Source: Callorhinchus milii (taxonomy: Eukaryota). From it: a DNA stretch of 64,000 nucleotides. Below the pieces are notes generated by a model, which was given only the letters and a program-made list of their open reading frames with translations, was not told the DNA's origin and searched no databases. The DNA lies in NCBI RefSeq assembly GCF_018977255.1, contig NW_024704742.1, positions 118,422,001 through 118,486,000 of the forward strand. Direction: 5' to 3'. The translations under genes were made by a program, and so were the position numbers. Positions 1 to 64,000 of this stretch are shown piece by piece; the stretch's first letter is position 1, and each line of letters starts with the position of its first letter.

Positions 1-694
1 AAACACCAGGAAGTATTTATTTAAGAGGAAATCAACAGTTGTTTTCCATGTGCTAATTGTCTTCCACCTTCAGCTTAGCTACTCTTTTCAGTCAATAAAC
101 TTTTAGCATTTATTTGTATCAAGATTTTGGTTTTCCAGCAATTATTGTACCTTACTCTTCCAGATTAGAAAATGTTGTTAGAGACAATGAACTTCATTAG
201 AACTTCAGAGTTCTCAAAAGCATTAATTCATTTTATTATTTTAAATGAAATGTTGATGATATTTCTTTAACATCCAGATTTGTTTAATTTTTCTTTATAA
301 ACCCTATACGACATTCAACACCAGTTTAAAAAACTGCATCTTTAAAAACTAAAAAAAAGGGTCTATGTACAGAGATGTGTTTCAGTTCTTTAAACATTCA
401 TGTCATATTTTAAGCACTTTGAGACATCCTCCTGTCATGAATGGTACTATATAAATATAAATTGTAATGTATAGACATTCAAGCGGGTTTGGAACATGAT
501 ACTGAATCATATCATATCAGTTAGGTGGCGCAGAAATGTTCAAATCAGATTTATTCAGATAGTCTTATCTGTCTTAATTAGGTGCATTCTTCACAGCTGA
601 GTTCATAGAGGCACTAGAAAAGCAGTTCTCTAAGACAAACCGCTGGTTTTCTCTCCACAGAGTGTTTACACCGAGATGTTCAGTATTTCCTTAC

Positions 695-848
695 CTATAT
701 CCGGTTTTATCTCCAGGTTTGTAAAACCAATGTGGCTGCTCCCAGCCGGCATGGAATCCCATAGATGACTTGGACTTTAGGGTTTCATAAACCCCACTTA
801 TTCTTTCTGTTGGTCTTCCTCCAAATCGTTCCTCTTTGGGGTATCCAA
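695..848 (-). CDS. DMGDH: Dimethylglycine dehydrogenase exon 9 (gene continues beyond the left edge)
   Basis: ttag acceptor; [51 protein letters not shown]; gtaagg donor; 154 nt; exons 1-9 splice into one open frame of 1550 nt. Confidence 0.96.
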
Positions 849-1749
849 CTAAGCGGGGAGGATAGAGATGCATAACTTTCTGTAACTTTTGTAAATCTTA
901 ACCATTGCTAAGCCTATTATTCACTATCTTCTATTCTTTTCTTAAATGGTTTGCCATTACATTCTATAATCCTTCTTTAACTGATCTTATTCAGTTGTTC
1001 ACTAAAATGACTTGTTCGCACTCTCCTCTGCTTTATTGACCTGTCTTCTAATATTGCCTTTCTTGACCCTTGAACAAACTTCCAAATTCCCACCATCTAT
1101 TTCCAGTGCCCACAGTGTTATCATTGTATAATAGTACAGGCTGGTAGGAATTTCATACCACATTCACAATCCGAAGTTGTAAAATTTTCTAACATCCAGC
1201 TAGGTGGGTGGAGACACCTCAGTCAAGGGCTGAAATTCTAGTTGGCATTTCACATATTGATTGACAATATATTATAATGAGGAAATAGGTTAGAGCTCTG
1301 ATGGCTATATGTACTATCTAGTGTGAACCTGAGAAATATTTTCTGTGGGTGGTTGGGGGAAGAAAAGAAAGACATTTTACCAATCTGGGTCCCTCTTGCC
1401 TGTATCAATGTAGATAATTATAGTTTGTTTATAAGAATAATATTTGACTGTGTCTTGCAGTTAGAAACTCGCCAATCACTGCTACTAGAGAAGTTGACTT
1501 TGGGATTAGTCACAAAGCAGAATGCAGGATTTTATGCAACATCAACAATGATAACAATTTGCACTTATATAGCACTCTTCACCATGGATGGCATCTCGGA
1601 GCGCTTATGCAAGCTGTCATACATCCTGGTTAGGCACTACCGACACATGTATCAGTAACCAACCCCTGCACAACATTAAAGTAAAACATTAATTCAAATT
1701 TTTATTTTGATACTGCATAAACTTTTGAAATTGAGCTAAACCAGTAATC

Positions 1750-1951
1750 TGTGAAGTGATTTGGCAGGGACTTTTGTCCGATTTACCTGAGTGACTAGTG
1801 CGGCATTTTGCCTCGATTAACCGTATTTTCGTCCGAATTAACAGGCGTATTTAAAGCAGGTAAGAATACAAATGAATCGGGGCCAGGCATTTCATCTGAT
1901 TTACCCGGCATCTGGGGTTAACCAGCATCAGCTAAAGCAGATTCCACTGTA
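1750..1951 (-). mobile_element. Tc1/pogo (Tigger-like) DNA transposon end
   Basis: Ends attccactg-ta (TA plus CAGTGGAAT TIR start) with reiterated ccgatt(t/a)acc subterminal motifs. Confidence 0.5.
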
Positions 1952-2080
1952 TTGAAAACTTCAAACCAGCATTATTTACACTAATTATTTTCACTAATAA
2001 TATAGATGTCAGCAAAGTTAGCAGAATTTAAATCCGTATCTAACTAACCTTAATCCACTATTTAATCTAGCCCCTCTTAC

Positions 2081-2250
2081 CAATATTGTTGAACCCATAA
2101 GACTCTCTTGCTTTTTCTATTGTGTATTTGGTTGTCGTCCACTTCCCGTAGCGATTGGGATCCAGTTCAATTAGATCGAAAGCAGGTTCCCCATCCATGA
2201 TCCAGTCACTGAGGTACTTTCCAACACCACCAGCGTGAATAATTCCATAC
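2081..2250 (-). CDS. DMGDH: Dimethylglycine dehydrogenase exon 8
   Basis: ttcag acceptor; [39 protein letters not shown]...RESYGFNNI; gtaaga donor; 170 nt. Confidence 0.97.
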
Positions 2251-4755
2251 CTGAAAGCACACACATCGTTCCTTTAAGATTGAAACGAGCCTCAGTCAGA
2301 GTCGGTGGTCGATCTGAGAAGCTTAAGTGGAGTTATGGCTTTTTCCTTCCAGAGTCTCTCTGTGCCTTGCACCATCTCCAGCTCTGAGACACACACTGAG
2401 ATCCCTCCACATGGCTTTCTCTTTATTCAGTTCCCAGGAGGGGTGTAAAAGCTTTCCTGGGGGGGAGCCCTTTGGGACGATCTCCTGACGTGAAAGGTGC
2501 TATACCACTATAATCTTTTGTTGTTGCTCTCTGATATTTTTTCTTCCTGTGGGGAAGCTCACAACCTCCAATTTGTTTCACCCTTCCTCCAGAAGGTACT
2601 GACTCCTGTACAGTACAATTCAAAGGCCACCGGCCATTCTCTGGCGCCCTGTGACTTATGTTTGAGCCCAGGCAGTGAGTGTCGGCGAGGTATGTCGGCC
2701 ACGCTTTCAGCCACTACACCCTGAAACTCTGGAACACTTCCCCTTCCACCCTATCTTCAGGTCACACCGGAGTAAGACTCTGCCACTGTCAAGCGTTCTC
2801 AGACACTACCCTGCTTGAATGGTGCTGTATAAATGCAAGTTGTTGTTGTATGTAGCTATTTTTTCTGTACTAAAGGATTCCCACTTCACATTGCTTCACA
2901 GCTCCAAATTACTATGGACTTAACTTGAATTTCAAGGACCATAGCATTAGCTCCATGTTACATATGTAGAGCCTTCAGCCACTCTGCCCCCAACCTCTGG
3001 AATTCTATCCCCCAATCATTCCGCCTCGCCCCCTCCTTAGCCTCCTTCAAGTTCCACCTTAAGACCCTCCTCTTTGACCATGCCATCGGTCACCCCCCTT
3101 CCCTTCTCCTCCCTTCTCCCCCCCGACCCCTGCTCGGGTCTGAAATGCTGTACACTGTCCAGCGCCTTGGGACGTCCTCCCGACGTGAAAGGCGCTATAC
3201 AAATACTTCCAGGCAGGGTGAAACCTTGGGTAAGTTTCCTTACTCCACACGCCTAATAATAATCCCTCCAAAAAAAACAAAACAATAATAAATTGGTCAT
3301 TCTCAATCCATATGACTGTTTGTGGGACATTGCTGTGCGCAATTGGCTGCCGCGTTCGCCCACAAATATACAGTCAATTCACTTTACAGTGTGTTCTGTG
3401 AAGCGCTTTGGGACATCCTCCCGACGTGAAAAGCGCTATATCAAATGCAAGGATTATTATTATTATCTTGTTGTTGTATATGAAATCAGTCTGTTAATGC
3501 TCCAAAGCAATGAAGAGAATTGTCCGTAAAATCACAACCATTCTGATACTTTTACAACCATTTCTCTTCCCAACACCCATTACAACATAATTTTCCATTT
3601 CTTTGTCATCTCTAATTGTTTTTCTTTGCAATTTTAAGGTATCTTTGTAACTTTATTTATTTTGTGTGCACAAATCATTCATTCATTGTATTGTCCTGTA
3701 ACAAGAAAACAAGTAAGAATGCTTCATGAAAAAAGGGAAACAGTGAAATGGTTACAAAATTTTGATTGACAACGAATATGTTTTTCTCTTTCTTTTTCTC
3801 TCAGTTGTAGATGCACCCACCACACAGTCCTTCAGCACTTTGGCTTAAACAGGATCTGCCTTCAGAAAAAGTATTTCAACTATTTTGGAAATGGAGAGAA
3901 GGAATAGAGAAAGCAGTGGCACATGATTTGTGTCATTTCCCTCTCCGTGATAGCAAAATTCCAATCATGTAGGATTTAGGCTTATAAGACGTGTCTCCGA
4001 ACAGTTATTCATAGTTCCTGAATGTGCATAGAGAGGTTTCCTCCAGTCCATTTCTAAAGTGCAGGTCCACTTCACAACAGACACGTTTTTGCCAGAGCCC
4101 CTCACATAAGGACTTGGATTAAACAGTTATAATAAAAAATTAGAATCAAGGATACCTCAGTGTTGAATCTGCAAAGAGACTGTGTTTTCTATAAACATGA
4201 ATTTCTATAAAGATGGGTTTCTATAAACAACAACAACCTGCATTTATATAGCATTCTTCACACAAGGTAGTGTCCCAAAGCGCTTTAATTTATTAATTCT
4301 GCCTTTCTCTCCATTTACTGAGACGACAGGGATATGAATTTATCTCAATTTGTAAAGAATATCAACGTGCGCTAACTGGAATAGCTCTATTAGTATAAGA
4401 CTTGAGCCCATATCCAACTTCAACCGAGCAGGCTCAACGTCACTTAACAATTCTTCCATCTCGGTCATTCATTTCTCATCTTGGGTAACTGCTTCTGTCA
4501 CTGTCTATTGAGTCCTGATTTTGACAGTATTAGTTCCCTCTGAGATATTCATTTCTATGAGTAACTCATGCCACAAAACTATGGCAAAACTGCAGCCAGA
4601 GGTTGTATCAGAGCAGTTTCTGCTCCACTGGTTTGCAATGGAAGAATACTTTCCATTCATAAACTTTTGATTGCTTTGTCCCTATAAAAGGGAACAGAGG
4701 GTCGTTGTCTTACAAATGCATGTATTTGTGTTTATGTGTATGGGGGGAGGGGATT

Positions 4756-5312
4756 AGCCGGGTGTCTGACACACACAGAAACAATCACCATGCTTAAGAG
4801 TATCCAAACCAAACTGAGAATTCCATGTATACAAGGAAATTCAAGAGTTGTTTATTGTAACGGAATGCACTTTCTCCCTGGAGGGATGCATTCTTCTTAC
4901 CTAATTCTGGAGAGTATTAGGTGCAGGTTGGCAAGAGCCAAGGCTTGGGGACCTCAAATTGTACGCTGTGATATTGCTGGTGTTTAACCAGCTAAAATCG
5001 CACAGCATTTCACTGAAAGCACTGTCTGGCAAGCTTCCTGCTGCTTGTCCAGCTTCGACCATCTTACCCTTTAGGGCTTTGGCTTGCAGGGTTAACAGCA
5101 GCTGAGTGGGAAGAATTCCTGCTCCCCGTGGCCAGGCTGCATCTTCAAGTCCTACAGTTTAGCCAAGCTGGCTGCTGTGTCATCAGCAGTGCCTTGGAGT
5201 ACTGTAGTCCTACCATAAATTGAAACCACTGAAACGCCAAAGAGGGATTACTACATTCTAACATTCCATTGCCAAGCAAATACCTTGGAGCCAACTCAGT
5301 TCCAAGGAGACT
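4756..5312. repeat. Unclassified dispersed repeat, copy 1
   Basis: Colinear with 20226-20651 from agccgggtgtctgacaca to ccttggagcc..tccaaggaga. Confidence 0.8.
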
Positions 5313-5861
5313 CTCCACCTCAGCGAGACACATTGTGAAGGACTACATGCTCCTTGGCTACAAACAACAACATGGATCATGCATCAGAAAGATATAGAAA
5401 GGAAAGAATAACTGAGCTTTTTCAAAAAAGAATCGATATAAAATACCATATAAATACAATATAAAAATGCAACACAATATAAAAACATAGCTATATCTTC
5501 TAAATTTAAATGTATGGTGCCAACGGCAGTTTTTCCTTAAAATTACAAACAATGAATGAAGGTACAATTCTTCATTGCTTTGCATTGTTTCTCGTAATTT
5601 GAACAACAAATGAATTAATCTTAAACCATGAATGCATTGACAGAAGAATGAAAATCAATAATAATAATAATAATCCTTACAGTTGATATAGTGCCTTATC
5701 ATGTCGTTGAGACATCTCAAAGCGCTTCACAGAATATACTGTAAAGTGAATTCACTGTATATTTTGTGGCGAAACATGGCAGCCAATTGCACACAGCATC
5801 ATCACTGTGAGAAGCAGTAAAAGATACAATGGGTTGAATGTGAGTAGAAAAGTGTACTTAC

Positions 5862-6060
5862 GCAAAGCCAATAGCCACCCAATAGTTGCGGACTCCTTGA
5901 TGTGGCCCAAGCATAGGAAGAATATCTGGTGTGTATGTTATGGGGCCTGACACCACGTTAATGATGTCGGCTTCTTTCAGAACTGGAACCAAATCCATTG
6001 CAGCCTCAACATTATCCATGATTCTATCCAAATCTGATTCAAAAAGTTCTTTCCCAAATC
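5862..6060 (-). CDS. DMGDH: Dimethylglycine dehydrogenase exon 7
   Basis: tttcag acceptor; [15 protein letters not shown]...[28 protein letters not shown]; gtaagt donor; 199 nt. Confidence 0.97.
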
Positions 6061-6900
6061 CTGAAAAAGACACATCATTTATATAGTTTTCCCCCCTCAC
6101 ACAATGTATGAATCATATTACATATGAGATGAAAACAGCGGCAAAGGCAGAAAGGTTTAGTATTGCTTTGACCACACTTGCCCTCCTCAGCCCCTCAGCT
6201 CCCCACCCTCATAACCGGGGCCCAGGAGAACTGTCAAGTGCATTGGGATGTCCTCCTGACGTAAAAGGCACTATGTAAGTGTAAACTGTATTGTATTGTT
6301 AATAGCCCAAAAGGTTGAGAAGGCGGAGTGCACTGCTCCAGAGGCTGTGGATGGAAGCAACAATTGGGAAATAGATAGTTGGGAAGAAAGGGCATCAAGA
6401 AATAAGGAGGAAAGGTGACTAAAAGGTCTACTATTATCTAAGAAAATGGCAGAACACTCTTGATTAGGCAAATGCTCTATCCTGTTCCTATTTTCCTCTC
6501 TGCTAATAGAAACGCACAAAATGACCTCACTCGGGCTCTATTCTCTTACATTGGTGACTTAGCTATTTGTGGTACCATGTTCTCCTACAATATACATTAA
6601 CTATACTTCACAGTAAAATCTTGAATAGTGCTGAGAGGATTTGAAAAACATAATAAAGCGCAGTATCAAACACAAGGTTTTTTTTATTTTAAAAATGAAT
6701 TGTAGTTCCTTCACGTTGGTCTCATTTCTAATAAATTATACTGTAGAAATTTAAAAATAAATGTTTTTTGATTGACATCCAGAGATGCTGTACGAGTTTC
6801 TAGTTATTTATGTAGTGTTAAATAGGAAAAGGAACATGTCAATATTAACCAAATCACCAAACTGCTCTATGTTTTTATGTTGATTGTCCTCTATGTTTAC

Positions 6901-7149
6901 CTGGTGGAACGCCATCTGTTACCCAAGATTCCTGAATCTTCATCTTTTCCTGGTGCTCATAAGGCCCAAACAGCAGTCCATCGCGCTCCTGACGCAGGTA
7001 GTATGACCCATCCAGGTCACGGATGACAGGTATCTCTTGTTTCAAGGCTTTCACCTCTGGGATTGTTGATGTGATGATATATTGGTGGTGGACAGGGACA
7101 AGCGGGTGCTCAAGCCCAATCATCTTCCCAACTTCACAGGCCCAGAATC
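6901..7149 (-). CDS. DMGDH: Dimethylglycine dehydrogenase exon 6
   Basis: ctag acceptor; [24 protein letters not shown]...[16 protein letters not shown]...DGVPP; gtaaac donor; 249 nt. Confidence 0.97.
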
Positions 7150-7789
7150 CTAGAGCAAAAACAACAGGATAAGTGACCTTGTTCATCAGAAGAAACTGGA
7201 TAGAAGCACCTAGCGTCAACAACAACAAATTGCATTTAAATGGCTCCTTTGATGTCGGTAGTTCCAAGATTTGCACCCAAGCTGGGGGGAGGGGGGGTGG
7301 GGGGGAGGGGGGGTGAGGGTGGAATCAAGAGGGATAGACGGCAAGGGGGCGGGGGTAGGAGGATGACCGAGGGCTTGGTTAAAGAGGAAGGTCTTAAGAT
7401 GGGTCTTGAAGGAGAAAAGGGAGGGGGTGAGGCGAAGGGATGGAGTTCCAGAGAGTGGGGGCAGAAAGGCTGAAGGCCCGACCACTGATGGCGGGGATAT
7501 GGTGCAGACCAGTGCCCATTTAGCGGGGAGAACGGTCAGGTTAGTAAGATTTTAGCAGGTCGCGTAGGTAGGAAGGGCAAGACAATAGACGGTTTTAAAA
7601 GTGAGATTGAGAATCTTAAACTCAATCCTCTGGGGGATGGGAAGCCAGCATAGCCAGGTGTGGACATGGTTGATAGGCTCATGGAGCTTGATGCAGAGAG
7701 GACACATCATGTTATGTGCAGTTCTGCTACAGACTACATATATTGAACATAAAGTTCAATCACGCTATTGTTACAAATACACTATCAGA

Positions 7790-8190
7790 TGTCTGTCCAA
7801 CTCAGTTGGTAGCTCTCTCCCTCTGAGTCACAAGATTATGAGTTCATGCCCCATGTTGGGAATTTGAACTCATACAGTGTAGGCTGACACACCAGTATAA
7901 TGTTGGAGGAGTGCAACATTATTGGAGGTGCCATCTTTTGGATGAGACGATGAATCGATGTCCCATCTGCCTGGTCCAGTGGCATTAAAGAGCCCACGGC
8001 ACAATTTGAAAAGAGAGTTTCTTTCTCCTGATGTCCTGGCCAACAACACTGAGATAAAATAGGTCATTTGCATGTGGGACACTTTTATGCATAAAGTGTT
8101 CTCCTACAAATACACACTCACCCCACTTTACAGTAAATGCTTTGAGATGTTCTCTGCAAGTTACATTAAATGTAAGGATTATTATTATTA
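7790..8190 (+). mobile_element. Deu-domain SINE
   Basis: ctcagttggtagc head, ggtgccatcttttggatgagacg, gtcctggccaac, (att)n tail; related copies near 8490-8790(-), 10700-11095(-), 13730-13950(-), 23625-23870(-), 51440-51870(+), 53620-53920(+), 55400-55730(+), 58860-59200(-). Confidence 0.8.
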
Positions 8191-9899
8191 TATTGTATCA
8201 TTGGAGTTCTGTAGTTGTAAATTATTGTAAAATCAAAGCAAAATTATGTGTTCTCTTGTTTGAAAACCATAGAATGGAGTTGTTTTTTTTCTGGTGGATA
8301 AGCACAGGTTATTTGACCAGTAAATCCACCAACAACATGAAATATGTCTTTCCTTGCTTGATGGATTCAGACCTTTGAATAAGTGCACTAGGGGGTTTAG
8401 GACACAATCTTGCCCATCACCAGCAGACAAGAGAGAGTTCTCCCCAGCAGGAAGGCAAGACATGATATTAATAATAACAGTAATGACAACAGTCCTTGCA
8501 TTTAATATTGCCCTTATCACATTGTTGAGACGTCCCAAACTGCTTCACAGGATAAAGTACTCTACTGTAAACTACATTGACTGTTTATTTTGTAGGCGAA
8601 ACTCGGCAGGCAGTTTACGCACAGCAGTGTCCCACAGACGGGCATGGAGTGAGTGACCAATTTTATTATTGGGAGATTGTTGGCCAGGACACCAGGAGAA
8701 ACTCTATTCTTTTCGAATCGTGCCATGGAATCTTTAACATCCCCCTGAACAAGCAGACGAGACCTCGCTTTAACACGTCATCTGAAGGACGATATCCTTA
8801 TAACACCTTGTCATATCAAAACCCCTCAAAAGCAGTTTTCCGTGTACTGCAGTGTCTGTGCATTCGTAGGTGAACATTGCATCAAAGTAAATGTTTTGTC
8901 AAACTATCAATAAAAACCAATTTGAACTCATGGTTGGGTTTCTGTCTGACTGTGGAGAACACTCCTGCAGCCCTGTTTGAGAGGAAGAGGTCACTTTTTT
9001 AAAAAAACTCTGTGGTGCTTGATTCGCAGCAATATCTGACCTGATCTGTGCTGACTTTGTAGAAAATGAAAACTGCAAGAAGGCCACTAAATCTGATTAG
9101 CTTTGGCATTCATGTCAGCAAATAAGCATTTTACCTGGCGGGAACTATCAGCCTACTTTCAACTCTCTCAGGACTTGAACTTATCAAAAGAAAAACTGAA
9201 GACGAACCCTAAACTTTAGAAAAACAAGAGGGAGAAATAGGTTTTGAAAAGAATGTTTAAGTCAAACAATCTTTTTGGCAATTTTATCTCCTCCTCTGTT
9301 CCTCTCTTGAATTGCTTTGAAAGGCCCCAAAAAGTATCTATGTGAGGGGCTAACTAAATGCAAGTTGTAGTTGTATACAATATTAAATTACAAAAATACA
9401 AAATGGCATTTGTATAGCATCTTTCACTATCCCAAAGCACTGACTCTCCTCAGCTATGGGTCATTCCACAGACACCAGCAATCCTTGCACAAAATAACAC
9501 CACCAACAACTTGCATTTATATAGCGCCCTTCACATGGGGTGGCATCCCAGAGCCCTTGAATATATGTGATATGTTAAGATATGTTAAGATATATGTTAA
9601 GATATTAACATATCACATATAAAAATCATCAGAAAAAGTACTTCCCATTGTAAACTATGACCCATGTTTATATAACACCAACTTTTGAGACTTCAGCTCT
9701 GACCCGAGATCATCTCAAAGCTGAGTCAGTTCGGCATAAATGGGCTTCTTTTCCAGGATGTAATTTACATCGTAAGGTACTTTTTGACAGTGAGGTGCTA
9801 GTAATGTCACCACTTTCCTGAAGTGCTCTTTTTCAACCTCATTGCCACATTCAAGAGATATCCTCATAACAATTGCTTTCAGTTGCAATGACATGCAAT

Positions 9900-10680
9900 C
9901 TAGCACAGAAAAGTGGAGCTCTACTATAAAACAGTTGTGTGGCTCATTCATCACTGCCTTGGTCATCTTCAAAGCTTATGACAGGGTCTGATTCTGCAAT
10001 CTACAGAAGTCAAACTCTAAAGAAGTTATCATCTTACGATCGACCAAAATTATGTTCACTTTCTTATCCTTGGACACTTTGGGGCAATTTGGGGGATTCT
10101 CCACTTTCTCTACTCTGATTCTTCACATATGAATGATCAATTACACTTACAATCCAACCCAATGCACTCTTTCTCTAATGATTCCTTCAGCTCGTACTCT
10201 CATTGCATACAGCCTTCACCGCTCTCGCTGTGCAATAGATGAACCACAAAACTTGATCTCCTCTATGTTCAATGGGATGATAAAAGTTGTTTGTTTCAAT
10301 GACTCTCAATGAAGTCTAATCAACAGCTGCCACCTCTCACTTTCCATGGCGCCTCTCCTAATCCTTCTATTAACATTTTGGGCCTCACTATCTTCTATGG
10401 TCTCAATTAGAACTCTCATTGCTAATGTGGACTCAAAAAGCTGTTTCCTCTTAACTGAAAATGATTTATTTAATCCTTAAGAAATCCTAACTATCTATGA
10501 AATTAGTTAAATGGTTCAATACTGCTTCTGTATAGCGTCAGTTTTTTTTAAGCACTTCTTACATTCCAGCACAACAGGACTAGAAAAAAAGGTTTGCCAT
10601 TTGTTAGGTTACCTTTCCCTCACCTTCAGCCTCTATCTTCTTCCTATGCCATAACCTTTCCTGTGTCTCCTGTATTTTAT
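9900..10680 (+). mobile_element. Ancient non-LTR retrotransposon RT remnant
   Basis: ALVIFKAYDRV (compare ALDISKAFDRVWH) near 9956 and INILGLTI..LN near 10368; heavily decayed. Confidence 0.4.
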
Positions 10681-11669
10681 CATGAGACTATGATCACATT
10701 GGAAGAACATCACAAAGTGCTTCACAAGAGTTACTGTAAAGTGAAATGACTGGATATTTTGTAGGTCAATGCAGCAGCTAATTTGCAAACAGCAATATCC
10801 CACAAACAGCTATGAAGTGAATGAGGAATTTTGTCTTGGGGAATTTTTGGGCAGGAAACTAGGAGAAATTCCTTTTTCTTTGCGAGTGCTATGGAATCTT
10901 TAACATCCAACTGAACACACACAGTCGGGACTTTGGTTTAATGTCTCGTCTGAAACATGCACGTCCGACGTAGCAGTACTCCCCAGCACTGCAAAGGAGT
11001 GACAGCCAAGATTGTGAGTTCAAACTCGCAATGTTGGGTTTGAACCCACAATCTTCTGATTGAGGTGAGGGTGCACCCAACTAAACCAGGCTGACACCTA
11101 TATGTACAAATATGTACAATTTATTTAATAAAAATGTTGGATGTATATTTACCTCTACATAATGGAAGCTTTAACCGTAATCAGCAATGGTATCCATCAA
11201 ACTTTTGTTACTTGTTGTTTCACTTTATTTTAACTATAGAGGATAGTTTGATAGAATTATATCTTCACCTTCAAACAAACAAGCAGAAATTCATGTTTGT
11301 TACAATCCTGCAACAACCAAGACTTGTTTCTATTCCGATGTTGTCAACACTTTCTCTATCAGTTCATTTCAACCCTAACAAACAGCCTTACCCAAGTGTA
11401 CAGAATATACCGACTAAGTATTGGGTCTAAAATGTGGGTAGGACTAATATCCCATGTGATAAACACTGTTGAAACGCATACATGCTCCCTTAATTGAGCA
11501 ATAAACTAATAATGAAAAGGAAATTATTCTGTATCCCCTTTCATTGATTAATTACAAAATTAGGACCTGGATTTTAGACCCCAGCATATGTGTTTGTGAT
11601 GTGAACCTAATCTCAACCAACTGTTAAAATATAATTCGAAATTATGCAGATTTCTACAAAGTAATAAGA

Positions 11670-11980
11670 ATAATAATCTTTGCATTTGAAATAGCGCTTT
11701 TCATGTCTTCTAGACGTCTCAAAGCACTTCACAGAATAGACTATAATGTGAATTGACTGTATATATGTGGGCGAAACGTGGCAGCCAATTGGGCACAGCA
11801 GTGTCCCACAAACAGCCGTGGATTGAAGTGACCAATTTATTATTGTATTTTTTTCTTGAGGGATTACTATCAGGCATGTGGAGTAAGGAAACTTGCCCAA
11901 GGTTTCACCCTGCTGGGAATTGAACCCAGGTCTCTCGCTTGCAAAACGAGTGCTCTAACCACTGAGCTACAGGACTCCAC
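11670..11980 (-). mobile_element. tRNA-Ala-derived SINE, full length
   Basis: Same head and tail as 29148-29465. Confidence 0.9.
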
Positions 11981-14900
11981 AAGTAAATGTTAAAATAGTG
12001 AGGTAGAGTGTGTTACAATACAACTTAACTTTATCTAGCACCTTTCATGTCGGGAGGACATCTCAAAGACCTCTTGAAGTATTACAGGATTATCTTTCCC
12101 TTGCTTATCATTCTTACAATGCAGAGCAACCTTGTTATAATGCCGTAGTATAGCATGGCTTGTTTTTTAGCACTGGTATCTTGAGGTCACATATTAACTG
12201 GAAGTGAGGTACACATGTCTTCCATTGCTCCCTCTAAGTCACCGGGTTGCTGTGACATCACTTTGTGCACACTGTGCATGTGATCTATGAGTAGGAATCA
12301 ACGCTAATGTAATTTCCTGCGCATAGTATTTGCTACCTGTTGATGTATCAATCTCTGGCATGTTCATGTGAAAGAGATGTGGACGAGTGTTGGACTCTGC
12401 TCAATCTGTCAGGAAATGATCTGTTGTTTGCACAGGTTGGACAGAAGTTAATGGCATTGTTGTTTTCAATCCAAATGCGAAGTCAAATGCGAGCAGTCGG
12501 TATGACTTGACTTGGGTTCAGAGTCAAACATAGGTCAGGTCATATTTGGAAGGTAAACCGAACATTACTGGCTATGGCAATGAAATATTCTCTCCATTCT
12601 TTTACTTATATAATGCTTTTAAAGATACTAATAATAATCCTTGCATTTGATATAGCGCTTTTATGTCTTCTAGACATCTCAAAGCACTTCACAGAATATA
12701 CTGTAAACAACAACAACAACAAGATTCCATTTATAAAGTGCCTTTCACGTCAGGAGGACGTCCCAAGGCGCTGCACAGTTGGGTCATGACCCGAGCAGGG
12801 GGGAAATGGTCAGGGTGAGGGAGGGAAGGGAGGGAGCAAGGAGGGGGGAAATGGTCAGGGTGAGGGGAGGGAAGGGAGGGAGCGAGGAGGGGGAAGAGAG
12901 TCGAGAGGGGAGCTGAAGGCACGGTCAAAGAGAAGTGACTATTATTCGTGGGCAAAACGCAGCAGCCAATTGCGCACAGCAGTGCCCCACAAACAGTCGT
13001 GGATTGACGTGACCAATTTATTATTTTTTTTCTTGAGGGAGTATTATCAGATGTGCAGAGTAAATCTGAAAGTACAACAACGACTTGCATTTATATAGTG
13101 CCATTCACCCATCTCTTCCAGCGTGAACAACGCTATATAAGTAGGTGGTTTACAGCTCTGATAATGTCACCCCTGTTACCGTCACTGTTTGGTTCCATCA
13201 GATAATTTAAGACTAATCTGTTCTGTTCAACATTCCACCAAACTCCAATCTGATGAGAACTGAAAACGTTACATCTGTCAGGTGGACTTTATTTACCCTC
13301 AAAGTAGCTGAAACCCCCGCTGTGGCTTAAATCAGAAACTACCCTGACCCACTCACACTCAAAGCATCTACCCTCCCTCACAGATCATAATCTGTGGACA
13401 GCATGATCTTGTTTACTTTCAGAGTTTCACATGATACTAGAGAAGTTTTTCATCCACAGCTATAGGTACATTGATTGCCTCCTTCAAATAACAAAAAACT
13501 AATCTTGTTTTGAAGATCATACACATTTCATACACATGAAGGTATGAAATCTGGCACAGTGACCTTCCAATTCACACCGGAAAACACATCACCTGACATT
13601 CCTCCCCCGCCCCGCCCCTGCCCAATTGCAATAAACAAGTATTATCTGTAATATTTGGGATATGATGAGCAATCTGTTGAAGCAGAACAACCATTATTTT
13701 CCCAATTCCCATTAGAATAATACAAAATAACAATAGTCTTACATTTGGTATAGCGCCTTTCAGGTCAGGAGGATGTCTCTAAGTGCTTCAAAGGATTTAC
13801 TATAAAGTGGACTGACTGTTTTTTGTGTGAACACAATGGGATCTTTAACATTCAGCTGAACAGGCAGAAAAAGCTTTGGTTTAACATTTCATTTAAAGAC
13901 AGCACCTCTAACAATGCAGCACTTCCCCAGCATTGCATTGGAGACCCGATGACTTGGAACTCGTGTAGTAAGGAAACTTGCCGAAGGTTTCATCCTGTCG
14001 GGAATCAAACCCAGGTCTCTCGCTCGCGAGGTGAGTGCTCTAACCACTGAGCCACAGGACTCCACGTAATTATTAATTCAAAAAATAATAAATTGGTCAC
14101 TCAATTCATGACTATTTGTGGGACACTGCTGTGGACAATTGGCTGCCGAGTTTCGCCCACAAAATATAGCGTCAATTCACTTTACAGTATATTCTGTGAA
14201 GCGTTTTGAGAGACGTCTCAAAGACCTGATAAGGCGCTATAGCAATTGCAAGGATTATTATTATTACTATTATAACACACAGAGTACGTAGAGCAAGAGC
14301 CACCCTCCAGGCTATTTCAGGAAATAAACTGTCTATACAACTCATAAGCATGTTATGATCAGTTGACGAGTGAATAGAAAGTCCCTTTATCCTTATCAAA
14401 GATTTTTCTGTATAAAAACATGTATGATTGAAATGCAGATCTAAATGTCAATAAGTAGGTTGAAGAACTACGAATAATTCTCGTGTCCTGGAGATGTTTC
14501 AGCATAGATAGGGCAGCACAGAATAGAGAGCAGTGCTTGAGAAGGAACAAGACCATTGTTACTGTTATTGACAAGGCACTTGCAAGAGTGTTTCCCAGAT
14601 AATGGTCTCTGATGGAAAAAGCTAATTATAAGCACATAATGAAAAGTTCACCAGTCAGTAATCGAGGTGTGATCAATCCATACAGTGGAGACGTGCCATT
14701 CACTAAAGTGAAGCCATGCTCAATGCAAATCAGGAAGGATGGCACATTGAGGAGATACATTGCGTGAGTTGTTGTAAATTTGCTTTGGGGTCCAACAGTT
14801 AGACTGCTGTGTGGGAAAATGAATGTCAGCCGAGCGCTTATGAAGTACGGATATAAGAAAAACAATTCCACATTTATAAGATAATCCCATGTTATAAATT

Positions 14901-16987
14901 GTTCACCTCAGGAAACATCAAAAGGCTTTTTTCCAAGTAATCACTGATTCCAATTGGAAGTAGTTGTGTTTTCCCAGTCAATGTGCTTCTGCATAATTGA
15001 ATAAATAAGCACTCCTGATAAGAAGTACTAAAAATGAAGCTGACTTGAACTACAATATGGGAATAAAGATGCAATGTACAGCTGAAATAACATTGATTGA
15101 GTCCCCCTTAGACATCCAGTTAAGTGAATGTTCTTGCTGATTCAATAAGTCCCATGTCATCCAACGACAGTGAGAACAAGTTCAGCTGGAACCAAGGTCC
15201 ATCTAGTTCGCTTTCGCCATCGCGAAGTTCGCCAAGTTATTATTTTCTAGCAGAATTCTATCTAATTTGCTCCAAATGCCCTGGTCAAAAATAATAAAAT
15301 CCCACCACAGCTTGAATGTTTCAAAATATATTGCTCCTTGAAAAAGCAACCCTGTTTCTGCACAGCTCGGCCATCTATTCTGCCTATTCCTTGTTATGTT
15401 ACACAGAATACTGTAATGATGCCTTGCATGCTGTCATTGATCTACGGGTTGAAAGGAACACAAGACTTTCAGGTCAGGTTCAGGCGATCTGCTCTTGTTC
15501 CAGTTGAATCTGGCTGTAACCTGTTTGTAGCATTTACACAAAAAGCCACATGTTATCAGAATACCAGGGTGAGTTTACAGCCTTGACACTGCTGTTGAGT
15601 CCTTTTTTTATTATCTTTATTTATTAATAATAGACTGTGAACGTCATAGGGTGGACTTATTCAGTTTCGAGTGTGTTGTTTTGAGGTCAGTTGTCAGTGT
15701 GTTCTGTGTCATTGACATGTTATCTGGTCCATAGTGAAGGGTTAACAACTGATATTCACTCTCCAAGAGTTTAATAGGAAATCATTTATTGCCGAAGGAA
15801 TTTTCTCCCAATCAGGAAAATCACTCCTTGCTTCCTAAAATGCGGCAAATCATTTTTGCTACTACAGATGACATATCCATAATAATCACAAGCCTTAATT
15901 GCATTCCTCAAAATAACTGACCACCAGTAAAGCCACACTCTGGCACTGACACCAGTTGTGACTCTTCGCACCAACTGGTAGCCGATTAAGGCTTTCTTCA
16001 TGCAAATTTTGCCAACCACTTCCATGCATTGCTGGGCATACGGGTATTTAGTTTCACTCTGAGCAATCAATAAACTACAGATTCATATATTCCTGCAGAT
16101 GTGACAATAAATAACAATCCTTGCATTTGGTAGTTCAGACATTAGCAATAATTTTCTATTTGATGGAAAAGGTCATCGTTCATCACAGGCTGATACCACG
16201 GCAATGCTGCTACAGTTGCTGTACTGTAACTGCATAAACGAGAGAATCAGACGCAGAGTCCTTCATCAACGTCAAAGTGCCTTTGTTTTGTCACATTTTA
16301 TTTGTGTTGTTCAATTTTTTCCTTTGCCTTTCATCCTCCCCCTCTCATTCCTCTCTTGAAGGTGTTTGACTTTTTTCCCCTTCAATTGGAAAGTAAAGTT
16401 CCAAGGGTGACATTTGACCTGCAGTACCTCAGTGACCATTCCTGCATTTTCAATTTTCGTGCCTTGACACTGAACTTCTGGAGGCATCGGAGGTGAGCCT
16501 AACTGTGTCCTCACATGAAGTTCATGCACAAGCTACTCTGACAGGGTTTATGGAAACAGGGACCATGGCTGGATTCCCCCTCCCTAACCTGAGGAGTAAG
16601 CCAATTGAAAAGTTTATAATGTTGATTTTGTTTTATTCCTGCAACTTTATCTTGGCCGGCAATTATTCCCCATTCCTGGTTGCCCTGAGAAGGTAGTGGT
16701 CTAGGCTTCTCTTTAAACCTCTATAGTCCTTACAGTGCTGGTGCTCCCTCATTGTTTTAGGAGCCAAGAGAAAATAAGTTACTGTCTTGTCAGTAAGAGG
16801 AAAATACTCACCAACATATTTAGTTCTATGAGGAATCAACACCTGCGAGTTCTAACCACTTCTCTGCAGTGGTTAGATAAAGCAGAGGGCAGTCCTTGTA
16901 TGTAAAATGGAGCCCAGAGTACTCTACATGCAATGCCCCACACGTCAATGATGCTAAGCAGGAGCGCTCTGCATAACTGAATCAGCA

Positions 16988-17222
16988 GGGGGCAAAAAAT
17001 TCCACCTGGGTTAGATTTATTCCATTTATGTAACAATTCAGAGCACTTAGATTTTGGGCAAATGGTTGAATTCAATCTTAATTTTGAAGCCAGTTCATAA
17101 CTTCCAGAAAACTAGTTTTAAAATTGAGACTGTATTTAAGAATTTGCCAAATTCTAAAACGCTGCATAAATTCAGCAAATCTTGCATTTTAAGACTCCAT
17201 CCCCAGATGGAACTTTTCCCCC
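16988..17222. mobile_element. Palindromic MITE, same family as 61892-62090
   Basis: Ends gggggcaaaaaattccacctggg and cccagatggaacttttccccc; internal arm shared with 61950-62000. Confidence 0.65.
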
Positions 17223-17268
17223 ATAGATCTTGTGGATTGCACACCTTTTTAAATGGAGAGAGTCATAC

Positions 17269-17473
17269 CTGCACAGTTCACAATTCTGTTGGCACGGATA
17301 ACCCCATTTGATGTTTCCACATCCCATGTCCCATCAGATCTCGGTGTCAGGTCTGTGACTGGTGCAGGATAATATAGTTCCGCCCCATAGTGTCTCGCTC
17401 CAGCCGCCAACGCCATGGTGAGAGAATATGGATCAATGTGGCCATCTCCAGGGTTATGCAAACCAGCCAGCAC
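17269..17473 (-). CDS. DMGDH: Dimethylglycine dehydrogenase exon 5
   Basis: tttag acceptor; [27 protein letters not shown]...[12 protein letters not shown]; gtatga donor; 205 nt. Confidence 0.97.
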
Positions 17474-17904
17474 CTAAAAAAAACACAAGAGGGACACAGA
17501 TCAAAATACAACTGACCTGCTGAATAGGAACCTGAAGTGGTGAGCAAGCTCTCATTTTCAGGGTTCAGTCAAGCCAGTGGAGTCGGGCGAGGGTGGGAGT
17601 GATGGGGTCACGGAGCCTGGTGCGTGAGAGTACACAAACTGCAGAGTTTTGGATGATCTGCAGCTTGTGAAGGGAAGAGATGGGAAGGTCGATGAGGAGG
17701 GAGTTCCCGTAATCCCGTAATGCCACATATTTGGCAACAAAATTATATTAATCTTGCAAATAGCAATGATTAAAGGTAGCTCACGAGAAATGAAGGGCAT
17801 TTTATATCCAGATTGCATACAAATGTTCCAAATAGTTTCTTAAGAAATGGAATAGAAAAGCAATAACTGGCGTCATCAACATTTGTCAAATTAATTAATA
17901 ATAC

Positions 17905-18218
17905 AATAATAATAATCCTTGCATTTGATATAGCACTTTTCACGTCTTCTAGACATCTCAAAGCGCTTCACTGAATATACTGTAAAGTGGCAAACCATTT
18001 ATTCGTGGGCGAAACATGGCAGCCAATTGCGCACGACAGTGCCCCACAAACAGTCGTGGATTAAAAATGACCAATTTATTATTGTTTTGTTTTTGGAGAG
18101 ATTATTATCAGGCGTGTGGAGTAAGGAAACTTGCCCAAGGTTTCACCCTACCTGGAATTGAACCCAGGTGTCTCGCTTGCAAAGCGAGTGCTCTAACCAC
18201 TGAGCTACAGGACTCCAC
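17905..18218 (-). mobile_element. tRNA-Ala-derived SINE, full length
   Basis: Same head and tail as 29148-29465. Confidence 0.9.
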
Positions 18219-18670
18219 AGGTTAAGAAACCTGTCAACATTTAAAAAGGATCCATAGTATCCTTTTAAAAAAAAGACAGCTTTACTTCAACCAAGATTTT
18301 GTCTCTGATATTTTGGACATGCTTATATAATGTGAATGTAAAATAAAGGGCACATTTTACTCAATCTGATCATTGGAGGATTAGGTTTGTTTGGAAGGTG
18401 CTCATTATTTCTCATGCAAATGAACTTATGTAAAATATTAAGAAACTTTAGAGAAAATAAAATAAACTTATCAACGAGGGCATTTTTGAAAGACTAAAGA
18501 AAGGGAGGCTCATGCTGGAAACAGTGCTTTTCTCCATACTGGATTGTATCTTCAACCTGGTCTCATAACTTTGTATTTTGCTAAACATTCTGGGAAAAAT
18601 TAAGAGCACAAAATGATCCTACAGACTATCAACAAAGTGTTCTGTTGGAATCAACCAAATATCAGTTTAC

Positions 18671-18835
18671 CTTGTCAATGTTTATCAGAGGGAAGAGTTC
18701 CTGCACCTTCTCTGGACCAATGATAAACTGCTGTGTCACGTTCCAGTTTGCCCTTGTCATCTGATAATGAAATTCATCCACTCGGGTCGGAGTACAAGCA
18801 ATGCGGATACTGCCAGGCTGATGAAAGCTGACTGC
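18671..18835 (-). CDS. DMGDH: Dimethylglycine dehydrogenase exon 4
   Basis: caacag acceptor; [55 protein letters not shown]; gtaaac donor; 165 nt. Confidence 0.97.
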
Positions 18836-19854
18836 CTGTTGAAACAACCACAAAGTTAGAAAGTGCCTCAGTAGTTGAATTCTACTCAGTAGATGAATAC
18901 AGTCAATTCACTTTACAGTATATTCTATGAAGCGCTTTGAGACGTCTCAAAGACGTGATAAAGCACTATATCAAATACAAGGATTATTATTATGATGATG
19001 AATTCTTCCCTTTTGCTAAGGTTTTTGGGAACCACTTAAGAATTTTTCTGTTTAACTCTCCTGTCTTTTTCCTTTTTTCAGACAATCTTCTGCACAGTGC
19101 TGCGGATTAAAAGTTGTGGTCTGAAACTATTTTTAACTTTATATTTCATGAAATATTTGGGGGATTTGGGGTTGCAAATACTGCATGTATTTTCTTTAAT
19201 ACAAATCATACATGTTGCATTTCATATACACCGCCAATGTTAACATTTGTTATTAAAAGCAAAAGTTCCCACAAAATTCATAGAGTGGTGAATGTTGTTT
19301 CATCACACAGGGTCTCCGCAGTAGGTTTACTATTACACTATTAAAGGTTGCGACTGATCACTAATCCAACATTCAAAGTGCAATATAAACATTGTCAATC
19401 TTGTGATCTGAATTGATCCTGGCAAAGAGACGTAAGGGAACCCATTTCCAGGGTCAGTTTCAATTCAGTGATAATGCATTGTAAATGATCAGTTTCCATG
19501 GTGATTCAATGCCACGTTGTGCAAAAATGCACAGGACCATCATGAAGTTACTGTACAGAGTTCTTCCGATTTAAACAGGGCAGTTCCGCTCTATCATTAA
19601 GGATTTACGTGGAATTGGAAGAAACTAAATGATTTTTATGGGAGGGAATAGCCATGTTCTTACATGTTAGTATGATGCATATAGGACTCCCTGCGGGAAA
19701 TACACTTCACATTCCTGCCGCTATTCTTCGTATTTCAAGAAGCTTTTCCTGAAAATGTTTTTCAATTGGAATATTTGTTCATTCCATATTTACATCCCTA
19801 TAACCTTCAATACTATTCTCATGCTAATAGTTATCACCTCTGATCCTATCCTGT

Positions 19855-20160
19855 AGCCTGTAGCTCAGTGGTTAGAGCACTCGCTTTGCAAACGAGAGAT
19901 CTGGGTTCGATTCCCGGTAGGGTGAAACCTTGGGCAAGTTTCCTTATTCCACACGCCTGATAATAATCCCTCAAAAAAAAACAATAATAAATTGGTCACT
20001 TCAATCCACCACTGTTTGTGGGACACTGCTGTGTGCAATTGGCTGCCACATTTCGCCCACAAATAAACAGTCAATTCAATTTACAGTATATTCTGTGAAG
20101 CGCTTTGAGACGTCCAGAAGACATGAAAAGCACTATATCAAATGCAAGGATTATTATTGT
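19855..20160 (+). mobile_element. tRNA-Ala-derived SINE
   Basis: ctgtagctcagtggttagagcactcgctttgc...gttcgattccc; tail aaatgcaaggattattatt. Confidence 0.9.
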
Positions 20161-20225
20161 TATCTCACACAAAATGCTGCTGAAAATCTCATCCACACCT
20201 TTCTCACATTCTATTTTTTTTGGTC

Positions 20226-20651
20226 AGCCGGGTGTCTGACACATGCAGAAAACCATCACTGTGCTTAACAATATCCAAACCAAGCTGAGATTTCCATGCA
20301 TCCCACCTACACATGGAAATCGTTGAGGGACTGCTGGAGTCCAACCAGCTAAAACCGCATAGCTTTCCAGTGATGCCACGGTGTGGCAAGCTGCTTGTCC
20401 AGTTAGGACCGCTTCCCCTTTAGGGCTTTGGCTTGTAGGGTAAACAGGAGCTCAGTGGGTTGACTCCCTGCCACAGTGAGTCTGCCCTTCCAGGTCCTGC
20501 CAATGAGCGATGCTGTCATCAGCAGTGCCCTGGAATACTGAAGACCCACCTGGCTCAAGAACCGGACTATCGAGATCACCACAGAAGGCTCAATTCTGAC
20601 ATTCGTTGCCGGGCTTGTCACCTTGGAGCCAGTTCAGCTCCAAGGAGACCC
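20226..20651. repeat. Unclassified dispersed repeat, copy 2
   Basis: Colinear with 4756-5312; terminal hairpin at 20621-20645. Confidence 0.8.
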
Positions 20652-20654
20652 CGC

Positions 20655-21060
20655 TTCCGGTCTTCATTTCTCAAACGCACTCCTCATTGCTCTCCCCAGT
20701 TCCACCAACCACAAGGTCCAACTCATCCAAAACTAAGCCACCCGTATCCTCTCTCGTACCAAACTCTGTACGCCCGTTATTTCCCTATCCTCACCAGACT
20801 TCACTGGCTCTTAATTTCCGAAAGGATCAATTTCAAAATCCCTGACCTCAAGCTCAACCATCTTCCTTCCTCTCATGCCCCCCTCCTCTAATCCGCCCCC
20901 TACGCGCAGCTACCACAAGCCCCCTATCCTCCACGCCCCCTGCGCTGCATCATCGGTGACCGTGCCTTCAGCCACGATGCCAACCTCTGGAATTCCTCGC
21001 CTCAATCCCTCTCCCTCACTCCGCGTCTAAACACAACCGCTGTCAGTGCTCTGAGACACC
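20655..21060 (+). mobile_element. L2 LINE 3' fragment just upstream of the C12orf57 promoter
   Basis: KVQLIQN, PILTRLHWLLISERINFKI, RAFS...LWNS motifs with frameshifts. Confidence 0.75.
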
Positions 21061-21110
21061 ATCTCAAGTGAAGAAGGTTATGCAAATATATAGGGTACTG
21101 CGCTTTTGGA

Positions 21111-21111
<1 letters not shown>

Positions 21112-21138
<27 letters not shown>
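21112..21138 (+). repeat. (GT)n microsatellite at the edge of the C12orf57 CpG island
   Basis: About 13 GT units. Confidence 0.9.
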
Positions 21139-21139
<1 letters not shown>

Positions 21140-21142
<3 letters not shown>

Positions 21143-21475
21143 AGTGAACCCGGGGGGCGCTGCGTGTGCGAGAGATTGTGACCGCGCGGGGGCGCTGTGT
21201 GAGAGCGATAGTGACCGCGGGGGGGCGCTGTGTGTGGAGGTTCCCGCTATATCTGGGCGTTGTGGGCAGATTGGGGGCGGGTTCACGCCCAATTGGGCGT
21301 GTTTTTGTCGTCGAACAATTTTCGAGTTTCTTACGCAGTTTCAAACAAAAACCCCAGAAATGCTGCCGGGCTGATGGGTTGGGGCTATCTTTGGGCTCAG
21401 CGGTTGGTGGCGTTTGGGCTACAGGAGGACGCCTTGTAATCCTCTGGGGGCCGAGGCGGCAAAATGGCGGCGGCT
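21140..21475 (+). promoter_or_regulatory. CpG-island promoter of the nested C12orf57 gene
   Basis: CpG-dense; three 33-34 bp repeats with gggggcgctg core (21144, 21178, 21211); E2F-like ttcccgc 21241; inverted CCAAT and GC box 21269-21281; perfect palindrome acgcccaattgggcgt 21285-21300; YY1-type AAAATGGCGGC over the ATG. Confidence 0.7.
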
Positions 21476-21862
21476 CAACAACAGCAGCAGCAGCAACAAC
21501 AACAGCAGCAGCAGCCGCCGGGCCTGAGCCCCGAGCAGACGCGGGTGGTGTTGGCCGAGGTGATCAAGGCCTTCGGCTGCCCGGAGAACGCGGCGCGGCT
21601 GGAGGAGGCGCGGGACAACGCGTGTAACGACATGGGGAAGATGCTGCAGTTCGTGCTGCCCGTGGCCACCCAGATCCAGCAGGAGGTCATCAAGGCGTAC
21701 GGCTTCAGCAGCGACGGCGAGGGCGTGCTCAGGTTCGCCCGCATCATCAAGGCCTACGAGACCCAGGACCCCGAGATCGCCGCCATGTCCGGGAAGCTCA
21801 GGTCTCTCTTTCTGCCGCCCATGACGGCGCCTCCCCACAGCTCGAGCATCTCAGCCTCCTGA
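21464..21862 (+). CDS. C12orf57: Protein C10 (C12orf57/GRCC10 homolog), single exon, N-terminal Q13; nested antisense in DMGDH intron 3
   Basis: 132 aa ORF containing EARDNACNDMGKMLQFVLPVATQIQQEVIKAYGF..DGEGVL.FAR...QDPEIA..SGKL..LFLPPMT, recognised as near-identical to vertebrate C10; Kozak context aaaATGG; strong GC3 bias; no introns. Confidence 0.95.
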   Translation: MAAAQQQQQQQQQQQQQPPGLSPEQTRVVLAEVIKAFGCPENAARLEEARDNACNDMGKMLQFVLPVATQIQQEVIKAYGFSSDGEGVLRFARIIKAYETQDPEIAAMSGKLRSLFLPPMTAPPHSSSISAS

Positions 21863-22303
21863 CCCCACCCCCCATCCCACCCGGTCCGGCCCTGCACTGG
21901 GAGAGGGACAAGGACCAGAGAGAGAGAGACAACCAAGGACCTGAGGATATTGAACACTGGCTGAACCTCTTTCTCCCCCCCCACCAGGGTCAGATAAGCT
22001 CTGAATTGACATGATCCACCCCAATGCCTCTGGCCACCCGCTGCCTCCCCACCATCTCCTCCTCCTCCTCCAACTCCAACTCCAATTCCATTGCCAACTT
22101 CAACGTCTTGCATCTTCTGCCCGGCTTCTGCGCCTCGCCCTCACCCGCCAAGCTCTGCCCCGTTACTACACGTTGCATTCCAAGCTGTTGGTTGGTTGGG
22201 GTGATGGGCCGGGGGTGACCTTTTTGAGTGAGATTGGGGCGGTTTTGTGGTCTGGTAGAAGTAGACATGTGTTGTGTACGCCAGAAATGCTGGAACCTGT
22301 ATA

Positions 22304-22309
22304 AATAAA
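22304..22309 (+). terminator. Polyadenylation signal of C12orf57
   Basis: AATAAA about 440 nt after the stop codon, followed about 35 nt later by GU-rich tctgtgttattct. Confidence 0.65.
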
Positions 22310-22573
22310 CCTCTATTTCAGAACTAAGCCAAAGTGCCCAGTCTGTGTTATTCTGGTTCCACGTACAACGGCTTAAAATGTTTTCTCTAAAAGTATGACA
22401 AATTAATCACAATGAGTGTGATCACAGTTGGCATTCTAACCAACATAACCTTTATTTTCTTCATTGAGGCTATCTAAGGGTGTTCTCCTTTTCTGATAAC
22501 TGCCCGAGGGAAGTTTGAATCATCAATGTGCAGCACAAACATTACATACACATTACAATGGCTGGCATAGTTA

Positions 22574-22747
<174 letters not shown>

Positions 22748-24230
22748 TCAGAACATTTACAAAACTTTAATCAGGGGTCGTATTTTGTTATGGGTCTCAT
22801 TTCATACCAAAAGTGGTAATCATGATAAATGATTTTCATCTGACAGAATATTTAGTGCCATTTAAATTGTGCATTCACACTGACAAAACAAAATATGCAG
22901 CTAAAACCTGAGCAATTTATAGATTTTACTATATTTACTCAACAAATTTGATCTGATCAAAAGTCATGTTAGGGCACAGTAAAACATTACAGCATAACTA
23001 ATCTTTATGATCATACATGTCTAATTTCACGAGAAAGCATAGAATGATAAAAGCCTATTCATCGATCACTCTTACTCCACAATTCATATAGTTGGTGGGG
23101 TACAATGCACCAACTTTTATTCCCAGGGGAAGACCCTAAGCCCCCAAATCAATGAGTGATGCTTCATGTGCTGGTACTTTTAGCATATTTTGACAAGTAC
23201 TCAGAAAGGGATTTTCTATTATCCACAAACATTGCTCTATTCCACTAATCTTGGAACAGAGGTCATTCTCACAATTCAAACCAGACCGACCTCATTCTTT
23301 CAATGCACAGCATTTTTCTAAACCTGTAACATAGAAAACATTGACTTCAGTGGAGAAATTGTTCATCTTAGTCTGTACCTATCCCTTATATCCTTCAATG
23401 CTGTTTATGTGCAGCTACTTATCCAGTTTCTTTTTAAAGGAATTGCCTAATGTACTAACAGCATGTTGGGGAAATCTGTTTTGTATACACTTTCTGTAGC
23501 AAAGAAACATTCTTCTAATCTCTAGTTACATTTGAGACCTTTTCATTTTAAATTAATACCTGAGATCAACAGCTCATCCTGTTACCTATACTTATACTTT
23601 ATTAAATTTTCAGTGTTCCCCAATTCTATCTTGGGAATCTTTGACAAGCCAATGGAGAAACTCATCTTTTTGAATTGTACCATGAGATCATTAACCTGAA
23701 CAGGCATTTGGGAGCTTGATTTAAAATGTCATCCAAAGGCACTTCTAACACTGCAGCCCTTCCACAGCATTGCACTGTAATGTCAGCTGAGACTATGTGC
23801 TCAAAGACCATGGGGTTTTGAACCCACAACCTTTTGACTCGGAGGCAAGAGCATTACTAACTGAGTCAGGTTTCCAGTTGAACCTGATATTTAATGAAAG
23901 CAAGGCTTGGTATTAAATCAGTATTGCTTTCTGCCATTAGATTTCACTGAAATAGAATACAGATAAAACATGTAAAATATAGTTTGATTCCTTGAATGCA
24001 ATAGACTCTTTGTAAACAACAGAAGGTTTGATTAGACCCACTGAGTTTTAAAATCCAAGTTCTAATAACTACCTAAGCCTAGACATCCAGCATTGTTCGA
24101 TAATGACCAAATCTTACCATGTTTATTTATTTATCTATCAATGTTCTTATTTTTTTCTCTCTTCTAAGTTTCCCTAAATAATCAATCTGGATGAGCTGTC
24201 CCAACCACCCAACAAAACTTCAGTCTAAGA

Positions 24231-24770
24231 GTTACAGTTCTGGGCACCACACTATAGGAAGGATGTTAAGGCATTGGAAAGGATGCAGAGGAGATTTACG
24301 AGGATGGTACCAGGAATGAGGGACCTTGATTATGAGGAAAGGCTGGAGAGGCTGGGATTATTCTCATTGGAGCAGAGAAGGTTAAGAGGAGACCTAATAG
24401 AGGTCTTCAAAATCATGAGGGGATTTAATAGGTTAGAAAGGGAAAAACTGTTTCCACTGGTGGGTGTGTCGGTGACTCGAGGTCACAGATTTAAAATAGT
24501 CTCTAAAAGAAGCAGAGGGGAGGTGAGAAGAAAGTTTTTCACGCAGCGAGTTGTTTGAATCTGGAACGCATTGCCTGAAAGGGTGGTCGAGGCCGATTCG
24601 ATAACTACTTTTAAAAACGCGGTGGACAGGTATTTGTGGAGGACGGATTTGCAGGTTATGGGGAAAGGGCTGGGGAGTGGGATTGACATTACATTGCTCT
24701 TTCAAAGAGCCGGCACAGACTCGATGGACCAAATGGCCTCTTTTTGTGCTGTACGATTCTATGATTCTAT
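24231..24770 (+). mobile_element. CR1 LINE 3' fragment
   Basis: QRRFTRMVPGMRDLDYEERLERLGLFSLEQRRLRGDLIEVFK...FFTQRVV; attctatg tail. Confidence 0.92.
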
Positions 24771-26059
24771 ATTGGCCTGAAGTAATTATAACACTCATCA
24801 TTCCCATCGCTGCTTTTCTGTGAGAAGGAATGTCCATTCTAAACCTCTGCTGAATTGGGAACATATATATTTGCAGAATTATGGGTCTGAAACAATATTT
24901 AAATTGCACTGGCTTCCCACTATGTTATGCCACCAAATGTCTCCCTGCCATTTCATGGAAAGGACGTGCTAATTTAACAATAGTGCTAATTTTCTGCTGC
25001 AGTATTAGCATCTCGCAGCAACTGGATTTTAGCGTGATTACACACCCCACCATTTCCTTTTCTGTGCCCTGAGGGGTGTTCCTGCATAGACCTAATGTAT
25101 TCTAGATACATTAGATTTCACTGAAATAGACGGATGCTGATGAGGAACCATCATAAGATGTAGGCATCATTTGTGTTGTGATCATCTCTTTGTGAAAAAC
25201 GAAGGCTATCAGGAATTTTTCTGAAAACATTTTCCTGTTTTAATTCTCTATACATTGCTGAGTTTTGGAGTAATGAGGAAATCAATCAGCAATCAAATTG
25301 TTAGTGTTTTGGGCACGACGCTTATTTAGAAGTGATTGGTGGGCTGGGGGGTTGTCCTTATAAGATTGGGAGACAGGAAGAACAAAAGATTATGGAATGT
25401 TAATTCAAACAAGGGATAACAAAGCAATAATAATAATAATAATCCTTGCATTTGATATAGCGCTTTTCACGTCTTCTAGACGTCCCAAAGCGCTTCAAAG
25501 AATATACTGTAAAGTGAATTGACTGCATATTTGTGGGCGAACACGGCAGCCGATTACGCACAGCAATGTCCCACAAACAGTCGTGGATTGAAAATGACCA
25601 ATTTATTATCGTTTTGTTTTTTTGGAGGGATTATTATTAGACGTGAAGCAAAGCAGTGAAGTAGGGAAATGGAGGCATTACCTAACATTTGAGGATATTA
25701 AAGTCAATGTACATGCAAAGCCGGAAAAGAGATATCTATCACATCTATTATAATCTCACAGATTCCTATTAATGCTGTACTTGGAATATTATTCTTTCTA
25801 CTACAAAGACTCCATTCCTTTTTCTTAGTTTCTTCATTTATGCTGCATGCACTCTTATGACTCAATTTTTTGTACCAGTACTTTTGAAAAGGTTTTCTAC
25901 CAAAGAGGGCATTTATTCTCATTTGTGAACAAGAAGGTCCTAATAAGGCCCAACGTATTTCCTGCGTCTCCACCTTCACTGCTTTCTACTCACGCAACAA
26001 TGATAGTCACTCTTTCCTCACCTTTCATTTCACCAGCTTACAATTCATCAGATAGCCTT

Positions 26060-27130
26060 TTATTATCGACAGCATGATTCCAGCACAGACTCACCTCTAA
26101 AGATACCCATCTTCACTCCTCCATCATCCCACCACCAGCTGTCCTTTTCCCAAGGCAGTTTTACTACAAATGAGGTAGGTGTAACACTCCCATAACACTG
26201 CTTGTGACCCAATCACCCTTCCATGTAAGATACACCTCCTCCAATCTTGTCTTGTATTTGTTACATACAATATAATAATCCTTGCATTTGATATAGCGCC
26301 TTATCACATCTTCTATACATCTCAAAGCACGTCACAGTAAAGTGTCAAGTGCTTACTGTAAAGTGAATTGACTGTATATTTTGTGGGCATGGATTGAGTG
26401 ACCAAATAATTTTTATTTATTTTGAAGAAATTATTACACCCAGAAAAAACGGTTCGCCAATCGACTAATAACTGGGTTCCTACTTACTGCTAGGTAAACG
26501 GGCATGTAGATTAAGGATCTTGCCCAGTGTTTTGCCCGACTGGGAATCAAACTCAGGTCCTCTTCCTTCTGAGGCGAGTGCTCTAACCACTAAGCACAGG
26601 ACTCCACAAGTGGAATCTCCTCCATGTCAGTGAGATCCTTGTTGAACATGTCCATTGACATAACCCTGAATACCCCATGGCTCGGCATTTAAACTCTCCC
26701 ACCCACACTCTGATTTCTTTGCTTGACCTCCTTCACCAATCCAAGCAAAATGAACACAAACTGCACTAGAAGCACCTAACCTCATTCTTAAGAAAGCTTT
26801 AATCTCATCCATTTTTTTCGATGTTATCCTCATGGTTTCTCCATTTGTTTTAGCCCCTCAATGCTTCCCATATACTTTTTCTTTTTATTCCTTCTGCCTC
26901 CCATTAATATCATTCCATAATCTGTTAATGGCCCACCAAACTGCGTCCTGATTAATCATCTTTCACATTTGTTTTAAGTATGAACTCACTTCCCATCTTA
27001 CAGACTTGTTTAGAGACACCACATTTCCCCTGTGTCAGTTTCGATGAGGGAACATGCCTAAAATGTTAACCTAACTTCCTTGCTTCAAATATGATTGGTA
27101 TGCTGTGAATTTCCAGTATTTCTTTTTTTT
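26060..27130 (+). mobile_element. Decayed Penelope-like element (GIY-YIG region plus terminal repeat), split by a SINE
   Basis: Broken translation TSSNLV.C/ LLHVSE / EHV..NPEYPMARHLNSPTH resembles the PLE endonuclease (TSSNLVYCI, LLYIGET, PVARHFNS); 27040-27125 resembles the shark PLE terminus with a degenerate hammerhead core. Confidence 0.6.
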
Positions 27131-28852
27131 AAATCGCTGAATTTTAGCAACAGCAGTTCTTAATTTTTATTATGTTTTACTAAACACTTTTGCATTGAGG
27201 AACAGTTATCTTTTGAGGAAATAACCAAATGATGCACTTTTCACTCCTTGCTGCCGTTTTTATTTGCAATGATTATGTCTCTGTCATATGATGTCAATAG
27301 AAATTTAGATTATAAATGAATACACATGCAACTCTGTACATAAAAAATTGAACAAATAACATTTCCTGATCATAATACAGTGCATTCCTTTTCATTGTAA
27401 GAGTAATTATCCTGAATTAATATATATGTTTTGTACAATTAAGAGTAGCACACATAACATATATTACAGTAGAAAATTAAATTTATTTTTAAATATTTAC
27501 AAAAATAAGGCAATTACTGACATGTTCAGCAATAAATAAACTAGTGTTTATAATAGATAGAACTGGGGTAAAAACATACTGCAGAACTATTCACTGATTG
27601 TAAACATTGCAAAACTGCACAAATAATGTCTTACATTGTGCACATAACAGAATAGCTGCCTAGAAATAAATGGGAAATGTCTAAAGAACCTATACATTTA
27701 CAACATAGTTATGCAGTAGTACACTGTGTTAATAAAATAAACTATATACAAGAGAGTGAATATCCTTATAATATTTAAAAGCTATGATATTCCCCTGTCT
27801 CAGTCAGTAAAATATCCCGATATCATTGCTTGTCAATCACGTGGAACAATATCACTGCTTGTGGTTCCATCGTGGAAGCCTGTTGTCTGTTGCTGTCCCC
27901 ATGAAACCCCCTCCAGAAGAAAAATGAAATACAAACATATTAAAGTTAACAGACAACAGTACAAAAATACTATGGTTCCATATATTATAAAGCTTAAGAC
28001 TCTAAAGTGTCTTGAAGCATATCTTAGAGTTCAGCTGACATTAATCATTAATAAACCATTAAGTTCAATAACCTGATCTCAACTCAATAAGTTACTGCCT
28101 TCCAGGCAGAATGTTATGTCCTACGTAATATTCTACAGAATACGTTCCCTTGTATCAATGGCTATTTCCTATCTTTGTGATACGAGGGAGGAAGTTTTTG
28201 ACCCCATGTTTGGATTGTGCACTCTTTTTGTCAACACCATTTGTACTCAATTGCTGCTGATCTCCATGCCAGGACCCTGACTGGCAATGGTTTAGTTTCG
28301 GGAAGAGAATGGTAAACGTACTGATAATTAAAGTCGAGGGCAAACATTGGTCACATTTCTGTGATATTCTCTTGAAAGTAAGGGTCCGATGATTTCGTTC
28401 AGTTTCAGTCCTTGTGGTTTATGGTGTTACCAAAACCGCTTTGATTTTTTACGCATTCCCAGCCATCATTCCAGATTAGAGCTTCTCAGAATTTTTAAAA
28501 TAGAACCCTATCTGTACCATTGCTATCATTCTCACAACACTATAGGGAATACAGCAATGTACTGCAAGAGGCAGATTATATTGAAGAGCAAAATGCATTT
28601 TATAGATAAATACTAGGGGCATCTCTAAATTGAGAATGTTTGTAACTTATGTTAACTGAACCACTCTACTGAGTAAGACGCTATCCTGCATGAAAAATGC
28701 TGTATGATGCAAATTGTTGTTGGTGGTGTTATATTACTGCAAGAAATATATTTGATGTTGGTATCCTGAAAATGAAATAAGTGTGGGAAAAGAGAAGGGA
28801 AAATATTGAAAGTTCATTTTTCATGGAAAATTAACAAATAATCTTTGCTTAC

Positions 28853-29030
28853 TGCATGCCACGTAGAGCCAGCTGTTAGCTCAGACTTCTCCAGCAAAAC
28901 AACATCTTTCATTCCGGCCTTGGCAAGATGATAAGCCAGACTCACTCCGACACACCCGCCTCCAATAATCAGCGTCTCTGCGGTATCTTTCCATCTTTTC
29001 TTAAGGGATGAAGGCTGTTTATTTTCTTTT
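28853..29030 (-). CDS. DMGDH: Dimethylglycine dehydrogenase exon 2 (FAD-binding GxGxxG, covalent-FAD His)
   Basis: ctag acceptor; [59 protein letters not shown]; gtaag donor. Confidence 0.97.
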
Positions 29031-29147
29031 CTAGTGTAAAAGAGAAATCCATTTATTTCAGTGTTTGCTTTTTAAATGTGCAGATTCAATTGCATAATTG
29101 CTTTGTGCAGAATTGTCACATGAAAAAATACATAATATTGGGAGATA

Positions 29148-29465
29148 ATAATAATAATAATCCTTGCATTTGATATAGCGCTTTTCACGTCGGGAGGACG
29201 TCCCAAAGTGCTTCACAGAACACACTGTAAAGTGAATTGACTGTATATTTGTGGGCGAACGCGGCAGCCAATTGCGCACAGCAATGTCCCACAAACAGTC
29301 GTAGATTGAAAATGACCAATTTATTATTATTTTTGTTTTGGAGGGATTATTATTAGGCGTGTGGAGTAAGGAAACTTGCCCAAGGTTTCGCCCTCTGCCT
29401 GGAATTGAACTCAGGTCTCTCACTTGCAAAGCGAGCGCTCTAACCACTGAGCTACAGGACTCCAC
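29148..29465 (-). mobile_element. tRNA-Ala(TGC)-derived SINE, full length, young
   Basis: Head gtggagtcctgtagctcagtggttagagcgctcgctttgcaag with A/B boxes; L2-like tail gggacgtcctcccgacgtgaaaagcgctata then (att)n. Confidence 0.92.
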
Positions 29466-29980
29466 GGGTCCTCTCTAATTGTCAGAAGTGATAGTACATA
29501 GTACTGTCCTTAAAAGCATTTTGTTATGAGGGCAAGGTCATAGAAAGCTATCAGAGGCTGAAATCAATGTTTACCTCTGACTCAACCAATATTGAAGTCA
29601 ACAAGAGATGAGCAAAGTCGATTCCCCCAAAGATGCAGCACCAATTTGCACCAGAAGAGAGTTTTGTAAATGCTGGTCAGATTGCAATGGAGTTACCAGA
29701 CATGATAATTATCTAAACCCAGCGATTTCCATACAGAATAATGGATGGCATTCAGTTTTTACGCACCGTTATCTGCCTAAAATAGAACCTAATATTCTAA
29801 AATGCTTGTCATTGTTGGGTTGGGGAACCTCAATAAAGTCAAAGTTGCTTCTGTGATGATAGTATTTTCATAAGGTAAGGTTAGTATTTGTGTTATCCAA
29901 GGGAACAGTTGGGAGATGCAAAGTACGAAATGTCTAACACTGAAGCTGTAGCCAAGTACAGCTATGGGAGGGTTAACCTG

Positions 29981-30410
29981 GAACATAAGAACATAAAAAT
30001 CGCTAGACGAAAAAAGTCCGAGGTCCATCTAGTTCGCCTTCCACCTTCCTGGCCGTCGCATGCACGTATGTCCCAAACTCCCTATGTTCTCGATCCCATA
30101 ATGTTATTTCCTATAAGAAAACTATCTAATCTGTGTTTGAAAGAATCAGCACTTCCTGCTTCAACCGTCTTCCACAGGTTCACTGTTCGCTCACTGAAAT
30201 AGCGTTTGCGTAGATTCATTCTGAATTTACCCCCTTTCAGGACAAGTTGAAACAGCTCGTCACGATCTAAATCGTCGAGCCCCTTCAGAACCTTAAAAAC
30301 AGCGATCATGTCGCCTCTCAATCCTCTCTTTTCCAGCGTGAAATGTGCCCAATTTACTTAGTGGCTCCTCGTCATCCAGTCCCTCCATTCCCTCAATCAT
30401 TTCGGTTGCC
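29981..30410 (-). mobile_element. CR1 LINE 3' fragment in DMGDH intron 1
   Basis: RGDMIAVFKVLKGLD...YFSERTVNLW; tail ttatgttcttatgttc on the minus strand. Confidence 0.85.
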
Positions 30411-30774
30411 CTGCGGCCAAAAAGGAAATTGGGAACCGACCACAAGCAGATTACTCCGGAGGGGACTGGAGACGAGTGGCTTTCAGGCTGCACTCTCTGT
30501 CCCTCAGGGGAACTAGTTTGCATTGGGCTTTTCCACCCAGGAACCCCGCTGAGAGGGTGGGAAGCACATGGTGCAGCTTGTGCTCGGGGAGGGGGCTCGA
30601 GGCTGGAGCTCCATCGCCGCTACAGGGACATTTTGTAGACAAAGTTGCAAAGTAACAACAGGAGAAGGAAACGCGATCCCCCAACAGCTCAGTCAGTCAG
30701 TCAGTCAGTCACAGCCGCACAGAACAGCAAAGTTTGTGGCTGTCAAAAGCGGCTCCGTTTACAGCAGCAAATCC

Positions 30775-31198
30775 AGGGGGGCAGTGAGGGGGGGGCAGTG
30801 AGGGGGGGGTGTGGGGGACAGTGAGGGGGGTGTGTGGGGGTGAGGGGGGGTGTGGGGGGGGCTGTGAGGAGGGGGGTTGTGGGGGGCTGTGGGGGGAGCG
30901 CAGTGAGGGGGGGGTGGTGGGGCAGTGAGGGGGGGGTGTGGGGGGCAGTGAGGGGGGGTGGGGGTGAGGGGGGGCAGTGAGGGGGGGGTGAGGGGGGGGT
31001 GTGGGGGGGCAGTGAGGGGGGTGTGTGGGGGGGGCAGTGAGGAGGGGGGGTGGGGGGTGAGGGGGGGCAGTGAGGGGGGGTGAGGGGGGGGGTGTGGGGG
31101 GCAGTGAGGGGGTGTGTGGGGGGGCAGTGAGGGGGGGGTGGGGGGGCAGTGAGGGGGGGGTGTGGGGTGAGGGGTGGGGGTGTGGGGGTGAGGGGGTT
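30775..31198 (+). repeat. G-rich minisatellite (ggggcagtgagggg-type unit), G-quadruplex prone, in DMGDH intron 1
   Basis: Repeated gggggcagtgaggggggg(tgtg) units with long G runs; its right end lies about 15 bp from the exon 1 donor. Confidence 0.9.
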
Positions 31199-31212
31199 AG
31201 TAAAGCACTCAC

Positions 31213-31343
31213 CCCTCAGGCGGTTTGGTGGGAGAGGAGGCGCTGCTCAGGGGTCGCGGAGGGGCGGTTGACAGACCCGTCAGTGCAGCCACACGTCGTC
31301 CGGGGAAACAGCGATGTAACAGCCTGAGCAGCGGCGGCGACAT
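31213..31343 (-). CDS. DMGDH: Dimethylglycine dehydrogenase exon 1 (start codon, mitochondrial transit peptide)
   Basis: ATG at 31343 reads MSPPLLRLLHRCFPGRRVAALTGLSTAPPRPLSSASSPTKPPEG (Arg/Leu/Ser-rich, acid-poor); ends GG|gtgagt; 131 nt, phase 2, in frame with exon 2; lies in a CpG island. Confidence 0.85.
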
Positions 31344-31775
31344 GTCCGGGCCCGGGACCGGGGGTCCCACACACAGTGCCGGGGGGTGGGGGGTGGGGGG
31401 GGGGTGTGGGTGAGGGCTTTAATGATCTTATTTTTTTTAAAATGTTTCTTTCCTGCAAGAAACCCCCAACACCACCACCACCACCACCAGCCGCCGCCGC
31501 CGCCGCTCCCCCTCCCTCCAGTTGTCGTGTGTCTGTGTCTCTCGAGGTCATTCCCCCCCAACGCCAACCCCAACCCCGAGGGAGGAGGGGGGGAGGAGGG
31601 GGAAGGCCCAATGGGGAGGAGGAGGCGGATCCCCCCCTCACAATGTCTCTATAAAAACCTGGTGTACAGCACCTGCTCCTCGGAGGGAAGAAGGAGAAGA
31701 ACGACGACGTTGATTTGTCTGCGGCCCCAACGAACCCCCCCCGAGAGCCGCCAAATAAACCCCCCGACAGCCACA
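31344..31775. promoter_or_regulatory. Shared divergent promoter region of DMGDH and BHMT (CpG island)
   Basis: 432 bp between the ATGs; BHMT side has CCAAT 31608-31612 and TATAAAAA 31650-31657; AGGTCA half-site 31545-31550; G runs and (CAC)n(CGC)n; no TATA seen on the DMGDH side. Confidence 0.8.
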
Positions 31776-31817
31776 ATGCCTCCCGTGGGAGCCACCGGCA
31801 AGAGCGCCGCCAAGAGG
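31776..31817 (+). CDS. BHMT: Betaine--homocysteine S-methyltransferase exon 1
   Basis: ccacaATG; MPPVGATGKSAAKR (compare mammalian MPPVGGKKAKK); AGG|gtaatt donor, phase 0; about 120 nt downstream of a TATA box. Confidence 0.92.
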
Positions 31818-32052
31818 GTAATTATTTCTTGTCTACTGTATATATTATATATTATATATATTATATATATATACACAGAGAGGGACACAGGTGGAGAGGG
31901 GATTTATTGGGGGGGGGGGGTTTCCCGCTTATTTTTTTGTCCGAAATTTCTCTTTTTTTTTTCTCTCTCTTCTTCTTCTTCTTTTCCCCTCAAAACAAAA
32001 GTCGCGACTTTAAACTGTGAGTCACACCGAGAGGGACGCAATCGGAGCCCTT

Positions 32053-33840
32053 CGGCATCTCAGGGCTTCTCGGGGTGTCTCAGGGCGTCTCAGGGCATCT
32101 CAGGCTGGGCATCTCAGGCTGGGCATCTCAGGCTGGGCATCTCAGGGCATCTCAGGCTGGGCATCTCAGGCTGGGCATCTCATGGTATCTCAGGCTGGGC
32201 ATCTCAGGCTGGGCATCTCAGGGCATCTCAGGCTGGGCATCTCAGGCTGGGCATCTCATGGTATCTCAGGCTGGGCATCTCAGGCTGGGCATCTCAGGGT
32301 ATCTCAGGCTGGGCATCTCAGGCTGGTATCTCAGGGCATCTCAGGCTGGGCATCTCAGGCTGGGCATCTCATGGTATCTCAGGCTGGGCATCTCAGGCTG
32401 GGCATCTCAGGGTATCTCAGGCTGGGTATCTCAGGCTGGTATCTCAGGCTGGTATCTCAGGGTATCTCAGGCAGGGCATCTCAGGGTATCTCAGGCTGGG
32501 CATCTCAGGCTGGTATCTCAGGGTATCTCAGGCAGGGCATCTCAGGGTATCTCAGGCTGGTATCTCAGGGTATCTCAGGCTGGGCATCTCAGGCTGGTAT
32601 CTCAGGGTATCTCAGGCAGGGCATCTCAGGGTATCTCAGGCTGGTATCTCAGGGTATCTCAGGCTGGTATCTCAGGCAGGGCATCTCAGGGTATCTCAGG
32701 CTGGTATCTCAGGGTATCTCAGGCTGGTATCTCAGGCTGGTATCTCAGGCTGGGCATCTCAGGGTATCTCAGGCTGGGCATCTCAGGGTATCTCAGGCTG
32801 GTATCTCAGGGTATCTCAGGCTGGGTATCTCAGGCTGGGCATCTCATGGTATCTCAGGCTGGGTATCTCAGGCTGGGTATCTCAGGCTGGGCATCTCATG
32901 GTATCTCAGGCTGGTATCTCAGGCTGGTATCTCAGGCTGGTATCTCAGGGTATCTCAGGCTGGGCATCTCATGGTATCTCAGGCTGGTATCTCAGGGTAT
33001 CTCAGGCTGGTATCTCAGGCTGGGCATCTCATGGTATCTCAGGCTGGTATCTCAGGGTATCTCAGGCTGGGCATCTCATGGTATCTCAGGCTGGTATCTC
33101 AGGGTATCTCAGGCTGGGCATCTCATGGTATCTCAGGCTGGGCATCTCATGGTATCTCAGGCTGGTATCTCAGGCTGGTATCTCAGGCTGGGCATCTCAT
33201 GGTATCTCAGGCTGGTATCTCAGGCTGGTATCTCAGGCTGGGCATCTCATGGTATCTCAGGCTGGGCATCTCATGGTATCTCAGGCTGGTATCTCAGGCT
33301 GGTATCTCAGGCTGGTATCTCATGGTATCTCAGGGTATCTCAGGCTGGTATCTCAGGCTGGTATCTCAGGCTGGTATCTCAGGGTATCTCAGGCTGGGCA
33401 TCTCATGGTATCTCAGGCTGGGCATCTCATGGTATCTCAGGCTGGTATCTCAGGGTATCTCAGGCTGGTATCTCATGGTATCTCAGGGTATCTCAGGCTG
33501 GGCATCTCATGGTATCTCAGGCTGGTATCTCAGGCTGGTATCTCAGGGTATCTCAGGGTATCTCAGGCTGGTATCTCATGGTATCTCAGGGTATCTCAGG
33601 CTGGTATCTCATGGTATCTCAGGGTATCTCAGGCTGGGCATCTCATGGTATCTCAGGCTGGTATCTCATGGTATCTCAGGGTATCTCAGGCTGGGCATCT
33701 CATGGTATCTCAGGCTGGTATCTCAGGGTATCTCAGGCTGGTATCTCAGGCTGGTATCTCAGGCTGGTATCTCATGGTATCTCATGGTATCTCAGGGTAT
33801 CTCATGGTATCTCAGGGTATCTCAGGGTATCTCAGGCTGG
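32053..33840 (+). repeat. Minisatellite A (10/13/14-bp variant units, ATCTCA core)
   Basis: Units ctcaggctgggcat, ctcagggtat, ctcatggtat, ctcaggctggtat, ctcaggcagggcat. Confidence 0.97.
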
Positions 33841-34034
33841 TAAGGCTGGTACTGAGTTGTAATGGATGTGTTGTATTTTGCGCGAGGATTTATTGGTATG
33901 ACGGCATTTTGGCAAATCTCCGGGTTGATAGCCGTGACGGGGGGTTTCTGTGTATTGTTTTACATATTTAATTATTTTCAACGGAAGGGAAACCTCCCGC
34001 ACTCCCCGCCTCACCAGTTGCTGGACATGCTGTC

Positions 34035-34420
34035 CGGGGCAGGGGGCGGCCGGGCCGGGCGGGGGGCGGGTGGTGCCGGGCAGGGCAGGGGCCGGCCGGG
34101 CCGGGCAGGGGCGGGTGGTGCCGGGCAGGGCAGGGCAGGGGCCGGGCGGGGCAGGGCAGGGGGCGGCCGGGCCGGGCAGGGGGCGGGTGGTGCCGGGCCG
34201 GGCAGGGCAGGGGGCGGGCGGGGCAGGGGGCGGGTGGTGCCGGGCCGGGCAGGGCAGGGGGCGGGCGGGGCAGGGGGCGGGTGGTGCCGGGCGGGGCAGG
34301 GGCAGGGGGCGGCCGGGCGGGGCAGGGGGCGGCCGGGCAGGTTGTTGCTGGGTGGGGCACTTTATTGCTGGGCATGCCCGGGTGGTGCCGGGCAGGGCAG
34401 GGCAGGGCAGGGGTGGCCGA
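34035..34420 (+). repeat. GC-rich G4-type repeat (gggca / ggccg / gggtggtgcc)
   Basis: Dense GGG triplets spaced by 1-3 nt. Confidence 0.9.
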
Positions 34421-34470
34421 GCTGGGCAGTGTATGTGTGTGTTATTCTCTCCGGAGTTCACACCAACTCT

Positions 34471-35794
34471 CTCAGGGTATCTCAGGCTGGGCACCCTCAG
34501 GCTGGGCACCCTCAGGCTGGGCACCCTCAGGCTGGGCACCCTCAGGCTGGGTACCCTCAGGCTGGGCACCCTCAGGCTGGGCACCCTCAGGCTGGGCACC
34601 CTCAGGCTGGGTATCTCAGGCTGGGTACCCTCAGGCTGGGTACCCTCAGGCTGGGCACCCTCAGGCTGGGCACCCTCAGGCTGGGTACCCTCAGGCTGGG
34701 CACCCTCAGGCTGGGCACCCTCAGGCTGGGCACCCTCAGGCTGGGTACCCTCAGGCTGGGTATCTCAGGCTGGGCACCCTCAGGCTGGGTATCTCAGGCT
34801 GGGTACCCTCAGGCTGGGTATCTCAGGCTGGGTACCCTCAGGCTGGGTACCCTCAGGCTGGGTACCCTCAGGCTGGGTATCTCAGGCTGGGTACCTCAGG
34901 CTGGGCACCCTCAGGCTGGGTATCTCAGGCTGGGTACCTCAGGCTGGGCACCCTCAGGCTGGGTATCTCAGGCTGGGTACCTCAGGCTGGGCACCCTCAG
35001 GCTGGGTACCCTCAGGCTGGGTATCTCAGGCTGGGTACCCTCAGGCTGGGCACCCTCAGGCTGGGTATCTCAGGCTGGGTACCTCAGGCTGGGCACCCTC
35101 AGGCTGGGTATCTCAGGCTGGGTACCCTCAGGCTGGGCACCCTCAGGCTGGGTATCTCAGGCTGGGCACCCTCAGGCTGGGTACCCTCAGGCTGGGTATC
35201 TCAGGCTGGGTATCTCAGGCTGGGCACCCTCAGGCTGGGCACCCTCAGGCTGGGCACCCTCAGGCTGGGCACCCTCAGGCTGGGTACCCTCAGGCTGGGT
35301 ACCCTCAGGCTGGGCACCCTCAGGCTGGGTACCCTCAGGCTGGGTACCCTCAGGCTGGGTACCCTCAGGCTGGGTACCCTCAGGCTGGGTACCCTCAGGC
35401 TGGGTACCCTCAGGCTGGGTACCCTCGGGCTGGGTACCCTCGGGCTGGGCACCCTCGGGCTGGGTATCTCAGGCTGGGTACCCTCAGGCTGGGCACCCTC
35501 AGGCTGGGCACCCTCAGGCTGGGTACCCTCAGGCTGGGCACCCTCAGGCTGGGTACCCTCAGGTTGGGTATCTCAGGCTGCGTACCCTCAGGCTGGGCAC
35601 CCTCAGGCTGGGCACCCTCAGGCTGGGTACCCTCAGGCTGGGTACCCTCAGGCTGGGCACCCTCAGGCTGGGCACCCTCAGGTTGGGTATCTCAGGCTGC
35701 GTACCCTCAGGCTGGGCACCCTCAGGCTGGGTACCCTCAGGTTGGGCACCCTCAGGCTGGGCACCCTCAGGCTGGGCACCCTCAGGTTGGGTAT
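34471..35794 (+). repeat. Minisatellite B (15-bp ctcaggctgggYacc plus 14-bp variants)
   Basis: Directly visible tandem units; shares ctcaggctggg with minisatellite A. Confidence 0.97.
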
Positions 35795-35924
35795 AAATTG
35801 AAAATAATTTTAAATAATTAAATATATAAAACAATACACAAGAAACTCTCTGGTGTGAGGAGCATCACTGGTTGATCTCCATCATCTCCATCTCATCTTC
35901 ACTTACATTCGGACTACCCCTGAG

Positions 35925-36635
35925 GCTCCTCTCTCCTCTCTCCCTCTCTCACTCCGTCCCTCCCTCTCTCTCTCTTCCTCTCTCACTCACACTCTCTCCC
36001 TCCGCCTCTCACTCTCCCTGCCTCTCTCACTCTGTCTCTCACTCTCTCCCTCCCTCACTTACTCTCTCTCTCTCTCCCTCCCCCTCTCACTCTCACTGCC
36101 TCTCTCACTCTCCCTCCCTCCCTCCCTCCCTCACTCGCTCTCTCTACCTCCCCCTCTCAATCTGCCTACCTCACTCACTCTCTCTCTCTCCCTCCCCCTC
36201 TCACTCTCACTGCCTCTCCCTCCCTCCCTCCCTCACTTACTCTCTCTCTCTCCATCCCCCTCTCACTCTCACTGCCTCTCCCTCCCTCCCTCCCTCACTT
36301 CTCTCCCTCCCTCCCTCACTTACTCTCTCTCTCCCTCCCCCTCTCACTCTCACTGCCTCTCCCTCCCTCCCTCCCTCACTTACTCTCTCTCTCCCTCCCC
36401 CTCTCACTCTCACTGCCTCTCCCTCCCTCCCTCCCTCACTTACTCTCTCTCTCTCCCTCCCCCTCTCACTCTCACTGCCTCTCCTCCCCCTCTCACTCTC
36501 ACTGCCTCTCCCTCCCTCCCTCACTCACTCTCTCTCTCTCCCTCCCCCTCTCACTCTCTCTGCCTCTCTCACTCTGTCTCTCATTCTCTCTCTCCCTCCC
36601 TCTCCCACTCTCCCCCTCCCTCTCTCACACTCTCC
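35925..36635 (+). repeat. Polypyrimidine/polypurine tract (CT-rich, with longer internal repeats)
   Basis: Mostly C/T; repeated ccctctcactctcactgcctctccctccctccctccctcacttactctctctct. Confidence 0.9.
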
Positions 36636-37273
36636 ATTGCTACAGTCTGCTCCTACTCGCTGTCATTGCTGACACAGTGTAAACCTTTTCAATAAGCAGA
36701 GGAACAAACTGAAAGATCATTTCAAATCGAGCACATTTTATCACTTTGGACGGATCACCACAAAGGTGTTTGTACATTATTGGGTTTATTTTGGAATATA
36801 TTTATATTAGCAGCGGAGGCTCAAAGTGAATTGTCACATCGAGCACATTGGAAAATTATTGGTGGGTGTTTGTGAAACTTTCTTAATTATGATAGTTATT
36901 TAGAATCCTGCTGGTGATGTTTTTTTTTGCATATAATGCTTTTTAATTCACCCACTTTTTAATTTCTCTTTGACCGAGCCTTCAGCTCCCCTCTTGACTC
37001 TCTACCCCCTCCTCGCTCCCTCCCTTCCCTCCCCTCACCCTGACCATATCCCCCCTGCTCGGGTCCTGACCCAACTGTACAGCGCCTTGGGACGTCCTCC
37101 CGACGTGAAAGGCGCTCAATAAATGGAATCTTGTTGTAATTCTTTTGTGTAAACCTATTAATAGATTCACTGTTGATTTTTACAGTAGGAGTGGACCTCT
37201 TTAATTAGATCTGTTCTGTAATTTACTGCCTTGAATTTATCCGATTAAGATGTTATTACAAATGTTATTGCAG

Positions 37274-37406
37274 GGAATTTTGGAGCGTTTGGAAGCAGGA
37301 GAGATCGTTATTGGTGATGGCGGGTTTGTTTTTGCTCTGGAGAAGAGGGGATATGTCAAAGCAGGTCCCTGGACTCCAGAGGCAACAGTAGAGTATCCCG
37401 AGGCTG
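37274..37406 (+). CDS. BHMT: BHMT exon 2
   Basis: ttgcag acceptor; [44 protein letters not shown]; gtaagt donor; 133 nt. Confidence 0.98.
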
Positions 37407-37409
37407 GTA

Positions 37410-37785
37410 AGTCATGTAGCGTATTGATTAGAGCACTCGCCTCACAAGCGAGAGGACCCTGGTTCGATTCCCGGCCCGGGCAATACCTTAGGCAAGTTTC
37501 CTAACTCCACACGCTTCTGTTTACTTAGCTGTAAGTAGGAACCCGGTTGTTAGTCAATTGACGGATCGCTTTATGAGGGGAATAGATTCTTCAAAAATAA
37601 ATAATAATAAATTGGTCACTCAATCCACTACTTTCTGTGGGATACTGCTGTTCGCAATTGGCTTCCGCAATTCACCCACAAAATATACAGTCAATTCACT
37701 TTACAGTATAATCTGTGAAGCGCTTTGAGACTCTCGAAGATGCGATAAGGTGCTATATCAAATTTATATCAAATATTATTTTTAT
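37410..37785 (+). mobile_element. tRNA-derived SINE, longer subfamily, abutting the BHMT exon 2 donor
   Basis: Head agtcatgtagcgtattgattagagcactcgc...ggttcgattccc; extra segment gtaagtaggaacccggttgttagtc; related copies 26273-26607(-), 38757-39280(+), 39612-39915(+), 40435-40742(+). Confidence 0.85.
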
Positions 37786-38194
37786 GATGAGTCCATAAGC
37801 CAAGAGGAAAAACAGACAATCCATGCAAAATAAAATTCCGCTGCTAAAACAATCTTTTTCCTGCTGCATGATACAAATACTTCTCTTACCTAGCATTGTA
37901 TTGCCAATAGCAGTAACTTCAATTACTTAAATTAGTGGATCAAAGGAAAAATCAGGGTATCAGTGATCCTATCGCGGACTACTTATAGCTGTTAATCCTC
38001 GGCTGGATGCTTCTTTATATTGTGTAAATGTGATCTGCATCAAGGTTGTACATTCAGAAGCGATCATTTGACTAGAACATACTGTATCCAGCAGGCTGCT
38101 TAAATATTGGTGGTAGGTGGTGACATTTGTGTCTGTAAAATGCCTTTACCAGCTGTTTAGTGTCCTAGACTTGTTTTGTTTGTTTAATTTTCAG

Positions 38195-38313
38195 TAAGAC
38201 AACTGCACCGTGAATTCCTCAGAGCAGGCTCTACAGTTATGCAGACTTTCACCTTCTATGCTAGTGATGACAAGTTGAAGAATAGAGGAAACATTGCAGG
38301 TCAAAAGTTCTCA
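38195..38313 (+). CDS. BHMT: BHMT exon 3
   Basis: tttcag acceptor; [40 protein letters not shown]; gtaagt donor; 119 nt. Confidence 0.97.
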
Positions 38314-40123
38314 GTAAGTCTGCTTTCCAATTTAGATTTCATATTTGAGCAAATAGTTTCAATGTACCTCTAGTGACGTATTGTGACGTCTTACAGGCAA
38401 CTCAACTGATGGCTGTGAACTGCTTGTTAAGTGGGGCCACTTGACAGGTGTAAAATCACAAATCATTATTGACTTTCTAATAAAATTGCAAATCCTCCTT
38501 GAGCTTCAATTTTAAAACTAAATCAATCAAGGTATTGGGGCTACACCAGAGTTAAACGTGGGAATGTACAGAACAGGAAAAGAGAATTGCAATCCCTCTG
38601 GCTCGTCTCAAAGAACTTCCTGATCATTCGGGTTCCTTGGATGAAGGCAAGTGCATTGGACCACTTTATCTCTTGTTTTACCTCATGCTGAGAACTGCTA
38701 TTATTCAGAGAGTAATACTGAGAAGTATTATTATTATAATTAGTATTACTGGTATCGGAATCCTGTATCTTAGTGTTTAGTGCACTCACTTCGCAAGCGA
38801 GAGGATCTAGGTTCGATTCCCTGCAGGGCGAAACGTTGGACAAGTTTCCTTACTCCACACGTCTCTGTTCACCTAAAATCATAGAATTATACAGCACAGA
38901 AGCAGGCTATTTGGCCCATCTTGTCTGTGCTGGCTCCTTGAAAAGAACTATCTAAATCAATCCCACTCCCGTGCTCGCTCCCCATTGCCCTCCAAACTTG
39001 TCCTCCACAAATAATTACCTACTTCTCTCTTAAAAGTTGTTTCAAGAGAGCAATAGATAGGCGGATCGCTTTTCCGGGAGTAATAATATCTTAAAAAATA
39101 AATAAATAATAAAAATTTGGTCACTTCAATCTACGACTCTTTGCGGGACACTGATGTGCGCAATTGGCTGCCGCGTTTCGCCCACAAAATATAAGTCAAT
39201 TCACTTTGCAATATATTTTGTAAAGAGCTTTGAGACATCTCAAAGATGTGATAAGGATTAGTGCAAGGATTATTATTATTATCATCATCCTTGAAAGAAT
39301 GGGTATTGAATGCGATGATGCCCATAAATTATTTTATCTTTGTCCGGCAATTAAATATTTTAAATATAAAGTTCACACGTGTTGCAAGAACGGTTGTGAT
39401 CTATGATAACATGGCAATGTGGTGTGCTTTCTGTCGTATGCTATTTCAAGATCCCTTCTTGGAAGCGATTATGAAATTAACTTCCAAGTTATCGGTGCTC
39501 AGAACTTTAACATAAATCAAACCTTCTCCAGAACAAAACAGTAGGAATACCTTATCTTGCAATATGACCTCTCACTCTGAAACTATATGGAGTCATTTTA
39601 TTAATAATCTGACAGGGTAAAACTTTAGGCAAGCTTCCTTGCTCTACATGCCTCAGTTTAACTAGCAGTAAGTAGGAACTCAGTTGTTAATCCATTGTTG
39701 GATTGCTTTCCAAGGGTAATAATCTCTTCAAAAAAAAATAATCATTTGGTCATTCAATTCCTTACTGTTTGTGGGACTCTAATGTGCACAATTGGCTGCC
39801 GAGTTTCAGCCTCAAAATGTACAGTCAATTCACTGTACAGTATATTCTGTGAAACACTTTGAGATGTCTCAACAATGTGATGAGGCGCTATATCAAATGC
39901 AAGGATTATTATTGTTGTCTTTCTGAATCCAGCATAAACATCTGCATGAACAAACTATTGTGAAAGATTTCATTTAAAAATTGTGTCTAAATGTTCAAAC
40001 TAAATGATCAACCTGGATCAGTTATTATATTTCTTGATTTTTCAGCTCCAGGTGAATTATTTATTAAATCAAAAGTGTTTATGCCGGAGATCTAAAAAGT
40101 AGCATAACTTTTATCCCTTTCAG

Positions 40124-40315
40124 GGCCAAAGTGTGAATGAAGCTGCATGTGATATTGCTCGGGAGGTGGCCAACGAAGGGGATGCATTGGTTGCTGGAGG
40201 AGTCTCTCAAACTCCAGCCTACCTCAGCTGTAAGAGTCAGTCTGAAGTGAAGGAAATCTTTAGGAAACAGCTGGAAGTCTTTGTCAAGAAGGATGTGGAC
40301 TTCATGATTGCTGAG
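40124..40315 (+). CDS. BHMT: BHMT exon 4
   Basis: tttcag acceptor; [31 protein letters not shown]...VDFMIAE; gtaaat donor; 192 nt. Confidence 0.98.
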
Positions 40316-41062
40316 GTAAATGATCCAACCTGGTCTTCTCTACATTTAACTGGATTTCTGAATGGTCACTACTTTTATATAGAACTGTATAAATGTTTGT
40401 ATTATCAATATGTTCAGAATTTGTACCATATTCAGAGTCCCGTAGCGTAATGGTTAGCGCACTCAGCTCGCAAGTGAGAGGATCCAGGTTCAATTCCCGG
40501 GCGGGGCGAAACCTTAGGCTAGTTTCCACATATCTCTGTTTACCGAGCAGTGAGAGGGAATCTGGTTGTTAATTGATAGGTGGATTATTTTCCAGGGGTA
40601 ATAATCCCTAAAAAAAACATTTGGTCACTCAATCCACGTCTGTTTGTGGGATACTGATGTGTGCAATTGGCTGCCATGGTTCGCCCACAAAATACACAGT
40701 CAATCTACAATATCAAATGCCAGGATTATTATTATTATTATTTCAGAGCAAACAGAATTTGACAACTTCTTAAGTACAGTTTTAATTTTAAAGTGGGTAA
40801 TTTTTATAACCACAAAAAAGACAGGAAACTGCAATTCAAAGTCTTTCCAACGTGAAAAGACACCTAAGGATTAATATATATATATATAAATCATTGATAT
40901 AGATCAAATATCATTGATGTGATCTATATCAATGTTTCTGAAGGGAAACCATATGAGCTACCATTTTGTCATGAGCAAGATTAGCTTGAATTTGTCTTAA
41001 GTCCAAAACTCTGCTTGTTAAGTGGCAGGCTTGATAATCATGTATTCTGCTATCTTTCACAG

Positions 41063-41210
41063 TACTACGAGCATGTGGAAGAAGCAGTGTGGGCAGTTGA
41101 AGTTTTAAAGGAATCTGGGAAACCAGTTGCCGCCACCCTATGTATTGGTCCAGAGGGTGATCTGAAAGGAGTTTCACCTGGGGATTGTGCAATCAGGCTG
41201 ACCAAGGCTG
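41063..41210 (+). CDS. BHMT: BHMT exon 5
   Basis: tcacag acceptor; [49 protein letters not shown]; gtgagg donor; 148 nt. Confidence 0.98.
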
Positions 41211-42487
41211 GTGAGGCACTTTCTCCAGTTTATTTAGGAACATAAAGCAGTTCAAAATCACTGTTGCTGAAAAGCGATCCTTTAGATCCTAAGGCCAAAA
41301 AAAAGATAACTGTTAAGAGTTTTTTCTAGAAGAATAAAATAATGCATTCAAATTGTCAGCGCAAACCATGAAACACCTCCCACTTAGGTTACCCAGTGCC
41401 ATTATCAGCCTCTGCCAACCCAAATACAAAATGGACCAAATGCGGTGGTATTTTCTCCACTGGGCCTGAACATCACATCATCTCTGAATGTACCAATGCT
41501 GGTGACTACAACACCAACAATTTAAAAACAAGCCTTATTACTTGAGAGTGGCCATCCTGAGACTAAGCACTTCACTTTATGCTATTATTGGTTATTTGGT
41601 CTTTCAAAGTCCATGGCTAAAAATGGTAGAACTTTTTTTTCCCTCTCCCCCCACGATCAAGTTTCTTTCATTCAGTTCACTTACCATTCCCTGGCTGAGG
41701 GTGAAAGGAAAAGTGTAAGCTGACTACTGGAATCATGAAAGCCTGACTCAACATATTTATTTTTAACTTTCTGTTCACACGTGAAAGCGCTGATTTATGT
41801 TTGACGGTTCCTCAGTGGCACAGGTTGGATCAAAAGCTCCTTGTGGAGGATTGCAGGGATGAATCAGTGCCTTAGAACTTTATGCCTACATAATGCAGTA
41901 ATTACACGTTACAGTATGCCATATGAAGCACTTTAAGACATCCTCCCAATGTGAAAGGTGCTATATCACATGCAAGTATGTGTGCAGCACAAAGCTAATT
42001 TACAATCCTCTTCAGGGTCAGATTAAGGAACTTTTTGTTTTGTTGGGTAATAGAAAGAAACCTTGAAGGTGGAGTTTAAGTAAACCACAACAACAACAAA
42101 TTATATTTGTATAGCACCTTTTATGTCAGGAGGATGCCCCAAAGCGCTGGACAATCGGAATTTGGACACAAGCTGGTGGTTGGGATCAGGAGGGGTGGAG
42201 GGCAGGGAGGGTAGGGTTAGGAAGGTGGCCAAAGGCACAGGTGAAGAGGAGGGTATAGAGGCATGCCTCGAAGGAGGCAAGGGAGGGGGCAAGGTGAAGG
42301 GACTATGGGATGGAGTTCCAAAGGGTAGGGGAAGAGAGGCTGAAGGCCCAGTCACTAATGATGGGGTGGGCCAGGCGGGAGACAGGGAGCAGCCAATCAA
42401 TTGTTCAGCCTCGTTGTACTGGTTTTCTTAAGCAACATGTTATTCAGTCTTTTGTGTTCTTAAGAGTTTAAATTATTGTTTTTATAG

Positions 42488-42670
42488 GTGCTCAGATTGT
42501 TGGAGTGAACTGCCATTTTGACTATGCCACTAGTCTCAAAACTATGAAGCTTATGAAGGAAGGTTTAGATGCTGCAAAACTCAAAGCACATCTGATGGTG
42601 CAGCCTGTGGCTTTCCATACACCTGATTGTAACAGCCAGGGATTTATTGATCTTCCAGAGTTTCCTTTTG
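42488..42670 (+). CDS. BHMT: BHMT exon 6 (Zn-ligand Cys in GVNCHF)
   Basis: tatag acceptor; [27 protein letters not shown]...FIDLPEFPF; gtaaga donor; 183 nt. Confidence 0.98.
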
Positions 42671-42958
42671 GTAAGATTTTGTTCCTTAGATTGACATTTT
42701 AATATGACAGTTTGTTATTGCTTTTACATGGAAAGTATGTACAGTTCTTTACAACTGAGCAGTATAACATGATTATCCTTCACGACCGGAAACATTACTG
42801 AACTTGACAGAATATTTGGGCAAGCATAATTGCAAACTTGGTAAAGCAAAATTTCTAGCCAGATTTGATACTAAACCTGGGATAGAGACAGAGCTGAAAA
42901 TTAAGTAACTTAAAAACTGGATCGTGTGACATAATACTTTTATTTTGTTTTGAAAAAG

Positions 42959-43187
42959 CTTTGGAGCCCCGAATTTCTACCAGATGGGACATGCATAAAT
43001 TTGCAAGGGAAGCATACAATCTGGGAATCAGGTACATTGGCGGCTGCTGTGGATTTGAGCCCTATCACATCAGGGCTGTAGCAGAGGAGCTCTCAGCTGA
43101 GAGGGGCTTCCTTCCCCAAGCTTCAGAGAAACACGATAGCTGGGGGACTGGCCTCTCCATGCACACAAAACCGTGGGTGAGAGCAAG
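42959..43187 (+). CDS. BHMT: BHMT exon 7 (Zn-ligand GGCCG)
   Basis: U-rich tract then aaaaag acceptor; [40 protein letters not shown]...HTKPWVRA; gtacga donor; 229 nt. Confidence 0.97.
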
Positions 43188-43637
43188 GTACGAACAGCTT
43201 ATTACAGAACTTTACAGTGCACGTAGTGAGTGTGTGAAGGTTTGGGGTTTTGTGGGAATTTTACCAGCTAAAGCCAACATTATATGATAGATAAATAGTT
43301 TTACAAGTGATAAAACAGAAGGACAAAGAAGTCAAATTTAAAGTTTATTTATCACAGTGAAGCACATATCTCACCTTCTGTACCTTTGAAGCAAATGTTG
43401 ACCCAAAAGGAAGTAGCTATAACTCTAAACCCATGCTATGGAGCTGTTTCTGATTCTTCCCTGAATGACTTAGTAATTCAATCTTTGCAAGAAAAATCTA
43501 ATTATTGTGGAATATTGGAGAGCCAGATAGCAAAATATGAACACTCACCTCTGCAGTTTGTATTGAAGCAAAATTTTAGCGGATAATAAGATACAATTGC
43601 TTTCCTAATTTACAGTCAGAAAAATTAACATTGAGAA

Positions 43638-44190
43638 TGACATAACATGTAGGAGCAGGAGTAGGCCATTCGGCCCTTCGAGCCTACCCCACCATTCAAT
43701 CATGGCTGATCTTCTAATCTAACTCCAGCTAATAACCTGACCCTGCCTTATCCCCGTATCCCTTAATCCCTTTTTCAATAAGAAATATATCTATCTCAGT
43801 CTTGAATATGTTCAAGGACTGAGCGTCAACAGCCCTTTGGAGTAGTGAGTTCCATACATTCACCACCCTTTGAGTGAAGAAGTTCTTCCTCAACTCAGTG
43901 CGAAAGGGCTGGCCTCTGATTTTAAGGTTGTGACCCCTAGTTTTAGTTTCTCCAACCAGGGGAAACAATCTCCCACTATCTACTCTATCATGCCCTTTGA
44001 TGATCTTATAGGGTTCTATAAGATCCCCTCTAATTCTTCTATGTTCTAGAGAATATAGGCCCAAATTGGTCAGCCTATCCTCGTAACTCATCCCCTTCAT
44101 CCCTGGCACTAACCTAGTAAATCTACGCTGCACCCCCTCCAAGGCAAGTACATCCTTCCTTAAATAGGGAGACCCAAATTGCACACAGTA
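43638..44190 (-). mobile_element. CR1 LINE 3' fragment in BHMT intron 7
   Basis: ALEGVQRRFTRLVPGMKGMSYEDRL..LGLYSLEHRRIRGDLIE...FFTQRVVNVWNSL; typical CR1 3' UTR. Confidence 0.92.
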
Positions 44191-44331
44191 ATGAAGTACA
44201 CCAGAATGTAGTATACCAGAGATTCAAATGAGTCTGGTTTGGGCTCTCTCTTCAAGGTAATTACAGATTTTATTGTGTCCAAACAACCTGCACAAAGTGA
44301 AACAGGTCTTTTCTTTATTCTTGTTCTCCAG

Positions 44332-44524
44332 AGCCCGGAGGGACTATTGGGAGAACCTGGTGCCTGCAAGTGGCTTGCCTTATTCACCCTCCTTATCCAA
44401 ACCAGATAGCTGGAAAGTGACCAGGGGAGATAAAGATCTGATGCAGCAAACAGATGCCACAACTGAGCAACAACAGAAAGAATTGTTTGAAAAGCAGAAA
44501 GCTAAGGCTCTACTGTCAGCATAG
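44332..44524 (+). CDS. BHMT: BHMT exon 8 (terminal, stop TAG)
   Basis: ctccag acceptor; [26 protein letters not shown]...[22 protein letters not shown]; spliced CDS 1239 nt = 412 aa. Confidence 0.97.
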
Positions 44525-44832
44525 ACTAAATACTAAAGACTGAAAAAATACTAAATAGATGTTAAAAGAACTCTCGAGTCCAAATATTAAATGACCTTGC
44601 TTTAATAGTTAAAGAGATAAGTTTATATCTATCTTATATATTGACTTGAGGTATTAAGTTCTTTGAAATTTTTCAGACTAAGGTAAACACGTAAAAATAT
44701 TAGAACTATATAGATTAAAGAAGCAATATTCTACAAATGGTGTTCAAGACCAGAAATTTGAAAGTAAATGTGTTGCTTTTTTCAGTCACACTGTATCTGT
44801 ATTGCGTCAAACTTGTGCTTTTGGTAAAGCTC

Positions 44833-44838
44833 AATAAA
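44833..44838 (+). terminator. Probable BHMT polyadenylation signal
   Basis: AATAAA about 310 nt after the stop codon, at the end of an AT-rich UTR-like stretch. Confidence 0.6.
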
Positions 44839-45414
44839 GCTGAAATTCCAACCTCAACCAGTACTCCATAACGGCTCTTGAAAGGGAATTGGACAAATAT
44901 TTTTTAAAAAATGTGCAAGGGTAGGAAGAATGGGCAATGGAGTGGTACTAAATGGAAAGTATTTTTCAGAGCCAGGACAGGCACAGTAGACTGAAACCTT
45001 TGTATATATCTGCATTTTACCCCGAGGTCCCAAACAGCAATACACAGTGGCTATGCTAATCTCTGGCACCTCTAATAGACCACTTTAATCTCTTACAGTA
45101 AAATACTCATTTACATTTATCATTTATATAGCCCTTTCACATCAGGAGGACGTCTCAAGGCGTTTGTTTAATAGTCCTGGCTTGGCACCCCAGCTAAGGA
45201 TTGGGGGAGGGGAAGGACAAAGAAAGGGATAGGTAGGTCTTGAGATGAATCCTGAAAGAGCTGAGGGAGAGAGCGAATCTGAGGTACTCTGATGGAGTTC
45301 CAGAGAGTGCAGGCAGGTAGGCTGAAAGCCTGACCGCTAATGATGGGGCAGGGGACACGAAGTAGGCTGCTGCCTGCTGAGCGACAATTCCTATCTACAC
45401 CATTTGGTAATTAG

Positions 45415-45729
45415 AATAATAATAATCCTTGCATTTGATATAGCGCTTTTCACGTCAGGAGGACGTCCCAAAGCGCTTCACAGAACACACTGTAAAGTGA
45501 ATTGACTGTATATTTGTGGGCGAACGAGGCAGCCAATTGCGCACAGCAATGTCCCACAAACAGTCGTAGATTGCAAATGACCAATTTATTATTGTGTTTG
45601 GTTTTGGAGGGATTATTGTTAGGCGTGTGGAGTAAGGAAACTTACCCAAGGTTTCGCCCTGCCTGGAATTGAACTCCGGTCTCTCACTTGCAAAGCGAGT
45701 GCTCTAACCACTGAGCTACAGGACTCCAC
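45415..45729 (-). mobile_element. tRNA-Ala-derived SINE, full length
   Basis: Near-identical to 29148-29465. Confidence 0.92.
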
Positions 45730-46930
45730 AAAGCAAAACAATGTCAGTGATGGAATGATGGAGAGGTTGGAGGCACGTGGTGCATTAACTATCTTGTATG
45801 ATATCATCGGGAGCCACAAGGTGTATCAAGGCACTTCCCACACAGAGGTAAAACTGCATGAGTCACCCACAACTCACCATTATCGAGCAGTACCAGAGAC
45901 TGAGACCTCCTGCCTGGACTTTGATGTGAGGAGACTCAAGAAGAGGGGAAAGAGAAAATGCCTTAAAGGAAGGAATCTCAAAGATGTCTCAAATTGCTTC
46001 ACAGGATGTACTGTAAAACATAGTGACCTATTATGTAGCTGAATAAAGCAGCTAATTTGCACACAGCAGTATCCCACGAACAGCCATGAAGTGAGTGAAC
46101 AATTAAAGTGAGGTAAACAGTGTCTAGTTACTTCAGTTGACCTTAACAGGGAAGTTAGAACTCGTAAGAAATATTACTTCAACTTGATATCACTGGCATT
46201 CAAATTAGTTTTGCCGGTTTGATCCAGTTGCACGGAGTTGTATTTCTACAATGAAGTTACCATTCAGCAACTTATATTTAGGAGTTGCACACTGAGAGCT
46301 AGTGTTGCTATTTCTACAAAGGTTGAGTCCGGTGGTCAAGTTCTCGTGTTTGTTTGGAGAAGGATTGTGTAGAAAACATCGAAAAAGAAGTTATGAGTGT
46401 CATAGCACCTTGTGGAAAGCCCGGCTTAAAAAAAAGCTTTATTTAGCTTGAGAAATGAACTGCACACCACAGTTGCTGTAAAATGAAGAGATCCTCCAAT
46501 AGATAACATCTAAAGTTACACTTCTTTAAATCAGCAAACAACCTTTATGTATATAGACTTTCATGAGAACTCAACATCTGCGGATGTTGGTACCTGAGAC
46601 CCTCATTGTATTTAGTCTTAACACCATTGTCTTCATTGTCTTAGGAACAACACCTTGCATTTATATAACGCCTTTAATGTGAGTCCGCGTTTCAGAGTGC
46701 TTAAAATGTAAGATTGTGTAGAATTTGGGGAATTTCTTAAATTCATTCTTAATTTGGAAGCCGATTTCTCACAGGTTTGTTTTCGTTATTCAACAGTTTT
46801 TTCCGATCTCTATTAAAATATCACTTTCTCCAGCTTTTGCAGCGTGATTCAGGAAATAGTATTGGGAGACAATACCTCACATTCCCCAGAATGGCCTATC
46901 ATTAAAACTGGTGCTCGTGAGATAATCAAA

Positions 46931-48645
46931 TAGAATATAGAAAGTACAGAGGAGAACTGAAAAAGGAAATAAGAGAGGCAAAGAGATTGTATGAGAAAAG
47001 ATTAGCGGGTAACATAAATGGGAACCCTAAGGTATTTTAATAGCATATAAAGAATAAAAGGTTAGTCAAAGTTAGTCCAATTAGGGACCAAAGAGGAAAT
47101 CTTCTTGTGGAGGCAGAGGGCATGGCTGACATACTGAATGAGTACTTTGCATCTGTCTTCACAAAGAAGAGGGTGCAGCCAATGCACAGTATCGGAGAAG
47201 AAAGTAGAGAAATTGGATAAGATAATAATAAACCAAGAGGAGGTACAAAAAAGGTTGTCGGTGCTCAAGGTAAATAAGTCATCGACGGGATGCATCCTGG
47301 ATTACTGAGGAAAGTAAGGGTGGAAATAACGGAGGTTCTGGCCACAATCTTTCAATCCTCTGGGACACCGGGGTGGTGCCAGAGGACTGGAGGGTTGCAA
47401 ATGTTACTCCGCTGTACAAAAAGGGGCAGAAGGATAAACCAGGGAATTACAGGCCAGTCAGCCTAACGTCAGTATTGGGGAAACTGCTAGAGACTATCCG
47501 GGACAAAATAAATTTTCACTTAGAAAAATATGGGTTAATAAAGGACGGCCAACACGGATTTGTTAACAAACCTGATTAAGTTTTTTGATGAAGTAACGGA
47601 GAGGGTGGATGAAGGTAGTGCAGTTGATGTAGTTTATATGGATTTTCAAAAGGCGTTTGATAAAGTGCCACATAAGAGACATGTAAGCAAAATAGAAGCC
47701 CACGGTATTAAAGGGACAGTGGCAACAGGGATACAGAACTGGCTGGGAGACAGAAAGCAGAGAGTGGTAGTGAATGGTTATTTTTCTGACTGGAGGGAAA
47801 TGGACAAATGGACATAGACAGACTGGTAAAATGGGCAAACACGAGGCAGATAAAGTTTATTGTGGAGAAATACGAAGTGATGCATTTTGGAAGGAAGAAT
47901 GAGGAGAGGCAATAAAAGATAAATGGTACAAGGAACAGAGGGACCTGGGGGTTCATATAAGTAAATCTTTGAAGGTGACAGAACAGGTAGATAAAGCTGT
48001 TAAAAAAAGATTACGGGATTCTAGGCTTTATAAATAGGGGCATAGAATACAAAAGTCAGAAAGTTATGATGAACGTTTATAAAACACTGGTCAGGCCTCA
48101 GCTAGAGTACTGTGTTCAGTTCTGGGCACCACACTTTAGGAAGGATGTCAAGGCATTGGAGAAGGTGCAAAGGAGATTTACCAGGATAGTACCAGGAATG
48201 AGGGACTTCAGTTATCAGGAGAGGCTAGAGAAGCTAGGATTATTCTCCTTGGAGCAGATAAGATTAAGAGGAGACTTCATTTCAAAATTATGAGGGGATT
48301 CGATAGGGTGAATAAGGAGAAACTATTTCCACTGGCGGGTGGGTCGGTAACCTGAGGACATCGATTTAAAATATTTGTTAAAAGTAATAGAGGGAGGTGA
48401 GGAGAATTTTTTTCACACAGCGGTTGTTTGGATCTGGATTGCGTTGCCTGAAAGGACGGTGGAAGCCGATTCGATAACAACTTTTAAGAGAGAAGTAGAT
48501 AATTATTTGGGGAGGACAAGGTTGCAGGGCTATGGGGAGAGCGCGGGGGAGTGGGATTAAATTGGATAGGTCTTTTCAAAGAGCCGGCACAGACACGATG
48601 GGCTGACTGGCCTCCTTCTGTACTGTATAATTCTATGATTCTATG
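46931..48645 (+). mobile_element. CR1 LINE, 5'-truncated and decayed (ORF2 RT plus 3' tail)
   Basis: VPEDWRVANVTPLYKKG..PGNYRPVSLTS, VDVVYMDFQKAFDKVPH, YKTLVRPQLEYCVQFWAP, RLRGD; frameshifts; ends in attctatg repeats. Confidence 0.93.
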
Positions 48646-49004
48646 TCTTCCTGATATTGATCAGGAGGGAGCATCATTCACTGAGGAAAATGCAATGGGA
48701 ATGTATACCATTGTTTTCTCAACAAATGAAGTTGAAAGACCTCACTTTTTTGCTTCACATGCATTATGCCTCCCTAGATGGTCCTTTAAATTCTATGATT
48801 TTTCAATTCAATCACCCCCAAAAAATTAGGTACAGATTAGGGAATATATTCAGTCATGCACAAATGTGTTAATTGTGTGATTAAAGTACAGTGATCTTTC
48901 GTTTTGCTCAGTGCGTTTCCTTTTTCAAAGGTCCTCTGTGTGCTGAGACAGTATTTTGTACTCCACTCAAGTATTGTATAAATACGCAAAGCTACTATAA
49001 TATA

Positions 49005-49309
49005 AATAATAATAATGCTTGCATTTGATATGGCACTTTTCACATCTTCTCGACGTCTCAAAGCGCTTCACAGAGTAATTGTAAAGTGAATTGACCGTAT
49101 ATTTGTGGGCGAAACGCGGCAGCCAATTGTGCACAACAGTGTCCCACAAACGTGGATTCAAAATGAACAATTTATTTTTTGTTTTGGAGGGATTATTATC
49201 AGCTGTGTGGAGTAAGGAAACTTGCCCAAGCTTTCGCCCTGCCTGGAATTGAAACTAGGTGTCCCACTTGCAAGGCGAGTGCTCTAACCACTGAGCTACA
49301 GGACTCCAC
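49005..49309 (-). mobile_element. tRNA-Ala-derived SINE, full length
   Basis: Same family; truncated copies also at 3207-3465(+), 5655-5800(-), 12630-13050(-, interrupted), 18895-18992(+), 25427-25645(-), 52500-52660(-), 63615-63747(+). Confidence 0.88.
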
Positions 49310-52300
49310 TACTAGAATTAGGTAGGCCCATTAGAGGAGCTAGCACCAAAAGGCTGTGCCATACATTTTTATGATTCTATGATATTTTTTCAGTCAAATT
49401 AGCAAATGTCAATAAATACAAGAAAGAAACAATTCAACTTCATTTAGACAGGGTCATTTCCCAATTTAGAGATTTTTTTTAAAAAGGAAAAAATTATATA
49501 ATCCTCTCTCTCCATCTCTAAAATGCTGCTTATTTAAAACCCATGAACTTGGTTTTATAATAATAAATCCTTGCCTTTGATATGACGCCTTTCACATCAG
49601 GGGGCCGTCACTATTAAAACCATTATAAATTTGTTAAGATGCATTTTGAAAATATTCTAATGGATGAAAAATATTTGTCACATCAAATCTGTTACAAACA
49701 ATTCAGTCAATAATTAGTGACTGGAACATCCTCTGTTGTTGGCACAAAGATTTGGCTCACTGCCAGACAAAGCCTTTGATCACCACCATCTTGTTTCCTT
49801 GAGCAGCCATTACCAGTTGTCAGCATTAACATGTCCCAAGTTTTTATTATCTACTTTTATCTCTTTATAAGCATTCTGCTTGAGATTGCAAGTGAGCTAT
49901 GTTAAACTTAGTAATGTACAACAACCATGAAAATAAGTCCATTACATAAACATTCCTGGAAAATCTCCATAACCTGACAAGATTATTTAATAGTTCATGC
50001 AAGTGCTCAGGCAATAGTAATTAAGAACAGTATCTTTTCTATGCAACCCTACAGAACATGTTATATGTAGTCATAAAGAAGATAGGGTATTATATATAAT
50101 ATCCTAAGCACATGATGACACAGAATAATTGCTGCAAGACATGTGGCTGCAGGCCAGGAGACTCAAAGTCTGTAATCTATTTACAAGATCACAAGAGAGG
50201 TTTGGATGAAGAGCTCCCTTTAGCCCATTTGATTTCACTCTTCCAGAATGCCCAGTCCTGTCCTCCATCCACATCATCAAGCCGTTTTTTTTAAATGAGT
50301 TCAGCTGTCCTCGATCACCCTTCTGAAATATGTCATGGTGTGTGACATGAAATTGTTCTTTGCGACCCAAAACCTGTGACCTCTTGTCCTGTTGGCTCAC
50401 TGCATACAAAAGTGTTCTGGGTTTACTTTCTCAATCCCATTTAAAATGTTATATACCTGCTTTTTTTTGAAAATTTCCTGTTGGAACCTCGCTAAAGGTG
50501 ACTGACCTGCCTAATGTTATCTGTCAGTGCTGTACACATCTCCTGCCTTGTCTCTCTAACTACGTGGGGCTACAGTTCATTGTTTCAGGGGATTTGTTTG
50601 TTTTCAGCCCATTGAACATATCTGGAACCTCGCCTCACTTGTGTCAAAGTGCTGAAGCTCAAACAATGCTTTTGCTGGATGTTGGGGGTATGGTTTTAGT
50701 GCCCTTCCTCATAAGAAAGGAAGTTGTCATTTAATATGTTGATGATCTCCTGCTTCATTCTCTTTTACAATTCTGTTTGAATCCCTTACGGTTTTAACAT
50801 CTTACCCGACTACCCTTTTACTGTTATAATATTGAAAGCATATGGTGTTTTACATTTACTGTTATGCCCCTTTCCACTTCTCTCTTAGCTTCCCTAATCG
50901 AGTTTTTAGGTCCTCCTGCACAGAGCTGTATTCAGCCCAAAAATCTCACAGTATGTTATATTGTTCTTCTTGCAAACAATATCAATATTCTACTCATGAA
51001 GTAGTTCATTCAATATCTGTACTCATGAGAGTCAATCCGGATCGATTTTAACGTTCTCATCCTCACCTACAAATGCGTCTATGTCCTTAGCCCATCCTAC
51101 CTGTCCTACAGCCCTACTTACTTTAGCCACTCCCTCTGCTCTGCCAACTCTCACTCACTCTGTCCACCATTGTGGCTGTGGTTTCAAACAATGATTATAT
51201 TACTATAGCCCAAGTCTATGGAACTCTCAGTTTCAATCGCTCTATCTTGCCTCCTCCGTCCCTGTCTTCAGCTCACACCTGAAGACCTTTTGTACTATTT
51301 AACTGTGCCTACGGTCATCTCCCCACTCTTCCTGGCTCAGCGTCAAGCTCCGTCATGGCTAAGTGCTCTGAGATTGCCAGTACATAAATTCAAGTTGTTG
51401 GTTTCCATGACCCTCTCTCTACTCAGCCTGGCTGAGTATCAACCTGGCTCAGTTGCTAGCACTTTCACCTCTGAGTCAGAAGGTTGTGAGTTCAAGTCCC
51501 ATGTTAGACTAGGAACTCATATACACTAGGGTGATGCTTCAATGTCGTTCTGGAGTGTGCTACATTGTTGGAGGTGCTGTCCTTCAGAGAAGAACTTAAA
51601 CTGAGGCCATTTTGTCTGTTCATGTGGACTTTAAGAACTCATGGCAGTATTTGAAAAGCAAAGGAATTTTTTGCTGTTTTCCTGGCCAACAATCCGCCAA
51701 ATAAAATTGGACATTCACTTCATGGCCGTTTGTAGGACATTGCTGAGTGCAAATTGGCTGCCATATTTGCCTACAAAAATACAGTCTTTACAATAAATCT
51801 TATGAAGTGCAATGAGACACCCTCCTGATGTTAAAGGTATGATATTAAATGAAAAGATTATAAAGATTATTATTACCAAACCTCCATTTCACTTCCAACT
51901 CGGGCTCCACTCCATCTTTGTAAAGTACTTAAAGATGTTCTCCCTATGTGAAAGCAGTATATAAGTGTAGCTAAAATACTGCATAGGTAAAGTATTAATA
52001 CAATTGAAGTAGTATATCCTATCAAGGTTTGTTTTCACTGCTGTTTCAGTAATATATTTGGTATCAGAGCTGCAATATAAATGAAGCAGTACTGTTGCCT
52101 CTGGAGGCACTTATTACCATGTTCCAAAGTCTATCCTTATTCTTCCTCTGAGGTGCAGGATCTCTGTTGCTGCTGAGTGTGATGGCTGCTATGAGTTTTT
52201 TGGCCAACAGCAAGCTGATATTGATATTGCTCCTGCTAATGGACTATCTCCAGAGATCTGAGAAGGCCAGCAGCCAGAAGAAACATGTGGTAACTTATAA

Positions 52301-52667
52301 ACAACTGTGAATACATAAATGAAGTGGTGCTGTTACTGTCTGAGGCATTTACAAAACTCATTCTGTTCTGGTGCAACAGCACTTGGTACAGCCAGGTACA
52401 TGGTTTCACTTCATTGCTCTCCATTGTTTTCTGTCTGGGGCAGGCAAGCTGTCAGCCAGCTGTAAAATGGTTACGTCATGGCTTTGGTCAGTAAGGAATA
52501 ATAATAATAATCCTTGCATTTGATAATGCGCTTTATCACGTCTTGGCGACGTTTCAAAGCGCTTCACAGAATATACTGTAAACAGAATTGATGTATATTT
52601 TATGGGCGAAATGCGGCAGCCAATTGGGCACAGCAGTCATGGATTGAGTGCCCAAATTATTAGTGGC

Positions 52668-52684
52668 AGACGCCACCTAGTGGT
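52668..52684 (-). promoter_or_regulatory. CTCF-like motif
   Basis: Minus strand reads CCACTAGGTGGCG, matching the CTCF core consensus; next to a hAT-type TIR cagggctctccaacc (52695-52709, minus). Confidence 0.45.
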
Positions 52685-55600
52685 GATTGACCGGGGTTGG
52701 AGAGCCCTGAGTTAGGTTATCTCATAAGCCCAAAGTTGGACGGCCTCAGGTCTGAGTAGTCCTATCTGGGAAATCATCTACCTTTGCCTCTGTGCACTTA
52801 ATATCTTTCATTCCTACAACAACAACAACAACAACAACAGTAAAGTTACATTTGGAAAGTGCCTTTCACATCAGGAGGATGTTCCAAGACGCTGAACAGT
52901 CAGGACCCGAGCATGGGGGGCAGGGTTGGGATGAAAGAGGGCAGAGGGGGAAGGAGGCGGCTGAAGGCATGATCAAAAAAGTGGGTCTTGAGTCGTGCCT
53001 TGAAGGAGGCAAGTGAGGGAGCAAGGCAAAGGGATTGTGGGATGGAGTTCCAAAGAGTGGGTTCATAGGGCAGGGCGGGCAGGAGACCTGGAACAAACAG
53101 GTTGATAGGGGGTCAGCAGGTCAGCGATGTAGGAGGGGACATCCTAAGCCTTATTAGGCATTCCTTATTAGCTGTGCAAAATAAATGTTTAGCTCTTTTC
53201 ATGCCTATCCCATTTTCTTGTTTGCTTCAAATACATTTATTTCACGAAGAGTCCTGCAAACTGAGGCCTGAAATTCTAGTGTTAAGAGGAGAACTTGGAC
53301 ATTTTTATTGCATGGAGCCTGATGCAAGTCTTTTCCGAGGAATTCATTTAAATGTAGCTAAACAATCGTAGCTAAAGTTACAAATGGGGATGGAGCGGCT
53401 GCTGTGCCCCATTGGTAACTTTAAAACCTATTAAATCATGAAAAAGCTATTAAATCATGTACAAGTGGCTGAACAACCTAATTAATAATAATCCTTGCAT
53501 AACAAAAGCAGGGAGACTGGGAATGGAGCCATTGGCAGACAAATTGTTTTGCTGTAAGAGATGTGTGCTGATCTGAATGCTCGGTTTCTATATTATTATA
53601 GCCCTCACAGGCTTTGTAAGCCTGGCTCAGTTGGTAGTTTGAGGCACTCTTGCCTTTGAGTGACAAGGTTGTGGGTTTCAAGGCCGTTGTCAGGATTTGA
53701 AACTCACATAATCTATGCTGATACTCCAATGCAGTGAAGGGTGGGGGTGGGGGGGAGATTGTATGTTGGAGGTGTCCTCCTTCAAACAAGCTTTTAAACC
53801 AAGAACTCCTCTGTCTGTCCAAGTGGACATTAATGATCCCATGGGACAATTCGAAAAAGGAAGAGAGTTTCTCCTGGTGTCCTGGCCAACAATCCCCCAA
53901 TTGGTCACTCACTACATGTTCAACATTTGCTGCAAAAGGCCATGTCAACCTAAGTATGAATTTCATGTCAACACAGAAATTCACATTGCAGGTTATTTGG
54001 AAAAGGTTAAATCAGTATCATTTCATAACCATTCATACAGGAGCAAAAATTACCATATTGAATGGTTATGAAACACCACTCTTCCCCCCCCCCCCCCCCC
54101 CCACTGTCTCCAGAGTTCAAGACCACGTACTTTATTTAATCATTGGAAAGTGGGAATTGTCTGGAATATCTGTAAAAATGACATAGCCTGGAGAAGACCA
54201 CACCACAAAAATATGCCATTAGTTGGTGCAGCGTTTTATTTTCACAAAGTGCTTAAGGAGGTCCTGTTGATTTTTCATGAGTAGTTTCTCTCACTTTCAT
54301 TTTCCCTGCATCGCCCATCACTCCAATCCTTGCAACGCTCATCTGGCTTCTTCTCTCTGAAAGGATCAATGTCTAGATCCTCATTCTAACTACTATATAT
54401 TAATTGTCTAATATCCCAGAGGCAATTCTGAAGCCTATGTGATATGAGTCACCATGCCACAAATTACTTATTTCAGCAGGAACTAATACCATATATTCAT
54501 AAGAACATATTGTGCTCCCAAATCCCAGAAGGTCAAATGTTATGTATAAAAACACTGTGGACATTTTACTTATCTGAGAGGTCTCAAGGTGTCGTGAAAG
54601 ACATGAGGAATGTTTCATGTTTTCTCAAATCTAACAATTCTGTCTATGTTATACAGAAGATTTCACTTTGATTCATGCCATCTAACCTTACCCGCAAGTT
54701 TAGATTATCTGGAATTTATTGGTAGAAAAATGACAAAGCTGCATGGCCCTGTCAGCAAGCAGCCTCAAGAGCCTTGGACATATTCTGCTTTTCTGCCTGC
54801 AGACGGGAGTGTTGTGTCTAGCTGTGACAAGTTAATGCATTTACCAAATGAATTGTGTTCAAGCTAGTGAGCACTGAAGGCCAACGGTCCATCACACAAT
54901 TTGCTGAAAAGAAACACCTACCATTTTCTTCAAGCGCTCATTCTGTGTTAAAGCAAAGCAATCCTTTCAAAATGAAACACAATGAACTCCAAACTATTTG
55001 TAATGGCGCTGTATACCACCACCGATTATAAAGCACTGTTTAATTCTTAAAAGAACTTACAAACATCTGCCTTCAAAGTTAAGGCTGTATTTAAGAATTT
55101 AAGAATTCAGAATGTATCTAAATGCTACATTAAATAGAATAAATCTAGACCCCAATGTAATTTCTTCCCAAGTATTACAGAGCAATTCCATCCGTATATG
55201 GAAACAAGCACCCGTTTATTGTTTGAAAACTGCATTAATTAGCCTTAGGTCTTGCTGGTTGAATTGTTGGACAAATGACTAATTCACATCAGGGAATACC
55301 ACAATAACTTCCATCCTGCAAAATTTCAAACATTCTTTCTCAAATTTCTAAGCCTATTTTCAGAATAAGGAATTTCAGCCCTGTGAACAGAGAGCTTCAT
55401 GAGCACTAATGCATTTGGGTCAGAAGGTTGTGAGATAAATCCTGCAAAGGGGACTTTGAGCTCACACTGACACTCCAGTGCAGTTCTGTGCTGGTAATCT
55501 GAGTGCCTGTTAATGTAGATGTTAAACAACCCATGACACTATTTGAAAAGAATAGGAAGTTTCTCCTGATGTCCTGTCCAACAAATCCTCCGGTTAAATT

Positions 55601-55916
55601 GATTATTTACCTCCTGGCTGCATGTACATTCGCAGCTGCCATTTCCTAGAATCACAACTTTGCAGGAAAACTCTTTCAGACGTTTTTACATGATAAGATG
55701 CTATATTCAATGAAAGATTTATTATTATTGAGAAATGTAATAAGACTAAGACAGAAAATAAAATGAAAAGTAGTTGCTTCCTGGAAATATAGCTTACTCT
55801 TTAGAGTGACTTGATATCAAACTTGATGAAGTGAACAATTTTCACTAAAACGCTATTCAAAATGCAATGTGGTACAGTTTAATCTACCATTAAATCTTAT
55901 TTTCAACACATGGGTG

Positions 55917-56740
55917 TCAGGCTGGCTCAGTTGGTAGCACTCTGGTCTCTGAATCAGAAGGTTGTGAGATCAAGCCCCACGTCGGGACTTAGAGCTCATA
56001 TAGTCTAATGCAACGCTGGGGGTGTGCTGCGATGCCTTTGTTTGGATGAGACGTTAAACTGATGTCCCGTCTGCCTGTTCGGGTGGACGTTAAAGATTCC
56101 ATGGCATTATTTGAAGGTAGTGCAGTTGATGTTGTATATATGGATTTTCAAAAAGCTTTTGATAAAGTGGCACATAATAGACTAATAAAATTGAAGCTGA
56201 CAGTATTAAAGTGAGAGTGGCAGCATGGATACCGAACTGGCTGGGAGACAGAAAACAGAGAGTGATGGTGAACGGTTATTTCTCAGACTGGAGTATAGAT
56301 TGGTGTCCCCCAAACGTTGGTAATCTATATAAATGGCCTGGATTTGGGTATAGGAAAGTACAATTTCCAAGTTTGCAGATGATGCTAAGCTAGGAAAAGT
56401 AGTGAACAGTGAGGAGGATAGCAGCAGACGGCAAATGGACATAGACAGACTGGTAAAATGGGCAGACACGAGGCAGATGAAAGTTAATGTGGAGAAATGC
56501 AAAGTGATGCATTTTGGGAGGAAGAATGAGGAAAGAATTTCTCCTAGTTTTCTGGCCAACAATTCACCAAATAAATGGGACTTTCTGCTGGTTGTTTGTG
56601 GGAAATTGCTGAGTTCAAATTCCCCCCGTTCACGCATAAAACACACAGTCACTCCACTTTACAGTGTATCCTGTGAAGTGTTTGGGATGTCCTCCTTCGA
56701 CATGAAAGGTTCTAAACTGAATGTAAGGATCAATATTATT
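55917..56740 (+). mobile_element. Deu-domain SINE (SacSINE/AmnSINE-like), split by a CR1 fragment
   Basis: tRNA-like head ggctcagttggtagcact, Deu core ggatgagacgttaaac...gtggacgttaaagattccatggca, tctggccaac, L2-type tail. Confidence 0.8.
56112..56533 (+). mobile_element. Internal CR1 RT fragment embedded in a Deu-domain SINE
   Basis: VDVVYMDFQKAFDKV..., SKFADDAKLG; similar to 47611-47905; SINE sequence resumes on both sides. Confidence 0.85.
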
Positions 56741-59700
56741 ATTAAAAAAGAGAATGTGCTATCAGCTGCTTGGTGTAAAAGTCCTTCAGTTTCATGTGTT
56801 AACTTTGAACAAACTACTTTATAATCCATTATAGAGATGAGCTGCAATCTCATGGACTCTCATCACTTTTATTAAACATAGTAACACTGTAACATATTTA
56901 ATAGCGTGTAAGTATTGCTCCTGATTACAAAAGGAGAGGTTATCTCTCTTGTTTGTGGAACAACAGTATCTACAGTGCTGGTTAGAATGTGGAATTATTT
57001 ACCATAAACCATTGCTGGGTGGAATCCATTAATTTTTTAAAAATGGTATTAGATAAATGCTTGACAAAGAATATGAGGAGCGAGCAGGAGAGTTTGTGTA
57101 GACCAGTTCCCTTCGGCAAAGACATATGCACCCATACTTTTTTTTACTTACCAGCACAGAATTATGAAAGGCATTCTAACAAGCTAACTAATCTTGGATC
57201 TCCTTTATTGCTCTCTGCAGGATACTGTTCTGTTGCCCTCTTGATGCCTCTGATTTTTGTTTTAGTTAACATCAAATGCCTTTTACTACCTTTATTTTTC
57301 ACTCATTCTTGCTACCATATTTCTTTTAAATATTTCTGTTTCATCTTTAGACTGGTTTTGATTTCTTTATTCACTGAGTGGTATTTTATTCCTCCTGGGA
57401 ACGCGTAGTATTAACTTTCCACCTCCCTTAAAATAATTTGACAAAAAATCAACTTTGCTTCTAGCGTTTACATTTAGTTTCCTAGTCAATGCTTCCTACA
57501 TCTCTTCTCAGTTTGCAGTGTATTCCTGCAGGTACCAGCCTCTATGATAGTATTTTGGATTTTAGCCTTTACTATAGAATTAAATCTATCTATATAATAA
57601 TCACTGGAGCTCCAGTTGTTCATGCAGGTTACTGATCCAGTTCTGCCGTTCTGTTGAACAAAAATTGTAAATAAGCTCTCCCTCACATCTGCTAAAATCA
57701 GTCAGTTTACAGCTATTTCTCAATAAATATATCCCTGCTTTCTAGTTATCCTTGGTCTCACCACATTGCTGTGGGAAATTCAAATCCCTTATGATTATCA
57801 AGTTATGATATCCTACAGCCTTTCTTACTTGTCTAAAGAACACTTACCTACTTGATCACCTTGAACTGAGGGTCAATAGACATTGCCAATTTCTATATTG
57901 CTGTCCTCATTGAGGGGAAAATTGTGCCCTGTGATGAAAGACAGACAGGCGAGTAGGCAGGCAGGCAGTTTGATTTATGTGTGTTACACCATCTGCCTGT
58001 ATCTTCAGTACTGAACTCCATTCCTGTTAAGAATTTTATTTATGTAATTCACTTTCTGACCTCATTTGAGAACTACTCTGTCTATTGTCGCCAGCTGATG
58101 GAAAACTAAACGTTGAGGTCCAAAAATATTTTCAACATACTTTCTCCAGTACTTTTCCAGATTACTGGACCAAGATCAATCTTCTTAGGAATCTTTTCAT
58201 CCTGACCTAAAACTCACTGTCCCAGACAGCAAGAAAAGTGTTTTCTTCTTTTGTGTTTATGTCGATGTCAATGGTTTTCACTTGCATCCTCACTCAACTT
58301 CAGTCCGCCCATCCCCCAAAGGATTCAATTCAAAATACAGGTTCTCACTTTCAAATCCCTTTACAGCATCATCCAACACTATGTGTGTGGCCTGTCTAAA
58401 GCTTTCAGTTATTTTGTCCCCGCTCTCTGGAAACTTCATGCCAGAATTCCTCTGCTGTCTCCCCTTCCTCTTCACCTTCAAGACCAACATAAACACCTGT
58501 CACTTTGACTGCACCTTCGGCCTCCCTCTCAGCTCCGTCTCACCCCCCCCCCCCCCCCCCACCTCCCGCCGCCGAACTCAGGCTCCCAGACAACTGCGTG
58601 AAGCAACTTCAGACATCCTCCCGATGTGAGTTTCCACCTTTTAGCCATTTTTGTTATTTTAGCTCAGCTTTACAATCTTTGTTTTTTCTACCCAATTTCC
58701 TTTCCGTTGAGCTTCCACTGTTGAATGTCACTCCCTCCCCTCCCCCCACTCCCCCTTCTCTCATTCCCTTTCTCCCAACCCCAGATTCATTTTTTTCCTC
58801 TTTTTAATTTGATGGTGAACTGTTTTCTAAACACATCCTTGCTTTTGGTTTCATGCCGAGACAGCTCGAAGCACTTCACACAGAATTACTATCAAGTTTT
58901 AGAGATAGCATATTTCTAGGCTGCCAATTTACACACAGCAAAATCTAACCAACAGCCTTTGATGTGAGTGACCATTAATTCTGGAAGATTGTTGGCCAGG
59001 ATGCTAACAAGAACAAACTCCCTTCTCTTCTTTGGAGAAGTTTGCCAAACCTTTAACATCTACCTAAAAAGGCAGAAAGGACCTCAGTTTAATGTCTAAT
59101 CTGAAGGATAGTACCTCCAGCAATCTGGCTCCCTCCCAGTGCACTATTGTAAAACTTTCTGATCCATATACGAAAGTACTACCAACTGAGCCAAGTTAAC
59201 ACAACTTGAAGCACATGATGTACTTTAATCATATGGCAATTACTTCGGGCCAGATTGACAGTGGTTGCAACTGCACTACTGTTTAATGGAGGCGGCATGA
59301 TTACATTTGACTGTGGTTTGCTAGGTTAAAACAGAACACTTTCTTAAAGTATTCTGGATCAATATTTGTAGACAAGATATGAAACGAGAGGAAAATATAT
59401 GAATGCAGAGAAATGATGATTGGGTAAAAACACAATGTTTCACACTATCACTGCTGAGGCTGGCTCTTGGATAAATAATTAAATAAAATTAATATCAAAC
59501 TGTATGGACAAAGAGTGGAAGGATGGGATTGAGTGCAATGATGAGACAAGCACCGGCACAATGGACCCAATGGCTTCTTTTTGTGCTGTAAACATTTTAT
59601 GATTTTGTGATTTGCTTCTATTTTTGGTTTAACATTGCTTCTCTTTATTCCTATTTTTCGCTTCTCTCTTTTCATTCACTTACTCAGCTTGTTGGTTTGG

Positions 59701-60254
59701 TGAGTGACTCTTGGCTGTTAGTCTAAAAGAGCATATCACAGGACAGCATTGTCATTGTACATTGCTCCCTTAAGGTCACAAGCTCCAATTTTTGATACCC
59801 ATCTGCCATCATCTGGTGGCAGGAATAGAGTACTACAACACATACAGTCTATAAATGTACTATCAATGCTATTTATAGTTAAAGACAAGTTTAGATCACA
59901 ATTTTCAGTAATTATGATATAAAATTGTACTGATTTTTTGAGAATCACACTACCGAAGGACAAGGTGTTGTTATTGTTACACAACCACGTAAATCCATCA
60001 TTATAATATCAAACAAATCGTTCATGTTGTGGCCAATGTTGTGAAAGAATTTGTGAACAACAATGCAGTAAATTTTCCACTAAACTTTTGGTTGCAGGTT
60101 ACACCCATCTTTTTATAAAAAAAATTCACATCATACCATCAAACAGATTATTTTCTATTTTTAAACCAACCAGGGAGGAGAGAAGGAGAGAGAACAACTT
60201 AATGATGTACCTCAGCCAAATTGGTTGGAAACTTGACATACAACAATGACCTCA

Positions 60255-60900
60255 AAATTACATTTGTAAAGCGCCTTTCATGTTGGGAGGCCGTCCTAAG
60301 GGGCTGAACAATCAGGGATCAGGACCCAAGCGTGTGGGGGTGGTGGGGGGACAGGGTTAGGATGAGGGAGAGCAGAGGGGATAGGAAGGCGGGCTAAAGG
60401 CATGGTCGAAAGGAGGCTCTGAGTTGTGCCTTGAAGGAGCCAAGGGAGGGAGCAAGGCGAAGGGATTGTGCAGTGGAGTTCCAAAGGGTGAGTGGCTGAA
60501 AGCCCGGCCACCGATGGTAGGGTGGGTCGGGCGGGAGCAGGCCAGAGCCTGCTGAACGGAGGGAGCAGACAGGTTGATAGGGGGTCAGCAGGTCAGAGAT
60601 GTAGGAGGGAGCAAGGCCCTGGAGGGCCTTGAAAATGAGGATGAGGATGTTGAATTCTATGCTCTGAGGGATGGGGAGCCAGTGGAACCGGCGAAGGTGG
60701 GGTTGAAGGGGTCACGGAGCCTGCGGGAGAGGACACAAGCTGCAGAGTTCTGGATGATCTGTAGCTTGTGGAGGGAAGAGTTGGGGAGGTCGACAAAGAG
60801 GGAGTTTCCGTAGTCAAGCCTTGAGGTGACGAATGCGTGTCTGAGGGTTTCGGTGGGGGATGAGGCAGAGTCAGGCAATGTTGCAGAGGTGGGGGAAAGC
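60255..60900 (-). mobile_element. L2 LINE 3' fragment
   Basis: HAFVTSRLDYGNSLFVDLPNSSLHKLQIIQNSAACVL is typical L2 ORF2; tail shared with the SINEs; related pieces 2960-3204(+), 7218-7660(-), 12706-12930(-), 17560-17720(-), 36960-37135(+), 42085-42390(-), 45115-45390(-), 52815-53150(-), 58270-58630(+), 63748-64000(-). Confidence 0.85.
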
Positions 60901-61891
60901 AGACCAGGTCATGGCACGGATATGGGGGAGAAAGGACAGTTGAGGACATAAAGCAGGATATGGAACTAGCAGAATAATGAGTGAAGACTATGTCACTGAG
61001 CAACATTTTGAAATTTACTTTTTTTGATATGAATGGGGATTTTTGAACATTCCTTACACAACGGTAAACTCATGACAAATTACACGCTGCTTTGGGAGCC
61101 CGGAGAGAGGTGGTCTTTTGATTCTGCTGCTAAATCTCAGTACATTTTGCAAAACACAATTTGGAAACGTTTCTATAGCCTTCAACCTGGAAAATACAGT
61201 GTGCTTTTTTTTAGATTGAAGGTTTGAAATATTAGAAGAAACAAAACTTAGTTTCTCTGTTTTCCTTCACAATACTACTGGGCCCCATATTAAAAGCACA
61301 CCTTGGAAATAGGGAGGAGACAATCTATAAATATCACAACAGCTGCAAAGAACATATTACAAATAGTTTGCTATTGCTATAGCAACAATATACTTGCCAT
61401 CAGCAAACTAGCTAGCAACGTTTGTTTGAGACTTCTTCTCCACACCCCCAAACAAAAATAAAGTGAGGACTAGGTAAAATAACACTGGTGATGGTGTGTG
61501 TTGGTGCAAGTGTTTGTGCTTTTGGTATAACAGTCTTTGCACTTCTCTCAGATGTAGAAGTGAGACACCTAGTTTTTGATTCTAGCAGAACTGTTAAGGG
61601 AGACACTAAATGCGGGAATAGTGTTTTCCCAGGATAGTCAGCCCACTGTTGAACACCTCCTTGCAGCCAATGGCAACAATCACAGAAGGGGGACTAGGAA
61701 CAAGTCCATGTATGTGTATGTTGTGAGGAGGAAAACCTAAGGAGGTGAGTGAAAACAACTTTCAAATAGCGTGGTTAAAGAAATAAGTAGGAAGAAACAT
61801 TCAGTTTGGGTTTCCTTACCAAGAACAATCTACCAACAATTGCATTTACATGGCAGTGGGCTCAAAAGTAAGTCTCTCCTCCTTATAAATA

Positions 61892-62090
61892 CTGGGCTAG
61901 AAATTTCACCTCGATCTAGATTTACTCTATTTATTTGGCAACTCAAAACATTCCAGAATTTAGCAAATTCTTGAATACAGTCTTAATGTTGAAGCCATTT
62001 TTCTGTATAGAATTCAACAATTTGCCAAATTGTAAACCGAAAAAGTATGTTAATAGAGTAAATCTGCACTCAAGTGGAATTTCTCTCCAG
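61892..62090. mobile_element. Palindromic MITE with about 40 bp terminal inverted repeats
   Basis: Left ctgggctagaaatttcacctcgatctagatttactctatt versus reverse complement of right ctggagagaaattccacttgagtgcagatttactctatt. Confidence 0.75.
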
Positions 62091-64000
62091 CAATTCACTG
62101 ATTCTGATCCTTTACATGTATCTGATACATGTATCATAAAATGAATGGCTGACTAGAGAGAAATCCCTTTTAAAAATATTTTCAACAACAACTTGCATTT
62201 ATAAAGAAAGGGCGCTTCTCATGGGGTAGTTGCCTTGGAGCACTTAGGTTGTCAAGATGATGATTGATGGTTAAATCAGACGGTTAAGTCTAAACTACCA
62301 ACATAAATTTTTTACTGACATACAGAAATTGGGCATTCATACAACATGGGAGAACACATAACATGTACATAGATGAAGGTGATGTGAATGCTCTTTTAAC
62401 TAGAAAACAGCCAAGAACCTGTACCCTTGTGGTCTGATTTGATTATTTCCACTGGCCATCAAATCAGTAACAAGAGCGCATAAATTTAAGATAATCACAA
62501 AAAGAATCAAAAGGAAGTTAGAAAACAATTCTTTACACAGAGGATGGGGGTTAGTATGCAAGATTTTATGCCACAAACTGTTGTTGAGGTAGTATTCATA
62601 AATTTGTTTGAGAATTGTAACGTATGGGGAACGAGTGAGAAAGTAGGATTGGATTATGTTGTTCATATACAATACAAAATTACATTTGTATAGCGTCTTT
62701 CACATCGAGAGGATGTCCCAAGGCGCTGGACAGTCAGGGATTTGGACCCGAGCTGGGGCTTGGCATCAAGAGGGTTGGAGGGCAGGGAGATAGGGGCACA
62801 CGATCTGCAGAGTTTTGGATGATGTGCAGCTCGTGCAGGGAAGAGTTGGGGAGGCCAATGGAAAAAAACACCAGTGAAACGTTAATTGGCCAAATGGCCG
62901 GTTTCTGTGGTGTAACAATCTATGATTCTCTAATTCTCCTTGAACAACATCTGAATAAATAAGCTATTTCTGCCCAGCAGAAACAGGTTTTCTAACGCTG
63001 CTGAATCACTGTTTGCCAGTACAAGCCTTTCAAATAAGAGGCTCCCAAACAGATTTGGTGACAATAACACATATCAAAGCAACATTTAAGGCATCTTTGC
63101 TTTCAGCAGCTTTGATCCAAGTGAGATCCTTACTGTCAAACAACACAGAAGTGTATTATATTTTGGTTACTTGAAAATTCAATGTCACAAATACTCCAAT
63201 TATTGAACCTGTTCATGTTTTACAAGAACAAGATCATGTGACATATTGAGAAAAGGTCTAGTACCAGAAGGTGGGAAAAACACTAACAACTCCTATGAAA
63301 AGTTAGTGTGACATCACAGCTTACTATGCTCTATTCTGTGGCACCAAAAATATACAGCGTAATCAAAATCCTATTCAACACTGGCATAACAACAACCCCA
63401 GTGGCAATACACTTCACATACTTATACCAGCTGCATGAATTAGTTACTACAGTCACTCTCAAGATGCTGAGCATAGCTACTCTCTGCCACAATGTAATAT
63501 GCAAACTGTGCCATATGTTTCATACCACGAGAACAAAGCTTGAAATGTTTAAGAACATTTTGTGACTGAGAACAATTGCAAGAAAAGGAAACAGGTCAGA
63601 GAGGCTAAAAAGAATAAGAATAATAATTTGGTTCCTCAATCCACAAATGTTTGTGGGACACTGCTGTGCGCAATTGTCTGCCACGTTTTGCCCACAAAAT
63701 ATACAGTCAATTCAATTTATAGTATATTCTGTTGAAGCGCTTTGAAACAACAACAACAAAAAATTGCATTTGTATAGCGCCGTTCACGTCAGGAGGTTGT
63801 CCCAAGGTGCTGGACAGTCAGGGGAGGGTAGGTGTAAGGAGGGTGACCGAAGGCACGGTTGAAGAGGATTGTCTTGGAACGGTTCTTGAAGGAGGCTAAG
63901 GGAAGCGGTGAGGTGGAGAGACGGGGGATGGAGTTCCAGAGGGTGGGGGCAGAGAGGCTGAAGGCCCGCCTGCCCGCCAATGGTGGGTCGGGCAAGGCGG

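Follow-up and report, generated by a model that had tools for sequence, protein, structure and literature searches.

Background

The gene analysed here has its closest described counterpart in the Temtamy syndrome gene, C12orf57 in human and Grcc10 in mouse, with which it shares the PF14974 family and an orthologous lineage. Human C12orf57 has three exons, and the mammalian product, C10, has been reported in a preprint to bind the autoinhibitory region of CAMK4 and to slow CAMK4 dephosphorylation (PMC11838199). The human gene has U7 206 bp upstream of it (PMC9402729). In the elephant shark Callorhinchus milii the C10 core is ~81% identical to that of a mammalian C12orf57 orthologue, but the gene has one coding exon and not three, is found inside DMGDH and not beside RNU7-1, and has an N-terminal glutamine tract, which takes a shorter form in sharks and rays.

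Two described classes of retrogene are also comparable. Orphans are rare among mammalian retrogenes, with 10 families described of which 9 have CpG-island promoters (PMC4772013), and with 25 candidates given for human (PMC3548309). The elephant-shark gene resembles orphan retrogenes such as RNF113 in being single-exon and conserved, in having a CpG-island promoter and multi-exon orthologues in outgroups, and in having no parent in the assembly (PMC3548309; PMC4772013); it differs from them in that the parental region is, it seems, unassembled in C. milii, which leaves loss of the parent a possibility. The second class is that of expressed retrogenes with novel CpG-island promoters, such islands accounting for 35-52% of the novel promoters of retrocopies in human and mouse (PMC4772013). 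Here the likeness lies in an intact ORF and an island that is not common to the main start of another annotated gene, whereas in C. milii the island contains a transposon-like module of dispersed occurrence and seems to give rise to an alternative host transcript.

Nested genes are already a known kind, as are orphan retrogenes and retrogenes that have CpG-island promoters, and the C10 copy is well supported in its anatomy as a retrogene, possibly an orphan. No paper on a C12orf57 retrogene, on this C. milii gene or on the missing block was found in the open-access literature. Most probably a spliced C12orf57 mRNA was retroposed into intron 3 of DMGDH, and the copy is driven today by a CpG-island promoter that fires in both directions.

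The C10 coding unit and its host gene

The coding unit and the first exons of the host gene are given below in positions of the window, the whole stretch of 64,000 nucleotides that was analysed.

21464..21862, + strand: CDS of C10/C12orf57, 132 aa, a single exon with an uninterrupted ORF
21863..22335 (end approximate), + strand: inferred 3' UTR of C10, single copy in the assembly
22304..22309, + strand: AATAAA poly(A) signal, 286 bp from DMGDH exon 3
31343-31212, - strand: DMGDH exon 1
29029-28853, - strand: DMGDH exon 2
22595..22693, - strand: DMGDH exon 3, then a GC donor
18668..18835, - strand: DMGDH exon 4, whose lower end is a tblastn estimate

An earlier note on this DNA, made from the sequence alone, had described an uninterrupted 132-aa ORF with a conserved C10 core, followed by an AATAAA and a GU element and lacking a poly(A) tract or an obvious target-site duplication, and each of these statements was confirmed. 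Residues 21-122 match the Pfam model PF14974 (P_C10) with an E-value of 3.8e-40 and 136.6 bits against a cut-off of 27, the match covering model positions 1-102 of 103; the N-terminal tract consists of 13 glutamines, and GC3 is 0.91 in the ORF against 0.45 in the host DMGDH. A GU-rich stretch at ~22343-22359 lies about 35-50 bp 3' of the AATAAA. The hexamer alone is no better than chance because the 3.4-kb locus holds 6 AWTAAA matches against 3.35 expected; a GU-rich downstream element is not copied along with an mRNA. No genomic A-run was seen 3' of the AATAAA at the locus, and of 26 repeat families the 20 largest include no direct repeat flanking the unit. The poly(A) tail and target-site duplication that mark a young L1-type processed copy are thus both wanting, and a FLOT1-type control pseudogene likewise has no A-run in the stretch examined. 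A 14-of-15 direct repeat (21351 / 22278) was rejected as a target duplication, as the copy at 22278 lies ahead of the poly(A) signal and is not preceded by an A-run.

The host exons are 96-100% identical to Callorhinchus milii DMGDH where cleanly aligned. DMGDH intron 3 spans 18836-22594 (3759 bp) with GC-AG ends (22594 / 18836), and a GT-AG alternative 4 bases away would preserve the frame at the cost of one changed residue. The entire C10 unit lies within this intron on the opposite strand and is therefore nested antisense, its poly(A) signal falling within a base of the distance of about 285 bp from DMGDH exon 3 that the note had given. The note's claim of opposed, overlapping transcription units stands for the DMGDH pre-mRNA but not for the mature messages, as none of DMGDH exons 1-9 overlaps the C10 unit. 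Elsewhere in the window, BHMT-type exons (37235-42699, +) are placed head-to-head with DMGDH, with GC-rich sequence at ~30-36 kb between and around the BHMT-type and DMGDH starts. A tRNA-Ala-like match at 19854-19925 (+) is probably the head of a tRNA-derived SINE, because similar sequence recurs at other loci.

The exact C10 protein is absent from a collection of 15 billion proteins, and no Callorhinchus C10 was present in the best 120 of 320 protein matches, although DMGDH models of the species were present in the public data; the gene may not be called by the public annotation of C. milii. No RNA run holding words of the C10 locus was found among the sequencing runs listed. Nine runs guessed to be RNA (64-84% of the words) were rejected as evidence of expression, as they would equally match the mRNA of a near-identical parent, two runs with other organism labels and word shares of 0.04-0.05 were set aside, and a bacterial promoter scan of the locus was discarded as not applicable.

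Loss of introns and change of location

Two ancestral intron positions fall within the coding sequence.

21545..21547, + strand: codon V28, the site of ancestral intron 1, which the C10 ORF lacks (isoform break points)
21722..21724, + strand: codon G87, the site of ancestral intron 2, which the C10 ORF lacks (insertions after E86)

These positions were read from the break points of isoforms in a protein alignment of 23 rows and not from orthologue DNA. A predicted catshark protein (P0123), an isoform from coelacanth (P0135) and three records from mammals (P0076, P0080, P0087) diverge exactly before V28, whilst in-frame insertions follow E86 in 7 bird records and 1 mammal record of the 22 aligned with the window protein. 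In white shark one isoform starts at an internal methionine, which is consistent with an alternative first exon. On this alignment intron 1 is supported in a shark, and intron 2 only in amniotes (birds and one mammal). The ORF in the window crosses both positions in frame without a break, which agrees with the retroposed origin proposed in the earlier note; its statement that human C12orf57 is multi-exon likewise holds, given the three exons reported (PMC11838199).

The location of the gene has also changed. As a proxy for location, the length of the sequence carrying each protein was used as a chromosome tag, which assumes that both records come from one assembly. By this measure C10 and DMGDH are on separate sequences in 16 of the 19 elasmobranchs (small unplaced scaffolds in 2 of the 16) and in all three bony vertebrates compared (coelacanth, reedfish and bichir). 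The other three comprise two ray cases with shared records and Mobula birostris, in which the lengths for C10 and DMGDH are the same; the accession numbers of the two in Mobula birostris are about 1200 apart, and this spacing suggests distant positions on one chromosome. In a tree of 29 rows the C. milii C10 protein falls inside the cartilaginous-fish clade with support of 98/98. Because the locations differ elsewhere and the protein lies inside this clade, the nested position is derived in the holocephalan line. The location is thus not ancestral, and outgroups in which both it and the intronless state were ancestral, the outcome that the note had named as counting against its reading, were not found. 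No U7 gene lies beside the C10 copy within 19.5-23.5 kb. In Mustelus asterias one identical C10-like protein occurs on two sequences, neither of them the DMGDH chromosome, which is possibly a separate duplication (P0121).

The parental gene and an apparently missing block of the assembly

C10 was found once in the 992-Mb assembly, by a protein search and by a profile search down to an E-value of 1. The search for an intron-containing parent that the earlier note had asked for thus yielded none in the assembly.

The neighbourhood of C12orf57 on human 12p13 presumably comprises GAPDH, TPI1, EMG1, ATN1, PHB2, enolase and U7. The GAPDH and TPI1 families each gave 0 matches in the assembly, intact EMG1 was not found in it, ATN1 was not found, with the atrophin family represented only by a RERE-type gene, and the best genome match to U7 reached 25.9 bits, below the cut-off of 34. 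The assembly does hold one classical enolase gene and one PHB2-type gene, the latter on contig C11 and adjoining a PDE6D-type exon; the names RERE, PHB2 and PDE6D in C. milii are tentative ones given from sequence. As to sensitivity, the same search recovered exon pieces of 26-80 residues of other genes. Neither of two candidate parental sites was retained, the atrophin contig C287 being RERE-type with no C10 remnant (best E-value 1.7, 80 of 84 kb covered) and the PHB2-type locus on C11 having no C10 remnant in the 20 kb around it (best E-value 0.63).

GAPDH, TPI1 and EMG1 are essential, and because they are missing too, the parental block most likely is unassembled or was withheld; it seems to be a GC-rich block that is missing from the C. 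milii assembly. The absence of the parent therefore means little, and by our own estimate its loss is somewhat the less probable outcome and its survival somewhat the more probable.

Processed copies of EMG1-type and FLOT1-type genes are present in the assembly, from which it follows that retroposition has happened in the C. milii lineage. EMG1 and FLOT1 occur there only as such broken copies. The EMG1 piece (G000:C1:38857090-38857319, - strand; L004 1400-1629) is degenerate and frameshifted, and a homologue search with it found none, whilst the flotillin copy (L026, G000:C12:4768747-4769283, - strand), which we take to be FLOT1-type, is near full length with stops.

Conservation of the protein and retention of CpG

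The C10 protein keeps 58 of the 59 columns that are invariant in 27 orthologues (29 aligned minus two aberrant isoforms), the exception being K113R, so the note's description of an intact and conserved protein is upheld. It has 2 private residues in 104 core sites, as compared with 0-2 per row in 18 elasmobranch rows. Its identity to each of nine bony vertebrates ranges from 0.76 to 0.83, where the elasmobranchs average 0.76-0.86, and falls below the elasmobranch mean in 6 of the 9 and below the elasmobranch minimum in 2 of the 9; a slight excess of divergence over the elasmobranchs is possible from these alignments.

The ratio of synonymous C3-G1 CpG to T3-G1 is 19:0 in the C10 ORF. It is 15:68 in the DMGDH host exons (Fisher p 9e-12 against the C10 ORF), 9:10 in the broken FLOT1-type processed copy (p 4e-4) and 64:23 in the RERE-type exons on a GC-rich contig (p 0.011). 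Such zero decay of CpG would fit either an unmethylated locus or a very recent insertion. In a host repeat to the left of the island CpG retention was 4 vs 3, with only 2 homologous stretches available. Judged from its sequence, the C10 copy looks functional.

The CpG island and the upstream module

Three features make up the upstream region.

21141..21862, no strand: CpG island over the promoter region and CDS
21129..21236, + strand: three GC-rich repeat units, 33-35 bp apart
21254..21431, + strand: degenerate dispersed element, a candidate promoter module, with 26 dispersed matches of 86-100%

The GC content is 0.60 and the CpG o/e 1.01 in 21140-21463, and 0.66 and 0.87 in the CDS, against 0.43 and 0.36 in the whole window; the 3' UTR, with an o/e of 0.37, is outside the island. 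An island of the gene's own, as the earlier note had it, is therefore confirmed, and with the synonymous CpGs of the ORF it has the hypomethylated look that the note had drawn from retained CpGs. The promoter motifs of the note fared less simply, since a GC box and a CCAAT box are present but both belong to a dispersed repeat-like module. The 323 bases 5' of the ATG have at least 45 matches elsewhere in the genome, 19 of them in tandem arrays and 26 dispersed.

Tandem arrays of the GC-rich unit occur at 4 other places (C4, C23:7.186 Mb, C55 and C6), and the one array that was read (L037, G000:C4:3481256-3482052) is long and lies directly 5' of a CpG-island gene start, presumably that of PAXBP1. 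The unit resembles a CTCF site, and a count of CTCF-like patterns (4 matches vs 0.15 expected) was discarded as circular, the pattern having been shaped after the sequence was viewed.

The dispersed element ends ~30 bp 5' of the C10 start codon and has a conserved core of 40 bp, which combines a GC box with a CCAAT box that is palindromic. Sixteen loci were read, representing 17 of the 26 dispersed copies, 15 of them with the exact core, and 13 of these 15 abut a CpG-island-like 300-mer (GC at least 0.5, CpG o/e at least 0.6) as against 3.2% of background 300-mers, an association that may be inflated by survival bias, with methylated copies dropping out of the search. The copies have further degenerate blocks in common over about 200-250 bp, and shared ends are visible in some, such as L051, and degenerate in the window. 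From this structure the element is probably an old non-autonomous DNA transposon, possibly a MITE of the hAT type, a class marked by terminal inverted repeats and an 8-bp target duplication. In L051 itself a pair of copies stands back to back, with a short GC-rich centre between them. No paper on the 40-bp core motif was found in a search of the open-access literature. The element may have been there before the C10 copy entered the host intron, have come in afterwards or have been carried along with the parental transcript.

An alternative first exon of DMGDH

A further feature of intron 3 belongs to the host.

20847..20876, - strand: first exon of DMGDH isoform X2, 10 coding codons, annotated (P0290 / XP_042190727.1)

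The predicted model XP_042190727.1 has 750 aa, with 10 novel N-terminal residues that map to 20876-20847, and the exon, which has a GT donor at 20846, is joined to DMGDH exon 4. The X2 product would be without the first 136 residues of DMGDH, a stretch that takes in the targeting peptide and the GGG motif encoded by exon 2. The exon lies in host-intron sequence ~270 bp from the C10 CpG island and points away from it, beginning inside a repeat fragment. A first exon in this position would call for a promoter just to the right, where the C10 island begins, and as part of a predicted gene model it is the best locus-specific hint of promoter activity, one that could not be explained by the mRNA of the parent. 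DMGDH isoforms of 716 aa that begin in exon 4 are also found in two sharks without a nested C10.

Origin of the nested gene

Most probably a spliced C12orf57 mRNA was reverse-transcribed and inserted antisense into DMGDH intron 3 in the holocephalan lineage, after its split from sharks and rays. Transcription of the copy would start at a CpG-island promoter of its own, which arose from or next to the old transposon-like GC-box/CCAAT module. This promoter would fire both ways, the + strand yielding the C10 mRNA and the - strand a minor DMGDH transcript truncated at the N-terminal end. The C10 mRNA would end at the AATAAA short of DMGDH exon 3, so that only pre-mRNAs would overlap. The product would be an ordinary C10 protein, probably acting like the mammalian one, a function transferred by orthology only.

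A more far-reaching version of this origin is speculative and on the whole unlikely to hold. In it C12orf57 would be gone for good from the U7-linked locus in chimaeras, leaving an orphan retrogene whose promoter came from a transposon-derived GC-box/CCAAT module co-opted at dozens of elephant-shark CpG-island promoters, with a truncated DMGDH, without targeting peptide and first flavin-binding segment, as a by-product.

Decidedly improbable, but the best of the alternatives, is that the gene is a young, intact processed copy with little or no function, that its three-exon parent sits in the unassembled GC-rich block, and that the CpG-rich upstream sequence was carried along from a parental transcript with an upstream start. 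The missing parental block, the mere 2 private substitutions and the absence of the protein from public protein sets would all be expected of such a copy, as would upstream modules typical of other promoters in the C. milii genome, and inheritance of a promoter from the parent is a described route (PMC4772013). The GC3 of 0.91 in a host of 0.45, together with the zero CpG decay, is also compatible with it; the high GC3 is no proof of old age, because a recent copy of a GC-rich parent would show the same. Against youth, there is no A-run or flanking duplication, a point blunted by the control pseudogene, which lacks an A-run too, and a GU-rich element follows the poly(A) signal, whilst the alternative DMGDH exon implies promoter activity at the site.

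That the introns were lost in place, by retro-conversion, and the original gene then moved as DNA with its promoter would account for the complete housekeeping-type promoter upstream, the lack of retroposition scars and the single C10 in the assembly, but it needs two rare events, and no neighbour such as U7 came along in a unit of only ~1.2 kb, so that this route is very unlikely. An assembly artefact or contamination, which a GC-rich island in an AT-rich intron might bring to mind, is scarcely credible, as the window is without any N, the protein groups with cartilaginous fishes, and at least half of the sampled words of 21380-22345 are present in 14 of the 24 listed runs labelled as the same organism (best share 0.95; the 14 come from 4 studies, one of which may be the assembly's own source).

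Significance

Retroposition of C12orf57 into DMGDH, the origin preferred here, would be a clean example of relocation by this route of a human disease gene in a slowly evolving vertebrate, and of a gene that is apparently missing from the public protein sets of C. milii. In an assembly that lacks GAPDH, TPI1 and further members of the parental block, finding a gene just once is weak evidence of gene loss or of replacement of the parent. The conserved repeat on the promoter side is a separate lead. If the parent is gone, C12orf57 would be a gene that needs neither its introns nor the U7-linked promoter in order to work.
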